Below are positions 1 through 64,000 of a DNA stretch of 64,000 nucleotides, in pieces; position 1 is the first letter of the stretch, and each line of letters begins with the position of its first letter. The stretch comes from Auanema rhodensis. Lineage: Eukaryota > Animalia > Nematoda. The stretch spans positions 14,322,001 through 14,386,000 of the forward strand of contig OZ059896.1 of the NCBI GenBank assembly GCA_964057225.1. The letters are read 5' to 3'. A program made the position numbers and the translations under genes. A model generated the notes under the pieces. It searched no databases and was not told the DNA's origin. It saw nothing but the letters and a program-made list of their open reading frames with translations.

Positions 1-1977
1 TTAGCGAAATCATCTGATACCCCATCCAAGGAATCATTAAAATATTCAAGGGCATCTTCAAAATAACTATCAGAATCATCATCTTCGTCTTCATCTGTAA
101 ATTCATTATATTCAATGTATTCTTTGCAAACAATGCGTACCGCTCACAGATCCAAATGATAATCTACGGTTAACGCTTTCTTCTTTGTGTTCAGTGGACT
201 CCGAGGCGGTCAATCGTTTTCCTCGGAAAAAATCTTCGATTTCATCCAAACTCTAAGAAAAATATAAAATTGATGAATAAATACCATAAGTTATACCGAA
301 TTATCTTCCAAATTCAAAAGGCGATTACCAACGAAAAACCAAGATTCATTCCAGGGCACATTAGACTCCTTTGCTAGTTGTCGTCCTATTCTCTCATGTC
401 CCTAAAGAATATTTTGAATGTCGCTGTGCTATTTTCTAATGTAAATGGTAACTTTAGATTTATTTTTTTCACAAGCGAAAAAGAGAAACGATTGTATATA
501 GAAAGCAAAATATACTTTTTCTCCATCACTAAGTTTAATTTCTTTAATTTCTTTCTTGGGTGCTGTCCATTTTTTATAAAACATATCAGCATCAGACTGG
601 GAGATAAATGGTCCTGCACATGCTGCTAAGTTGAACTTATTCTTGTCTGGAGACGAATTAATACCAGACCTATAAAAAGTTATTAACAACACGAAGAGAA
701 TACGTAATTACCGTGAATCACAGATCGTTAGTTTCGGAAATTCATCAACTGGGAAAATTTTGGCAGATGTAGCGTCTAGGGCATTTCTGTATAAAGCTAC
801 AAACCAGCCTTTTAAGAGTAATTCAATCTCTTTCTGAAAATTCTCTATATGCAACTTTAAAATGAAATTAAAGCAACCTTTACAATAGCAACATCCTCAT
901 TTTTATATCGTTCGCATATCACATCGGCTGGCAACTTACTTTGGCTGAAAAATATAAATTAAAATATAATTTTTTTTTATTAATTCACATACTTGTTTTT
1001 TAAAACTTTTTCTATTAAATGCTGTGATAACAAAACTCTTACAACATCTCGATGACCAAATTTAGCGGCCATGTGAAGTGGTGTCTCACAGCTTCCCTAT
1101 AATGAAGTAAAAACATAATAACGGAACTTATAGATTACTACACACCTTATCGGGAGTATTAAGATATGAACGTAAAATATTTTCTCTTCTGAATAAAACG
1201 TCATCCTTAGATGTACCATAGCACTTTAAATAATAATCCACATCTGTAAACCAAACAAATATCAAATACAATACAAGAGAAATAAATTTCAAACCATTCA
1301 AACGTTTAAATAGTTCAGTTATTATTTTAATTTTTCCAGATTTTGCGGCAATATGTAAAATATTGAAACGGAATCCTTCCTTAAATTTAAAAATTATACC
1401 AAGAACACAATTATGGACAAATTTAAAAGTACCATTATTATAGTAGCCGTGTCACCACTAGTATTTATAAGATATCGCGGATTGGAATCAATTAGAGCAC
1501 TAAATTACCGATTCAAAGATAACAAGAAAAACGAAGGGTACTAACCAAAACTGTTCTACCTCATTTTTCTCAACATGCTTCTTCATAACAGTTTTCTTAT
1601 ATGGATCTACGGAAGGAAATAAATTACCAGGTTCGGAAGCAGAAACTGTTTCTTCCCTGAACATCGATTGTTACAAAAGTTTACATTTAAATTTAGCCCA
1701 CCTAACTACCATCGGTGAAACACACGCATCACCAGAAGCTAAAAAATTAAGAGCGTCCTGAGAAGATGAAAATCTCTTAAATCGAGCACCTGAAACATAA
1801 AAACTGTGAAAGAAATTCACTAATCTCCAAACCATTGCTTTTAGCTTCTGGTGAAGTTACAAATTTTGTAGCTTCTTTTACACTTAAGAAAACTTCTTTG
1901 GGAGAATTCGGAAAGTTGTTTTCGTAATATACAGCAAATACAGGACTTCGACAGTCGTTATCGGGAGTTTTTGTCAT
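1..1977 (-). CDS. lem-4: ANKLE2/LEM-4-like ankyrin repeat protein (multi-exon, 3' end runs off the window)
   Basis: Spliced translation gives MTKTPD...[16 protein letters not shown] (caulimovirus-like N-terminal motif), [30 protein letters not shown] and [26 protein letters not shown] introns; TTTCAG lies 1 nt before the ATG. Confidence 0.88.
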
Positions 1978-2379
1978 GCTGAAACCAGTATTCTGTTACA
2001 TAAATTACATTTGGAATTATTAAGTATTGGCATTGTAAGAATATTTGAAAAAATGATGACCTGAATTTAATTTCGAGGTTGACAAGCAAGAACTCAGCTT
2101 AAATATAAGTACCATATGTGCAACTAGTTAAAAACACTTTTTACAACCCAGTAATCAATTTCAAAACAGTGTTCAACGGTACGCAAATTATCCTCGTTTC
2201 ATCATAAGTTTCAACACTGCTCATGGGCTGTAAAAAGTTTCAGAACTCCAACCAGCCTCATGTATGTTTCATAATACAAAGAGAAATAATTAATACATAC
2301 TCCAAGTAGTGAACGTATTTCATCCAAATCTCAGCATTTCCTCAGCGGCTAGGCTATATTCAAATGTTTATAAAATAAA

Positions 2380-2460
2380 AAAGTCGCAACCGTGCGTTGG
2401 TGTGTTTTCATTTTGGCGGCTAAAACGAAGGGGTGGCGTTATCGCGCATTATAGTTACAA
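2380..2460. promoter_or_regulatory. Bidirectional promoter between lem-4 and the chromo-MED9-RABIF-LSM3 cluster
   Basis: CpG-containing island in an AT-rich background between head-to-head genes, with E2F-like TTTGGCGG and GGTGGCG. Confidence 0.45.
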
Positions 2461-2513
2461 GCTCGTTATTGAGCCTTTGCTTTATACTCGTTTAATTTTG
2501 TATATTATTCATA

Positions 2514-3001
2514 ATGGCTTCTAATGAATATAAAATCAGACGGATTTTAGATGAAGAACCCAGCACTGGAAGAGTAAGTTTTTTCATAAAATATTCTTTT
2601 AATTATCAATTATGTTTAGGGTAATTTCACCTTGAAATATTTGGTTGATTGGGAGCCATCTCTTTTGGATGCTAGGAACGTCAGCAGTAAGCCATTTTTA
2701 TTTATTTTTTTAATATTTGACTATGCTAAGAAGATGCCAAGGAATGTTATAAGTTTGGAATAGTAGTCCAAGGACCAGCTGAGATACAAGATGATGGCAA
2801 AAGTGCTACCGACTTCTCCAAAATGGATTGGATCATTTTCAAGTAAATTTAATGTGTGTAAACATTGTATATATATTTATTTTTAGAGTTGAAAAAAGTA
2901 ATCCGAAAAATGTGGCAGTTCTTAAAATAGATTATGAACGTTTGAAGAAAGAATACCCACAAGAGCTCATTAACTATTTTGAGCGACAAAGTTCTGTTTA
3001 A
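2514..3001 (+). CDS. Small chromo-like/chromoshadow-like protein (~117 aa, 4 exons)
   Basis: Spliced: MASNEYKIRRILDEE...KYLVDWEPS (chromo-like) and ...IDYERLKKEYPQELINYFERQ (chromoshadow C-terminal helix). Three GT-AG introns keep the frame. Confidence 0.65.
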
Positions 3002-3255
3002 AGTTGTATAATTTTTAGTATGATCTCGAATTTGTATGGTCATTTTCCTTTGATGTATGCATTTTATAGTTATTCTTACTTTGTCGTTCACTAATCAATC
3101 TTAATAATACTCGAGATCTTTTTAAAAAAAAGTTAACTTGGTATAATAATAGTTTTATACATAAACTTCTTCTGTATCGGTTATAAGCCATGGAAACTAT
3201 TTTAAAGTTTGCTAATTTACGTGTTTTTACGTTCAATTTAGTTGCTCTTGTCTTT

Positions 3256-3767
3256 ATGAGCAACTCGACTAAAACAGGAACTGCAGCAGATTGTGTTAAA
3301 CTAGTCAATAAGAGCTATTCTGATCTACTGAATCTTCTTAGCTCGTAAGTTCTCCAATATTAATTTCTTTATTTTTGTTGCCATAAAATTTTAAGGTTTG
3401 ACAAGGGAGCAACATCAGAGTTAACACAAAGACTTCGTCAAGTTGAAACAGGTTAATGTCTTCTAAAACTTATAAATCAATATTCATTTTTTGAATTTAT
3501 AATTTATGCACTTTGTTCATAAATTAAATTTGCATTCTTTAATTTTTCAGCTGTTCAAGATTTACGAGAATCTGTAAAACAGATCCCTGATATTGGGTCA
3601 GAAGAACAGAAACAAAGAGAGAAAATAAAAGATCTTTACCGGTATTTCCAAAATTTAAAAAAATAAATAAGGAGGAGAAATATTTTAGTCAAATCAGATT
3701 GAAAGACGAACTCATTGAATCTTTCGGAAATTACAATGTTGTCGACGGAACAAGTACGACATTTTAA
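3256..3767 (+). CDS. mdt-9: Mediator subunit MED9
   Basis: Exons 3256-3344, 3396-3451, 3551-3641 and 3689-3767. The C-terminus VKQIPDIGSEEQKQREKIKDLYRQIRLKDELIESF matches the MED9 coiled-coil pattern. Confidence 0.72.
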
Positions 3768-4176
3768 TTTTTTTTTAAATTATAAATTTCTCGTATTTCG
3801 GGCTCTTGAAACGAAGAAAAACGAAAAAGTCATTATTTGCAAGCACTGTCAGAGCATAATTCTGTTAAGTGACAAAGGAATTTGGACTGATAAAACATAT
3901 GACATTCCACTCCCAACGCAGAAAAAAGGAGAACAAACTCAAAAGGTTTTTTTCTATATATTCTAGCTCTTTTATAATAGTGTATAATAGGAATCTTTAA
4001 CTGGATTCTGGTATGTGACTGATAAGTTCGATTTCGAAAATGCGGGATTCACAAATTCCGTTGATGGTTGTCGATATCTGACTTGCGCCGATTGTGATTT
4101 CGGGCCAATTGGAATTGCTGATAAAGATCCTGAGCAATATCTTATTGCTCCCAGCCGTATTCTATATAAGGAATAA
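3736..4176 (+). CDS. RABIF: RABIF/Mss4 Rab chaperone (Zn-binding), overlapping the end of MED9
   Basis: KNEKVIICKHCQSIIL...FWYVTDKFDFENAGFTNSVDGCRYLTCADCDFGPIG is the Mss4 signature. Intron at 3946-3990 and a probable one at 3754-3801. Confidence 0.9.
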
Positions 4177-4325
4177 CTTTCTCATTTGTCTATGTTGTGA
4201 TTTTGTATTTTTCGAATAAAACTATTTTCTTATTTAAGAGTACCTTGCTTTTGGGTCAATCATCCACATTATCTTAGATTGTTATTACCATATTTGCTTA
4301 AGTTAATGTCATTTTATAGATTGCC

Positions 4326-4900
4326 ATGGCTTCTGAAAAGAAAGAACCCCAGGTATTTACAGAATCATTTGAGATCTAACATTTACTTTTTTTTGTTTCA
4401 GACTCTTGGATCTACTGTGGAAGAACCACTTGATTTGATTAGACTCAGTTTAGACGAAAAGGTTTTCATAAAAATGAGAAATGATCGCGAGGTTAGAATT
4501 TAAAAATTTAAAAATTATTTTCATTCATTTCATTAATTTGCTTAGATTAGAGGAAAACTTCACGCATTCGATCAACATTTGAATATGATCCTTTCAGACG
4601 TAAGTTATCTTGGCACAAATGTTACTATTGAAACCCTTGTCTGTGTGCCGCCATAGCTCAGTCGGTTAGAGCGTGGGTCTAATAAGCCCAAGGTCGCAGG
4701 TTCGACCCCTGCTGGCGGCAAAACATTTTTGCTATTTCTTATTTTAAAATTTTCTTCAGGTGGAGGAGACTGTAACTACTACCGAAGTAGACGATGAATC
4801 CTTCGAAGCTATTTATCATCAGACAAAGAGAAATATTCCAATGTTATTTGTAAGAGGAGATGCTGTTATCTTGGTCTCACCTCCAGTGAGAGCAAGTTAA
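4326..4900 (+). CDS. lsm-3: U6 snRNA-associated Sm-like protein LSm3
   Basis: [47 protein letters not shown]...[17 protein letters not shown]; 4 exons. Confidence 0.96.
4647..4720 (+). tRNA. tRNA-Ile(AAT), inside lsm-3 intron 3, sense orientation
   Basis: GCCGCCA/TGGCGGC acceptor stem, D-arm TAGCTCAGTCGGTTAGAGC, anticodon loop CTAATAA, T-loop GGTTCGACCCC and a downstream T-run terminator. Confidence 0.97.
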
Positions 4901-5250
4901 TTTGTTGTTTTTATTTCATTGTTTTCAAAAAAATATGTCGTAGAATTCACTTCAATGAATTTTAACCGAATTCGCATTTTTTTTATTTTTTAAAGAACAC
5001 AGTAACCGCAAATGCAATGCTTCTCATATGTTGATCAGAACGCTTTTTAGACGGAATTAACTTATTTTTCTTAGAACCTCATTCGTAATTCGAGCTTTTG
5101 TCGACTGAATATTGGATTAAGACTTTAGAATACGGAAAAGGGGTTGGAAGATATGTATATGAGTTCTACAGTATGCTTGAATCGGAACAAGGTAGAAGGG
5201 CGGAGTCAGCGCTGGTGTGTGGCGGAGGGTAGCCAATCGGTTGACTAAGC

Positions 5251-7623
<2,373 letters not shown>

Positions 7624-8897
7624 AGTAGAATTTTTGAGATTGTGGGCCTAATAATTCTATCCAAATACCTCAACTACTGCAATTCCTTTTTCCATATTTA
7701 CTCGTTATACGGCTAGCCACCAGCATATTACATATATTAATTTATAAATCTTTTTTTTTTTGTATTTAGTGTTTTACTATGCTTTTCAGTTTACTAACAG
7801 TTTTGTACCTTTCTAAATTAAAAAATATAAATAAATATTATCATCGTATGTATATTTTTATACTTTAACCTTCGAGAAAAAAAGATATTTTCAATAACAA
7901 AAAAGAAGCTAGAATCTAATTGTTAAATGACGCGAAACAACATGTCATTACAACCAGAACAAACAACTAAGGAAGGTCATTTTTCATATTCAAACAATGA
8001 TTTTCATGATTAGAATGTACTTGTGGATATCTTTTATATGTGATTGAAATTTTTTCATGAAAACGCTATATTGCATATTAGCATCAGTTAGTTATGACAA
8101 CTTGCTAGTAGTAGTACTAATCGTGTCATCACTGACTTCACTTGATGACAACCAACAATTATGATGAAATGGTTGTCGGCTGTCAGCATTCAGTCTATTC
8201 ACTTCTCATGTTTCTCTATTCATTCATATATCATTAATTACTGCTTGACAAACCTAGGTTTGTAAACGACCTCAGCCTTTATCGAATGGCCATCGCGATG
8301 ATTCAATTGAGGAGCCTTAACTCCCATATTGGTGGTCCAACTTTGAAACTTATAGAAATTACGTCGGGAAAGATAACAGGAAATGTACATTTCTGTAAAA
8401 ATTGTCAAACAATTAGTTTACAAGCATACTTCAGCTCATGACGCTGATTTTCCCAAGGCAACTTGTTGGCTGTAAATAGGATTGGCCTCAATGATCACTA
8501 TTGAATACCCATATTGATGACAATGTGATTCAGCCCTTTAAGGATATTATAGAAGGTCGGAGAGTCGGAAGTGAGAGAAAGTGTGACCTGTAGGTTTATA
8601 GAACATGGCGGCAACATAAGATCAGTGAGAAGTCTGTCGGATTATCGTTGAAAGAAGTTAGAATAGGGCCTGAACTCGTCAAGAAAATAGTACATCATGA
8701 TATTGCTTAACTCAATTATTTGAAAATAAATCTGGCTAATTCAATTTGTACCAAGTAACCCCAAAGGAATCAAATCCACTTTAAGTAATGACAAGGCTCA
8801 CGCTAACTCATTTATGACCACCTCCTGTGCAAAAACATGGCAGATGCTATAAGATACCTCCAGATGTGCTATATGAAATCTTACAATGCTTTAGACT

Positions 8898-11800
8898 TTA
8901 ATTAACAACTGGAAAAAAGGTAACAACAAATCAATATCAACAACAATTTAACTTAATCTGCTTCATTACCTATTGATGTTGATAAATCAAAATCAACAGA
9001 TAATCCTGCAATGGCAGGCTTGACAAGCTTCAGTTGAATACGAGGTCTTTGTTCATTCTTTTCATTTAATGAAATGTGAACAGACACCTTATCTGCAATA
9101 ACAAGGCATGAAAAACAAATTTAGAACTAGAACGGTTACCTAATTCTCTAATTGTCATATTATCAGCTCTTACACAGGCATTTTCTAAATCTATTACAGT
9201 ACCTAAGCCTTCCTGGAGTACAATTATAGATTCTAATCCATATTTGGGAACAAACACCTTTGAAGTATTTTTTTAAAAATCTTATATATACTTTGACACC
9301 TACTTGAACTCCATTAGAGCGAACACCCATAATGAAACCATCGGCAACCTCTTCTCTCCCTTTGAAGTATGTTAGTACATTAAGCTGTACAGATGCTCTA
9401 CCAGCATACTGTGCTTGTTTATGTCTGAATATAATAATATATGCTTTTATTTACGGAACTATACCTGTAGTTAATATTAGCAGACACTCTTTGGACTGCA
9501 CTTTGCTGCAGTAAACCAGCAGCAATATCATCAGCACCTACACAAGCAGCTAACAGACGATGAACAATTACATCTGCATATCTGTATAACAAGAAATTTA
9601 ATGATGTATTAGATTTGAAAAAAACCTTCTGATAGGAGAAGTAAAATGAGTGTAAATGGGACATGCAAGACCAAAGTGCACATATTGAGGAACAGGAATT
9701 GTACCTAAAAATTAAGTTGAGTAAACAAATGCATCTATGAGAATTCATTAATTTTTACTAACCTGCACTGAAATATACAGCTTGTGTCATGCATCTGGTA
9801 GTTAACATTCTTAATAATCTGTTGAGCATAGGATTTTTGCTGTCAATAGCGCGATTTAAAGAATCGGCTAAAGCTTTACCACTTTCGGTATTAATTTCAA
9901 AACCTCTCAAGCTGGCAGCCTAAAATAATACTTAAAAAAGTTTAAACAAGAATGAACTAACTTCAACTAGAGTTTTATAACTCTCTTTAGTTGGTACAGG
10001 GTGACGACGTAACAGAGCACAATCAGGATATTCTGAGAGGATCTTCTCGGCAACAGAAATATTGGCTAAGAGCATGAACTCTTCAACCATACTGTTAGTA
10101 TCTAAAGCCTCTTTTTCCATTACTGCTTTAGGTGTACGAGTTTCCCAGTCCATATCGAAACGAATCTTGAACAAATTGTTTTTATCATAAAAATAGTGTA
10201 TCTTTTATTACCTCAGAAGACGCTAAAGTCAAAGCACCATTAGCTGTTCTTTTATTCTTCAACACCTTAGAAAGTTTCATTAACCCACGAAGACTGATTG
10301 TAATATCGTCATTCTGAGAACAGATAAGTTAACACTGAAATCAAACAGAAAATGATTCACCATATCAGAATTATCAATACGCTCCTGGGCTTCTTTATAG
10401 GTGAGAGCTGCACTTGATTTTATTAAAGACTTATGATATTTCGCTGAAATAATCTCAGCTTCTGAAGTCATAGTCCAAATAACAGAAAATGCATAACTAA
10501 AATTAACCAATAAGGAAAAAAAGAAAAAACAAAAGATTGAACCGTTCAACTCCTCCTCTTAAAGAACAGAGATTTCCACTCAAAAGTTCCGGTAACATAT
10601 CAATTCTACGATCACAGAGATAAACAGTAGTCCCTCTATTAGCAGCTTCTTGGTCGATTGCTGTTCCGGGTCGTACAAAATGAGTAACATCAGCAATGTG
10701 TACACCAACCTTAAAAACGAACATAGAAAAGAAACATTCAACTTCATATATGCCTCGAATAATCCATTTTCCAAAGGACGACAGTGAAGAGCATCATCAA
10801 TATCAGTACAGCCGGGGGGATCTACCTGAAATTGAAAAAGTCAAATCAAAAATCAATCGATCATGACTAAACATGAAAAAACGCATGTGAATCTCACAAA
10901 ACTATAAATAAGAATACATGTATATATAAACAAAAAGTAAATAAGAAAAAAATAACATTAAGAAACTTACAGAACAAATAGTAAGATGACGTAAGTCAAC
11001 TCTAGGAGCTTGTAGTTTTGAAACCCATTCACCCTTCGGCAAGCAGTCTAAAACTTCTTCTGAGAAGGGAGAATGGGGAATATCATGCTCGAGTAGAAGA
11101 ACCTAAATTATCAAAATCAATGAATTAACGATGATAATAATTATTATAAAATATTAAGAAATACAATACCTCGTTTTCAGTTTCTCTGTCTCCCAAGTTA
11201 CCCAAGGTTCGAACATAATGTCCAAGTGGATATTTGCTGTCCCTGGGCCACTGATCAACTTGAACAACAATTCGTTGATGAGCAAGAATATCAGCCTTGA
11301 AAATAAAAAACGTTTCAATAGAAATGGTAGCAGTGAAATTCATACCTGTTCAGTTTCAATGCGAATACGAGGAAGAAGGCGATCTGTAGGGCAGAACAAA
11401 TGCCTTCTTCTTCCTTTTATGGTACTTGGTAGAAGAATTCCACAATATGGTCTCCAATTTCTTTTAACAATTCCAACAACCTGAATAAGATAACAATTAG
11501 TATAGAAACTAAAAATACGTATTTACTTTAGCCGTTGGGATTACTTCCTTCTTCATTTTTTTAGCTGTAGGCTCATCATTAACCTCATCGTCAGCATCAT
11601 CGTCAGCTTTCAAATCGATTTCTTCTATGTCACGAAGAACTATTTTCTAAATTAAAATTACATGGAAGAAAATAATAAAAAAATATACTTTTGCCGGAGC
11701 AACCCATTGATCTTGAGGAAGAAGTTTAACAGCAACTGTATCACCATTCATAGCACGGTTACAATTCATTCCCTGAAAAATATAAAAAAAAGTTTATAAA

Positions 11801-12881
11801 TATAATTGTTGACATACTTGTATAAACCATGAAGTCATGTTAGCAGGATCTACTAATACAGTAGCTTCTTTATAGTTTTCGCGTGAAACCTAAATATATG
11901 CATACAACAACGTAAACATTCTGGTTTACCGTAAAATTTCCCTTTTTGATGGTGCCATCAGCGAATCCTTTCACAAGTTGATCATGAGACAAATGCTCTT
12001 CGAAAATGTCAATTCCACTTGATACACTGCTTTCATAAGCCATCATCTTGTTCAACAACTCAGTTTTCCCGTCGTCGACCATTCCTTCAATAAAGGGATT
12101 TTAAAACAGTTCTTTGTAAAACTTTAAACCTGATATATAATCTTTTATAGTCATTGCCTGAACGCCGTCAACTGCAACTCTAGCCACAATAGATTCATCA
12201 GCACACAAAACAATAGGAGAACATTTTGCTCCCCAATGATCATTCAGGTATTGTGCAGTTTTGTTCAGCATTTTTTCTAACCTAAAGTTTCATTAAGTTG
12301 AAGTAATCAAGTATGAAAAGTTACCGAAGTTCTTCAGTCAGCCCAGAAGCAGAAGGAACAAATGTTTTGTGATGAAATTCACTCATGAAAACGAAAAATC
12401 GTTCATTGACTTGTTCATAGCATATAGCATTAATCTTTTTAAAAGCCATAATTGACTTATTTTTAACAAATTCCCAGACTCCTTGGGTAATGATAACATT
12501 TCTTAAACAAATAATAGATTTTAAAAAATATAAAATTAAAAAACCAACTTGAGTAAGTCCGAATCAAAAAGATCATAAAATCTGATAAAACTTTGGTGAT
12601 CAACAATAATTGCATGTTCATTTGGACATTTACGATTAATTGATGAGGTACTTTCTTTTCCTATCGTATTTTTTCCCATTCCAAAACATGGCTCACATTT
12701 CTGGTGACCACAGGATATATCATTTCTTAAATATCTCTCTGCTACTCTCTAAAAATCATGAATAACAAAACTGAGTTAAGTTGATGAAAAATACCTTAAA
12801 TACTCGTCCAACTCTAGTTTTAAAATAAGAAGGAACTAATATTCTTTCTTCTATTCCACTTTGTTTCACATTTAATTCCAT
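8898..12881 (-). CDS. dis-3: Exosome catalytic subunit DIS3/RRP44
   Basis: PIN-domain N-terminus ([11 protein letters not shown]), RNB motif [30 protein letters not shown]-type motif and [10 protein letters not shown]. The stop is at 8953 if the last intron (8969-8909) is retained and at 8898 if it is spliced. Confidence 0.96.
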
Positions 12882-13125
12882 TTTTATGAGCTAAAAATGA
12901 AAAAAATCTAAATGCTGAATTTATAAAATAAAATTTTGAAGGAAAACTGTAAACGACGTCGCACGAAAAAGTGCACGATTTTTAAGCACAAAAAATACGA
13001 AAAGTCGCTGTTAACAATTAGGTTTCAAAAGTTTCACTTAGTTTCCTTATTTTCTATTAATATATTGATTTTGTTAACCTCTATAATCTTGCTCTCATTG
13101 TATAATTTCAGGATATTCATTTATT

Positions 13126-14035
13126 ATGTATATATTGCCCAAATTTTGCTCAAAAACAGCTTCTTTAAGTGGTCATAGGTTATTCTCAGCAAGTAGTATT
13201 CTATTTTCAACTGCTCAGGAGAAAGCTCCTCAAATCTCTTCCGAACCAGTAGGAATATTACTAAAATCTTGCTATAAAATTGCTATAAAGTTAATTTTAG
13301 ATAGCAATATTTCCAAGACCACAGGCTACTGTACCAACTTTCGAATGGTCTAGGACAATTGGTAATACAGTATGTGAAGTACTCTATAAGTTGAGTTTTG
13401 AGAAGAATTATACAAGAGAAAGCTTATTGATCGGAGCAAACCAGGTTTGATTCTAGCATCTAGTGAATATTTTAATGTTTGTTATCTAGGGTGCTGTTTT
13501 ACTAGCTAATGCTTTTATATCGAAGAACTGGAATAGTATAGGAAATGCAACAACTGAAGATTTATTAGAAAAGTTAAAACATGCTAGAGAAAGGTTTTTA
13601 CCAATTTGAGTGTGAAAAATATCTCATTTTTTTCAGATACTCTGATGAAAATGTCCAGTTGTTGCAGTACACAACGGATGACATCGTACATAGTTTTCTT
13701 CATTCAACTATAATAACAGGCAAAAAAATTTTCAAATGTAAGCTACTTCTTAGTTTTTTTCTATATTTATCAACGTTCTAGTGAGTGAACAAGGAAATCT
13801 TGGAATATATTTTACTGTAGTTACTTATGTGAGAAAAAATGATTCTGTTCCTGCTAGTATTACCTTAACAAAGGCAGTAGGAAAATACAAAAAAGATCTC
13901 ACTGCTGTTAATATAACGTAAGTCCAGTAATTTAACTATTGTTTTAGAAACAAGTTTCTTAGATTTGCTAGAACATTGAATCCTCTTGGGGTTTGGAAAG
14001 CTGTATCGTTCAATATGTTCAATTTACCTAATTGA
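13126..14035 (+). CDS. Mitochondrial MAIP1 (C2orf47)-like protein
   Basis: Mitochondrial-type presequence and 6 exons in frame. It contains the ...LLIGAKPGAVLLANAF...TTEDLLEKLK pattern and a C-terminal FARTLNPLGVWKAV. Confidence 0.55.
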
Positions 14036-14467
14036 ATTAATTTTTATTTATTTAAAAAATATATTAGTTTTGCTTTACATGTTCTTCTAGGACAAATAAA
14101 TTTTATTTGAAAAATGAAGGCTATGAAGTTTTTTGACACACAGGTTAATATTTAGATTATGAATTATCCAAGTGTTTTATTCCTTCTTTTTGTACAGTTT
14201 AGAAAAATAGTTTACACAATTTTTTTGAAATATCACCTTCATGAAACAAAGTACCAGAGCCGTTTGGAACTCCATGCGAATTTAAATGAAATGAAAGAAC
14301 TTTAAAGTTCAAACTCATTGCAATGCTAATGCAATAATTAGCTTAATTTTCTTAATTAATTCGGAATTATTACCATATTAATAAGTTTTTGAAAGCTTTG
14401 ATAGGTTTTTTTTTAATGGAAAAAGTTTTTATAATTTATATAGCTAAGCATTTGTTTTTATGCGTTT

Positions 14468-14606
14468 TAGTCTTGCCGCGATTAGTATATTTTAATAATG
14501 TCTGTACTCTCCTGGTTTAAAATACTATCTTGGCAGGGTCGATAGGAAAGCTCGAATGAAGTTATATTACTACAAGCTGTAGTCTCCTCATTTTATCGGA
14601 AACTTG
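14468..14606 (+). ncRNA. Possible H/ACA-like RNA upstream of rab-19
   Basis: Hairpin CTTGCCG/TGGCAGG with an upper stem TAGTAT/ATACTA and an H box ATAGGA 14 nt after the pocket. A second hairpin has ACTACA/TGTAGT, but there is no clean ACA box. Confidence 0.3.
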
Positions 14607-14832
14607 ATGTTTTGCTGATAAAGTGAAATTGTTTTGATTTTTTTTAATAAATGTCAGAATTCTTTTCAATATATATAATATACTTACTCTATTTTTATAA
14701 ATTTATGTAGATAGTTATTTTTAAAGCTGAAGTCTTAGTTGATTGGTGATACATGATTTGATGGTTTTGTTGATTTATATTTTTTTAGAAATAATTTAGT
14801 ACATTATTTTAACATCTTATTGATTTCGAAGG

Positions 14833-15744
14833 ATGGATGGTGATGATGGATTTGATTATTTATTCAAAATTGTACTTATTGGAGATATGGGTGTAGGAAA
14901 AACGTAAGTTGAGATGATTAAAATGAATGTTTTATTTTTTATTGCAGCTGTGTCGTTCAAAGATTTCGAAATGGTACTTTCGTTGATAGACAAGGGACTA
15001 CTATTGGAGTTGATTTTACGATGAAAACGTTGATAGTTGGTTTGTTGTTTATCCTTCAGAATGTTGCCAATAATTCATGCATTATAGATGGGAAACGTGT
15101 GAAATTACAAATCTGGGATACTGGAGGACAAGAACGTTTCCGAACTATCACTCAATCCTACTACCGATCTGCTAATGGAATTGTGCTATGCTATGACATA
15201 ACGTGTCGTCAATCTTTCAACAGTTTACAACGGTAAAGATCTTAACAAGCCTTAATGTATATCATCGGTTGTAGCTGGATTGATGATGTTTCAAAGTTTG
15301 CTGCTCCCAATGTTGCTAAGCTGCTTATCGGTAAGACTTAAATCACTCTAAGTATGAACGAAATAAATTTCAGCTACAAAATGTGACCTGGAAGAACAAA
15401 GAGTGATAAGTCCCGAAGAAGCCGAGCATCTTCAAAGAGCTAATGGTATTAATAAGATTTACAATAAACAATAAGATTCATATGTATTCATATGATTACA
15501 GGCATGTTTTCAACTATTGAAACCAGTGCTAAAGGAAATTTGAATGTCGAGAATGCTTTCTTAGAATTAGCAACTATTCTGAAAAGACAGTACGATCAAG
15601 GTGGAGCACAGGATGCAAGGTGCCATATCAATTGATTCTTTTCTTTGTAATTTTATTTTGATCTTCAGCATGGACTCCTTCCGATTAGGAGCTGGTGGAT
15701 CCACCCCAATAGGGAATCAATGGCAACAATGTTGCCGTTGGTAG
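14833..15744 (+). CDS. rab-19: Rab GTPase RAB19/43 family
   Basis: [55 protein letters not shown] and C-terminal CC. Confidence 0.92.
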
Positions 15745-15950
15745 TTTGTATATTTGGCCTATTCTCTTTTTGACATTGCTAAGTTTTTATATTCCGTAGA
15801 AGTCAAGAGAAGTAAACTGAAGATGAGCTGTTTCAGAACTACTTATTTGTCTCATGTTTGTAGATATTACTCTACAAATTCATCCATGTCTGTAAATTTG
15901 CCCGAAACCTTTAACTTTTCAGAAAAATTGGGTACTAAAATTCATTAATA

Positions 15951-16466
15951 ATAGGGATGTGCAAGAGTTTTAGCCCCCCATATGAAAATTAATACGGAGG
16001 TTCCACATTTTAGTAAAATGAAAAAATATTAATATTTTTTTTGATTAATTAAATAGATGTGAAATGTTTCTATTTAATACCCCCACGCCTCTAGTAAGTT
16101 CTATAAGATAACGCGGGTTCAATTCTCTAATAATCTCTTGATTGAAAAGCGTTTTTTTCCATACCTGAGCCAATTCATGACTCCATGTAAGGTCTTTGCT
16201 CTTTTTGGAATAAGGCCGGCACTATTTATTGAGGCTTGTTAGGAAATGGGGAAACCATGAATAGTAATCTTTTCTGTTGAATGAATTCGGAGTCTGTTCG
16301 CACAAACTACGTAGACACCCAGCAAATGTCTTCTTCTGTACAAACTCGTGAAACATGCACCCTATATCCTTGATCTCGCTCTATCTTATATTAGATACAT
16401 GAGGCGCTTTTTGGCTTCAAAAGTACGTATAGTGGGAGAAAGGCTTAGAACACTTGCACACCCTCT
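15951..16466. mobile_element. Degenerate non-autonomous DNA transposon (MITE, Tc1/mariner-like), tentative
   Basis: Imperfect terminal inverted repeats AGGGATGTGCAAGAGTTTTAGCC (from 15953) and, as reverse complement, AGGGTGTGCAAGTGTTCTAAGCC (from 16464). TA lies symmetrically just outside both ends; no ORF. Confidence 0.5.
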
Positions 16467-16988
16467 TAAATTTCATCTTTCATACTTTAACTGTATAATA
16501 ATTTGCACTTTCTTTCGAAGCTAGATATTTACATGCATCATAATTATTTGAAAAATAACTTAACAAGTCATGTTCAAGCATCTCATTTACAATATTGCTA
16601 TACTTACCTATGATTTCATTCTTGTCTTAGAAAAAGTTGATTCTCTAACACAGCATCAAAATAACTTAACCCTAATAAACAAAGTATTCTTATTGTTCTT
16701 TCTTATAGTTTGATTCATATTTAATAAATATTTCCATAATATCGTTATGTTAGATAGGACCGACACAAAATTAATCTCATAATATTGAATAGAAGTGAAC
16801 ATAGACAGAAGGATATTTTAATTTATGCTCTATTGATATTCGAGTACGTACGCGAGCTATACGCGAAGCGTAAAAATAGAATTCAGAGCAAAAATCGTTG
16901 TTGAAGTTCTGTTAAAATAGCGATTCCGTTTAAGCTTTATTCCTTTTTAAAATCAAATTTAAATATTATAAAATGTATTGTTTAGAAG

Positions 16989-18093
16989 ATGACTGATCTG
17001 TTATTAGATCCTGCTATCAGAACATGGGTTTTTGTGCCAATAGTTATTATAACTTTTATGATTGGCATTGTAAAACATTATATTACTTTGCTATTAATGA
17101 ATAAAAAGAAAGTAAGTTAAAATATTAATTAAATGCTTTTAAAGCGTTGGATTTTAGGTTGAGTTGGAAAATGTAGCCGATGCTCAGTATTTATTACATT
17201 CCCGCTTACTAAGAGAAAATGGACGTTTCCTACCTAAATCTTCTTTCAATTCTCGTAGAGCTTTTTTGGCTGCTGAAGATGAAGGTGAGTATTTTTCGAT
17301 TGCTTTTCTTTTTTAATTATTTTTATAAAGTTACTAATATTGACAACGGTAAATTTTAATTTATTTCGTTTACAACCGGTCTGCATGTGCGCTCTATATG
17401 AAAAAGAGATTGATTTAACTCAACGTTAACGCATATGCATTACTTTTTGATTAGTTTATCGTCTACGAGGCTTCGGGATTTAATTAAAAAATTTTGAAAT
17501 CGGAATTTACAGGCTATCTATCAAAAGCCATGCAAAGACCAAGCAGAAGCGCTAATGCTATGGATCCTACTCATATGACGGAGATGTTGAAAGGAAACAT
17601 GATGCACATGGTTTTGAGAACTCATGGGGAACTGACTAATGGGAACATATTTCAGGTTACTGTTATGGTTGTCGGAGGATGGATTAATTGGACTTTCTCC
17701 GGATTCGCTACCACTAGAATTCCATTCCCATTAACTCTCAAGTTTAAAGCAATGATGCAAAGGGGTGTTGATCTAGTTTCTTTAGATTCTGCTTGGGTAT
17801 TATTAACATTAGTTTTTCATGCTTTATTTTTCCTTAAGGTTTCTTCTGCTTCTTGGTATTTCCTGTGTATGTTTGGATTAAGATCTATTTATACATTAGT
17901 TCTCGGCGAGGAGAATGCAGCTGATCAAAGTAAAGCCATGGAAGACCAAATGAGTGGTAATTAAGTTTCTTTTATGATTTTCTAAAATATTTTCTGCTTA
18001 GGTGCTGCCATAAATCCACAACAGGATCCCAAGGCTTTGTTCAAAGCTGAATGGGAAGCATTACAGATGCATCAACACCAATTTGCTTTGTGA
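16989..18093 (+). CDS. emc-3: ER membrane protein complex subunit 3
   Basis: [19 protein letters not shown]..., [31 protein letters not shown] and [10 protein letters not shown]. Confidence 0.96.
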
Positions 18094-18230
18094 TAGCTTA
18101 AACTATATATGAATTCTAATTAGGACACAGAGATCTCCTAATTCCTCTAGTGTGCGTCAATTTTCGCTGTTTGTATAGAACTTTAATTTAATGAATGTTA
18201 TTCATATGATACAAGATAAAACATTATAAA

Positions 18231-18556
18231 TTAAGTAAAATCCAGAAACAGTTGGGCTATCACACGTTGTAGGTCTTCTTCCCTAATAACTGTACTATTC
18301 CGTTCAATGGCAGACTGTGCTGATCTACGAAGTGTTTCCTGTGCAATAAAATATAACAAATTCTTTTTTTAAAGGAACATACGTTCATAAAAACGTTAGA
18401 CAGTTGAGTTAAAAGAGTTAGAGCAGTGGGTGATAGATTAGATTTCCTGGAAAATTGGAAGTTTGATGGTGGTTCTCAGAAAAACTACCTTTTTCCTTTA
18501 CAACCAACGGTTACCATACCACGAACAGTAGATTCTTTAATATTATGAGATCCCAT
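18231..18556 (-). CDS. CENPX: CENP-X/MHF2 histone-fold protein
   Basis: 3 exons: IKESTVRGM...TALTLLTQLSNVFMNETLRRSAQSA...EEDLQRVIAQLFLDF. Confidence 0.85.
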
Positions 18557-18640
18557 ACTTGAACTGAATGGAACTTTCATATTTATAAGAGAAAACAACA
18601 AGGTAACAAGGTTAACAACCAATAACAAAGACATCGCCAC

Positions 18641-19191
18641 TTATAATAATTTTTCATAATCAGCTATAGATGTTAATACATAGTCCATATGAGCTCTAAT
18701 CTTATTTGAAACTTCTTCGACACGTTCTATTCTTTTTTCCAATAGCTGGAATTCAAATATACAAATCATTGTACACACATAGAACTTACTTCAATTTTCC
18801 TTTCAATGAATGCTACAGCTCTAGGTAATTTCAATTCAGCAAAAACATCACCTACCATCTTCACTATCACAGTTTCACAATTATCTCTGAAAACAAAAAA
18901 TATTTTTGATTTTAGTATCATAATCGTACATTTCAGCATTTGCAAATACATGATGTCCAAGGTTGAATCTTGTAGTTAACTGTTTGGATTTAGTTTCCTA
19001 AATAATATTGAAATATACAAACTAATTCTGCAGGAACACACCATAATCTTATTTAAAGTTACTAACAGAATTTCATATTCATGCCTTTCAGCAGCAATAT
19101 CTTCTTGCTCTTTAACAGATTTCAAGTAATCTGGACGCAACACTTCATATAGAAACTTCTTGAATTTCTCAATATCTTCGCCACCCGACAT
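18641..19191 (-). CDS. UXT: UXT prefoldin-like alpha subunit
   Basis: KFKKFLYEVLRPD..., TRFNLGHHVFANAEI and VGDVFAELKLPRAVAFIERKI (prefoldin alpha hairpin). Confidence 0.85.
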
Positions 19192-19411
19192 TCTAAAATT
19201 AAATTTGAACAGAAATAGAAACTTATTGGCAAAAACTGAAGATATATTTGAGAGGTTAACTTTCAAAAAAAAACAATAGCAGTAGATTCATAAGTTCTAA
19301 ACTAAAATAAATATTTGCAAAAAAACAACATGACAACTATAAAGAGATCGATGAACAAGACCAGAAAAATCACCGTAAAAATCAAAGACAAATTTAATAA
19401 AACATCTGATA

Positions 19412-21571
19412 CTATTCAATAGTGAAGTCAGCTCTTTGTAATGAAGATATTACCAATGAAAATGAGTTCAAAACTTCATCTATAACATGACGACTCTGAA
19501 ATTGTTTTATACTTAAAGTATTTCAGATAAGTAAGTAAAAATTACCTCACTTAACCTAAATGTGATGTCTTCCAAATGATGTTTTCCTTTCATATATGGA
19601 GCCATCCGTAAAAATAATTTTAAACGTCTTTCTACTTTACTATAACTTTCACTATCAAGCATTTGACAACATAGATCTTCCACTATAGGTTTAACTTCAT
19701 CCATTAAATCACCTTTAGCAATCATATCCTGAAATGAAATATTGAACTATTTCTAAGAAACTTCATCAAATACTTGCAAGTCACCCGGTAAGTCTTCGCT
19801 TGGTTTCAAAACATTACTATTCGAATATGGCGGAAGAATATAGCAAACTTTGTGTAGTTGTACAATTAACTGATGTCTTAAAAGAAAAGCTATTTGAGCT
19901 ACATAATCAGAATGCTCGAAATGTTTTGGCTGAAATTGTATCAATTAAAGCTAGTAATAGAATCGAGCAAAACATACTGTTTTACGGATATATGATTCTA
20001 GTGTAGCAGGAGGATTGAAATATGATAAGGCGGTGCCCATATGCAAAGTCGAACCAAACTGCTTTTCCCATGCAGTAATTTGTCTGCAAAAATACTTATA
20101 TAATCTTAAATACAGTAAGACTTGCCTTTCTATGGGACGAGGTCTAGTGGCGGAACTGTAATCATTTTTACTACTAATTGGATATATAACAATAGCTCTA
20201 GCCCACAAAAGAAGATGTCGAACAATAAGGAAGCACTGCAAAGCCAGATGATTAGTTAAGAATAATTTGAAAAGAAGCAACTTGATTCAAAGGTATGCCA
20301 CTTAACACAGATATATCAGAAAGACCTATGTTAGGTGTGGAATGTTTCATGAATAAAGCAACAGAAGGGTTTCCATCAGGTGTTGGCCAAGTATCATCAA
20401 GTAACAGAATTCCATGATAAGGTCTGATCATCTCAATGAGCTTGTCAATCTCAGCTCTACTTTTAGGAGCTAATTGAGCTTGAGCTAATGCACGAGACTC
20501 AACACAATATCCTACTTCTATGAAATCGTCAACAAAAACCTTTAAAAAGAGGTTAATATTTTAAAATTATTACAGAAAGGTTACCCGTACTACTCCAGTG
20601 GTACAAATATCATAATAAACTTTAGACAACAGCGACGCCAATGAACATCCTGTTCGAACCTAAATGATAAAATGCGACAACCGTCTGTTGTTATCACAAA
20701 CCTTTTCCCAAGGATTTTGTAAATTTAAAATTTCGTCTGGACATAAGTTCTCAAGATTATCTAAAATTTGACGCATTTCCATTTCCTAGGGAAAAAAATT
20801 AGCTATGTTACTAAACTTAAAATAAATTACTTGTGTACCAAAATAACCATTTAAAGTTTGCAAAGAATCAATTGCTAAAGAAAGTTTGTGACTTAGAGTC
20901 TGAAAAGTCTATATTAAGAAAAAAGTTCGAGAATGCCTCTCACTTGAAAATTTTGAACGACATGATCTTCTACATATGAAGGCATCACAAATACAATTGA
21001 AAACATTTCAGAACAAAAATAATCATGTGATGATCTTGCTTCGCATACCGAAACCTTCAAAAAATTTCATACGATATTTAGAATTGAATGGTATCGTAAC
21101 TGTTTTAGGAAAACCGGCAAACCTATAGTTATCAACTTTTAATTCAAATCGCTGATCATAAGATTCTGCTTTTACACATAAAATGTTTGCCAATATCGAT
21201 GAAGTAAGTCTTAAAACGGTTTGTAATAATCACTTTTTTTAAATACAAACCCGAACTGAGTTAAAAAGGAGTCAGCAAAATTTGAAGTGGATTCCCTGTA
21301 AGTTACATTTAAAAGAAGAACCGTATTTACAAACTAACGAGGCAGTCAGTTGAATAGGATCACTATCTTTTTTCACTGACACAGTAGAATTATTTGGGAC
21401 GGAATCACTGTCTAACAGATTAATATTTATGAAATATTCGGGTGTATCTTTTATACCTTCTTGGTTAATAACCCTTTGAAATGGGTGCATATACAGGAGT
21501 TTCTCACCACGAGTTCCTTTAGTAACCAGTAAAATTGCTAACAGAATATCCTGATCTTCCTCTTCCCACAT
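19412..21571 (-). CDS. nprl-3: GATOR1 subunit NPRL3
   Basis: LLAILLVTKGTRGEKLLYMHPF, RFELKVDNYRFAGFP, IRPYHGILLL, VRHLLLWARAIVIYPI and YMKGKHHLEDI; one GC-AG intron. Confidence 0.9.
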
Positions 21572-21775
21572 TGCTATATAACTCAAACTTTCACATTTGA
21601 GAAATTTGAATACAAATTGACAGATATGTTAAGTAAAGGTTTAACTACGTTGCCAAATTTTTCATTAAAAAAGATTAAAAATGAAGTTTATGAGAGCATG
21701 GTGCAAAGCATATATACAATTGACTAAGTTAAAGCATGAGACCATATAAATCGAAAATAATATATACAAAGAGTA

Positions 21776-22832
21776 TCAGTCCAGTTCTTCATCAGTGGAA
21801 TATTCCGAATCGCTGACAACTCGTCCTTTGTCCAAACTTATACGTTTCCTGTACATGAAATAAAAAATCAATAAGTTTTTCACTATATATTCACATTAGT
21901 TTTTGTTAGAATATAATTTGTGCATTAGAACCTGATTAAGTTGGTTGTGTTACAAATACAAAACAAAAAATAATATTCATCTAACTTCAGAAACTTACGT
22001 TTTGAGGAATCTTCTCAAAGTAGCAGAATCATAATCCAATCCTAGGATTGTATTTAATTGAACAAAGTTTCCAACAAGTTGGCCATTTTGATAGAATTGG
22101 AGTGACGGTATAGCTTTTTCAGTCTGAAAACATTAGCACACTTTATTTTTAGAAAGCACTTTTATAAAAACTTACAAAAGCTTTAGACATTCCCAAAATA
22201 GTACTGCGAACTCTTACAAACTTGACTTCGGGATAGTCGCAGGCTAGCACTTTACAAACATGGGTTATCTTGTTACAAGCTTCAATATCAGGTTCATACA
22301 ATAGAACACCCAGAAGCTGATCACGACATGAATCGATGATACTAGTGAATTGATGCTAAATTTTTATATTTTACAGTATTCAAGGATTTCAATGTGATAC
22401 CTTTTCAGTTAACTCGGCCATTCTACCCTGGGCAGCTTTACGAAGCTCTTTCAAACGCCGAGCTCTCAAGCTTTCTAAATCTTCTTCATCAGAATCTTGT
22501 GCTGCCAATTCTCGTTCTTCGCGGGTTCCAACTAGAGTTCCTCGTTTAGCTTGTTTAATCAGCTCTTTGGTTTTCTGTTCCTTTTCTCTCTTTTGCTCTT
22601 GAACGAACTCTTTGTAATCATTTAGAACACCCTTTGGTCCTGTATTTCCAGAACCTCCAAACCTGTTCATTACATTAGCCTGATATAAGATAGCAGTGAT
22701 AAAATTTAAAACAAAGCACAAAACCTGGTGCCGATCCTCATCGTTAGCAACAGTCCAGGGTTCATCTTCACCATCAGAACTACTACAGTATCCTGCACAC
22801 TTCCCATCCAACAACTTCGACTCCAAATTCAT
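21776..22832 (-). CDS. PDCL: Phosducin-like protein PhLP1
   Basis: GYCSSSDGED, NTGPKGVLNDY and a thioredoxin-like C-domain (LACDYPEVKFVRV, AIPSLQFYQNGQLVGNFV). Confidence 0.9.
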
Positions 22833-22954
22833 ATCTACATATATTTAGAATGATACTTTCGAAGATAAACAAAACAAGATATAACAAAGAGAATTAACTC
22901 CATCCGAATAGACTAAACACAATATGAAAAAAAAAAACAATTTTATAATCTATC

Positions 22955-24771
22955 TTAATTTTTTTTAATATATTTCTCAAACTCTGTAATTTTTTCTCTT
23001 ATCTTTCCCCTCTCTTTCCCTTTGGATTGTTCTTCTTCATCCATCTCTTTCCATCTTTGCCATGAAATATATGGAACGTTTTTGTCACTTAACAACTTTT
23101 GTACACCACTTTCTGAAAATAAACAAAAAATTTAAATGGCCCAGTTATTGAAAACATACTTCCAGTTCCTTTAACAATGTCTTTCAAAATTTCACTGGCT
23201 ACCACCGCACTTTCTTGTTGCGTATCAACAATGACACCTTTGGGACCATGAGCACACCATCCCGCAGCATAGACTTTAGAGTTGCAATCCATTTGCACTC
23301 GGCAGTCATCTTTCATATTAATCATACCCTTAACCAAAATATTGTTGAATATACAGATTTTTAAACCGGAACCTTTTGGTTTTTGGGAACACCATCAAGA
23401 ACTACGGTTTCGAAACCGATGCTATACACTAACAAACCGCAAGCATGTTCTTCAATATCATTAGTTAGAGAATTTTTAAACCTGAAAGTAAAAACATGAT
23501 AAAAGCTAAACAAGTTCCTTATTTACTTAACAGCTGTGACTCTATTTTCATTATTTGCAACTACTTCTATTGGACTACGATTAAACATAAATTGGCACTG
23601 TTTATCACCTTGAGCAGGACGAATTCCATCTATTAAAACCTGTTAAAATGTTAATAAGAGACTGAAAATCAGCAATGATTAAACCTGTAATAATCTCTTC
23701 TTTCTTCTGTCTTCTGTTTGGACATCAATTTTCAATTGTGCAGCTGTTTCTTCATCCAAATAAACAGAGGTATTCCATGAATTCACTTTGAACTGTTCTC
23801 GAAGTTCTTTGACTGTGAAAGAGATCTGCAAAAAAAAATAGAAACGGCAAAAATTTTGAAGAAAACGAACATCTTTTGGACCACGTCTTCCTATTATTTT
23901 AATACTATTCAAAGCAGAGGATTCCAAAGATTGAATATAGTCCGATGGAACATCAGTTGCTCGAAGTACGCTATTTGGTCCGGCACCTTAAATTTAAAAG
24001 ATGAAAAAACACTTTCAAGAAGCACAACAGACCGGCTGACAAAATTCTAGCACAATCCAAAGCCACATTACCGTTACCAACAATAATGACATTTGGCGAA
24101 TCGAGCAAAGGTACTCTCGCATTTGGAACACCACTATACCAAGATACAAAATCAGAACCCGAAAAAACATTGGTTGAATATTCACCTTAAGGAAAAACGC
24201 TATCATGAAAAATTACAAAACCAAAATACCAGGAATTTTTAATTGCCGAGGCCTATGTGCTCCATATGCTAACAAAACCGCATCATAATTATCTGTTAGC
24301 TCTTTCATTAATATGTCTTGTCCGATTCTCCAATGAAAAAACATTAACAGAATGGATGTGTCTAAACTTACTTCACATTACAAAATAATGATATTCTCTC
24401 TTTATTATTCTCAAACATCTTATCAAAGCCATGTATACAGTTCTTCACCTGAATAAAAATCTTTTTCTTTTCAAAATTATTTTTATCGAAACCTCTTGAT
24501 GATCAGGTGCAACACCGTACCGCACTAGACCAAAAGGAACAGGGGACGCATCGAAAACGTCAAGCTTAGCGTTTGAGCGTCTTATGAGAGATCGACAAGT
24601 GAACAAGCCTTCAATTATTTCAAATTAGAAAAGCTAATTCTTCTGAACATACAAACCAGCAGGTCCACTGCCCACAACTGCTATTCTGGGAACATTTGAG
24701 GAAAAAAATCTATTTGTGGGAGAGGCTATGGAAACTCGAGAATACAATAATGCATAGCCTACTTTATACAT
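22955..24771 (-). CDS. FDXR: Mitochondrial NADPH:adrenodoxin (ferredoxin) reductase
   Basis: [50 protein letters not shown] and [14 protein letters not shown]. Confidence 0.95.
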
Positions 24772-24917
24772 GCTAAAATAATAAGTAAAATATTTTAATC
24801 CTTTAGCATCGTAAGTATATTTATAGTGTTGACTATATAAAATAAATAAAATCCAAGAAAAAAAGTAATCCAAAACTTTTAACACAATAACCCAAAACCA
24901 ACAACAAAAATAGGAAT

Positions 24918-25429
24918 CTAAGAAGCAATGTGACTCAGCGTTATTTTCACAGCTGATAGTGGACGGTCACGTTGTAAAGCTTCATATTCATCACTATAAG
25001 GAAACAAATCGTCAGTCACCTAAAGCACATTTTAGTTTTCAGAATGAATACTCCAGTAATACCTGAACTGTTGTAGTTTTCATATCATAAACAATAGCCC
25101 CGTTGAATAATTTAGAAACATTTAAAACAAGCACTAAGGCACGATTTAAAGAAGCTCCCATACCATATACTGTTACCTAGAAGATAGAACTCAACTCAAA
25201 TTATAAGATAGACTGTAACCTCATTTGCTTTATTCAGTAATGCATCTTGAATCTTTTGCGATTGCGAGGCAACATTAGTCTTTCTGAGATTAACTTATAT
25301 CTTATTACAGAAAATGAACAATTACTTTGTCACATAAAATACGCTGGGATCTGAAGTGATGGGTGTGGAAACCTTACGCCTCTTAACCTCATATTCAGTC
25401 GAATTTACTCTTCCACTAGTCGATGCCAT
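24918..25429 (-). CDS. POP7: RNase P/MRP subunit POP7/RPP20 (Alba fold)
   Basis: VKRRK...VFYVTKKTN...EVTVYGMGASLNRAL...TTTVQVTDDLFP...RPLSAVKI; 4 exons. Confidence 0.9.
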
Positions 25430-25438
25430 GATAAAAGT

Positions 25439-25747
25439 TTAGAAAAACAATACAATAAAGGCCATACAAAAGCAACTGGCTCCAATCCAAGGACTTAGTC
25501 TTTCACCGATACGAGCTAGTTTCCAGAAAATACCCAATAATCTGAAAATATTTGAGGATTCCTAAAGCAATATAACTTAGTAACAAACCCCTCCTTATTA
25601 CGATCAATTAAAGAAGGAGCAAACGCACGAATATAAGCGCACGTACAAATAAGCAAAAGAAGAACGCTTATTAAACTTTGAAAATTAAATATAGCCGACT
25701 AAAATTGAAAATTTTCCCTATTCTTAAACTTATAAGCAACAAACCAG
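25439..25747 (-). CDS. TMEM167: Protein kish/TMEM167, apparently CUG-initiated
   Basis: (M)[24 protein letters not shown]...[20 protein letters not shown]. Exon 1 ends in CTG (25747-25745), directly before a 46-nt GT-AG intron. Confidence 0.9.
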
Positions 25748-25929
25748 TGTGACAGATTTATTCCCCTTGAAAAGGAGACAGGTATTCTGAAAGTTAATGG
25801 AATACTCTCGCGATTTAAACAAAAATTAAAACACTAGAGACTTTCAGAAATTTGTACTTATACTTATATTATATCTTTATTATTCAAAATATATATTAAA
25901 ACTAATCTATATTTAAATCAGCGATTGAT

Positions 25930-26015
25930 TTGTATTTTGTACGCCAACATATACTAAAGGTAGTGTGAAAAAAAGTCTCGACACGATTACCATTTACAGT
26001 ATCTCTTGTTAAAGG
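25930..26015. promoter_or_regulatory. Bidirectional promoter (kish operon / RPLP2) with m1m2-like motifs
   Basis: TCGACAC followed 10 nt later by TACAGTA and then TTAAAGG, plus TATTTTGTACGCCAACATAT. These resemble CERP2/CELE2-type germline promoter motifs known from C. elegans. Confidence 0.5.
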
Positions 26016-26168
26016 TTTCAGACAAAATTTTTAGATTCCACCTAAAATTATCTGCAGATAGCAAAGTCTCCAATAAGTTTCTATATTGTGTTTACCTCAA
26101 TTCACTTTTCTTTTTCTTGTATTAAGAATGTGTAATGTGCCTAGTCTATCGTAGTAGTTGTAGGTAAA

Positions 26169-26799
26169 ATGCGTTACGTTTCCGCTTACTTGCTCGCCGT
26201 TCTCGGTGGAAATGCTGCCCCAAAGGTAATATATATTTTTTATTTTTTTTTTTGGAATGCTTTCTAGTATTGGTTGAGAAAAATTATTTATTTTCTACCA
26301 ATTTTTTCAAATAAAGTACTTATTTTAGTTATAGGTTGATGACCTTAAGAATATCCTCGCTTCCGTCGGTATTGATGCTGATGCTGAGACCGCTAAACTT
26401 GTCGTTTCCAGACTCCAAGGAAAGACCGTTGAGGAGTTGATTGCCGAGGGAGCCAAGGGACTCGTCTCCGTAAGTTATTTAATAGTATGGAACAAAAATT
26501 TTGCTCATTCAAAAGCACTGATTTTCAACGATCTTAGTTGTTGTCAGCCGTCAACTTGAGCGACATTAATGTTACCGCATTTGGGTGAGGCACTAGATAT
26601 GTATCTTTTGTCTCAATTTCGTTAAGACATTCAACCTTTCTAAAAATTAACTTTTTAGGTTTCTGGAGGAGCCGCCGCCCCAGCTGCTGCTGCTGCTGCC
26701 CCTGCCGCCGGAGGAGCTGCCCCAGCTGCCGAGAGCAAGAAGAAGGAGGAGCCAAAGGAGGAATCCGATGATGATATGGGATTCGGTCTTTTTGACTAA
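26169..26799 (+). CDS. RPLP2: 60S acidic ribosomal protein P2
   Basis: [19 protein letters not shown]...[11 protein letters not shown]...[14 protein letters not shown]. Confidence 0.97.
26501..26632 (+). ncRNA. Intronic H/ACA snoRNA in RPLP2 intron 2
   Basis: Two hairpins (GCTCA/TGAGC with CTGA/TCAG; AGGCA/TGTCT), H box ACATTA at 26563-26568 and ACA at 26627-26629. Pockets sit about 14 nt from the boxes and are complementary to conserved LSU rRNA segments GACG-UN-GCUUUU and AUUG-UU-CACCCA. Confidence 0.82.
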
Positions 26800-27139
26800 T
26801 TTGTTATATGAATAATTGTTTCATTAATTGTTAAGAATATACAATTTAATCAAAAACTGTACAGGGATACAAGAAAATACATATTTCATATTCTACAATT
26901 TATAATATTACTGAAAGAAACAGCTAATCATAACCAATAAAAGTTGTGCGGGAGGGGTTTCTTCTGTTAGCCTTTAGTTGATTCTAGAAATTTTCGGGTC
27001 TTGTCCGTAATTACTTTATTTTTCTGAAAACTAGCCGTGAGCATGAAAATATTTTCAAAGAATGTTAAATTTAAGTGATAGTGTACAAAGAACTGTTTTA
27101 CTATTTCCCTTTGAGCTGATCCTTTTTATTCAGATAAGT

Positions 27140-28348
<1,209 letters not shown>

Positions 28349-28481
28349 ATGATTCACTTATAGTTTCATAGTAATAAAGATAACAAAAATCATATTGTTA
28401 ATATTATATATTTGCCAGTTTGATCTGATTGAGTATCTACCAGAATTAAAAAAAAAAACATTTTAACCATCTTATATCAGA

Positions 28482-29752
28482 ATGAGGTTTTCAACGACTC
28501 AATTAGCTTTGAAATGGGACATATTCTCATCTGTAGTTCTTACTCGATATCCAGTAATTGCACCACCTATGACTACAGTTGAACAGAGGTTTTATTTGCA
28601 ATTTTGGTATCACACAAATAACATTTTTGAAGATATATGGCAACTCAACTAGCAATAGAAAGAGAAAGAAGTTTATTAAATGATTTTGAGCTTAAAACCA
28701 AAAAAGATGAAGAGTAAGTTTTATTATAAATAGTTATATTCTTATATAAATTTAAAAAGTTGAAAGTTTTAACTTACTTTTGATTTGTGAATGATGTGTG
28801 GTTGTTTGCGCACTTAAATGCAACCGCTTCTTCCTCTGTAACTTCGGAAAATGAATTAGTATGTGAATAACACTAGTTCTATGATCTATGTTCTGTTTTT
28901 GTTTATTCGTTCGTTCTCATTCAATTTTTTTAACTTATTTTTCGTATTTCAAGGAATTTGATTAGTTATTTAGGCTCCTCGAGAAAAGAGCTGCGTTAGA
29001 ACGTGAAGGTAAAGAACTCTCAGAACTTGATGGAGAAATTGGCATTACCAATGCTATGAACATTGACGATTGGACTAAAAAGGCATCATTTTTAGATTCC
29101 CAGTTAGTCATAAACCTTTCTTTTCTTTCTTCACATTTCAAATTTTATCCAGGTATAATTTGTCAAATCCAAAACATTATGAAGAAAAAGATGACAAAAG
29201 TCTTCGTAGATGTCTTGATCAGAAATTAGTTCTTATTGTTAAACAGAAATTTGGGGATCCTAAATACTCCAGTCCTTGGACATTACCCCAAACAAAGCAT
29301 AAAGATGGTGAAAGTCTTCGTCAGGTAGTCTGAATTGGTTTCAAGCTTTTCATGTTGTTTGCATGTTTTTAGACTGCCGAGCGATGTCTTGGCGATATTT
29401 CATCAGGAGACTTCCAGGCTACTCTGTATGGAAACGCTCCATTTTCTGTTCATAGTTACAAGTAAATATAACAAATTTTGTTTTTGAGCACATATTGTTT
29501 CACAGGTATCCTAAGCCACTGGCCAAAAAATTGAACGCTGACGGTGCAAAAGTGTTCTTCTACTCTGCATCACTTCATCCTAAGTCTCAATTTGAAGTAA
29601 ATAAGAACGAGGTGTTCAGAAATCATTATTTTCAAAATCATTTATTTTGTCCTCAGGTTACCGATCTCAAATGGGCCAATTCGGATGAATTCTGGTCTGT
29701 AGTTCCCGGCAGAAAATACAAAGAAGCAGTCCAGACTGCTCTCCTTCAGTGA
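28482..29752 (+). CDS. mrpl-46: Mitochondrial ribosomal protein L46
   Basis: KWDIFSSVVLTRYPVIAPP, SLRRCLDQKLVLIVKQ, WTLPQ..GESLRQTAERCL, GNAP and AKVFFY. Confidence 0.9.
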
Positions 29753-31084
29753 TGACTAGAGTTTTATATTGTTATATTTTCATAAAATGGATATCAATCA
29801 AAGATTATTTCTTTAGAGAAAAATCTTGTTTCTTCAAGTTGAAGGAAAGTTCCTATGTTTTCGTGCTGACAAAAATAAAAAGGAATATTCCAAGTTTTAT
29901 TGATAATTTTAAAAATGACGACATGTTTAAGAATCCTGGGATGACGACAAGAGTACAGTTAGATTTAATCACATGAGCAGAGTATTAAGAGGAGATTTAT
30001 ATATAATTATGTTTTTTCTATCAGAAAGATATTTTACAGTTGGTAATATCAAACAGTGTTCCTTTCTTAACTAGTTGGCATAGTTTCATTCTGCATCTCT
30101 CTCGTCCAGCGATACTCTCGTGCTGACGAACGAACAAGTTGTTTAGTATTTTGTTTGGTTCTAATGCGTTTCGATTAGACTAAAATCGTTTTCGAGTTCT
30201 GCTTTGATGTTGTATTTGTTCCCAAGATTCAACTGACCTCTCTAGGTACATGCTAGGAATCATCTGTCACTATCGTTAGTACTCTATAGCTAGACTATAG
30301 TTCCTTGATACATACGAAATAACTAACGACTAACTATTTCAGTAATTTTGACTTTTGTCTAAAAATGAGAATGTTAAAAAGACATTTGTACTTTTATTTA
30401 TTTTGCATAGATCGTATCAAGACAGTAATGGAGAACAGGCTAACTACCTGGCGTTGGGTAACAACCTGATTTCTAGGCCAAAACAGCCCAAATACCTACT
30501 CTTCATCTCCATTTCTTCTGTCGTATGCTCATCTTGGTCATTGTTTCCTTTTTTGCGCGTCATTCCTTCTATATTCCATCTTTGTGCGGACTTTCATGTG
30601 ATTAGAAACGGCTTATTCAACAAAGACTCATCGTCTATTTTTTTATTTCCGAATGTATTTCATTTGATGGCGTAATAGATATTCAGTTTTTTCTTTTTTT
30701 GGCAACTGAAGTGAAGAAACTGCTTGTTAATAACGAAAAGATTAGAAAAATCATTCTGATAATTTCTAATCCTGAAGGCTCAGCTATGTTTTCTCATCTA
30801 ATAAGTATCTTTGCTCTATTCCGCCATCTGATCTTGGATTTCTACCGCTTATTCCCGTTTCCATTTCTTGAACTTAATTCAACGCTTGATGTATGTTCCA
30901 AATTCTATAAGTCTTCTAGAACATTTTTTTGCAATTGTCATATGTTGTCTATGCCTTTTAGCAGAATTATGAAACATTCAACCAGTAGTTTGATACTGTC
31001 CTGTTCTTGTTTTAATCATGTTACACGAAGCTCTGTTATTAGATTGAATATGAAACTTGTTTAACTTGTCATTTCAGGTCACCA

Positions 31085-34000
31085 ATGTCAACGTTTTTTC
31101 TGAATGTACCCGATTCCGAATCAAAGCATCAACGAGAGCGAAGGTTAATAGTCTCAGAGGTGTTTCCATCAAAACAAAGTTTGCAACTTCAGGAAGAGCG
31201 ATGGATGCATTGTACAAGCATTCGTCTCTAATGGACTACGCTCTAAAGAGAAGAAGAAGCATAATCGTGAGAATCGTGACAAAAGCAGAGAGAAAAGGTT
31301 GGTTTTCTACCATTTTTTAAAAAAAAAACTTTCATGAACTTCCAATATTCCTTGCAGTGTTGATCCTGACTCGAAACATAAACGGTTCCGTTTATTTCCC
31401 AGTGGTTTGGATAATAATCTGATCGAAGTTCTAAGAAGAAACTACGATTTAGGTTTGTGAATTTGCGTTATTCTCGTACGATTACTTCATTTTGTTAAAT
31501 TCCTTGACCGATAGCTAATACCCCTATCATTAAACTGCTGCAAACAATAGAAACTCAAGTTCTTTGTACTTTGAAAACTTCGAACAAAAACTTGAATTAC
31601 CTATCCAATTTATCCACTGCATGTCCCTAACGAAACAAAGACAATGTTTTTTTGAAGATTTCCAAACTAAATGACGATAGATAAAACATTTTCGCTTCGT
31701 ACCCAACTGCTATGTACACTATGAAGAGAAACTTCAAGGCAACCATCTGATTGTCATTTTTTCTCTCTTAATCAGTAGAACTCATCTAAATATCTAGAGG
31801 AATGGAGGTGCAAAAGAGAGTTCCACTAGTTTCTTCCGTATAATTACTAGCAACCAAGAAACTCATAAACAAGATAACTTCTGTTCTCCCTTTCTCTCTC
31901 AGTCTCTACCTCTTTCTTTCTTTTACATATTTTCTCTGTCTCGGCGTCTTCTTTTCACGTTTTTCTTAAATCCTCTTTATGGTGAAATGAAAATCAAAAG
32001 GCAAACAAGTGGTGGCAGATATTGCAGATAAGATCGACAGTGACACGAGGCTTTCCTTGAACTGTTGTCTCTTGAAAAGCTAGAAAATTCAAAAACAGCT
32101 TGTTAACATAGAGATTGATCGTTAGCTCTTCATAAAACGATAACAGGGTTGGCTATGACAGAAGAAGTGAAACCTAATTTTCTCTCACTCATCGCCATCA
32201 CCTCATTAGTTTATAAAAAAGGCCGAAAGTCATATTCACTTCTTTCTCTTCGCTTTCCAATGTTCCCAGAAATACTCATTATGCTATTGATAACTATAAT
32301 TTATATAAAACCTACTACATAGAGCATAATATATTTTCATCATACTCTAATTCATTTTCACAAAATTTTCAAAACGGGACCCATTAGAGTGGGAAATTCA
32401 TGGAGACTCATTAGATTTTCAATTTACTTTTCGAAATAAATTAAAGGAGAAAGAAACAGGTGCAGAACACGTCTCATATGATTCAAAAAATGGTCATTTG
32501 TTGATTTCCCTTCGCTTAATTGTGATTAGACCTCAACTTTCGGTTGTTGCCTTCTTCTATTCTTATTCGTCCTACTTTTCTCCAGCTTTTGACACGACTA
32601 CACTGTCGCTAACCAATTTGAAGAAAGTGAAGCTGATACCTTCATTTAATCATCGGCTAGACATATAGATGCTGTCCTTGTTTCTCAATGTCTCTCGGTT
32701 CAAGCGTTTTTGAACTGTCCAATTGTCTTGTTCCATGCCACTATGACCTTGCTGCTTCAATATCGAGGAGAGGAGGTTCATCTCCTCTTCGTCACAATGC
32801 GATGAAATGACGATTTCATGCTATTTGTAACTTTTATATTTGAAATTTGATTTTATGTTCTTGAGGAACGATACTAGTTCTATCATCTCTTTTCATTGTA
32901 TCCCTCTTTGAAGAAAATCTACCTTTTGCTATTTCAAAGTGAAAAAAGGTTTCTATTCTTCACATGGCTGCGCGGCATTGCTAAATATCAGCTGGATTGC
33001 CTAATGCAGCTATAATTCTATATTTTTACGTCAGTGCCTTTGTAATTCACGTCTTTTTTTTAAATAAAATAAATCATGTTGACTATGATTCTATGGATGA
33101 GACTGTCGGAACAACGTGGGAAACTGATGAGATGGTTGCAGGACGAAAACGCATCATCCAAGGCATTGTAATAGATTTCTGATGAAAACATTCTTCGTTT
33201 TTCTGTTTCTTTTCATTTATCCATCTGTCTGTCGTTCATTTCCTCTTATTTCATTTTCATTTATCTCTCTCACCCCCCCCCCTCTCTCCCCACACCATAA
33301 GCAAATTGAAAGAAGCTTTTCCTGTTTATTTGGTCTTTTTGTTGATTATGATTGAAAACGCCAAATTATTCCCTTTTTTGTGCTAAAAAAATTATTTTTA
33401 TCAATTTCAAATATTTTTTTCGGGATGTCTTCTGGAAGAAGATCATTGGTTCGTTATTTCGATATTCTGAAGTTCGTCCTCGACGTGCTTAGACTATTAA
33501 TGTATTGTATATGTTCTCAACTGAAACCTGAACTGTCTAGCCTTATCATCATTTATCCTACCCATTCATATTTTCAAACGTCACATACTGTCCCAAACAA
33601 TTAAGGTTTATTCTACTTATCGAACGCCTCTATATTTGAAGTAACCCTTTCTGGTAATTCTTGTCAATCATGATATGATTATTTCCTTTATTCTTTGTGT
33701 CAACCCACGCCTCCCAATTGGACAATGTTGGGTCAGCTTCATTCCTTCATGAAGAAAACTGTGCGTGTTCTTCTTTTTTGTTATTTTTTAGACAAAACGT
33801 TTTTTTTATTCAACAATGACCAGTAAAATTGAAGGTACTAATGCAGACATAAACTTTGATCTTTACCAGCATTGAAAGGTGCTGATATATCTGATGCCAA
33901 AAATGGTAATGACCTTCTTCTCCTTGTATGGTTGAATGAAAGCTGCTGCAGATGCTTCAAATGGACCGGTTCATTCGATTGGATACTTCTCTCTTACACT

Positions 34001-37000
34001 CACTACCACGATTAGCGCAGATTGCGTAACCACATATTTTCTCAACTGAAAATTCTGATGTCTCGTCTTTTTTGGCTAACTCATTCAACCTTCATCGCAT
34101 TTACATATTAATCTATTTTCACGTATTGCGTCAGCAGATCAAGAACTGCAACTCATTTTGCATGCTACACGTACCACAAACGGTTGCTCTTCTTTTTAAT
34201 TCATCACCTCTATCTCTTCCTTCATTTCCTCTTTCTTCTTTCTCTCAATTCCTTATTTTTCCTTTCGTCCACAAATCTTCCGCCGTATTCACTTTCGGTG
34301 AAAACCCTCATATACCTACGTCAATATCTGCCACATCCGGCGTGATTTTACTCACAGTTCCGTAATCCATGCAACTAATGCCTCATTGTCCTTCAATGTC
34401 TATGCATCTGACTATCCGTTTCATTTCAAATCGTTCGCAGTATGTTTCTTATACTACAAATTTGCATGCTATTGACAGATTTTTGGCTGTATCTGAAGCC
34501 CATTTCAATGAAAAACTCTTGATTTTGAATTTTAAATATATACTATTATAACTAATTCATAATTTTTATTTTTAAAGTCGCAGCTGCCTATATCTCAACC
34601 ATGTCTATTATGAAATCTAAGAATTTTTTTTTTCGTAAAAATTTAATATTAAAAAAAAAACAAAGTAAAAATTTTAAACTATGAATGTTTATATAAGTAA
34701 TTTTCTAATCAAAATATAGTTTAATGTTAAAATACCTAATTACAGTATCAGCCTTAGCGGATATCGAGAGCAACGAGGATCGTCCGGCTACTCCAAAAAA
34801 GTAAGTATTTGTAATCACTTATCATCTATATTGATTGTATTCTATCTTCTATCTATCTCTCGATTTTGAATGTTAAATATCTTTCATTACAAGTACAATT
34901 AGATTCGTTATGATCAAAAGTTCATTTAACCAAATAATATATGTTTGAGCACAAAAGACCCGCGAAATTTGAGAAAAAGAATTCGCGGCCAAGTGATTTT
35001 GATGAGAGGAAAACATCATTATCTGCAGTATTATTATTATTATCATCATTCCAGTTGGTGATTTTAACATATAATAAGCACCTTGTTCGTATTTTGAGAG
35101 CGTTGCAATCAATTCTGAAGTTGCCACCACTTTTCTTTTCTTTTTCGAACAACGGTTTGACGTTACAATTAGATAATGTCGCCTTATATTTCGCAAGGAT
35201 ATCATGAGGTAAAATCCTTATCTGATGTACCATATGAATCTTCGAGACCAGTTCGTGTAGACTGATGGTTCATTCATCCTGCAATATCGATGTTCTGACC
35301 TCGCAATTTATAGCCTGCCCTCTTTATCTACGCCGCCGATGTAGCTTTTTGAAAATCATTTGAATTTTTTTCTCTTTCAGAATGAAGGGCCCCATACCTC
35401 GAATTGAGACGGACGACTCTCCACGTCCGCTCATACTTCGCCAACATAATCCTTATAAGTATGAGTACGAAACTGCTTCCATATCTTCAGCGGAGTCAGC
35501 AGGTAAGTACATCTGTTTCACTATTCTCAGAGCAAGATAATATTTCTCCTTATACGTTCAGCTTCAGGTGGTTCAGAAGATATCCCATGTTCCAAATGGG
35601 TATGGTTGAAACGAGAAGTTCGATTCTTCCTTCTAGACGTAGTAGATGCTTTGGAAACACCTGGGGAAACTATGCCCTCTATTAACGTTGAAAATTCTAA
35701 ATTATCAGCTATAGCTCTGAAGCGTGATCTAAAGAGATGCTGTAAGACTATTTACATTTTCGTATCAAAGTACGATTTGCTTCTTCAGATTCTGCTCTTC
35801 ACCCGTTTATAGAAGTTGGTGCTGCACTCTATGACTTGCTGTTGTGGAAGAGTCCAATTTCCACACTACTTCTCACACTGGTAAGTGGATCTTCGATACT
35901 TACGTCTAGAAAAATATTAATTTGAAGGTTTATTTCTTTTCAATTATTCGTGGTTGGACAGCAGCACTAGTTCTCTTATTATTACTTTTCCAATTATCTT
36001 TAAATTATCTCAGTTCTGTGAAGTAGGATTTTCCACAAGTGCTATTTTAAATTTTTTTCTCAGAAATATCGATATTGGTTTGTCGTTTTTGCCGCGAAAG
36101 GAAGTACCGCTGCCTCGCTTCGATATTTCGGGGGCTCAGCTTATCTTTGATATAGCCAAGGTTGCCCAACAACTTCTTCGATTCAGCGCTGATTTTCTCG
36201 AGAAATTACACAAGTCTGTATCTTTTGCTGAATACAAAGAATATCTATCTTTTACAGCTTGTTGACATGGAAAGAAGAACGAGTAACTGTGAAATTCTAT
36301 TACCTAGTCATCTACTGGCTTGTTCTCTCCATGGTTTTCAACACTGGAACCTGTCTAGGGATGTGTGGTAAGTGTCTAACTACCGGATGTTTTTCGATAT
36401 GTTCTGACCTGTCTCTATAGGCCTTGCTCTTGGAGTTCGTATCTTTATTACAACTTACCTGTTCGAACGATTCCCACGTCTTCGTAAACGCCTGGACACC
36501 TTTGGCTGGTTCTATCGTAACTTGCCTATCAAGAACCCACAGTCTCCCGTTAATGTTCCCAAGATTGATGAGGATAGATGTGTATGTTGAATAAAACAAA
36601 AGGTGTTGTTTATTATGATAGTTACAGACTACACCTGGAGCATCGCGGAAATCCACTGGATATGGAGAAATGTTTACTTCAAGATTAGGCTCCAATTTCA
36701 ATTTGGACAAGGGGGGGCTTGGAAATACTCCAACTATTTCTGATGCTGTAAGTAGATGTGTCAAATTCGTTCGAAGAATTGATGCCAACTAGAATTTAGA
36801 GAAAAAAAAGATTTCAATATCTCTTCAGGATACCAATATTCGGTTGGCTGAGTGCGGCTCATTCTCACAAAATTCTTTGTCAGATGGAAGAGATGAGAAG
36901 GATGACAGCAGCACAGAAGAAGATCCCATGATTGACAACGTTGTTGCATGTAAGGTTTTCGCTTTTCATAAAATTCGATCCTTCTTGATAACATTTATCC

Positions 37001-37470
37001 TATCTCGCGATCTTCGAATTTAAATTTAAATTTTGCAGTCCGCAGTTGTGTTATGAACGAGAAAGACAAGATATTCCCAAAAGGTATCAGTACTGGTATT
37101 CTCTACTTAACAGACGCGTAAGTTTCGAAACTTGATAAATGAAGATAATTTTTTAATTTTAAGAGCTTTGATTTTCCGATCTAGAACAGGGAATGATGAC
37201 AAGCCTATCATGTTCTTGTTTCATGACGTCGTGTCTGTGAAGAAAGTATGTTTAACTACAGTCATTTTCTTTTTTATACTTGTGATTTAGATACACTCCC
37301 TAAGTTCCATGTCCTTGATTGCTGGTACCCGCAAGGGTATCGAAATCTTGGTTGCTGGAAGAAGGAAGCCTCTCCAGTTTATTGGCATGGCCCAGAGAGA
37401 TGAATTTGTTACTCACATGGAAGAAATGTGTGTCAGATCTGAAGCAACCACACACTTCATTGTAGATTAA
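31085..37470 (+). CDS. GRAMD4-like membrane protein with C-terminal GRAM domain; alternative first exons (ATG 31085 and 33816)
   Basis: Core exons 35381-37470 give LLLWKSPISTLL, LEKLHNLLTWK, YLFERFPRLRKRLDT..WFYRNLP and the GRAM-like GILYLTDAALIF. The upstream exons join in compatible phases. Confidence 0.72.
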
Positions 37471-38841
37471 TTCAGTTTTTTAACTTTTTTCTAATTATTT
37501 CTGCATGCTCTAACCTCAAACCAATGTTCTGTATATACCGCGTTGCGGGTTTTTATTTACCAGATTTTTTGCCTTCTAGTCCATGGTAGAACTTAAACAC
37601 CACCATTCAAGAGTGCCTAAATGCTTTACTAAGCTGTATATAATGCATTTTACGAGTTTTCTTATTCTCAATATATATTACTATTTGAGATTTGTATTGA
37701 ATACATTATATTTGAAGCGATGTATATAATTTTTCTCTTATTTTTGATCATGTGATGTGTGAACTTGCTCAAGAAATACAGTTTCATCCTATAAAGTTTA
37801 CAATCTGACTATGATTTATTGGAATATATGCTGACAAAAAATACTGTGGAAATAATTAAATGGGCTACAAATCTAACAACGGCATTGAATAGTCTTAGAA
37901 TAACTTCATCTTATGACCATTTAGTGAAAAGGGCATTTGTGACAAGTTCATAATAGACTAATTCACATATTTTGGAATTCGGAGCTACTGTTAAAATAAA
38001 AAAGGAAAAAACAAACAAACGCGTGTCTAAAATGAAACAGGCTGTTATTTTAGGTTACAATTTGCAAAAAAAACTTGGAAAATATTGAAAAAACGAATAA
38101 CAAAGATAAACCGGTTAAAATTTTAATACTAAGATCACTATAGCTACAGACCAAAGAATCAAATTGAAAGATAAGTTTTTAAAACTACATACATGGCATA
38201 GTCTTTGACGTTTAGTGCATGTCACGTGTGATTCAGAAGACGATCTTTGATTTTATAGTAAGTGCAACACATTATCGATAAATATTGAGAAATTTAATGA
38301 GAAAAATAATTTTTTTTAATTCTATCTGTCTTAAATGGTGAACAACCGGCTCATGAGTTCTACAAGAAATAAATGAATAGTTAACATAAAGAACTTTAAG
38401 TAGAATTAACCTTCCAGCGTCTCTATGGTTGAAGGAAAACTAGGAATTAAAAGAACTTTATTTTTCACTAAAATTTATATGTGAGCATAGTAGAAAGCCA
38501 TTTTGGAAAACGCGAGAAAAAGCTAAATTAAAAGATGAAAAATGAAATTTTGTAAATAATTTCAATTAAAAATACTTTAACAAATATAATTATGAATTTG
38601 GTTTCTGGCTATTTTTAATTTTGAAATTTTTATTCAAATTTTAATGCGGATGGCCAGAAACTTTTGCGCACACCTAATATTATTTCATGTTAACTAGAAG
38701 CCACGAATTTGGTGAATTTAACGAGAACTCACGTATCAAAAAATATTTTCCCCCTTCAAATGAATAAGCAGTGGAAAACTATTTCATAGAAAATTTGTTT
38801 TGAACCTTGTTTCATTTCAAATTTTAAATTCATTTAGGTCG

Positions 38842-40471
38842 ATGTCAAGTATTTTACAAAGTCGAAAAGTTGAATATGAATGCGGATGTGGTGAATGGTG
38901 GCCATTGTGCAATTTATTTTTCTGTTGTCATTGTTCCAAATCCCGGTAGCTTTTGATTATAAATACATTATTTTTATAACTTCAAATATTCAGATGCCAT
39001 AATTGTGCATATGTAGAGATTGATCAAATGTTTTGTTCGAATTGCTTAGAAACAGTTCCTCCCGGTGAAGCCCGTTTGAAACGGAATCGTTGTCATAATT
39101 GTCATCAATGCCCAATTTGTGGTAGAAATGAAAAGTTCTTGCACGTTCTATAAATATTTTTATTTCAGAGGCTATTCTATATGTAAGGGCTGTAGGTGAG
39201 AGTACTTTCTTGACATGTGGAACGTGTCGATGGTCTACTAAAGATAGTGATATCCCTTTCCAACAAACAAGTGTTAATTGGCCTATGTAAAGTAATTTCT
39301 ACTGTACTAAACCAATTGTATTTCTTACAGGCGTGATAATGTATTAGAGAAAGAATTGAATCTAGTCGAAGAGCAATTACGTGGTTTTGCTTTGATTGAA
39401 AAATCAAAGCGCGATACCATGAAATTCAGTAAAAGGTTTGATATTTCCTTTCTCTTTCGCTAATTGCCTATTATTCAGACGTTCGACAAACTTGGGAGTT
39501 ACACTTACTGATCGATATAACTTACAATTGTCTTATCAAAAGCGCAAAAAGGCAATGGATAAGCCAACTATTGAAGCTCCGGTCCATGAAGCTACTGACC
39601 AGGTTGGTATAGTAGTTTAAAATTCAACAACAATGTTTTTGTTTTCAAAGACTCCAATTTTGAATATCGATGAAATTTGTTCTCAAGTTGATCCTATACT
39701 ACCACTTGAGACCCTGATACGTCAACCTCTGGATCATAATAAACCATTGAGGCCTATTCGAATGGCATTAACACCGAGAAAAGCCATTAGGTAATTCATT
39801 TTTGAATTTTTAAAAATTTTAATTGCTTGTGCAGATGCAAAGATTGCGATCATAATGTGATCAAATTAGATCATGGTCCTTGTGCTTTAAAATATAAAGT
39901 TCAGGTAACGGATTATTCTTGTGCATTCTTAAATAGGGCTTATTTCAGTACTTTGCTCGAAACTACATTCCCGAGCTGAAACTCTCACGACAACCTGAGC
40001 TTCTTACTGAACAAGCATCAATAATTTTGTTATCCATTGCTAATCAGAGTATGGATAAGATTGACGTTTGTGTTTTATATTTTTGTATCAAACCTAAGTC
40101 TGTCTTACGTTTAGATTAAAATTTCACCTATTAATTCTCCTGAGTATGCTGAATGCAAAATGGAAAGCATCGAGCTCTCTTTACCCGCTGCTGATGAAGC
40201 AGCTGATCTGTGCGATACTCCGATTCCTACTGCTAAGCCCGATTCAAGGCAATAATATTAATTTTTCTAAATATTCTCAATTGATAATTTCAGTACGGAT
40301 CCCGTAGTATTCCGACGTCGACATCGAGCGGGAATCCGAGTTGAAGCTAAATGTTTCTCTAAAGCCATGTTAGGTGTTCAATTATTCTATAAAAGCGAGC
40401 TACTGTCAATGCAATCGGAGAAAGCTCCTCCTGAATGGTTAACTTCCAACGTTCGTATTCATCTGGATTAG
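38842..40471 (+). CDS. dnc-4: Dynactin subunit 4 (p62)
   Basis: LFFCCHCSKSRCHNC...EIDQMFCSNCLE...EARLKRNRCHNCHQCPIC, CGTCRWST and RCKDCDHNVIK; one GC-AG intron. Confidence 0.9.
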
Positions 40472-40533
40472 ATGGTTTAATGTAGCATAATATATAATTT
40501 ATTTAGCAACAATCTAAATAAAAGTCTAACTAT

Positions 40534-41041
40534 TTAATTTTCTACTACAGCTATTTTCTTTCTATCGGCACCGGTCAAATTGAGCTCTTTTCTTATTCTT
40601 TCACGTTCTTCCATTTCTTCTTTTCTTCCCATAACAACAGTAGATTTGACATAGACAAAAGCACTGAATCCAAAGATAATGATAATACCGTAAGCAATCC
40701 AAGTATATCTGTGGTTGTTATCTAATCCAAGTTTATCAACCATCTGAAAATCAACCGTTATGCATCTATTTCTGATTTTTGTAACCTCTGATCTGTATGC
40801 CCAGGTTTGTTTTTGACCATCAATTACAAATTCACGGACACTCGCTTTCTGACGAATTTTCTCTTCAAGTAGATCCATGTTTCTAAAAGCTATCATTATA
40901 TAAATATAATACGAGAACATACGTGATATCTCTTTGATCTTCCGTTCTTACTAGTCTAGGGTTGGATTCTTTCGAACTGTAAAATCGGGAGCAAAAAACA
41001 GCATTATTGCGAGCCAATGTACTCCGTAAAGCTACATTCAT
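40534..41041 (-). CDS. Small mitochondrial single-pass membrane protein (DUF4748-like)
   Basis: Arg/Ser-rich presequence, TM segment WIAYGIIIIFGFSAFVYVKS followed by RKEEMEERERIR; 3 exons. Confidence 0.6.
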
Positions 41042-41449
41042 TTCTGCAAAAAAATCAAAATAAAGCCTGAATACAGCACAGTTTAAGTTGAGAAAATACA
41101 CTTGAAATATATAAAGTATACACAAAATGAGGCGTAGCTGATTGAGAAAGTTCACGTTATGTCTTTCTGTACTGCGTACTGCATCTGAAAGCTTCCGTTG
41201 CGAAGCTTAGTTCGTTGTATATTGATGTTTAAAGTAATTTTATTTTTCTGGCAAACAATTCAGCTATATTAACAAATGAAAAAATAATTTCAATTATGTA
41301 ACGTATATCACGTGCTAATATATACCTTTTATTATTTTTTTAAATACGCATCTGAGCGGTTGAAACATTAAATTATATCCAACTCTTCCTACTTCGTAAT
41401 TTTATTCCAGGATGCCTGAATAAATTGAAACTATTTCTTTCTGCTAAAA

Positions 41450-43337
41450 ATGGAGCATCCAGAACTTCCCGATTCTCTCCCTATTCACAAACTTTCTCAT
41501 GATTTGATGTCTCAACTTTGTAATATTTTGGATGCTCATGATACTTGGGAAGAATTAAGTAATTTTAATAATCATCTTCCGAAATATGTTTCAATCTTAA
41601 GCTGGACGTATGCCGGAAATTTCCATGATTGATGTTGATGGTTGTAGACGATATAAAAACGAAGGGAGTCCTTCGTGGTATCTACTGAGAGTTTGGGGCA
41701 GTAAAGGTTATACTATAGCTGATTTATATATACTGTTTGCTCTCTCCAAACTGTTACGATGTATGAGAATAATTAGGGATCAAGGTAGCTATAATTAATA
41801 TTTCTGCCATTCATTTTAATTTTATAATTAGTTCCGGCAAAATATCACTATATCGAGCACGAGCTTAATCGTGACATATTACCAAGCAAGGTTTGTTGAC
41901 AAAAAATCTATAACTATAGTTTAAAAATAATATTTTATAGTCATCAAATAATTTTCCAAATGAATCTATGTGTCCAAGTGTTCCGTTTGGAATGGAAAGT
42001 CTTGAAGCAAAGTCTCCTTCTCCCTCTAAGTATATAGTTGTATTACATGGCAATTTTCTTTACTTCCTTTTAGTCCTGGCGATGACTCTCTATTACAAGC
42101 ATTACAAAACACTCTAACAGTATCTTATAATGAATTAGCAGTATGTGAAAGATATTTTTGGGTTTAGTTGAAATCTATATTCAGAGTGCTACCAGTAATT
42201 TTTCGAACGAAAATATTCTTGGAAAAGGGGGTTATGGTGTTGTTTATAAAGGTGAATGGAAACAAATGAACGTAGCGGTAAAACGTATAAATGCTACGAT
42301 TGATCGAGGATTCCGGGTATGTAATTTCTTTGACGAACTCTTTTACAATCACTTTTATAACAGTATGAAAAAGAACGAATTCGTCAAAGTCTGCAGGAAC
42401 TTCGTACCTTGGCGAAATATAGACATGACAACATTTTACCGTTATATGCATTTTGTTTGGAGGGTGACGAACCTTGCCTTGTCTATAAATTTATGGACAA
42501 TGGCTCTCTTGAAGACCGACTATTATGCCGGGTAAGCATGTTATTTTGAAAAAAAAAAAGATATATGATTATAGAGGGGAACAGCACCGTTAACCTGGCA
42601 ACAACGTTGGAATATAGCAGAAGGCACAGCTCGTGGTTTATTATACCTCCACACAACAGATAAAAATCCAATTATACATGGTGATGTTAAGTCAGCGAAC
42701 ATCCTACTTGACAAATATTTCGAACCGAAATTGGGAGATTTTGGTCTCAGTAGAGACGGTCAGGTAACGCGACGTTTAATTTTGTTTTCTAAAATGTTTG
42801 TATATCAGGTGGAAATAGCAAGTGATGAAAAATCTCCCCTGATAGCTTCTCATATTAAAGGGACTTTAGCTTATCTTCCGCCAGAGTTTATAACAAGCAA
42901 AATATTATCGACGAAACTTGATGTATATAGCTATGGAATAGTTTTATTAGAAATGGCAACAGGTTTGTGATATCTACAGTTCATGTTTTTAAGAAAAATG
43001 TTGAAGGATTACGAGCTTATGTTGAGCATAAAACTCCTCATATTCTATTAGATTATGTGTTTGATATTCAAGCAAATATTCGGAAGAGCAGAGGAAATAC
43101 AAGGGAAGAACTAAAACGAAGTCTCATGGATAAAAGACAATTTTGTCAATCTAGTCAAAGTAAAATAATATTCTAATCTCTTTTCAATTTCTTAAATATT
43201 CAGATAATGACACTCTATGCTTTCACGAATTATTAAAACTTGGTATGCTATGTTCTCAGAAGGAACGAACCGTACGACCTAATTTTGAAGAAGTTACAGC
43301 ATTGCTCTCAGAATTATTACCTCGATTTCAATCATAA
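41450..43337 (+). CDS. pik-1: Pelle/IRAK kinase with N-terminal death domain
   Basis: Death domain (LDAHDTWEEL..SPSWYLLRVWGSKG) and kinase motifs LGKGGYGVVYKG, HGDVKSANILLD, DFG and GTLAYLPPE. Confidence 0.93.
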
Positions 43338-43700
43338 TTGTAATGTATTTTGTATATATTATATATTCATAAAGAATATTTTATACTTCCTGCGATATTT
43401 ATAACACGGATTTCATTGCGTAATTGTATACAAAGGCTATAACATTTTATTGAAGTTATACAGAGAAAAAAGCACATAATTTAACTAAATTAGAATAATT
43501 ACGAGCTACAGAATAGGAAGAAAAAACTCATGTTCAAATATACAACCATTACATTTTCATTTACACGGCTGTTTGTTTCAAATTTTTGGTTCTTCTTTCG
43601 AGCAGTTTTTTTCTGATTTAAATTTCAACAAGTGTTAATAAGCACAAAGATCATTGTTATTTTTCTTTTTTAAGGATTACTAACTAGCATTTTTGGTATT

Positions 43701-46263
43701 ATGGGTAAGAAAAGAGCGAGAAGCTCATCCACAAATAATGTAGCTAGTGTTAAAAACAATACTCCACGAAACCCAGCTTCGTTTCCGACAATACAAAATG
43801 TTCCTACAATATCTCTTGTCAATGTTCCGAAAAAGAAAAATAAGAATACGTAAGAATTCAATTCTTTTCTATAATTCAAATATAATTTAGATTTTCTAAA
43901 ATTGTGGGATGTCGCGACAGATCTATGCATATTATGATTTTATTCCCTGGGGAAAAAAGATGCTTTTATGGAGCTACTATGGTTCAATGTATAGGTATTT
44001 GTGTGTTCTAGCTTTCCCTTTTCAATTTATCATGATTCAAGCTGGAGAAGCCACCATTGACGGCTATGAAATGAAGAATTCTTCCTATGATCCTCAAAAA
44101 ATGAATTTAGTTTGTTCTCCTCATCGGACAGGCAGGCCGGTACGTCTTTTAACAGGAAATCTAATTATTTTGGTTCTGTAGGTTCTTTTTGAAGCTACAT
44201 ATATGAAAGACAATGCGGCCAATTACAAGCATAATAGACTGCGCTACCGTCTTAGAGAAGTTCTTAAGACAACATTTTTAGCATTGGAATATGAGTTTTT
44301 AGCTAACACTTTTATATGAAGAAATCATGTCTGTTATCGGAGACCAACAACCGGCCGTATTTGTTCTGAGTAGTAAGATACCAGTAGCCGTAGAGTGTAT
44401 TCATAATCTAAATGAGGTATTTTAAAGTTTATCATCGAATTTTCCTTAGTCGGAAATTTATTTTCAGACTCTATTAGTTCCATATATAGCGAAACAGCAT
44501 TCTGAGCTCGAATATGGATGGTTTTTTCCAGTTAATTCTTGGAAAGTATATGATGATGAATCACTTAGAGATATTGATAGAAGTATAGATCTGATTACTA
44601 ATAAGAGATGTGAGTTTGTCTTAAATTAAACTTATTGTTTTTTCTTTATATTAGTGGAAGGGAAACGGTGTTCTGTCGTAGCTTGTGCCGAAAAAGGGTC
44701 AGGAAAGTCGTCTTTCTTACGATATTATGTTAACAGAAATTTGAAACCGTATGTTTTCAGTTAGTTTACAAACTTTTGTTAATGGTTTCGTTTAGAGAGT
44801 ATCCTTCTGTGTATTATCTCGATGTCGATGTTGGTCAAACCGAATTCACTCCACCTGGATGTCTTTCTCTTTGGAAGGTTACTGAGCCAATGCTTGGTAA
44901 GAATTTATATATTGGTTTTCCTTGCTTATTCAAACTCTTACAGGTATTCCATTTGCTCATCAGAAACCTTTTTTCAATGCCTGTTTATTTATCTCCTCTG
45001 TCACACCAGCTGAAGATTCTGAAAAGTATTTGGTATTGTTTATATTATTAATTTTATCTCAATTTCTTTCATTTAGAATGCTTTTGAACATCTTTTGAAT
45101 GAGTTTAATACAAAAAGTGAACCTGGCTCCTTACTTGTTATTAACACTATGGGATGGATTAAAGGTTTTGAAATTTCTTTGATTACATCGCTATGCTCTC
45201 TTTTTCAGGAAAAGGAGAAGAAATGTTGAATCATATCTTGCAACAAGCTAGGCCTGATTTAGCAGTTTTATTACCCAGTCATTCTGGGTATTTTAAAGTA
45301 AGTTTTTTCGATTTAATTTCTTACTTTTTTTTTCTACAAGGTCCCCAGCTTGGTGCCAAAAGTTTTGGTAGTTCGTCCAGTTTTTCCTGTTAATAGTTTT
45401 GTTGTTGATATGCTCAAGAATAACCAGTATGAAGATGTTAATTAGATATTCATATATTCATCTCCGAGTTTGCTTAGGGCCAGAACACAAAAGATGTTGA
45501 GAGGGAAAGAGATTCGAGACTTGAGCATAATTGCTTATCTCGCCTCAACAGTACCGAGATCAGTGCTTTCTTCTTTCTCTGAAGTTCTTCCTTATATTAT
45601 TCCATTCAAGTTTTTCATATTTCTTATTTGTTTGTATATTTAGAAATTGCAGAGATATTACTTTTGCTATTCCGGAAGATTTATCAAAGTTTAAAGATGA
45701 GGATTTCTTCGGTACCATCAATGTTCAAATTGTAGCTTTGTGTGTTCCTCTAAATGAGGATGATATGGTTAGCCTGGAAAAAGAGTTTATTTTAACTTCG
45801 TTGTTTTAATTTCAGAAAACAAGAAAACTTCTTGGACGAGAATATCTTCCTTCGATTTGGTTAACAACATCAGATACTCCACCCATGAAATGCTTAGGAT
45901 TCGGTAATTAAATCTTATACCGGGTTTTCTATTTTTCTTATTATCAAGGTTTTATCCGAGGAGTAGATCTAGCAAAGCGGAATATTTATGTATGTTCGCC
46001 TTTACCATCAGAGGAAATGCTTAAAGTTACTGTTCTTGCCCGGGGAGCCGGTATACCTGTCCCTATAGAATTTTTATCATCTCAGGTTTGAAGAGTATTT
46101 CACGTTCGCTATTACGTTTTTTTTCAAAATTTAGGTTCAAATGCATGTCCCCTACCTCACTATGCGATCACATTCAAACAGAAACAATCTTGTACACGAT
46201 TTATACAAGCCTTTACAGCAGAGACAGGGGTACAAGAGAGCATATTTTCCTTGTACGGAATAA
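43701..46263 (+). CDS. nol-9: Polynucleotide 5'-kinase NOL9/Grc3
   Basis: P-loop EKGSGKSSF, YLDVDVGQTEFTPPGCLSL, VINTMGWIKGKG and CLGFGFIRGVD. Confidence 0.9.
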
Positions 46264-46591
46264 ACTGTACATATAGCACCTTGTTGAGATTTATTGTTGA
46301 ACTTCATAATAAAATATCAAAACTTTTATTAACTTTAATTCATATATAAAACTTTGGTTGAACCACAAGATGGCGAACAAAATAATAAGCATTGGCTATG
46401 TACATTTTGATTTGTGGAGAATAAGAGAGTATAAACGGGAGAGGCAAGAAGCGACCAGTATGAAATTGAGCAAATCACTAAAAAAGCAAAGGCCGCCAGC
46501 GAGTTTAAGAGTATTTGAGACCTTTCGATATTATGCATTTTGCGTAAATACTCGAAATGAAGTAGCACCATTTGGTAGTAATCGAATCAGA

Positions 46592-49500
46592 TCAGGTTAT
46601 GATTAGCTTAAGAGAATTATAAAAATGACTATTTTTAGTTACAATTAGAATGTCTCCAATTGTCTTCATTGAAAATCTGAAAATTTAGTAAAAGAGGATA
46701 ACATTACTCAATATAATACCTAATGGTTCCTTTGTACCAATTATTTAAATATACTTTATGATAAGCAAGACCAAAACAGGCAGCCACATGTTCAAAATCA
46801 TTAGCATCTTCAAGAAGAATCACAAGAACACTGAAAAAACGTTTGAATAGATTTATATACACAAAATGAAAACCTTGATTTGAATTTTGAGCTTTTCCAA
46901 TTTTCACAAGAAATATTACTAAAAGTAACAACAGATGCTCGTTTTATGAGGGAAACAAGAGACAGATCATACGAGTCCTCAGACAATATAGCTGAGTCAA
47001 TATTAACTTCAGAACCACTGGAATAATAAAGAGTATTACAAAGAAACTATTTTTCAAACCTGGATATTCGTTTTCTACTAAAAAGTACAGGAAGTTCCCA
47101 CGTAACTGGATTAACGCTGGGGGGCTTCACCACAGTGACTCTTGACAGTTCTGGCGTGATAGCAGCAACATTTAAATCCCATTCATTTTGACTAGTACAA
47201 CAAGCTACAAATAGTATGATAATATTGAGAAAATGATATATAGTCGATACCTGGATTATTTCGAATTTTGCTCTCAAAACATGCTTTTGATAGAATATAT
47301 GAATAACTTGGGGATTGACTCGTTCTATAAACAACTGATGCTCGGCTAGAAGTATTGAAAAAACCTGTAAGAAGAGTGAACTTATCGAATTATTCTAAAA
47401 ATTATGATCACCATTTGGATTAAAAGTATTCACAACATCTATTTTTGAATCTTTTTCAAAAACCGTGATAAGCTGGGAAAGATATGATAGCCAGTCTTTC
47501 GACAGAATGACCTGAAATAAAACATTCTAGAAAAAAAGGATTGAACGGTATATACATCCTCAGTTATAACTACAACAGCAGGAGAAGCTGGGAATAAAGT
47601 AAGCGTTTCATCAATAGCAGATATTACCATATCTGAAAGTAACAAATATATAATTTCAAAATGAAAATTTTAAAAAACCATTATAGCCAGATGAACCATT
47701 AAAAGACAAGGCTTTTAAGTGAAATAATGAAGCTACATGAGCGTTCTCTAAGTATTCCTAAACAAAGATTAAAGCAACAACAAAATTGAATAGTGTACCT
47801 TATCATATGCTAATATTACCATATCCAAATTAAGATGTTGTTGAATTACCAGAGATTGTAATGTATCAAGTAAACTTGAAGTTGATAACCCTTGAAAAAG
47901 AATAATGTTCTTGAGAAGTTTTATAAAACCATTTTTAGTGATTAGACTAACGGGTGTTTAACTTGATGACCACGCACGTGTGTTTATATTTTCAGATGTA
48001 ATAATGCTTAGCACGGTTGTATACAAAACAACATTATTCGACTGATTTTGATGATTTTAAAAAAAGTAGTAAATACAAACCCGCAACAATCAAGATTGGA
48101 ATGTTGAACATAGGATGATCTAGATTCTTGGATAAAAATATTTCAGGAGGCAAAATAGGAATATCAATTTCATGTTCTAAACAATTAATAGAATTAAATA
48201 AGATGATCCAAGCTATATTAAACCTGCACAGAAATTGATATGATCATGCTTGGCGCAAAAGTGCCGTTTCGCTACATTTTTTGCCCTCTTTACTAATGAT
48301 TTTTGATTATTGAAGCCGGTCCATTTTTTCACTAAAACAGATTATTATTGAAATAAAAGAATTGAAACTTACATTTTAGTGGTAAACAAATCCATACTCG
48401 TACAGGCTTAGCCCAATTATTACCGGTAGGTACATTCAAATCCTCAAATGGTGTATAGGCTGAAATACCCTTTTGCCCAATAAAGTACCTGAAATCACCA
48501 TTAATAATTTTAAAATAGAATAACTAACCATGATGCCCTGAACTTTAATCGATGTATCATACTGGACCCCATTTCATAAAGAATATTACGTGCCATATCG
48601 GACAACCTGAATTAAATGAAAGATGAAAACGTATATACAGAGAAATTTACATGTTGGAAGCTTCATCGAAACTCACAGCAGCAACTATATCCCCGGTTGG
48701 GATAGTATCCAAAAATTCTTCTAAGGCTGACGATCCTAGAAAAATAATTTGAATATTAGGTACTTCTTTTCCAGAATTACCATCTTCATAGGTATCGAAA
48801 TGAGCAGCTGTTCGAACAATTCCTGTTCTGGAGTCGAGGGAAAGAATATTCAAACCTCTACCAGCGTCGTTCAAATCTTTATCAAAAATCATTCGATCAC
48901 CAACACATATTCGTGGAAAATCGTCTTTGTGTTCTCCGGAGAAAAGATGAATTGCTACCTCATCTACAAGGAAAAAAGTAATAAGACAAAGTAAAGAAAA
49001 ACACTAGCCAGTTCCACATTTTTTTGACATCCCACAATTTTCCGAGACATCTCCCAAAGTAACATTAGTATACATTTGAGATAATCCTGATAAATCTTTT
49101 CCAGATACTTTATAAATTCTATAAAAAAGTGAATAGTTGATTACAACTAATTCCTATGTACCTCTCAATCCGTATTTTGGTAATATTTTCAGTGAAAAGG
49201 TCACCTAACGGAATATCGAAGCAACCTTGGAGCACTTCTTCAGTTGTTGATGTGATTGGAATAATCTGTTCATGAGCAGCTTTCTTCAAGCCACGTTGAC
49301 CCACCAAAGTATAAGAATGCCCCTTTTGCCATTCCTTTACTTTAGTAGCACCATATAAAGCCAAAGTAGTCACCAGATTTGAAGTAACTTTATGTGCTAT
49401 GTCACCAGTAGATATACCGATAATCATAGTTGCTTCAGGCAACGAACTATAACAATAAAATAATATAGAGGACAAACCAATAAAATACAAACTTCAACCA

Positions 49501-49997
49501 ATTCACAGCAGGAGTGGTATCCGATAGATCAAAAGCTTGAGTTTCAAGAATATCTCCTGTGGTTCCATGTAGAGACGCAAAGTGAAGTCCATCCTCCAAT
49601 GATTCTCTGAATAATCTGTAAAGAATAAAACCTTATATTCAGGAATGGAATGAAAAAACTAACCGTATGTCATTCAAACAAGCAAAAGGGTGAATGTTGG
49701 AATGCTCTCCTTGAATTCTGAAGAGGAGTTTGGGTGCCGCACAACTGTGATCATAGAAGCACACATCTTCAACAAAAAAAAAACGAATAAATAAAATGAG
49801 CAATAACACAAACCTGGATTTATTCGTCTATCAAATAATTTTAAACTAGGAGTATTTACTTTTTTAACACCTGTAAATGAGAACTATTTATGATTTCATG
49901 AAGAAAATATCTAACCTGTAGAACGGAAGATATGAAATAGGAACAGTACACAGATTGCCACAGACGCAACTAGAACAAATCTTGGCCCCAACCTCAT
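46592..49997 (-). CDS. POMGNT1-like type II membrane protein with two ILEI/PANDER domains and a GT13-like domain
   Basis: N-terminal TM segment; GRGLNILSLD..FDTY..VAAVSFDEAS and LKFRASWYFIGQKG (ILEI); RHFCAKHDHINFC; GnT-I-like C-terminus. Confidence 0.75.
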
Positions 49998-50205
49998 AAT
50001 ACTAGCATATCTGAATAAACATAAATATGTAACTCATACAAATTTGGAAACATTTGAAAATATCACAACAGTTGGTAACTGGAGAAACCAAAGTACAACG
50101 ATGGAAGTAAATTTTTAAAATATATATTTCAAATTCAACAATTATTTAAAAAAAAAATTTTTTTTTCAATTCAATTAGTAATTTTGATTAAGTTTTTGGT
50201 GATAA

Positions 50206-52191
50206 TCACCACCCTCTTTTCATAGATTTCTCTCCCCAATCATTTCCTTCTTCGTTGCCATATCCTTGGTTTCTCTCATATCTCGGAGGTCGTCTGGAAC
50301 GATTGGCAGACTGCTGATACTGGTTCTGTTGAGGATATCTCATAGAGTTTTGATTATGGCGTTCCATTCGAGGTGAACCCACGTGTGGCTTCTGATGTCT
50401 CATATCTGCCTTCAAACATCATCGTAAGACTGAGAAAACAGAAGAACTTATACTTACACGTTGGATAGGTAATCTAGAAATCATATTACTGGATGTTAAC
50501 TTGGCAAGGACCATCTTATTATCTTTACGGTCACATATCATGATTTCGCCCTTGTTGTTCACATAGAAAGAACTAACATAGGGAACAGGAATGTCTACGT
50601 TAAGCCGTTGCAAAAAGTGGAGATTTCTATCAAATAGCTGAAAGAATTTAGATGGTATAGATAAAAGGTGTGTTGCTACCTGAAAAGTTCGACCACGTGC
50701 ATCTGCAACAATCACACAACCATCTCTGTCTAATTGAACTCCTGACACAAAAGCAAAGCCACCTTCTGGTTCCTGACCTTTCTAAGTTTCACAGATGAAG
50801 TAAACGAAAAGAAAAATGAAGAGATACGTTTAGACAAACATTGGTATGAGTTGCCACAATGTCAAAACTGATGTTATCTACATTAGTATCATCAAGTCTA
50901 CACATATATATCTTTTGTTGACCTTAACATGTAAATTAAATATATTATGAAATAACAGAAACAAACCAAGATCGGATATAACTAAGCGATCACCAACAGA
51001 ATGCATGAAAGATGGATTACAGTCCATGCTATTATCAAAAGTAAATGTGCCCAAACACTGAAAAAATAAGAAAAAAATTAAAAGAAAGTCACATAACTAC
51101 TTTGTTTTGTGCTGTAGCACTAAATATAATTATTTGAGCATTATATCGCTGCCTACGAATAGTGGCAACATTTCCTCCTATAGTTCTTCCAAGACCTGCA
51201 AAAACTATTGTTAGCCTATATTCTGTTAAACCTGCTTACCACGATATGTAAGTTTATCATCTGAAGAGTGAATGAAAGAACATTCACGGTTATTATAATT
51301 AAAAACTACGATGGCTTTCTTACAGAGAATAGCAATAGATTTTCCTGGTTCAAAGGAGCATACAGCTGATGGCAATTCGATAATACTCTCTACAGAAATT
51401 TCAAATGATGTTGGATACAAAATAATCTAAACAAACTGCTAATGAAACATATAAACTAGAAAATAAACAAACTCTATCATTAGCACTATCGGCTATAATC
51501 CATTCTTCTTTCAGTTCATCATAACAAACTCCAAGGGGAGCTTTGACCATTTTGAGAACTTCACTATTAGGAGGGTCGGGATAATCAGCAATCGATAAAT
51601 CTGAAAGAGAGAGTGAGAGTTGAAAATAATAAAAAGCTTACAAGGGGTAGCTTCTTCAACAAAAGATGAATATGATAAACGGAAAAAAGGATCTGTAGTG
51701 AGATTGTGGGTTTTGAAAGAGAGATCAGCATTATTTAGTACAGACACTGAGACTTCTTCGAATCTGAGAAAAAGTTTCAGAAGTGAAGATTGTATGGAAA
51801 CTTACGGCTTTTCCTGCTTTAAGATCTCATAGGAGAGCTTTTCTTTTTCATCAGAATCATCGATTTTCTTTGTATTTTCTGAAGATAGGAAAACATTGAA
51901 ATATGGAAACCAATGGCATACTTTTGTGTTCTGCAACACTTAGATTAGCAAGATGTGTAGCTTCATCTTCAATGGAACACGAAAAATCTGGTTTTACTGT
52001 TGTGGATGGCTGACTGACTACACATGCGAACGAAAAACAAATGAATATCTCGTAAAAGTAAACCCACTCATTCGCAATGTTTTATTCTTACTAAAGCCGA
52101 ATCCGAGTGTGGGCTTATGATTTTTATACGTGCTTCCTATATGACAGACTTGCATGGTCTTTCATCAAATTTGCTTACCTTGGTCAGACAT
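50206..52191 (-). CDS. NHL-repeat/beta-propeller protein with low-complexity Q/R-rich tail
   Basis: PSFMHSVGDRLVISDLG, FVSGVQLDRDGCVIVADARG and FYVNNKGEIMICDRKDNK; multi-exon. Confidence 0.65.
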
Positions 52192-52863
52192 GTTAAATCC
52201 TTTTTTCAAGGGAAAAGGGACAAATTACGGATTTACTTCAGAAAACTAAGAGCCTATTAAAAAATTGTAATGTATTCCGTTTTATACTGAGCACCCTCTG
52301 AAACAACAGTTCACATATTTAAAGAAATTTGAAAACCTACTCCTTTTTTGCTATATGGCTTTTCATATAATTTGATATAATTTGAATAGTTATTGCTTGA
52401 TTCTAGATTTATAAAAATAAATAGAACTAATATTAGAAATACAGCTATTAGTATTCCAAAATTTATGTTTAAATACAATTTGCGACAAGATCTCCCTATC
52501 TTACATGTCTTTTGCATATAATTTCATAATTAATTAGTAAATAATCTAGAAGAATAAGAATGGTTGACATAGCATAATCATTTAAGAGTATATTTCAATA
52601 TTTATATTTCATAATCTAATTGATTTACCCACAAAAAACTCGAAGCTACTAGTTCAGAATTGTAAATGCACCAAAAAGACGCCCGGGAGTACATACACGA
52701 AACTTACGTAAAGGCTTGTGAGTATGTGGCCCATTCCGACTGTGCATGCCGTCATGAAGCTTTTTTTAACATATAGTTATAATCTTTACTTGTTTTATTT
52801 TATTTATATTTTCTTTTTTCAGTATTTTAATTATTATTAAATTATGATTTTTTTAGTTGTTAA

Positions 52864-55146
<2,283 letters not shown>

Positions 55147-55405
55147 TATGCCCTATTAAAGTGTTATATTTATTAGTTTCCTTTTATTTTTTTGCTTCCT
55201 TTCGTATTTTGTATAATTATTTTCCTAGATTCTATTCCATTCTGAGTTCTATTGTTGTTTTACATTATTTATGAAATATTTGTACATACTTTTTGTTGGA
55301 ACTATAAAGGGATTCTTCGGCTAAAATTTTAAAAAGTTTCATGTTCTTACACGATTCATATCTATTAAATCGATATTAATATTTTCTATAACTCAGTTAA
55401 TAGGT

Positions 55406-56562
55406 ATGACTAGAACAAGATCCACAAAAAAGGAAATAGAAGATGATTGTGTAGAAAATGTAGATGAAATTACTGAGTCTAAAACTACTATTCCGTCGGA
55501 TGATTTATCTGTATCAATTAAGTTGGCTGTAGCGAACGGTAACTTCTATTCGAGCTGTTCAAGTTTCAATCGCCAATTTTGCCGCATTTCAGGTCAAAAT
55601 TTTGCGAACAGTAATATTGTTTCATTACCTCATCCCAGAAGTGGTAAACCAGCTTTATTTAGATTAGGTGAAGATTATTGTGATGAGGTTATATTGCTCA
55701 AACAATTTCTTTCAAAATAAAATATTGTTAGGTTCTTCAAGTAGATGATCCTCATCGTTCTCTATTCTTCGGAAATACAATTACAGGAGATGGAAGGATT
55801 ATTCTCTGCTCTCCATATCATCCATTGTTCATCGCTCTACCTTATTTATATACTAAAAAGGTATGGTATTTTTCAATATTCAAAATAATATTTCATATTA
55901 TTATAGGAAATGTTCTTGGAGGCGATCGACTTGTTTGCGGATGAGAATTTTCCAGCTCTAAATATGATTTTGTCCAACAAACAATTTAAAAATACTCTAG
56001 AAAAAGTTGCAGATGTTAAAGGTATTAATATTAAAGCTACTTTTATTATTTTAATTTATTAACGATGTCTGTGATACAACTGTTGTTCGATTCAATGAGG
56101 AGAAATGTATGAGTTGGATTAGCGGACGTTATCAAATCTTCTATACTTACTTCAAAGAATCAGGCGGGCTACATTCAAGTGTATTAGAAGATCGTAAGAA
56201 TATTTAAGCTTATTTTTCATGTTTTCCGTTTTTAGAAGATGCACTTTCTCGTTATGTTTTCACCGTTCTTTGTGAATATATTTCGGAGTCTATGTCTGCA
56301 AAAGTTAAAAATCATTTGAATATACCTGAGGCTCCTGAAGGCCAAACGCGGATGGAAACTGAAGCTCCAATTAAACGTAAGGCAGATGATGAATCTTTAC
56401 TTTTGATAGAAAAGCCCGCAAAGGTATGCAAGCTAGAACTTTTTAACAATTACTAACTTTATTTCATTTAAGAGACAAAAGGAATCTGTTGTGAAAAAGC
56501 AGCTGCAGCAAGCTAGTAAGGGAACCCGCAATATTAGTAGTTTCTTTGCAAAAAAAAATTAA
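55406..56562 (+). CDS. RNASEH2B: Ribonuclease H2 subunit B
   Basis: LPHPRSGKPALF, RSLFFGNTITGDG..PYHPLFIALPYL and C-terminal PIP box KGTRNISSFF. Confidence 0.88.
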
Positions 56563-56785
56563 CATTTTCTTGTGAAATTCGATTTTTTTTATATGATACC
56601 ATATCAAATAGATCTCTTTCTTTTACATGTGTATTATGTTTAATTATGGTTGTGTGTATGTGTGTCAATTCCGTTATCCCGATGAATAATTTGTAAATTT
56701 TGGATTATTTTGTTTCTGGTGTCTTATACCAATCTAATTACTTTTACTTATTCTGAATTTCATTTTTATATAAAATTTATTGTAG

Positions 56786-57262
56786 ATGTCGCGGTTAGCT
56801 GCTTCTAAAATTGCCCAATTTGGCAGAGGTATTGGGCAACCAACATCTTATGGTAAAAGAATGGACAGGTTAAGCTCTAGAATATTCTCTGATGTAGTTT
56901 TACCTACAGATTCTCGAAGTCAAAAAGTTTGTGTTGAAAAAATATTTTTTATCTGTTACTCATCTATATTTCCAGGTTGTAAGAGTTATGTCTATGGAGC
57001 CTTATGAACAGCGCGAACAGCTTTCTCCACAATATTATCCTAATCTTCCTATGTTCCACTATTTGACTAAAATGCTTCGATTACATGGAGTATTCTTTGA
57101 CGACCATGTTATATTTAGACAAGTACGATTGCATCTATCAGTATTTTGTAAAATCTTTCATTTATTTAGGTACAAGACGAACTAAAAATGATGAGAGGTA
57201 AAGTAGTCAGACCATCAATCGGTCAAGGTAAACGAGCTCAGCTTAGAGGTGGAAAAAAATAG
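56786..57262 (+). CDS. mrps-33: Mitochondrial ribosomal protein S33
   Basis: YGKRMDRLSSRIFSDV...YYP...LRLHGVFFDDH...MRGKVVRPSIGQGKRA. Confidence 0.93.
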
Positions 57263-57433
57263 TTATTTGTTAGCTTATTCGTTGATTTTAAATAGGATTT
57301 AATAAAAAAATTTTTTGAAACTCATTATTCTGTTTTATATATTTTTTAACAATACATAATATACGATTGTTATAACATATTTTATTTTGTTTTAAATACT
57401 AATATATCTCAGTTTCCTAGTAGGTAACCGCTC

Positions 57434-59096
57434 ATGAAAAGAACAGTCGACGGAAAACCAAAAGAGAGCGGCTCAATGGGGAAAGGTTTCTTGTTTCAAG
57501 TATAATTACCTTATGCTGTTCTTCAGACCTGTTTGGGAGAGATATTCCTTCCACGGGCTACTGGACTTCGGAAGATCATGAAAATCTTCTAATTTTCTCC
57601 TCCAAAGATATTGAACATAGGGATAAAGTTGCAGCTTTTGATATGGGTTTGCGGAATAAATTGAACAAGTTTCATAAGTATTCACTGATTCAGACGGTAC
57701 ACTGATCACCACAAAATCGGGGAAAGTTTTTCCAACTGATACTAAGGATTGGAAGTTATGGGATACAAAAGTACCAATAAAATTGAAGGAAAAGTATGAA
57801 GAAGGATTCAAAATTGCAATATTTACAAACCAAAAGGGTCTCGAGGTTTGAATAAATATGTGCGCATTATTCAATTTTAAAATGTTATTTCACAGAAAGG
57901 ACATGTGCTTAAGCATGATTTCAAGAAGAAAATCGAAGCGGTTGTTAAAGCTTTAGGAGTTCCTATTCATGTAAGTAGCTCTGAATCATATATGCGTAAA
58001 AGGTGAGAAATTGCAGGTTTTTGTGTCTGCCGGAAGTGGGAAATTCCGTAAACCATGCATTGGAATGTGGGAAGCTTTAGAGAAGTACAATGACGAAATA
58101 GCTATAAACAAAGATAGCAGTATCTTTGTTGGTGATGCTGCTGGACGTATTGTCTCAAAGGTTTAAACTCGTCTGGCTTTCTGTTGGTTTATAAAGTTTA
58201 ATACTCAGATTCGCCCTAAGAAGGATCATTCCTCAGCTGATCGTCACTTAGCTTTGAACGTTGGATTGAAATTCTACACTCCTGAGCAATTTTTCTTAGG
58301 AAAATCTGAAGAACCATGGAAAACACCGGAATTTGTTTCGTCGAAGTTGATATCCACGAAGTTACCTCTGCTTGAACCTGAAGGTGTGCACTTATGAAAA
58401 GTCTATTGTGTTGTTCTCTCCAACTCCACGCTTTTCAGACACGAAACTTCCAGCTGATAAGAAGGAAATAATTGTGATGGTTGGTTTTCCTGGCTCTGGT
58501 AAATCTACCTTTGCTCGGAAAATAGCAGGGGATTATGATTATTCCATCGTGAGCAGGTATATTACATTTAATAAACAATTTTGGCATTTGTTCCTTTCAG
58601 AGATGTCTTGGGCACGTGGCAAAAATGTGTCGAACGTGCAAAAAAAGACATTATGGATGGGAAAAGTGTGATAATCGACAATACTAATCCTGATGTAGAA
58701 TCAAGGTACTAATAATTTTTTCCTGTTACAAATATGGGCATGTTTAATGTTATTTTAAGATCTCGTTATGTGAAACTAGCAAAATCTTTATCAGTTCAAG
58801 TAAGATGTTTTGTTATGAATTGTACAATGGAGAATGCTTTACATAATATTCGATTCCGAACTTTAACCAATGCCAGCGTACCTAATGTTTCTTCTATGGT
58901 TGTTCGAATGCACAATAGCAAATATAAGGTTGGAAATTGTTAAAGAAATGAGATTTTATACCTGACTAATTGCCTATTTTTCTTTCAGAAACCCGAGCTT
59001 TCAGAAGAATTCGATGAGATAGTCAGTGTAAATTTTGTCCCTCAATTTACAAATGAAGCTGATGTAAAGCTGTATTCCATGCATCTTTTAGAATAA
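57434..59096 (+). CDS. PNKP: Bifunctional polynucleotide phosphatase/kinase
   Basis: HAD motif [45 protein letters not shown]-loop GFPGSGKST and IDNTNPD. Confidence 0.95.
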
Positions 59097-59599
59097 ACGC
59101 GTACAAACTTGTTTTTGTACAAAATAAAAATTTATTTTATATACAGAAGTGAAATTTGTTTTGTTTAAAAAAAAGTGATGAAGCACTGGCATTGAAGGCA
59201 CAAAAATTCAAAAAAAAAATAAAAAAGCAGTAACATCATCTTCAGCATCGTCATAATGAAGTTGAGAAAGGAAAGTAAAATCGTCTACTAACCCATACTT
59301 CCATTAATAACCACCGGTGAGCAAGAAGGCTACCTCGTATTCACAAATTGATAAAACAACTAACTGAAAATACATTATTTGAAAAATCATAATACACATG
59401 GGATGTGTTTAACAGCTCAGCGTGATTCATGAAGATGAGCAATAGCGCTCGGCCCACATGATTGCTTTATCAATGAACTATTATCAGTCCAAGAAATATG
59501 ATAAAATTGCTTACAAATTAATTTTTTGGTTTATTTGTTTAAAAATATTATGAGACTCACTTGATTATTTTGTTCTAATATTGATTTTTGGTCTAAAAA

Positions 59600-60619
59600 T
59601 CATTCATCATCTTCATCTTTTTCACGTTGTAACTTCGACCTTTCTTCTGAAGATTGCTTTTCAGCTAAATAGCCAGTAGCAATTAACAAAAGAACCTTAA
59701 AAGGAATGAAACAATAGAATGGTGTTGAAAAAAAATGTTCACAAACCTGTATAATTAGAAAGAAACATAAGAGAAAAATAAGAAGCATTTCGGAACTGAG
59801 AAACCTTTTCAGGGGTTGGCATTCTGTGCCAGCCATGCATTTCAATTCTGTTCTCCATGATTCTTCTAATTTATTATGCACCTATAATAGGCTTGTGTCA
59901 ATTCTTGATTTTCAAATGAGTTTCAAAGCAAAATAGAATATTTTGTCAAGCAAAACAAGGAGTAAGAAGCATATATGTGTATAAGTAAAGAAAAAAAAAG
60001 AAACTAACTCTTTTGCGGACTGTAACTGTAAAAGCTATAGCAACTAGTTGAGCTATCATCATAGCAATTTGGCCCAGAATATGCTAAAGAAGATCAATAT
60101 TTACATATATTCTTTTGAAAATATTTGATGAATTGAAAGAAAAAAGAAACTTACAACAGATAATAAAAAGGAATTTAATACACATAACGATAGTACACCA
60201 AGGGATGATAGCATACATAAACATACAGCATATGCTGCTATGAGAAATAAGGTTATGACATACTGTAAATAAAGGAAAATAAACTATTTGATATCAAAAA
60301 GAAAAAACGAAGGAAAAGAAGAAAAACGGAGTAAATTGCACTTACTTGAGGATATGCATCGACTCTAACTGGAGCTATATCCGCACGAGGAGGATTGATT
60401 GTAGCCAGAAAAGTTAATCCTATGAGACAAGCTGAGCATGACTATAATTGAAAGGTTTCACATTTATTCAAATATACTCTTAGGTAATTTGATAAAACAA
60501 TGATTATGCATATTGATGATAAGGTATATGATTAAATAGCTAATATAACTTACAAGAAATAATAGATTAATTGAAGCCGCAAATATTCTAGCTAATAGTA
60601 GGCTCGTCCTCGGTTGCAT
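59600..60619 (-). CDS. Four-TM tetraspanin-like protein
   Basis: Six exons in frame give four hydrophobic segments, a short Cys-containing loop (KCMAGTECQP) before TM4 and an acidic tail. Confidence 0.65.
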
Positions 60620-60637
60620 TGCGCCTGCTACGCATTA

Positions 60638-60695
60638 AGGCTCCGCCCCTGGGGCCCTGGGTCTGGGGCGGGTGGTATAGAAAGGGGAGGGGGGA
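60638..60695. promoter_or_regulatory. GC-box (Sp/KLF-type) cluster upstream of the tetraspanin-like gene
   Basis: CCGCCCC, GGGGCGGG and GGGGAGGGGG within 60 nt in an otherwise AT-rich genome, followed by GA/CT-rich tracts. Confidence 0.5.
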
Positions 60696-61726
60696 CCAAC
60701 TCTAGAGAGGACATTGGCTGGAAACTGAGGGGGTGAGGAAGAACAAGTATGGAAGAGACGAACGAGACATGAAGAGCGAGAGAGAAGAATCGTTGATGAC
60801 ACTACGGCAAGCGGAGAATAAAAGAAGAGATAGAGAAAGAGACAGAGGTTTCAGAGAGAGATAACAGACAGACAGAGATGAGAAAGGAGGAAACAATGAA
60901 GGAAAGGAGAAAGAGAAGCAAGAGATACGAGCTAGTATGTAAGGGACAAGAAGAGATGCCTATAATGACCCAAAGACACAACTTGTTCTCTCTCTCTATC
61001 TCTCTCTATTTCCATTTTTCTACCCCCTCTTCATTTCAGTTCCCTCTCTCCGTCACTCTTTCCGACTTCTCTCAGTTTAATACCTTTCTCCTCATACTCT
61101 TTCTCTTCTCTCTACCTCTCTCTCACTCACTTTTCCGAAATTCATTCCTTGTAATATAGAGTCCAACTGATGGTGAATGTAGTTTTGTCTCTTCACACAC
61201 TCACTCACTCACACACAAGCTCATGAGATTCTCGACTTAAGGCATCTCTAAAGTTTCCCGTTTCACAATATTTTTTCCATAAAAATCTCGTCAAATTTTA
61301 CGCTTCGAACAAAAAATTGTCTTTTTCCTAAATTTTTTACGAGATTTAACAAACTATAAGAGATTTATTTGTCAATGCTTTTTCTATTTGCTTAAAACGA
61401 GTTTTATGAAGAATCTCTTGGTTCGATTTTCTCACGTGAGCTCAAGAATTACACCTGTTGCCAATGAAATTTTAATTTTTTTTCGTCTTCAATGCAACTT
61501 TTGAAATTTCAAATTAATTATTTATACCTCATTTATATAAAATTAAAATTCAAAAAAAAGGCAAAAATGAATGGAATATGAAACATTTTAAAATATTTAT
61601 TCAACAATTATTATTATTATTATTATTATTATATTTAACAAACAAAAAATTTCAGAGAAAATAGCCATTTTGCGAGCTTATTATTCCTGATTTATTCGAG
61701 TTTGGCTACTAATTTCACTCAAAATT

Positions 61727-63282
61727 TCAATTAGCTGTGTCTCTCTTGACCAATCGTCCGAATCCATTTCCGACAGAATTATCAAAAGCTGCCTTGATGA
61801 TGTCATTTTCGATGCCTTCGCGGAAGAAATATGACTTCAAACTGAATGGATTCTGGGGGAAACTATTGTGAATCACCACTGTAACCTGAAATGGCAAGAA
61901 ATATGCATATTCATCAAACAACAATTGATACTTTTAATCGATTTGATGTTATTTTTTTAAATATTTTCGACATTTTCTCGTTTTTCCTTTTATACTCTCT
62001 TTCTCTCTCTTTCCCTATTTTTTCTCGAGAGAGTTAGAGAGAAAGAGAGATGAAGAGACACAAAGACAAGAGTTTCCGGTTTTAATCAAGGTCATACTCT
62101 TGTGAACGCAATTGATTCAACATCGTTTTTACAAATTTTAAGTTGGAAAATTTGTCAAATTACAATGTTTTTTTTAAATGAAAGTATCTTGTAACTTTAG
62201 TATTTTATTATTTCTCAACAAACCTGATGATAGTCGGGGCATTGCTCAGCTGTTGTATCAAGACAACAGAAGTAGTCTACCTGATTGTTATAGCAACACA
62301 CAGTATCAGCATCTGGCTGAAAATGGACAAATATGAACTAGAAAATTTGAAGATTAAAATGTTTTGTGTGAATAAAGGAAGAATAAAGAGGTTATACTGA
62401 GAGGGAGGAAGTGAATAAAGAAATTAATCACAAAAGAGTAAGAGGAAGAGAAAAAAAAGAAGCGAAAACAAGTAAACATGTAAATGAAATGAGGAAAAAG
62501 CAAAATTTGAAACAAATTAACGAAGAAAATCGTCAAAACATACGTTATCAGGAAGGGCATTGACGCAGAGTGAATTTTGATGTGGAAGACATTTACGTGG
62601 TTGCCCGTCAGGACGAAGCAGTGGACGAGATCCCTGAGGGCATGGTGGAATAACCATACGTGGCTCTTCTTTGCGAGTTGTAGCGGCCGAGCATTGAATT
62701 GTGCAAATAGCTGAAAAGATAAAAGATTATTTGAAAGAAGCAGGAAAAAGTCAATTTTTGAGGTGCAAGATTGCTCTTTATCAGATGTGTGTATGGGATC
62801 ATTAAGTAGGGTAGGAAGAGTTAAAAGGGAGGCTGGGGGGTTTAGGACGAAGTTAAGAAGATGATGAGTGTTAGTTATCTGGATGAATGACTCAATACTT
62901 AGCTGTTAAAAGGAAATATTGAGTTGCTTTTAAAGAAAAAGAAAAGAAAAGAAGAGAGAAAGAATTAAAAGAAAAAGAAAAGTTTGGAGGCTGAAAAGGA
63001 GAAAGAAAGAAGTTAGAAAAAACATGTTTACAGAGGGAAAAAAACTTTTTTCATTTATTCTGCATGACAGCTGTTAGAATAAAATAAGTTTTGATGATGA
63101 TGATGATGTTATGAAGATAATGAGGAAAATTTGGATGAAGAATGATGTTATATCTTTGAAATACAAAAATAATTGAAAATACTATGTTTGAGGGATAGAA
63201 AAACAAAATATAAATGAAAATATTAAATGTAAAACTAACCAATTAGTAGAAAAAGACCAAAAAAGGTTGTTGAATATTCCAT
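61727..63282 (-). CDS. Secreted cysteine-rich nematode protein (4 exons)
   Basis: Signal peptide MEYSTTFFGLFLLIAICTIQCSA, then CPQGSRPLLRPDGQPRKCLPHQNSLC...TVCCYNNQVDYFCC...C, and C-terminal AFDNSVGNGFGRLVKRDTAN. Confidence 0.75.
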
Positions 63283-63525
63283 GATTGTTCTATTCTCAGA
63301 AAGATTGTTCACACTCTATCACTCTAAGATCAGACTCGATCGTTTCCCAGGAAAGTGAACTGATTCAAAATAGGACATGACCCGATTGAAAGGAAAAATA
63401 CATCGATGAATTGATAAAACGGGCAGAATAATTTATTAGGACATTGTTATATTATTGTGTACTATTCAAATTTAAATTAATTATATAAATTCAAATATTA
63501 TATACAATTTAAAAGTTGTGATGGT

Positions 63526-63528
<3 letters not shown>

Positions 63529-63572
<44 letters not shown>

Positions 63573-63607
63573 CCCCCTCTCACTCTTCCCTCTCTCTCTC
63601 TCTCTGT
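63529..63607 (+). repeat. (TC)n microsatellite
   Basis: About 20 uninterrupted TC units followed by a second shorter tract. Confidence 0.9.
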
Positions 63608-64000
63608 CTTTCTCACTCAGATCATATTCATTGTTCAGCTTTTGCACGTCAAAATCTAAGACATGGAAAGATGTCTAAGATGATATGGAATGGAAGAAAA
63701 GAAGGTAGAAAGGGGAAGAGTAGCAGAGGGTTCCATCAAAAGTTGTTCATTTTTCTTTTTTGTCTATATATGTCCCATGTCTCATCTTAAGTTTTTAATT
63801 CAAGTTTTAAAATGTAGAATATGTTTTCAGCATAAAGAGAAATATAGTCGAATATTATAAATATTGAGATATAAGTTTATAAAAATCTTATAAATATCTC
63901 ATTATAGTAGTAGTTTTGTAAGTGTTCGAAATATAATACAATTTTTTCTCATCTTGTTTGTCTGTTTATTTCATATAAAATATGAAAATAACATGTACGA

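What the first reader, a model, noticed from the sequence alone, without database searches (positions are those of the whole stretch)
25429..25790. CUG-initiated kish/TMEM167 sharing one mRNA with POP7: a leaky-scanning dicistron
Seen (minus strand): a TTTCAG acceptor before 25786, then a 42-nt AUG-free exon ending ...ACA CTG|gt, a modal 46-nt intron and the conserved kish sequence SAIFNFQS. From memory, TMEM167 orthologues start M-SAIFNFQS, so CUG sits where the initiator AUG should be, with a favourable -3 A. The kish stop (25441-25439) is only 9 nt (ACTTTTATC) before the POP7 AUG, with no AG acceptor or poly(A) signal between them, so SL2 trans-splicing cannot separate the cistrons. The only intervening AUG (25465) has a weak -3 U context and is in the kish frame, while the POP7 AUG has a strong context (ATC ATG G). 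Inference: one mature mRNA makes kish by inefficient CUG initiation and POP7 by leaky scanning or reinitiation, which is a second, translational layer of polycistrony inside a nematode operon. Caveat: an ATG|gtaatc at 25993 could be a conventional first exon, but it lies inside the promoter motif block.
Basis: partly seen in the sequence, partly recalled or inferred. Interest (0 to 1): 0.88.

Follow-up and report, generated by a model that had tools for sequence, protein, structure and literature searches.

The report
CUG-started kish upstream of POP7
In this nematode, and in eleven other nematode loci checked, the small secretory-pathway protein kish has CUG where its AUG start codon should be, and its gene ends a few bases before the RNase P/MRP subunit POP7, so one messenger RNA probably makes both proteins.

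Summary
Assembled RNA from four public runs joins the 42-nt AUG-free exon (ending ACA CUG) to the SAIFNFQS exon. It then runs without a break through the kish stop, the 9-nt spacer and all POP7 exons. No RNA covers the alternative ATG|gtaatc exon at 25993.

The new result is comparative. In 12 of 12 nematode loci (clades III, IV and V) a short AUG-free leader exon ends in A-N-R-CUG|gt, exactly where other animals have AUG. Seven other invariant leucines of kish use 4-5 different codons each, whereas this one is always CUG. SL1 plus exon 1 contains no AUG in any species. kish-POP7-FDXR order is conserved, and the kish stop lies 4-28 nt from the POP7 AUG in 10 of 12 loci.

CUG initiation of kish is therefore well supported (about 0.85). 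A shared mRNA with POP7 translated by leaky scanning or reinitiation is likely but not shown (about 0.6). The scarcity of AUGs in kish is what its protein sequence predicts, so it is not evidence of selection.

A small hairpin 13-15 nt upstream of the CUG recurs with covariation. I found no published description. C. elegans annotation seems to fold kish into popl-7.

The parts
25787..25792 (-). TTTCAG 3' splice acceptor in front of exon 1; presumed spliced-leader trans-splice site
   Evidence: Sequence. The RNA contigs of X1 and X2 end exactly at 25788, which is AG plus exon 1. Depth is 0 further upstream. The leader itself was not seen.
25745..25786 (-). kish exon 1: 42-nt AUG-free leader ending in the CUG start codon
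   Evidence: The joint 25745/25698 is present in contigs of X1 and X2. Homologous 27-45-nt AUG-free exons ending in CTG|gt occur in 11 other nematode loci.
25762..25778 (-). Small hairpin (UCUCCUU-UUC-AAGGGGA) whose 3' end lies 14 nt upstream of the CUG
   Evidence: RNAfold gives -6.7 kcal/mol, z = -1.3. Hairpins of at least 5 bp ending 13-15 nt before the CUG are found in 7 of 10 clade IV/V species, against 1.7 expected. Covariation score is 0.516 against 0.239 shuffled, 0/500. The test window was chosen after seeing the data.
25745..25747 (-). CUG at the position of the kish initiator codon (context ACA CUG U)
   Evidence: CTG in 12/12 loci. It is one of only 2 codons that never vary among 45 columns with conserved degenerate amino acids. 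Annotated nematode kish proteins show [10 protein letters not shown] after unrelated N-terminal extensions.
25699..25744 (-). kish intron 1 (46 nt, GT..AG)
   Evidence: Joint (X1, X2).
25589..25698 (-). kish exon 2 (SAIFNFQS ... DRNKEG)
   Evidence: Pfam PF06842 at E=6.6e-15. 91% identical to Nippostrongylus kish.
25542..25588 (-). kish intron 2 (47 nt). Its acceptor is the most plausible site for any alternative trans-splicing that would give a POP7-only mRNA.
   Evidence: The joint is in all four runs. The alternative use is inference only.
25439..25541 (-). kish exon 3 coding part, with stop TAA at 25441-25439
   Evidence: The C-terminus MAFIVLFF* aligns with its orthologues.
25463..25465 (-). 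The only AUG between the 5' end and the POP7 AUG. It is in the kish frame (the conserved Met of CMAF), has U at -3, and opens an 8-codon ORF ending at the kish stop.
25430..25438 (-). 9-nt spacer ACUUUUAUC between the kish stop and the POP7 AUG; no AG and no poly(A) signal
   Evidence: Spacers of 4-28 nt occur in 10 of 12 loci.
24918..25429 (-). POP7/Rpp20 gene: exons 25429-25326, 25283-25218, 25174-25061 and 25017-24918 (stop at 24920-24918); RNA 3' end about 24850-24866
   Evidence: All joints are present in four runs, on the same contig as kish. tblastn to orthologous loci whose products carry PF12328/PF01918. Pfam on one exon alone gives only E=0.062.
24769..24778 (-). Acceptor ttttag|C ATG of the next gene (adrenodoxin reductase-like): an ordinary operon junction about 90 nt after the POP7 3' end
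   Evidence: Separate contigs in X1-X3 begin at 24774, which is AG plus the exon. The same gene order is seen in the other nematodes.
25991..25993 (-).
   Evidence: Depth 0 in four runs. There is no ATG|GTR within 500 nt upstream of exon 1 in 10 of 11 other species.

Best explanation
The kish (TMEM167) gene of this nematode has no AUG start. Its mature mRNA begins at a trans-splice acceptor, carries a 42-nt AUG-free leader exon, and starts translation at a CUG that sits exactly where other animals have AUG, giving the normal M-SAIFNFQS protein (inferred). This CUG start is ancestral to rhabditid nematodes.

The same RNA continues 9 nt past the kish stop into POP7 (shown at contig level). A CUG captures only a fraction of scanning 40S subunits. 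The rest meet a single weak in-frame AUG, which opens an 8-codon ORF ending at the kish stop, and then the POP7 AUG, which has A at -3. POP7 would then be translated from the same mRNA by leaky scanning, with some reinitiation (inferred).

The next gene, adrenodoxin reductase, is separated in the ordinary operon way. A small conserved hairpin 13-15 nt upstream of the CUG may help to hold the scanning complex at the weak codon (speculative).
For: RNA evidence:
- One contig per run joins all kish and POP7 exons with 0 mismatches.
- Exon 1 is joined to exon 2 in X1 and X2.
- There is no coverage of the ATG exon.

CUG start:
- CTG|gt ends a short AUG-free exon in 12/12 loci from clades III, IV and V.
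- SL1 plus exon 1 has no ATG in any frame in any species.
- In-frame stops lie upstream of the CTG in 11/12. In Mesorhabditis only 6 open codons remain, and CTG is the only near-cognate codon among them.
- Codon control: the 7 other invariant Leu positions use 4-5 codons each, while position 0 is always CTG. Only 2 of 45 comparable columns are invariant.
- kish is under strong purifying selection: 32-41 synonymous-only codon differences against 7-15 amino-acid changes.
- Annotated nematode kish proteins carry unrelated N-terminal extensions that all meet at K-L-SAIF. This is what gene finders do when forced to find an ATG.

Linkage to POP7:
- kish-Rpp20-FDXR order holds, with a 4-28-nt gap in 10/12 loci, and no AG in the spacer in 7 of those 10.
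- A C. elegans gene table lists Pop7 (Y62E10A.2) starting 360 nt from rla-2, with no separate kish gene (PMC4120681). A 2026 paper writes popl-7/TMEM167A (PMC13385625).

Background:
- Nematodes lack 5MP/BZW, a restrictor of non-AUG initiation (PMC5714202).
Against: - No raw reads were available. De Bruijn contigs merge overlapping transcripts, so one contig does not prove one molecule.
- No spliced leader or poly(A) tail was seen.
- The X3 and X4 contigs break exactly at the 5' end of exon 2, so a second 5' form exists. It could skip the CUG exon.
- The lack of AUGs inside kish is what its amino-acid sequence predicts, so there is no independent sign of selection for leaky scanning.
- The CUG persists in Mesorhabditis (81-nt spacer with an acceptor and upstream AUGs) and in a Diploscapter copy with no POP7 within 3 kb. 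The CUG is therefore not strictly tied to the dicistronic layout.
- Brugia has an out-of-frame AUG and a tgcag acceptor in the spacer.
- The G of CTG is also constrained by the splice donor.
- There is no translation data of any kind.
Confidence: 0.6

Rival explanations
1. There are overlapping but separate mRNAs. kish still starts at CUG, but its mRNA is cleaved and polyadenylated inside POP7, for example after the AATAAA in POP7 exon 2. POP7 is translated from its own leader-capped mRNA, made by trans-splicing at an acceptor inside kish, most plausibly the intron 2 acceptor at 25541/25542. Processing would be mutually exclusive, as in SL1-type operons.
For: - Contigs cannot tell overlapping transcripts from one molecule.
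- The X3 and X4 contigs break at the exon 2 acceptor, which shows alternative 5' joins.
- Some species have an AG just before the POP7 AUG: Brugia tgcag|cg, Caenorhabditis sp. 36 TAAAG|CG, Mesorhabditis tttag|a.
- An AATAAA lies in POP7 exon 2.
Against: - No contig in four runs ends or branches at 25541 or near the AATAAA.
- There is no AG in the spacer here or in 6 other species.
- The nearest AG upstream of the POP7 AUG lies about 50 nt inside the kish coding sequence, in a poor acceptor context.
- A non-AUG start on the upstream cistron is exactly what a leaky-scanning layout needs, and this model leaves it unexplained.
Confidence: 0.22
2. The mRNA is dicistronic, but POP7 is made mainly by termination-reinitiation after the full kish ORF or after the 8-codon [11 protein letters not shown], and not by scanning past the CUG.
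For: - The stop-to-AUG distance is kept very short, at 4-28 nt.
- kish is a short ORF of 72 codons.
- The in-frame AUG 8 codons before the stop is universal.
Against: - Reinitiation after a 72-codon ORF is normally inefficient in eukaryotes, and very short gaps usually reduce it (general knowledge).
- The internal Met is conserved in all eukaryotic kish proteins, so it says nothing specific about this layout.
- There is no sign of a TURBS-like element, although none was searched for systematically.
Confidence: 0.1
3. kish has a conventional start. A non-trans-spliced first exon ending in ATG at 25993 is spliced to exon 2 at 25698 and gives M-SAIFNFQS. The CTG exon would then be a minor or non-coding isoform.
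For: - ATG|gtaatc is a good donor.
- The 12-mer AATGGTAATCGT recurs 31 nt upstream of kish exon 1 in Caenorhabditis sp. 36.
- The contig break after the shared G in X3 and X4 would fit an ATG-ending exon.
Against: - RNA depth is zero over 25812-26160 in four runs, while the CTG exon is assembled in two.
- There is no ATG|GTR within 500 nt upstream in 10 of 11 other species, whereas the CTG exon is present in 12/12.
- The only alternative upstream sequence seen (X4) does not end in ATG.
Confidence: 0.04
4. The kish ORF is not translated in these nematodes. It is only a long 5' leader of POP7.
For: - There is no AUG start.
- No separate kish gene appears in the C. elegans table.
Against: - 80-91% amino-acid identity across nematodes with saturated synonymous sites.
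- The frame is intact in 12/12 loci.
- kish is retained in a Diploscapter copy without POP7 downstream.
Confidence: 0.02

Closest known systems
Conserved non-AUG-initiated main ORFs (e.g. eIF4G2/NAT1 GUG, and the CUG-started GTF3A, R3HCC1 and BAG1L discussed in PMC5714202)
   Same: A near-cognate codon in a good context is the only available start of a conserved protein, and it is conserved across species beyond coding need.
   Different: Here the CUG replaces the AUG of an otherwise universal 72-aa protein, in one animal lineage. It is the last codon of a trans-spliced mini-exon, is followed 4-28 nt after its ORF by a second conserved cistron, and occurs in a phylum reported to lack the 5MP restrictor.
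Dicistronic mRNAs translated by leaky scanning in animals and green algae (FlyBase 'rule-benders', PMC4528330; green algae, PMC7896298).
   Same: Two unrelated conserved ORFs lie on one capped mRNA, with a weak upstream start and few intervening AUGs.
   Different: This pair sits inside a nematode operon whose next junction is resolved by ordinary trans-splicing. The weakness of the upstream start comes from a non-AUG codon, not from a poor AUG context. The arrangement is conserved across three nematode clades.
C. elegans SL2-type and SL1-type operon junctions
   Same: Both are co-transcribed, same-strand neighbours. The downstream POP7-FDXR junction here is a normal one.
   Different: The kish-POP7 gap of 9 nt has no poly(A) signal, no U-rich element and no AG acceptor, so neither type of junction can operate in the spacer.
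Downstream hairpins that enhance weak start codons (Kozak 1990; from memory, not checked here)
   Same: A small stable hairpin sits about half a ribosome footprint from a weak start codon.
   Different: This hairpin is upstream, with its 3' end at -13 to -15, at the mRNA exit side and not the entry side. Its effect is unknown.

Membership tests
kish / TMEM167 (Pfam PF06842, DUF1242) | Significant match to the family profile | tested here: met
   Exon 2 alone gives E=6.6e-15 and 55 bits against a cut-off of 25.
kish / TMEM167 (Pfam PF06842, DUF1242) | Full-length orthology (about 72 aa, N-terminus SAIFNFQS directly after the initiator) | tested here: met
   70-aa spliced product; 91% identity to Nippostrongylus and 73-76% to insect kish at 99-100% coverage.
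POP7 / Rpp20 (PF12328, Alba-like) | Match to the Rpp20 profile | tested here: inconclusive
   Only single exons could be given by reference, and the best gave E=0.062, below the cut-off. Orthologous genes at the same position in 9 loci carry PF12328/PF01918, and tblastn links them at up to 3.6e-19.
Non-AUG-initiated protein-coding ORF | No usable AUG in the mature mRNA upstream of or at the conserved N-terminus | tested here: met
   No ATG in exon 1, or in SL1 plus exon 1, in 12/12 species. The first ATG is 8 codons before the stop.
Non-AUG-initiated protein-coding ORF | Near-cognate codon conserved beyond synonymous expectation, in a favourable context | tested here: met
   CTG in 12/12 with A at -3 in 12/12. 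The other invariant Leu positions use 4-5 codons each.
Non-AUG-initiated protein-coding ORF | Direct evidence of initiation (initiation-site ribosome profiling, N-terminal peptide) | not testable with these tools
   No ribosome profiling or proteomics was available.
Dicistronic mRNA translated by leaky scanning | Both ORFs on one mature mRNA molecule | tested here: inconclusive
   A single contig per run spans both, but contigs merge overlapping transcripts and no long reads were available.
Dicistronic mRNA translated by leaky scanning | Weak upstream start and few or no intervening AUGs | tested here: met
   CUG start and one in-frame AUG with U at -3. The low AUG count is not beyond expectation.
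Dicistronic mRNA translated by leaky scanning | Downstream translation depends on bypass of the upstream start | not testable with these tools
   Needs reporters or genome edits.
SL2-type operon junction | About 100-nt intercistronic region with an upstream poly(A) signal and a downstream trans-splice acceptor | tested here: not met
   The kish-POP7 spacer is 9 nt with no AG. POP7-FDXR, about 90 nt with ttttag and separate contigs, does meet it.
SL1-type operon junction | Trans-splice acceptor directly at the upstream poly(A) site, just before the downstream start | tested here: not met
   No AG in the spacer. The nearest AG is about 50 nt upstream, inside kish codons, in a poor context.

The most novel reading that the evidence does not exclude
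Rhabditid nematodes replaced the AUG of kish with a CUG and locked POP7 directly behind it, several hundred million years ago. The result would be a fixed-ratio, two-protein mRNA whose split is set by a start-site module: a hairpin at -14, the context UCGCCAAA and the CUG. The phylum lacks the 5MP brake on non-AUG initiation. Because gene finders need an ATG, kish is mis-annotated or missing in most nematode genomes, and in C. elegans it is hidden inside popl-7.
Probability: 0.35. Interest if true: 0.85.

Novelty: new variant of a known kind. Interest (0 to 1): 0.78.

Why it matters
It would be a phylum-deep, sequence-verifiable case of an essential housekeeping protein that depends entirely on a CUG start. 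It is coupled to a second housekeeping gene on the same mRNA, inside an operon system thought to resolve all cistrons by trans-splicing.

It can be tested directly in C. elegans (popl-7 / Y62E10A.2) by editing one codon.

It explains why nematode kish models carry unrelated N-terminal extensions or are absent. RNAi or mutants of 'popl-7' may hit two proteins at once.

It also offers a natural system for studying start-codon stringency in animals without 5MP, and a possible upstream-hairpin effect on weak start codons.

Tried and rejected
- **AUG depletion as evidence for selection: rejected.** Synonymous-codon shuffles expect only 0.2-1.0 out-of-frame ATG per kish CDS, and the observed 0-1 is not unusual.
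- **ATG|gtaatc first exon: rejected as the main form.** There is no RNA over it and it is not conserved. Its 12-mer recurs in one Caenorhabditis species, which is unexplained.
- **N-terminal extension from an upstream start: rejected.** The extensions in annotated proteins are unrelated to each other. Exon 1 varies in length and frame, and in-frame stops precede the CTG in 11/12.
- **The X4 contig's foreign 5' sequence:** it is not in the window within 3 mismatches. I treat it as a chimera or an unknown join.
- **Per-species folding energy of exon 1:** not significant on its own (z between +0.5 and -1.7). Only the positional and covariation tests support the hairpin.
- **An alternative reading of the hairpin motif, as a pyrimidine tract plus an AG|GG alternative acceptor,** could not be excluded.
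- **Literature:** ten searches found no description of a CUG-started kish or of a kish-POP7 dicistron.
- **Steinernema locus:** not on record.
- **Rfam on the window:** only a tRNA.
- **Full-length POP7 against Pfam:** not run, because the spliced protein has no reference and I did not paste it into a search tool.

Full report
**1. The observation**

On the minus strand the sequence is exactly as described.
- A TTTCAG acceptor lies at 25792-25787.
- A 42-nt exon (25786-25745) has no ATG in any frame and ends ACA CTG|gt.
- A 46-nt intron follows.
- Exon 2 starts TCG GCT ... = SAIFNFQS at 25698.
- A 47-nt intron follows.
- Exon 3 ends in TAA at 25441-25439.
- The nine bases ACTTTTATC come next, then ATG GCA ... 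of POP7 at 25429.

Exon 2 matches Pfam DUF1242 (kish) at 6.6e-15. The spliced RNA has one ATG in its first 264 nt: 25465, in the kish frame, with U at -3, opening MAFIVLFF*. The next 330 nt have thirteen.

**2. RNA evidence**

Four public RNA runs of one study hold the locus, but only as assembled contigs. In each run one contig carries all kish and POP7 exons with every intron removed (GT..AG) and no mismatch, so the CTG is not a genome error.

In X1 and X2 the contig includes the exon 1-exon 2 joint and ends at 25788, which is AG plus the 42-nt exon. That is what a de Bruijn assembly gives at a trans-splice site where several upstream sequences diverge. Depth is zero from 25812 to 26160 in all runs, so the ATG|gtaatc exon at 25993 has no support.

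In X3 and X4 the contig stops one base before exon 2. A second 5' form therefore exists there. In X4 it continues into 1.7 kb of sequence that is not in the window, which I cannot explain.

The next gene, adrenodoxin reductase-like, is on separate contigs. They start at AG plus the exon (24774), about 90 nt after the POP7 3' end, which is an ordinary operon junction.

Limits: contigs merge overlapping transcripts, and neither a leader nor a poly(A) tail was seen.

**3. Comparative evidence for the CUG**

The closest kish proteins are from strongylid nematodes (91%). Nearly all annotated rhabditid nematode kish proteins are too long, at 77-123 aa instead of 72. Their N-terminal extensions are unrelated to each other. 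In most of them, from Nippostrongylus, Necator, Caenorhabditis, Mesorhabditis, filariae, Steinernema, Aphelenchoides and Bursaphelenchus, the extension meets the conserved part at [10 protein letters not shown]. Strongyloides, a tardigrade and insects have M-SA(I/L)FNFQS.

I fetched 12 loci from 11 species (two Brugia records). I use 11 of them here, one per species, which makes 12 with the window. In all 12 the codon before TCG GCN is CTG. It is the last codon of a 27-45-nt exon that follows a strong acceptor and contains no ATG. The context is AAA CTG in eight loci, AAG CTG in three and ACA CTG in the window. Several loci share UCGCCAAACUG.

With SL1 attached there is no ATG in any frame in any species. 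In 11 of 12 an in-frame stop lies upstream of the CTG. In Mesorhabditis only six codons are open, and CTG is the only near-cognate codon among them. Exon length and frame vary, so the exon is not coding upstream of the CTG.

The codon control is decisive. Among seven species, 45 alignment columns keep the same degenerate amino acid, and only two keep the same codon: Gln7 CAA and this CTG. The seven other invariant leucines use four or five codons each.

kish itself is under strong purifying selection, with 32-41 synonymous-only codon differences against 7-15 replacements. It must therefore be translated, and the CUG is the only credible start. The splice donor explains the final G, but not the initial C or the A at -3.

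**4. Linkage to POP7**

The order kish-Rpp20-FDXR is kept in Nippostrongylus, Parelaphostrongylus, two Caenorhabditis species, Pristionchus, Mesorhabditis, Brugia and Dirofilaria. Bursaphelenchus and Aphelenchoides keep the kish-Rpp20 pair.

The distance from the kish stop to the first POP7 ATG is:

| Species | Distance (nt) |
|---|---|
| Caenorhabditis brenneri | 4 |
| Caenorhabditis sp. 36 | 4 |
| Pristionchus | 7 |
| Window | 9 |
| Dirofilaria | 20 |
| Nippostrongylus | 21 |
| Brugia | 21 |
| Aphelenchoides | 23 |
| Bursaphelenchus | 28 |
| Parelaphostrongylus | 28 |
| Mesorhabditis | 81 |

Seven of the ten short spacers contain no AG. The N-termini of POP7 align from that first ATG.

There are exceptions. 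Mesorhabditis has a tttag acceptor and upstream ATGs in its spacer. One Diploscapter copy has no POP7 within 3 kb. Brugia has an upstream ATG and a tgcag in its spacer. The CUG persists in all of these, so CUG use does not strictly require the dicistronic layout.

For C. elegans, a published gene table lists rla-2, then the Pop7 orthologue Y62E10A.2 starting 360 nt away, then FDXR, with no kish gene (PMC4120681). A 2026 paper gives popl-7 the human counterpart TMEM167A (PMC13385625). No C. elegans or C. briggsae kish of 39-192 aa appeared in three protein searches. This suggests that kish is hidden inside the popl-7 gene model.

**5. Mechanism**

Shown:
- the exon structure;
- CTG in the RNA;
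- co-assembly of kish and POP7;
- deep conservation of the CUG and of the tight spacing.

Inferred:
- trans-splicing at 25787;
- initiation at the CUG with Met-tRNAi;
- bypass of the CUG by most 40S subunits;
- partial capture by the weak in-frame AUG, which gives an 8-codon ORF ending 9 nt before POP7;
- initiation at the POP7 AUG (ATC AUG G).

Nematodes are reported to lack 5MP/BZW, which restricts non-AUG initiation (PMC5714202), so a CUG may be relatively efficient there.

The kish amino-acid sequence rarely allows out-of-frame ATGs, with 0.2-1.0 expected. It makes leaky scanning possible, but it does not show selection for it.

**6. A side finding**

Exon 1 holds a small hairpin (window 25778-25762, 7 bp) whose 3' end is 14 nt before the CUG. 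Hairpins of at least 5 bp ending 13-15 nt before the CUG occur in 7 of 10 clade IV/V species, against 1.7 expected (P about 0.0004). That test ignores phylogeny, and I chose the window after seeing the data.

The stems differ: CUCCUU/AAGGGG, GAUCC/GGGUC with a GGAA loop, GCCAA/UUGGC with a UUCG loop. On a MAFFT alignment, 76% of cells pair against 59.6% shuffled, and the covariation score is 0.516 against 0.239 (0/500), higher than all slid controls.

Single-sequence energies are not significant. The filariae lack the hairpin. The same motif could instead be a pyrimidine tract plus an AG|GG alternative acceptor.

**7. Comparison with what is known, and novelty**

Non-AUG main-ORF starts and leaky-scanning dicistrons are known kinds. 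What I did not find in ten literature searches is:
- a universal housekeeping protein that has lost its AUG in a whole animal lineage;
- a CUG as the last codon of a trans-spliced mini-exon;
- a conserved dicistron nested in a nematode operon.

Other first-stage notes on this genome list further very tight gene pairs: MED9/RABIF in this window, NDUFAF8/UTP23 and rpb-11/IWR1. I did not check them. They suggest that the layout may not be unique.

**8. Verdict**

- CUG-initiated kish: about 0.85.
- One mRNA serving both proteins by leaky scanning or reinitiation: about 0.6.
- Main rival, overlapping separately processed mRNAs: about 0.2.

I rate this a new variant of a known kind, interest 0.78.

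Noticed in passing
window 25762-25778 (-); L001, L005-L008, L010, L012 exon 1: A small hairpin ends 13-15 nt upstream of the conserved CUG in most clade IV/V nematodes. The stems differ and some loops are UUCG or GNRA tetraloops. The filariae lack it. It may instead be a pyrimidine tract plus an AG|GG alternative acceptor.
   Followed up: partly
It may be a promoter element of the divergent rla-2/kish pair, or it may be chance.
   Followed up: partly
window 25699 (-), run X4 contig 8: A 2433-nt contig joins kish exon 2 to about 1.7 kb of sequence whose first 30 nt are absent from the window. The X3 and X4 contigs both break exactly at the 5' end of exon 2, so another 5' form of the transcript exists.
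   Followed up: partly
window 24769-24866 (-): The POP7-to-adrenodoxin-reductase junction looks like a standard operon junction: about 90 nt, a ttttag acceptor one base before the ATG, and separate contigs. It contrasts with the 9-nt kish-POP7 junction.
   Followed up: partly
window 26169-26267 (+): The ribosomal protein P2 (rla-2) gene is divergent from kish, about 380 nt away, as in Caenorhabditis (L002, L011). The window is syntenic with the C. elegans chromosome IV Y62E10A region (PMC4120681).
   Followed up: partly
window 3241-4176: Another first-stage note proposes a second overlapping pair (MED9/RABIF) on one AUG-poor mRNA in this window. Notes elsewhere in the genome list NDUFAF8/UTP23 and rpb-11/IWR1 pairs 3-12 nt apart. 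I checked none of them.
   Followed up: no
L006 (Diploscapter pachys): This kish copy keeps the CUG exon but has no POP7 within 3 kb downstream. A second Diploscapter kish (P0011) exists and was not fetched.
   Followed up: partly
Protein searches: kish models in nematode genome annotations carry spurious N-terminal extensions. Models are missing for C. elegans, C. briggsae, Ascaris and many others in the set searched. This is probably a systematic annotation error caused by the missing ATG.
   Followed up: partly
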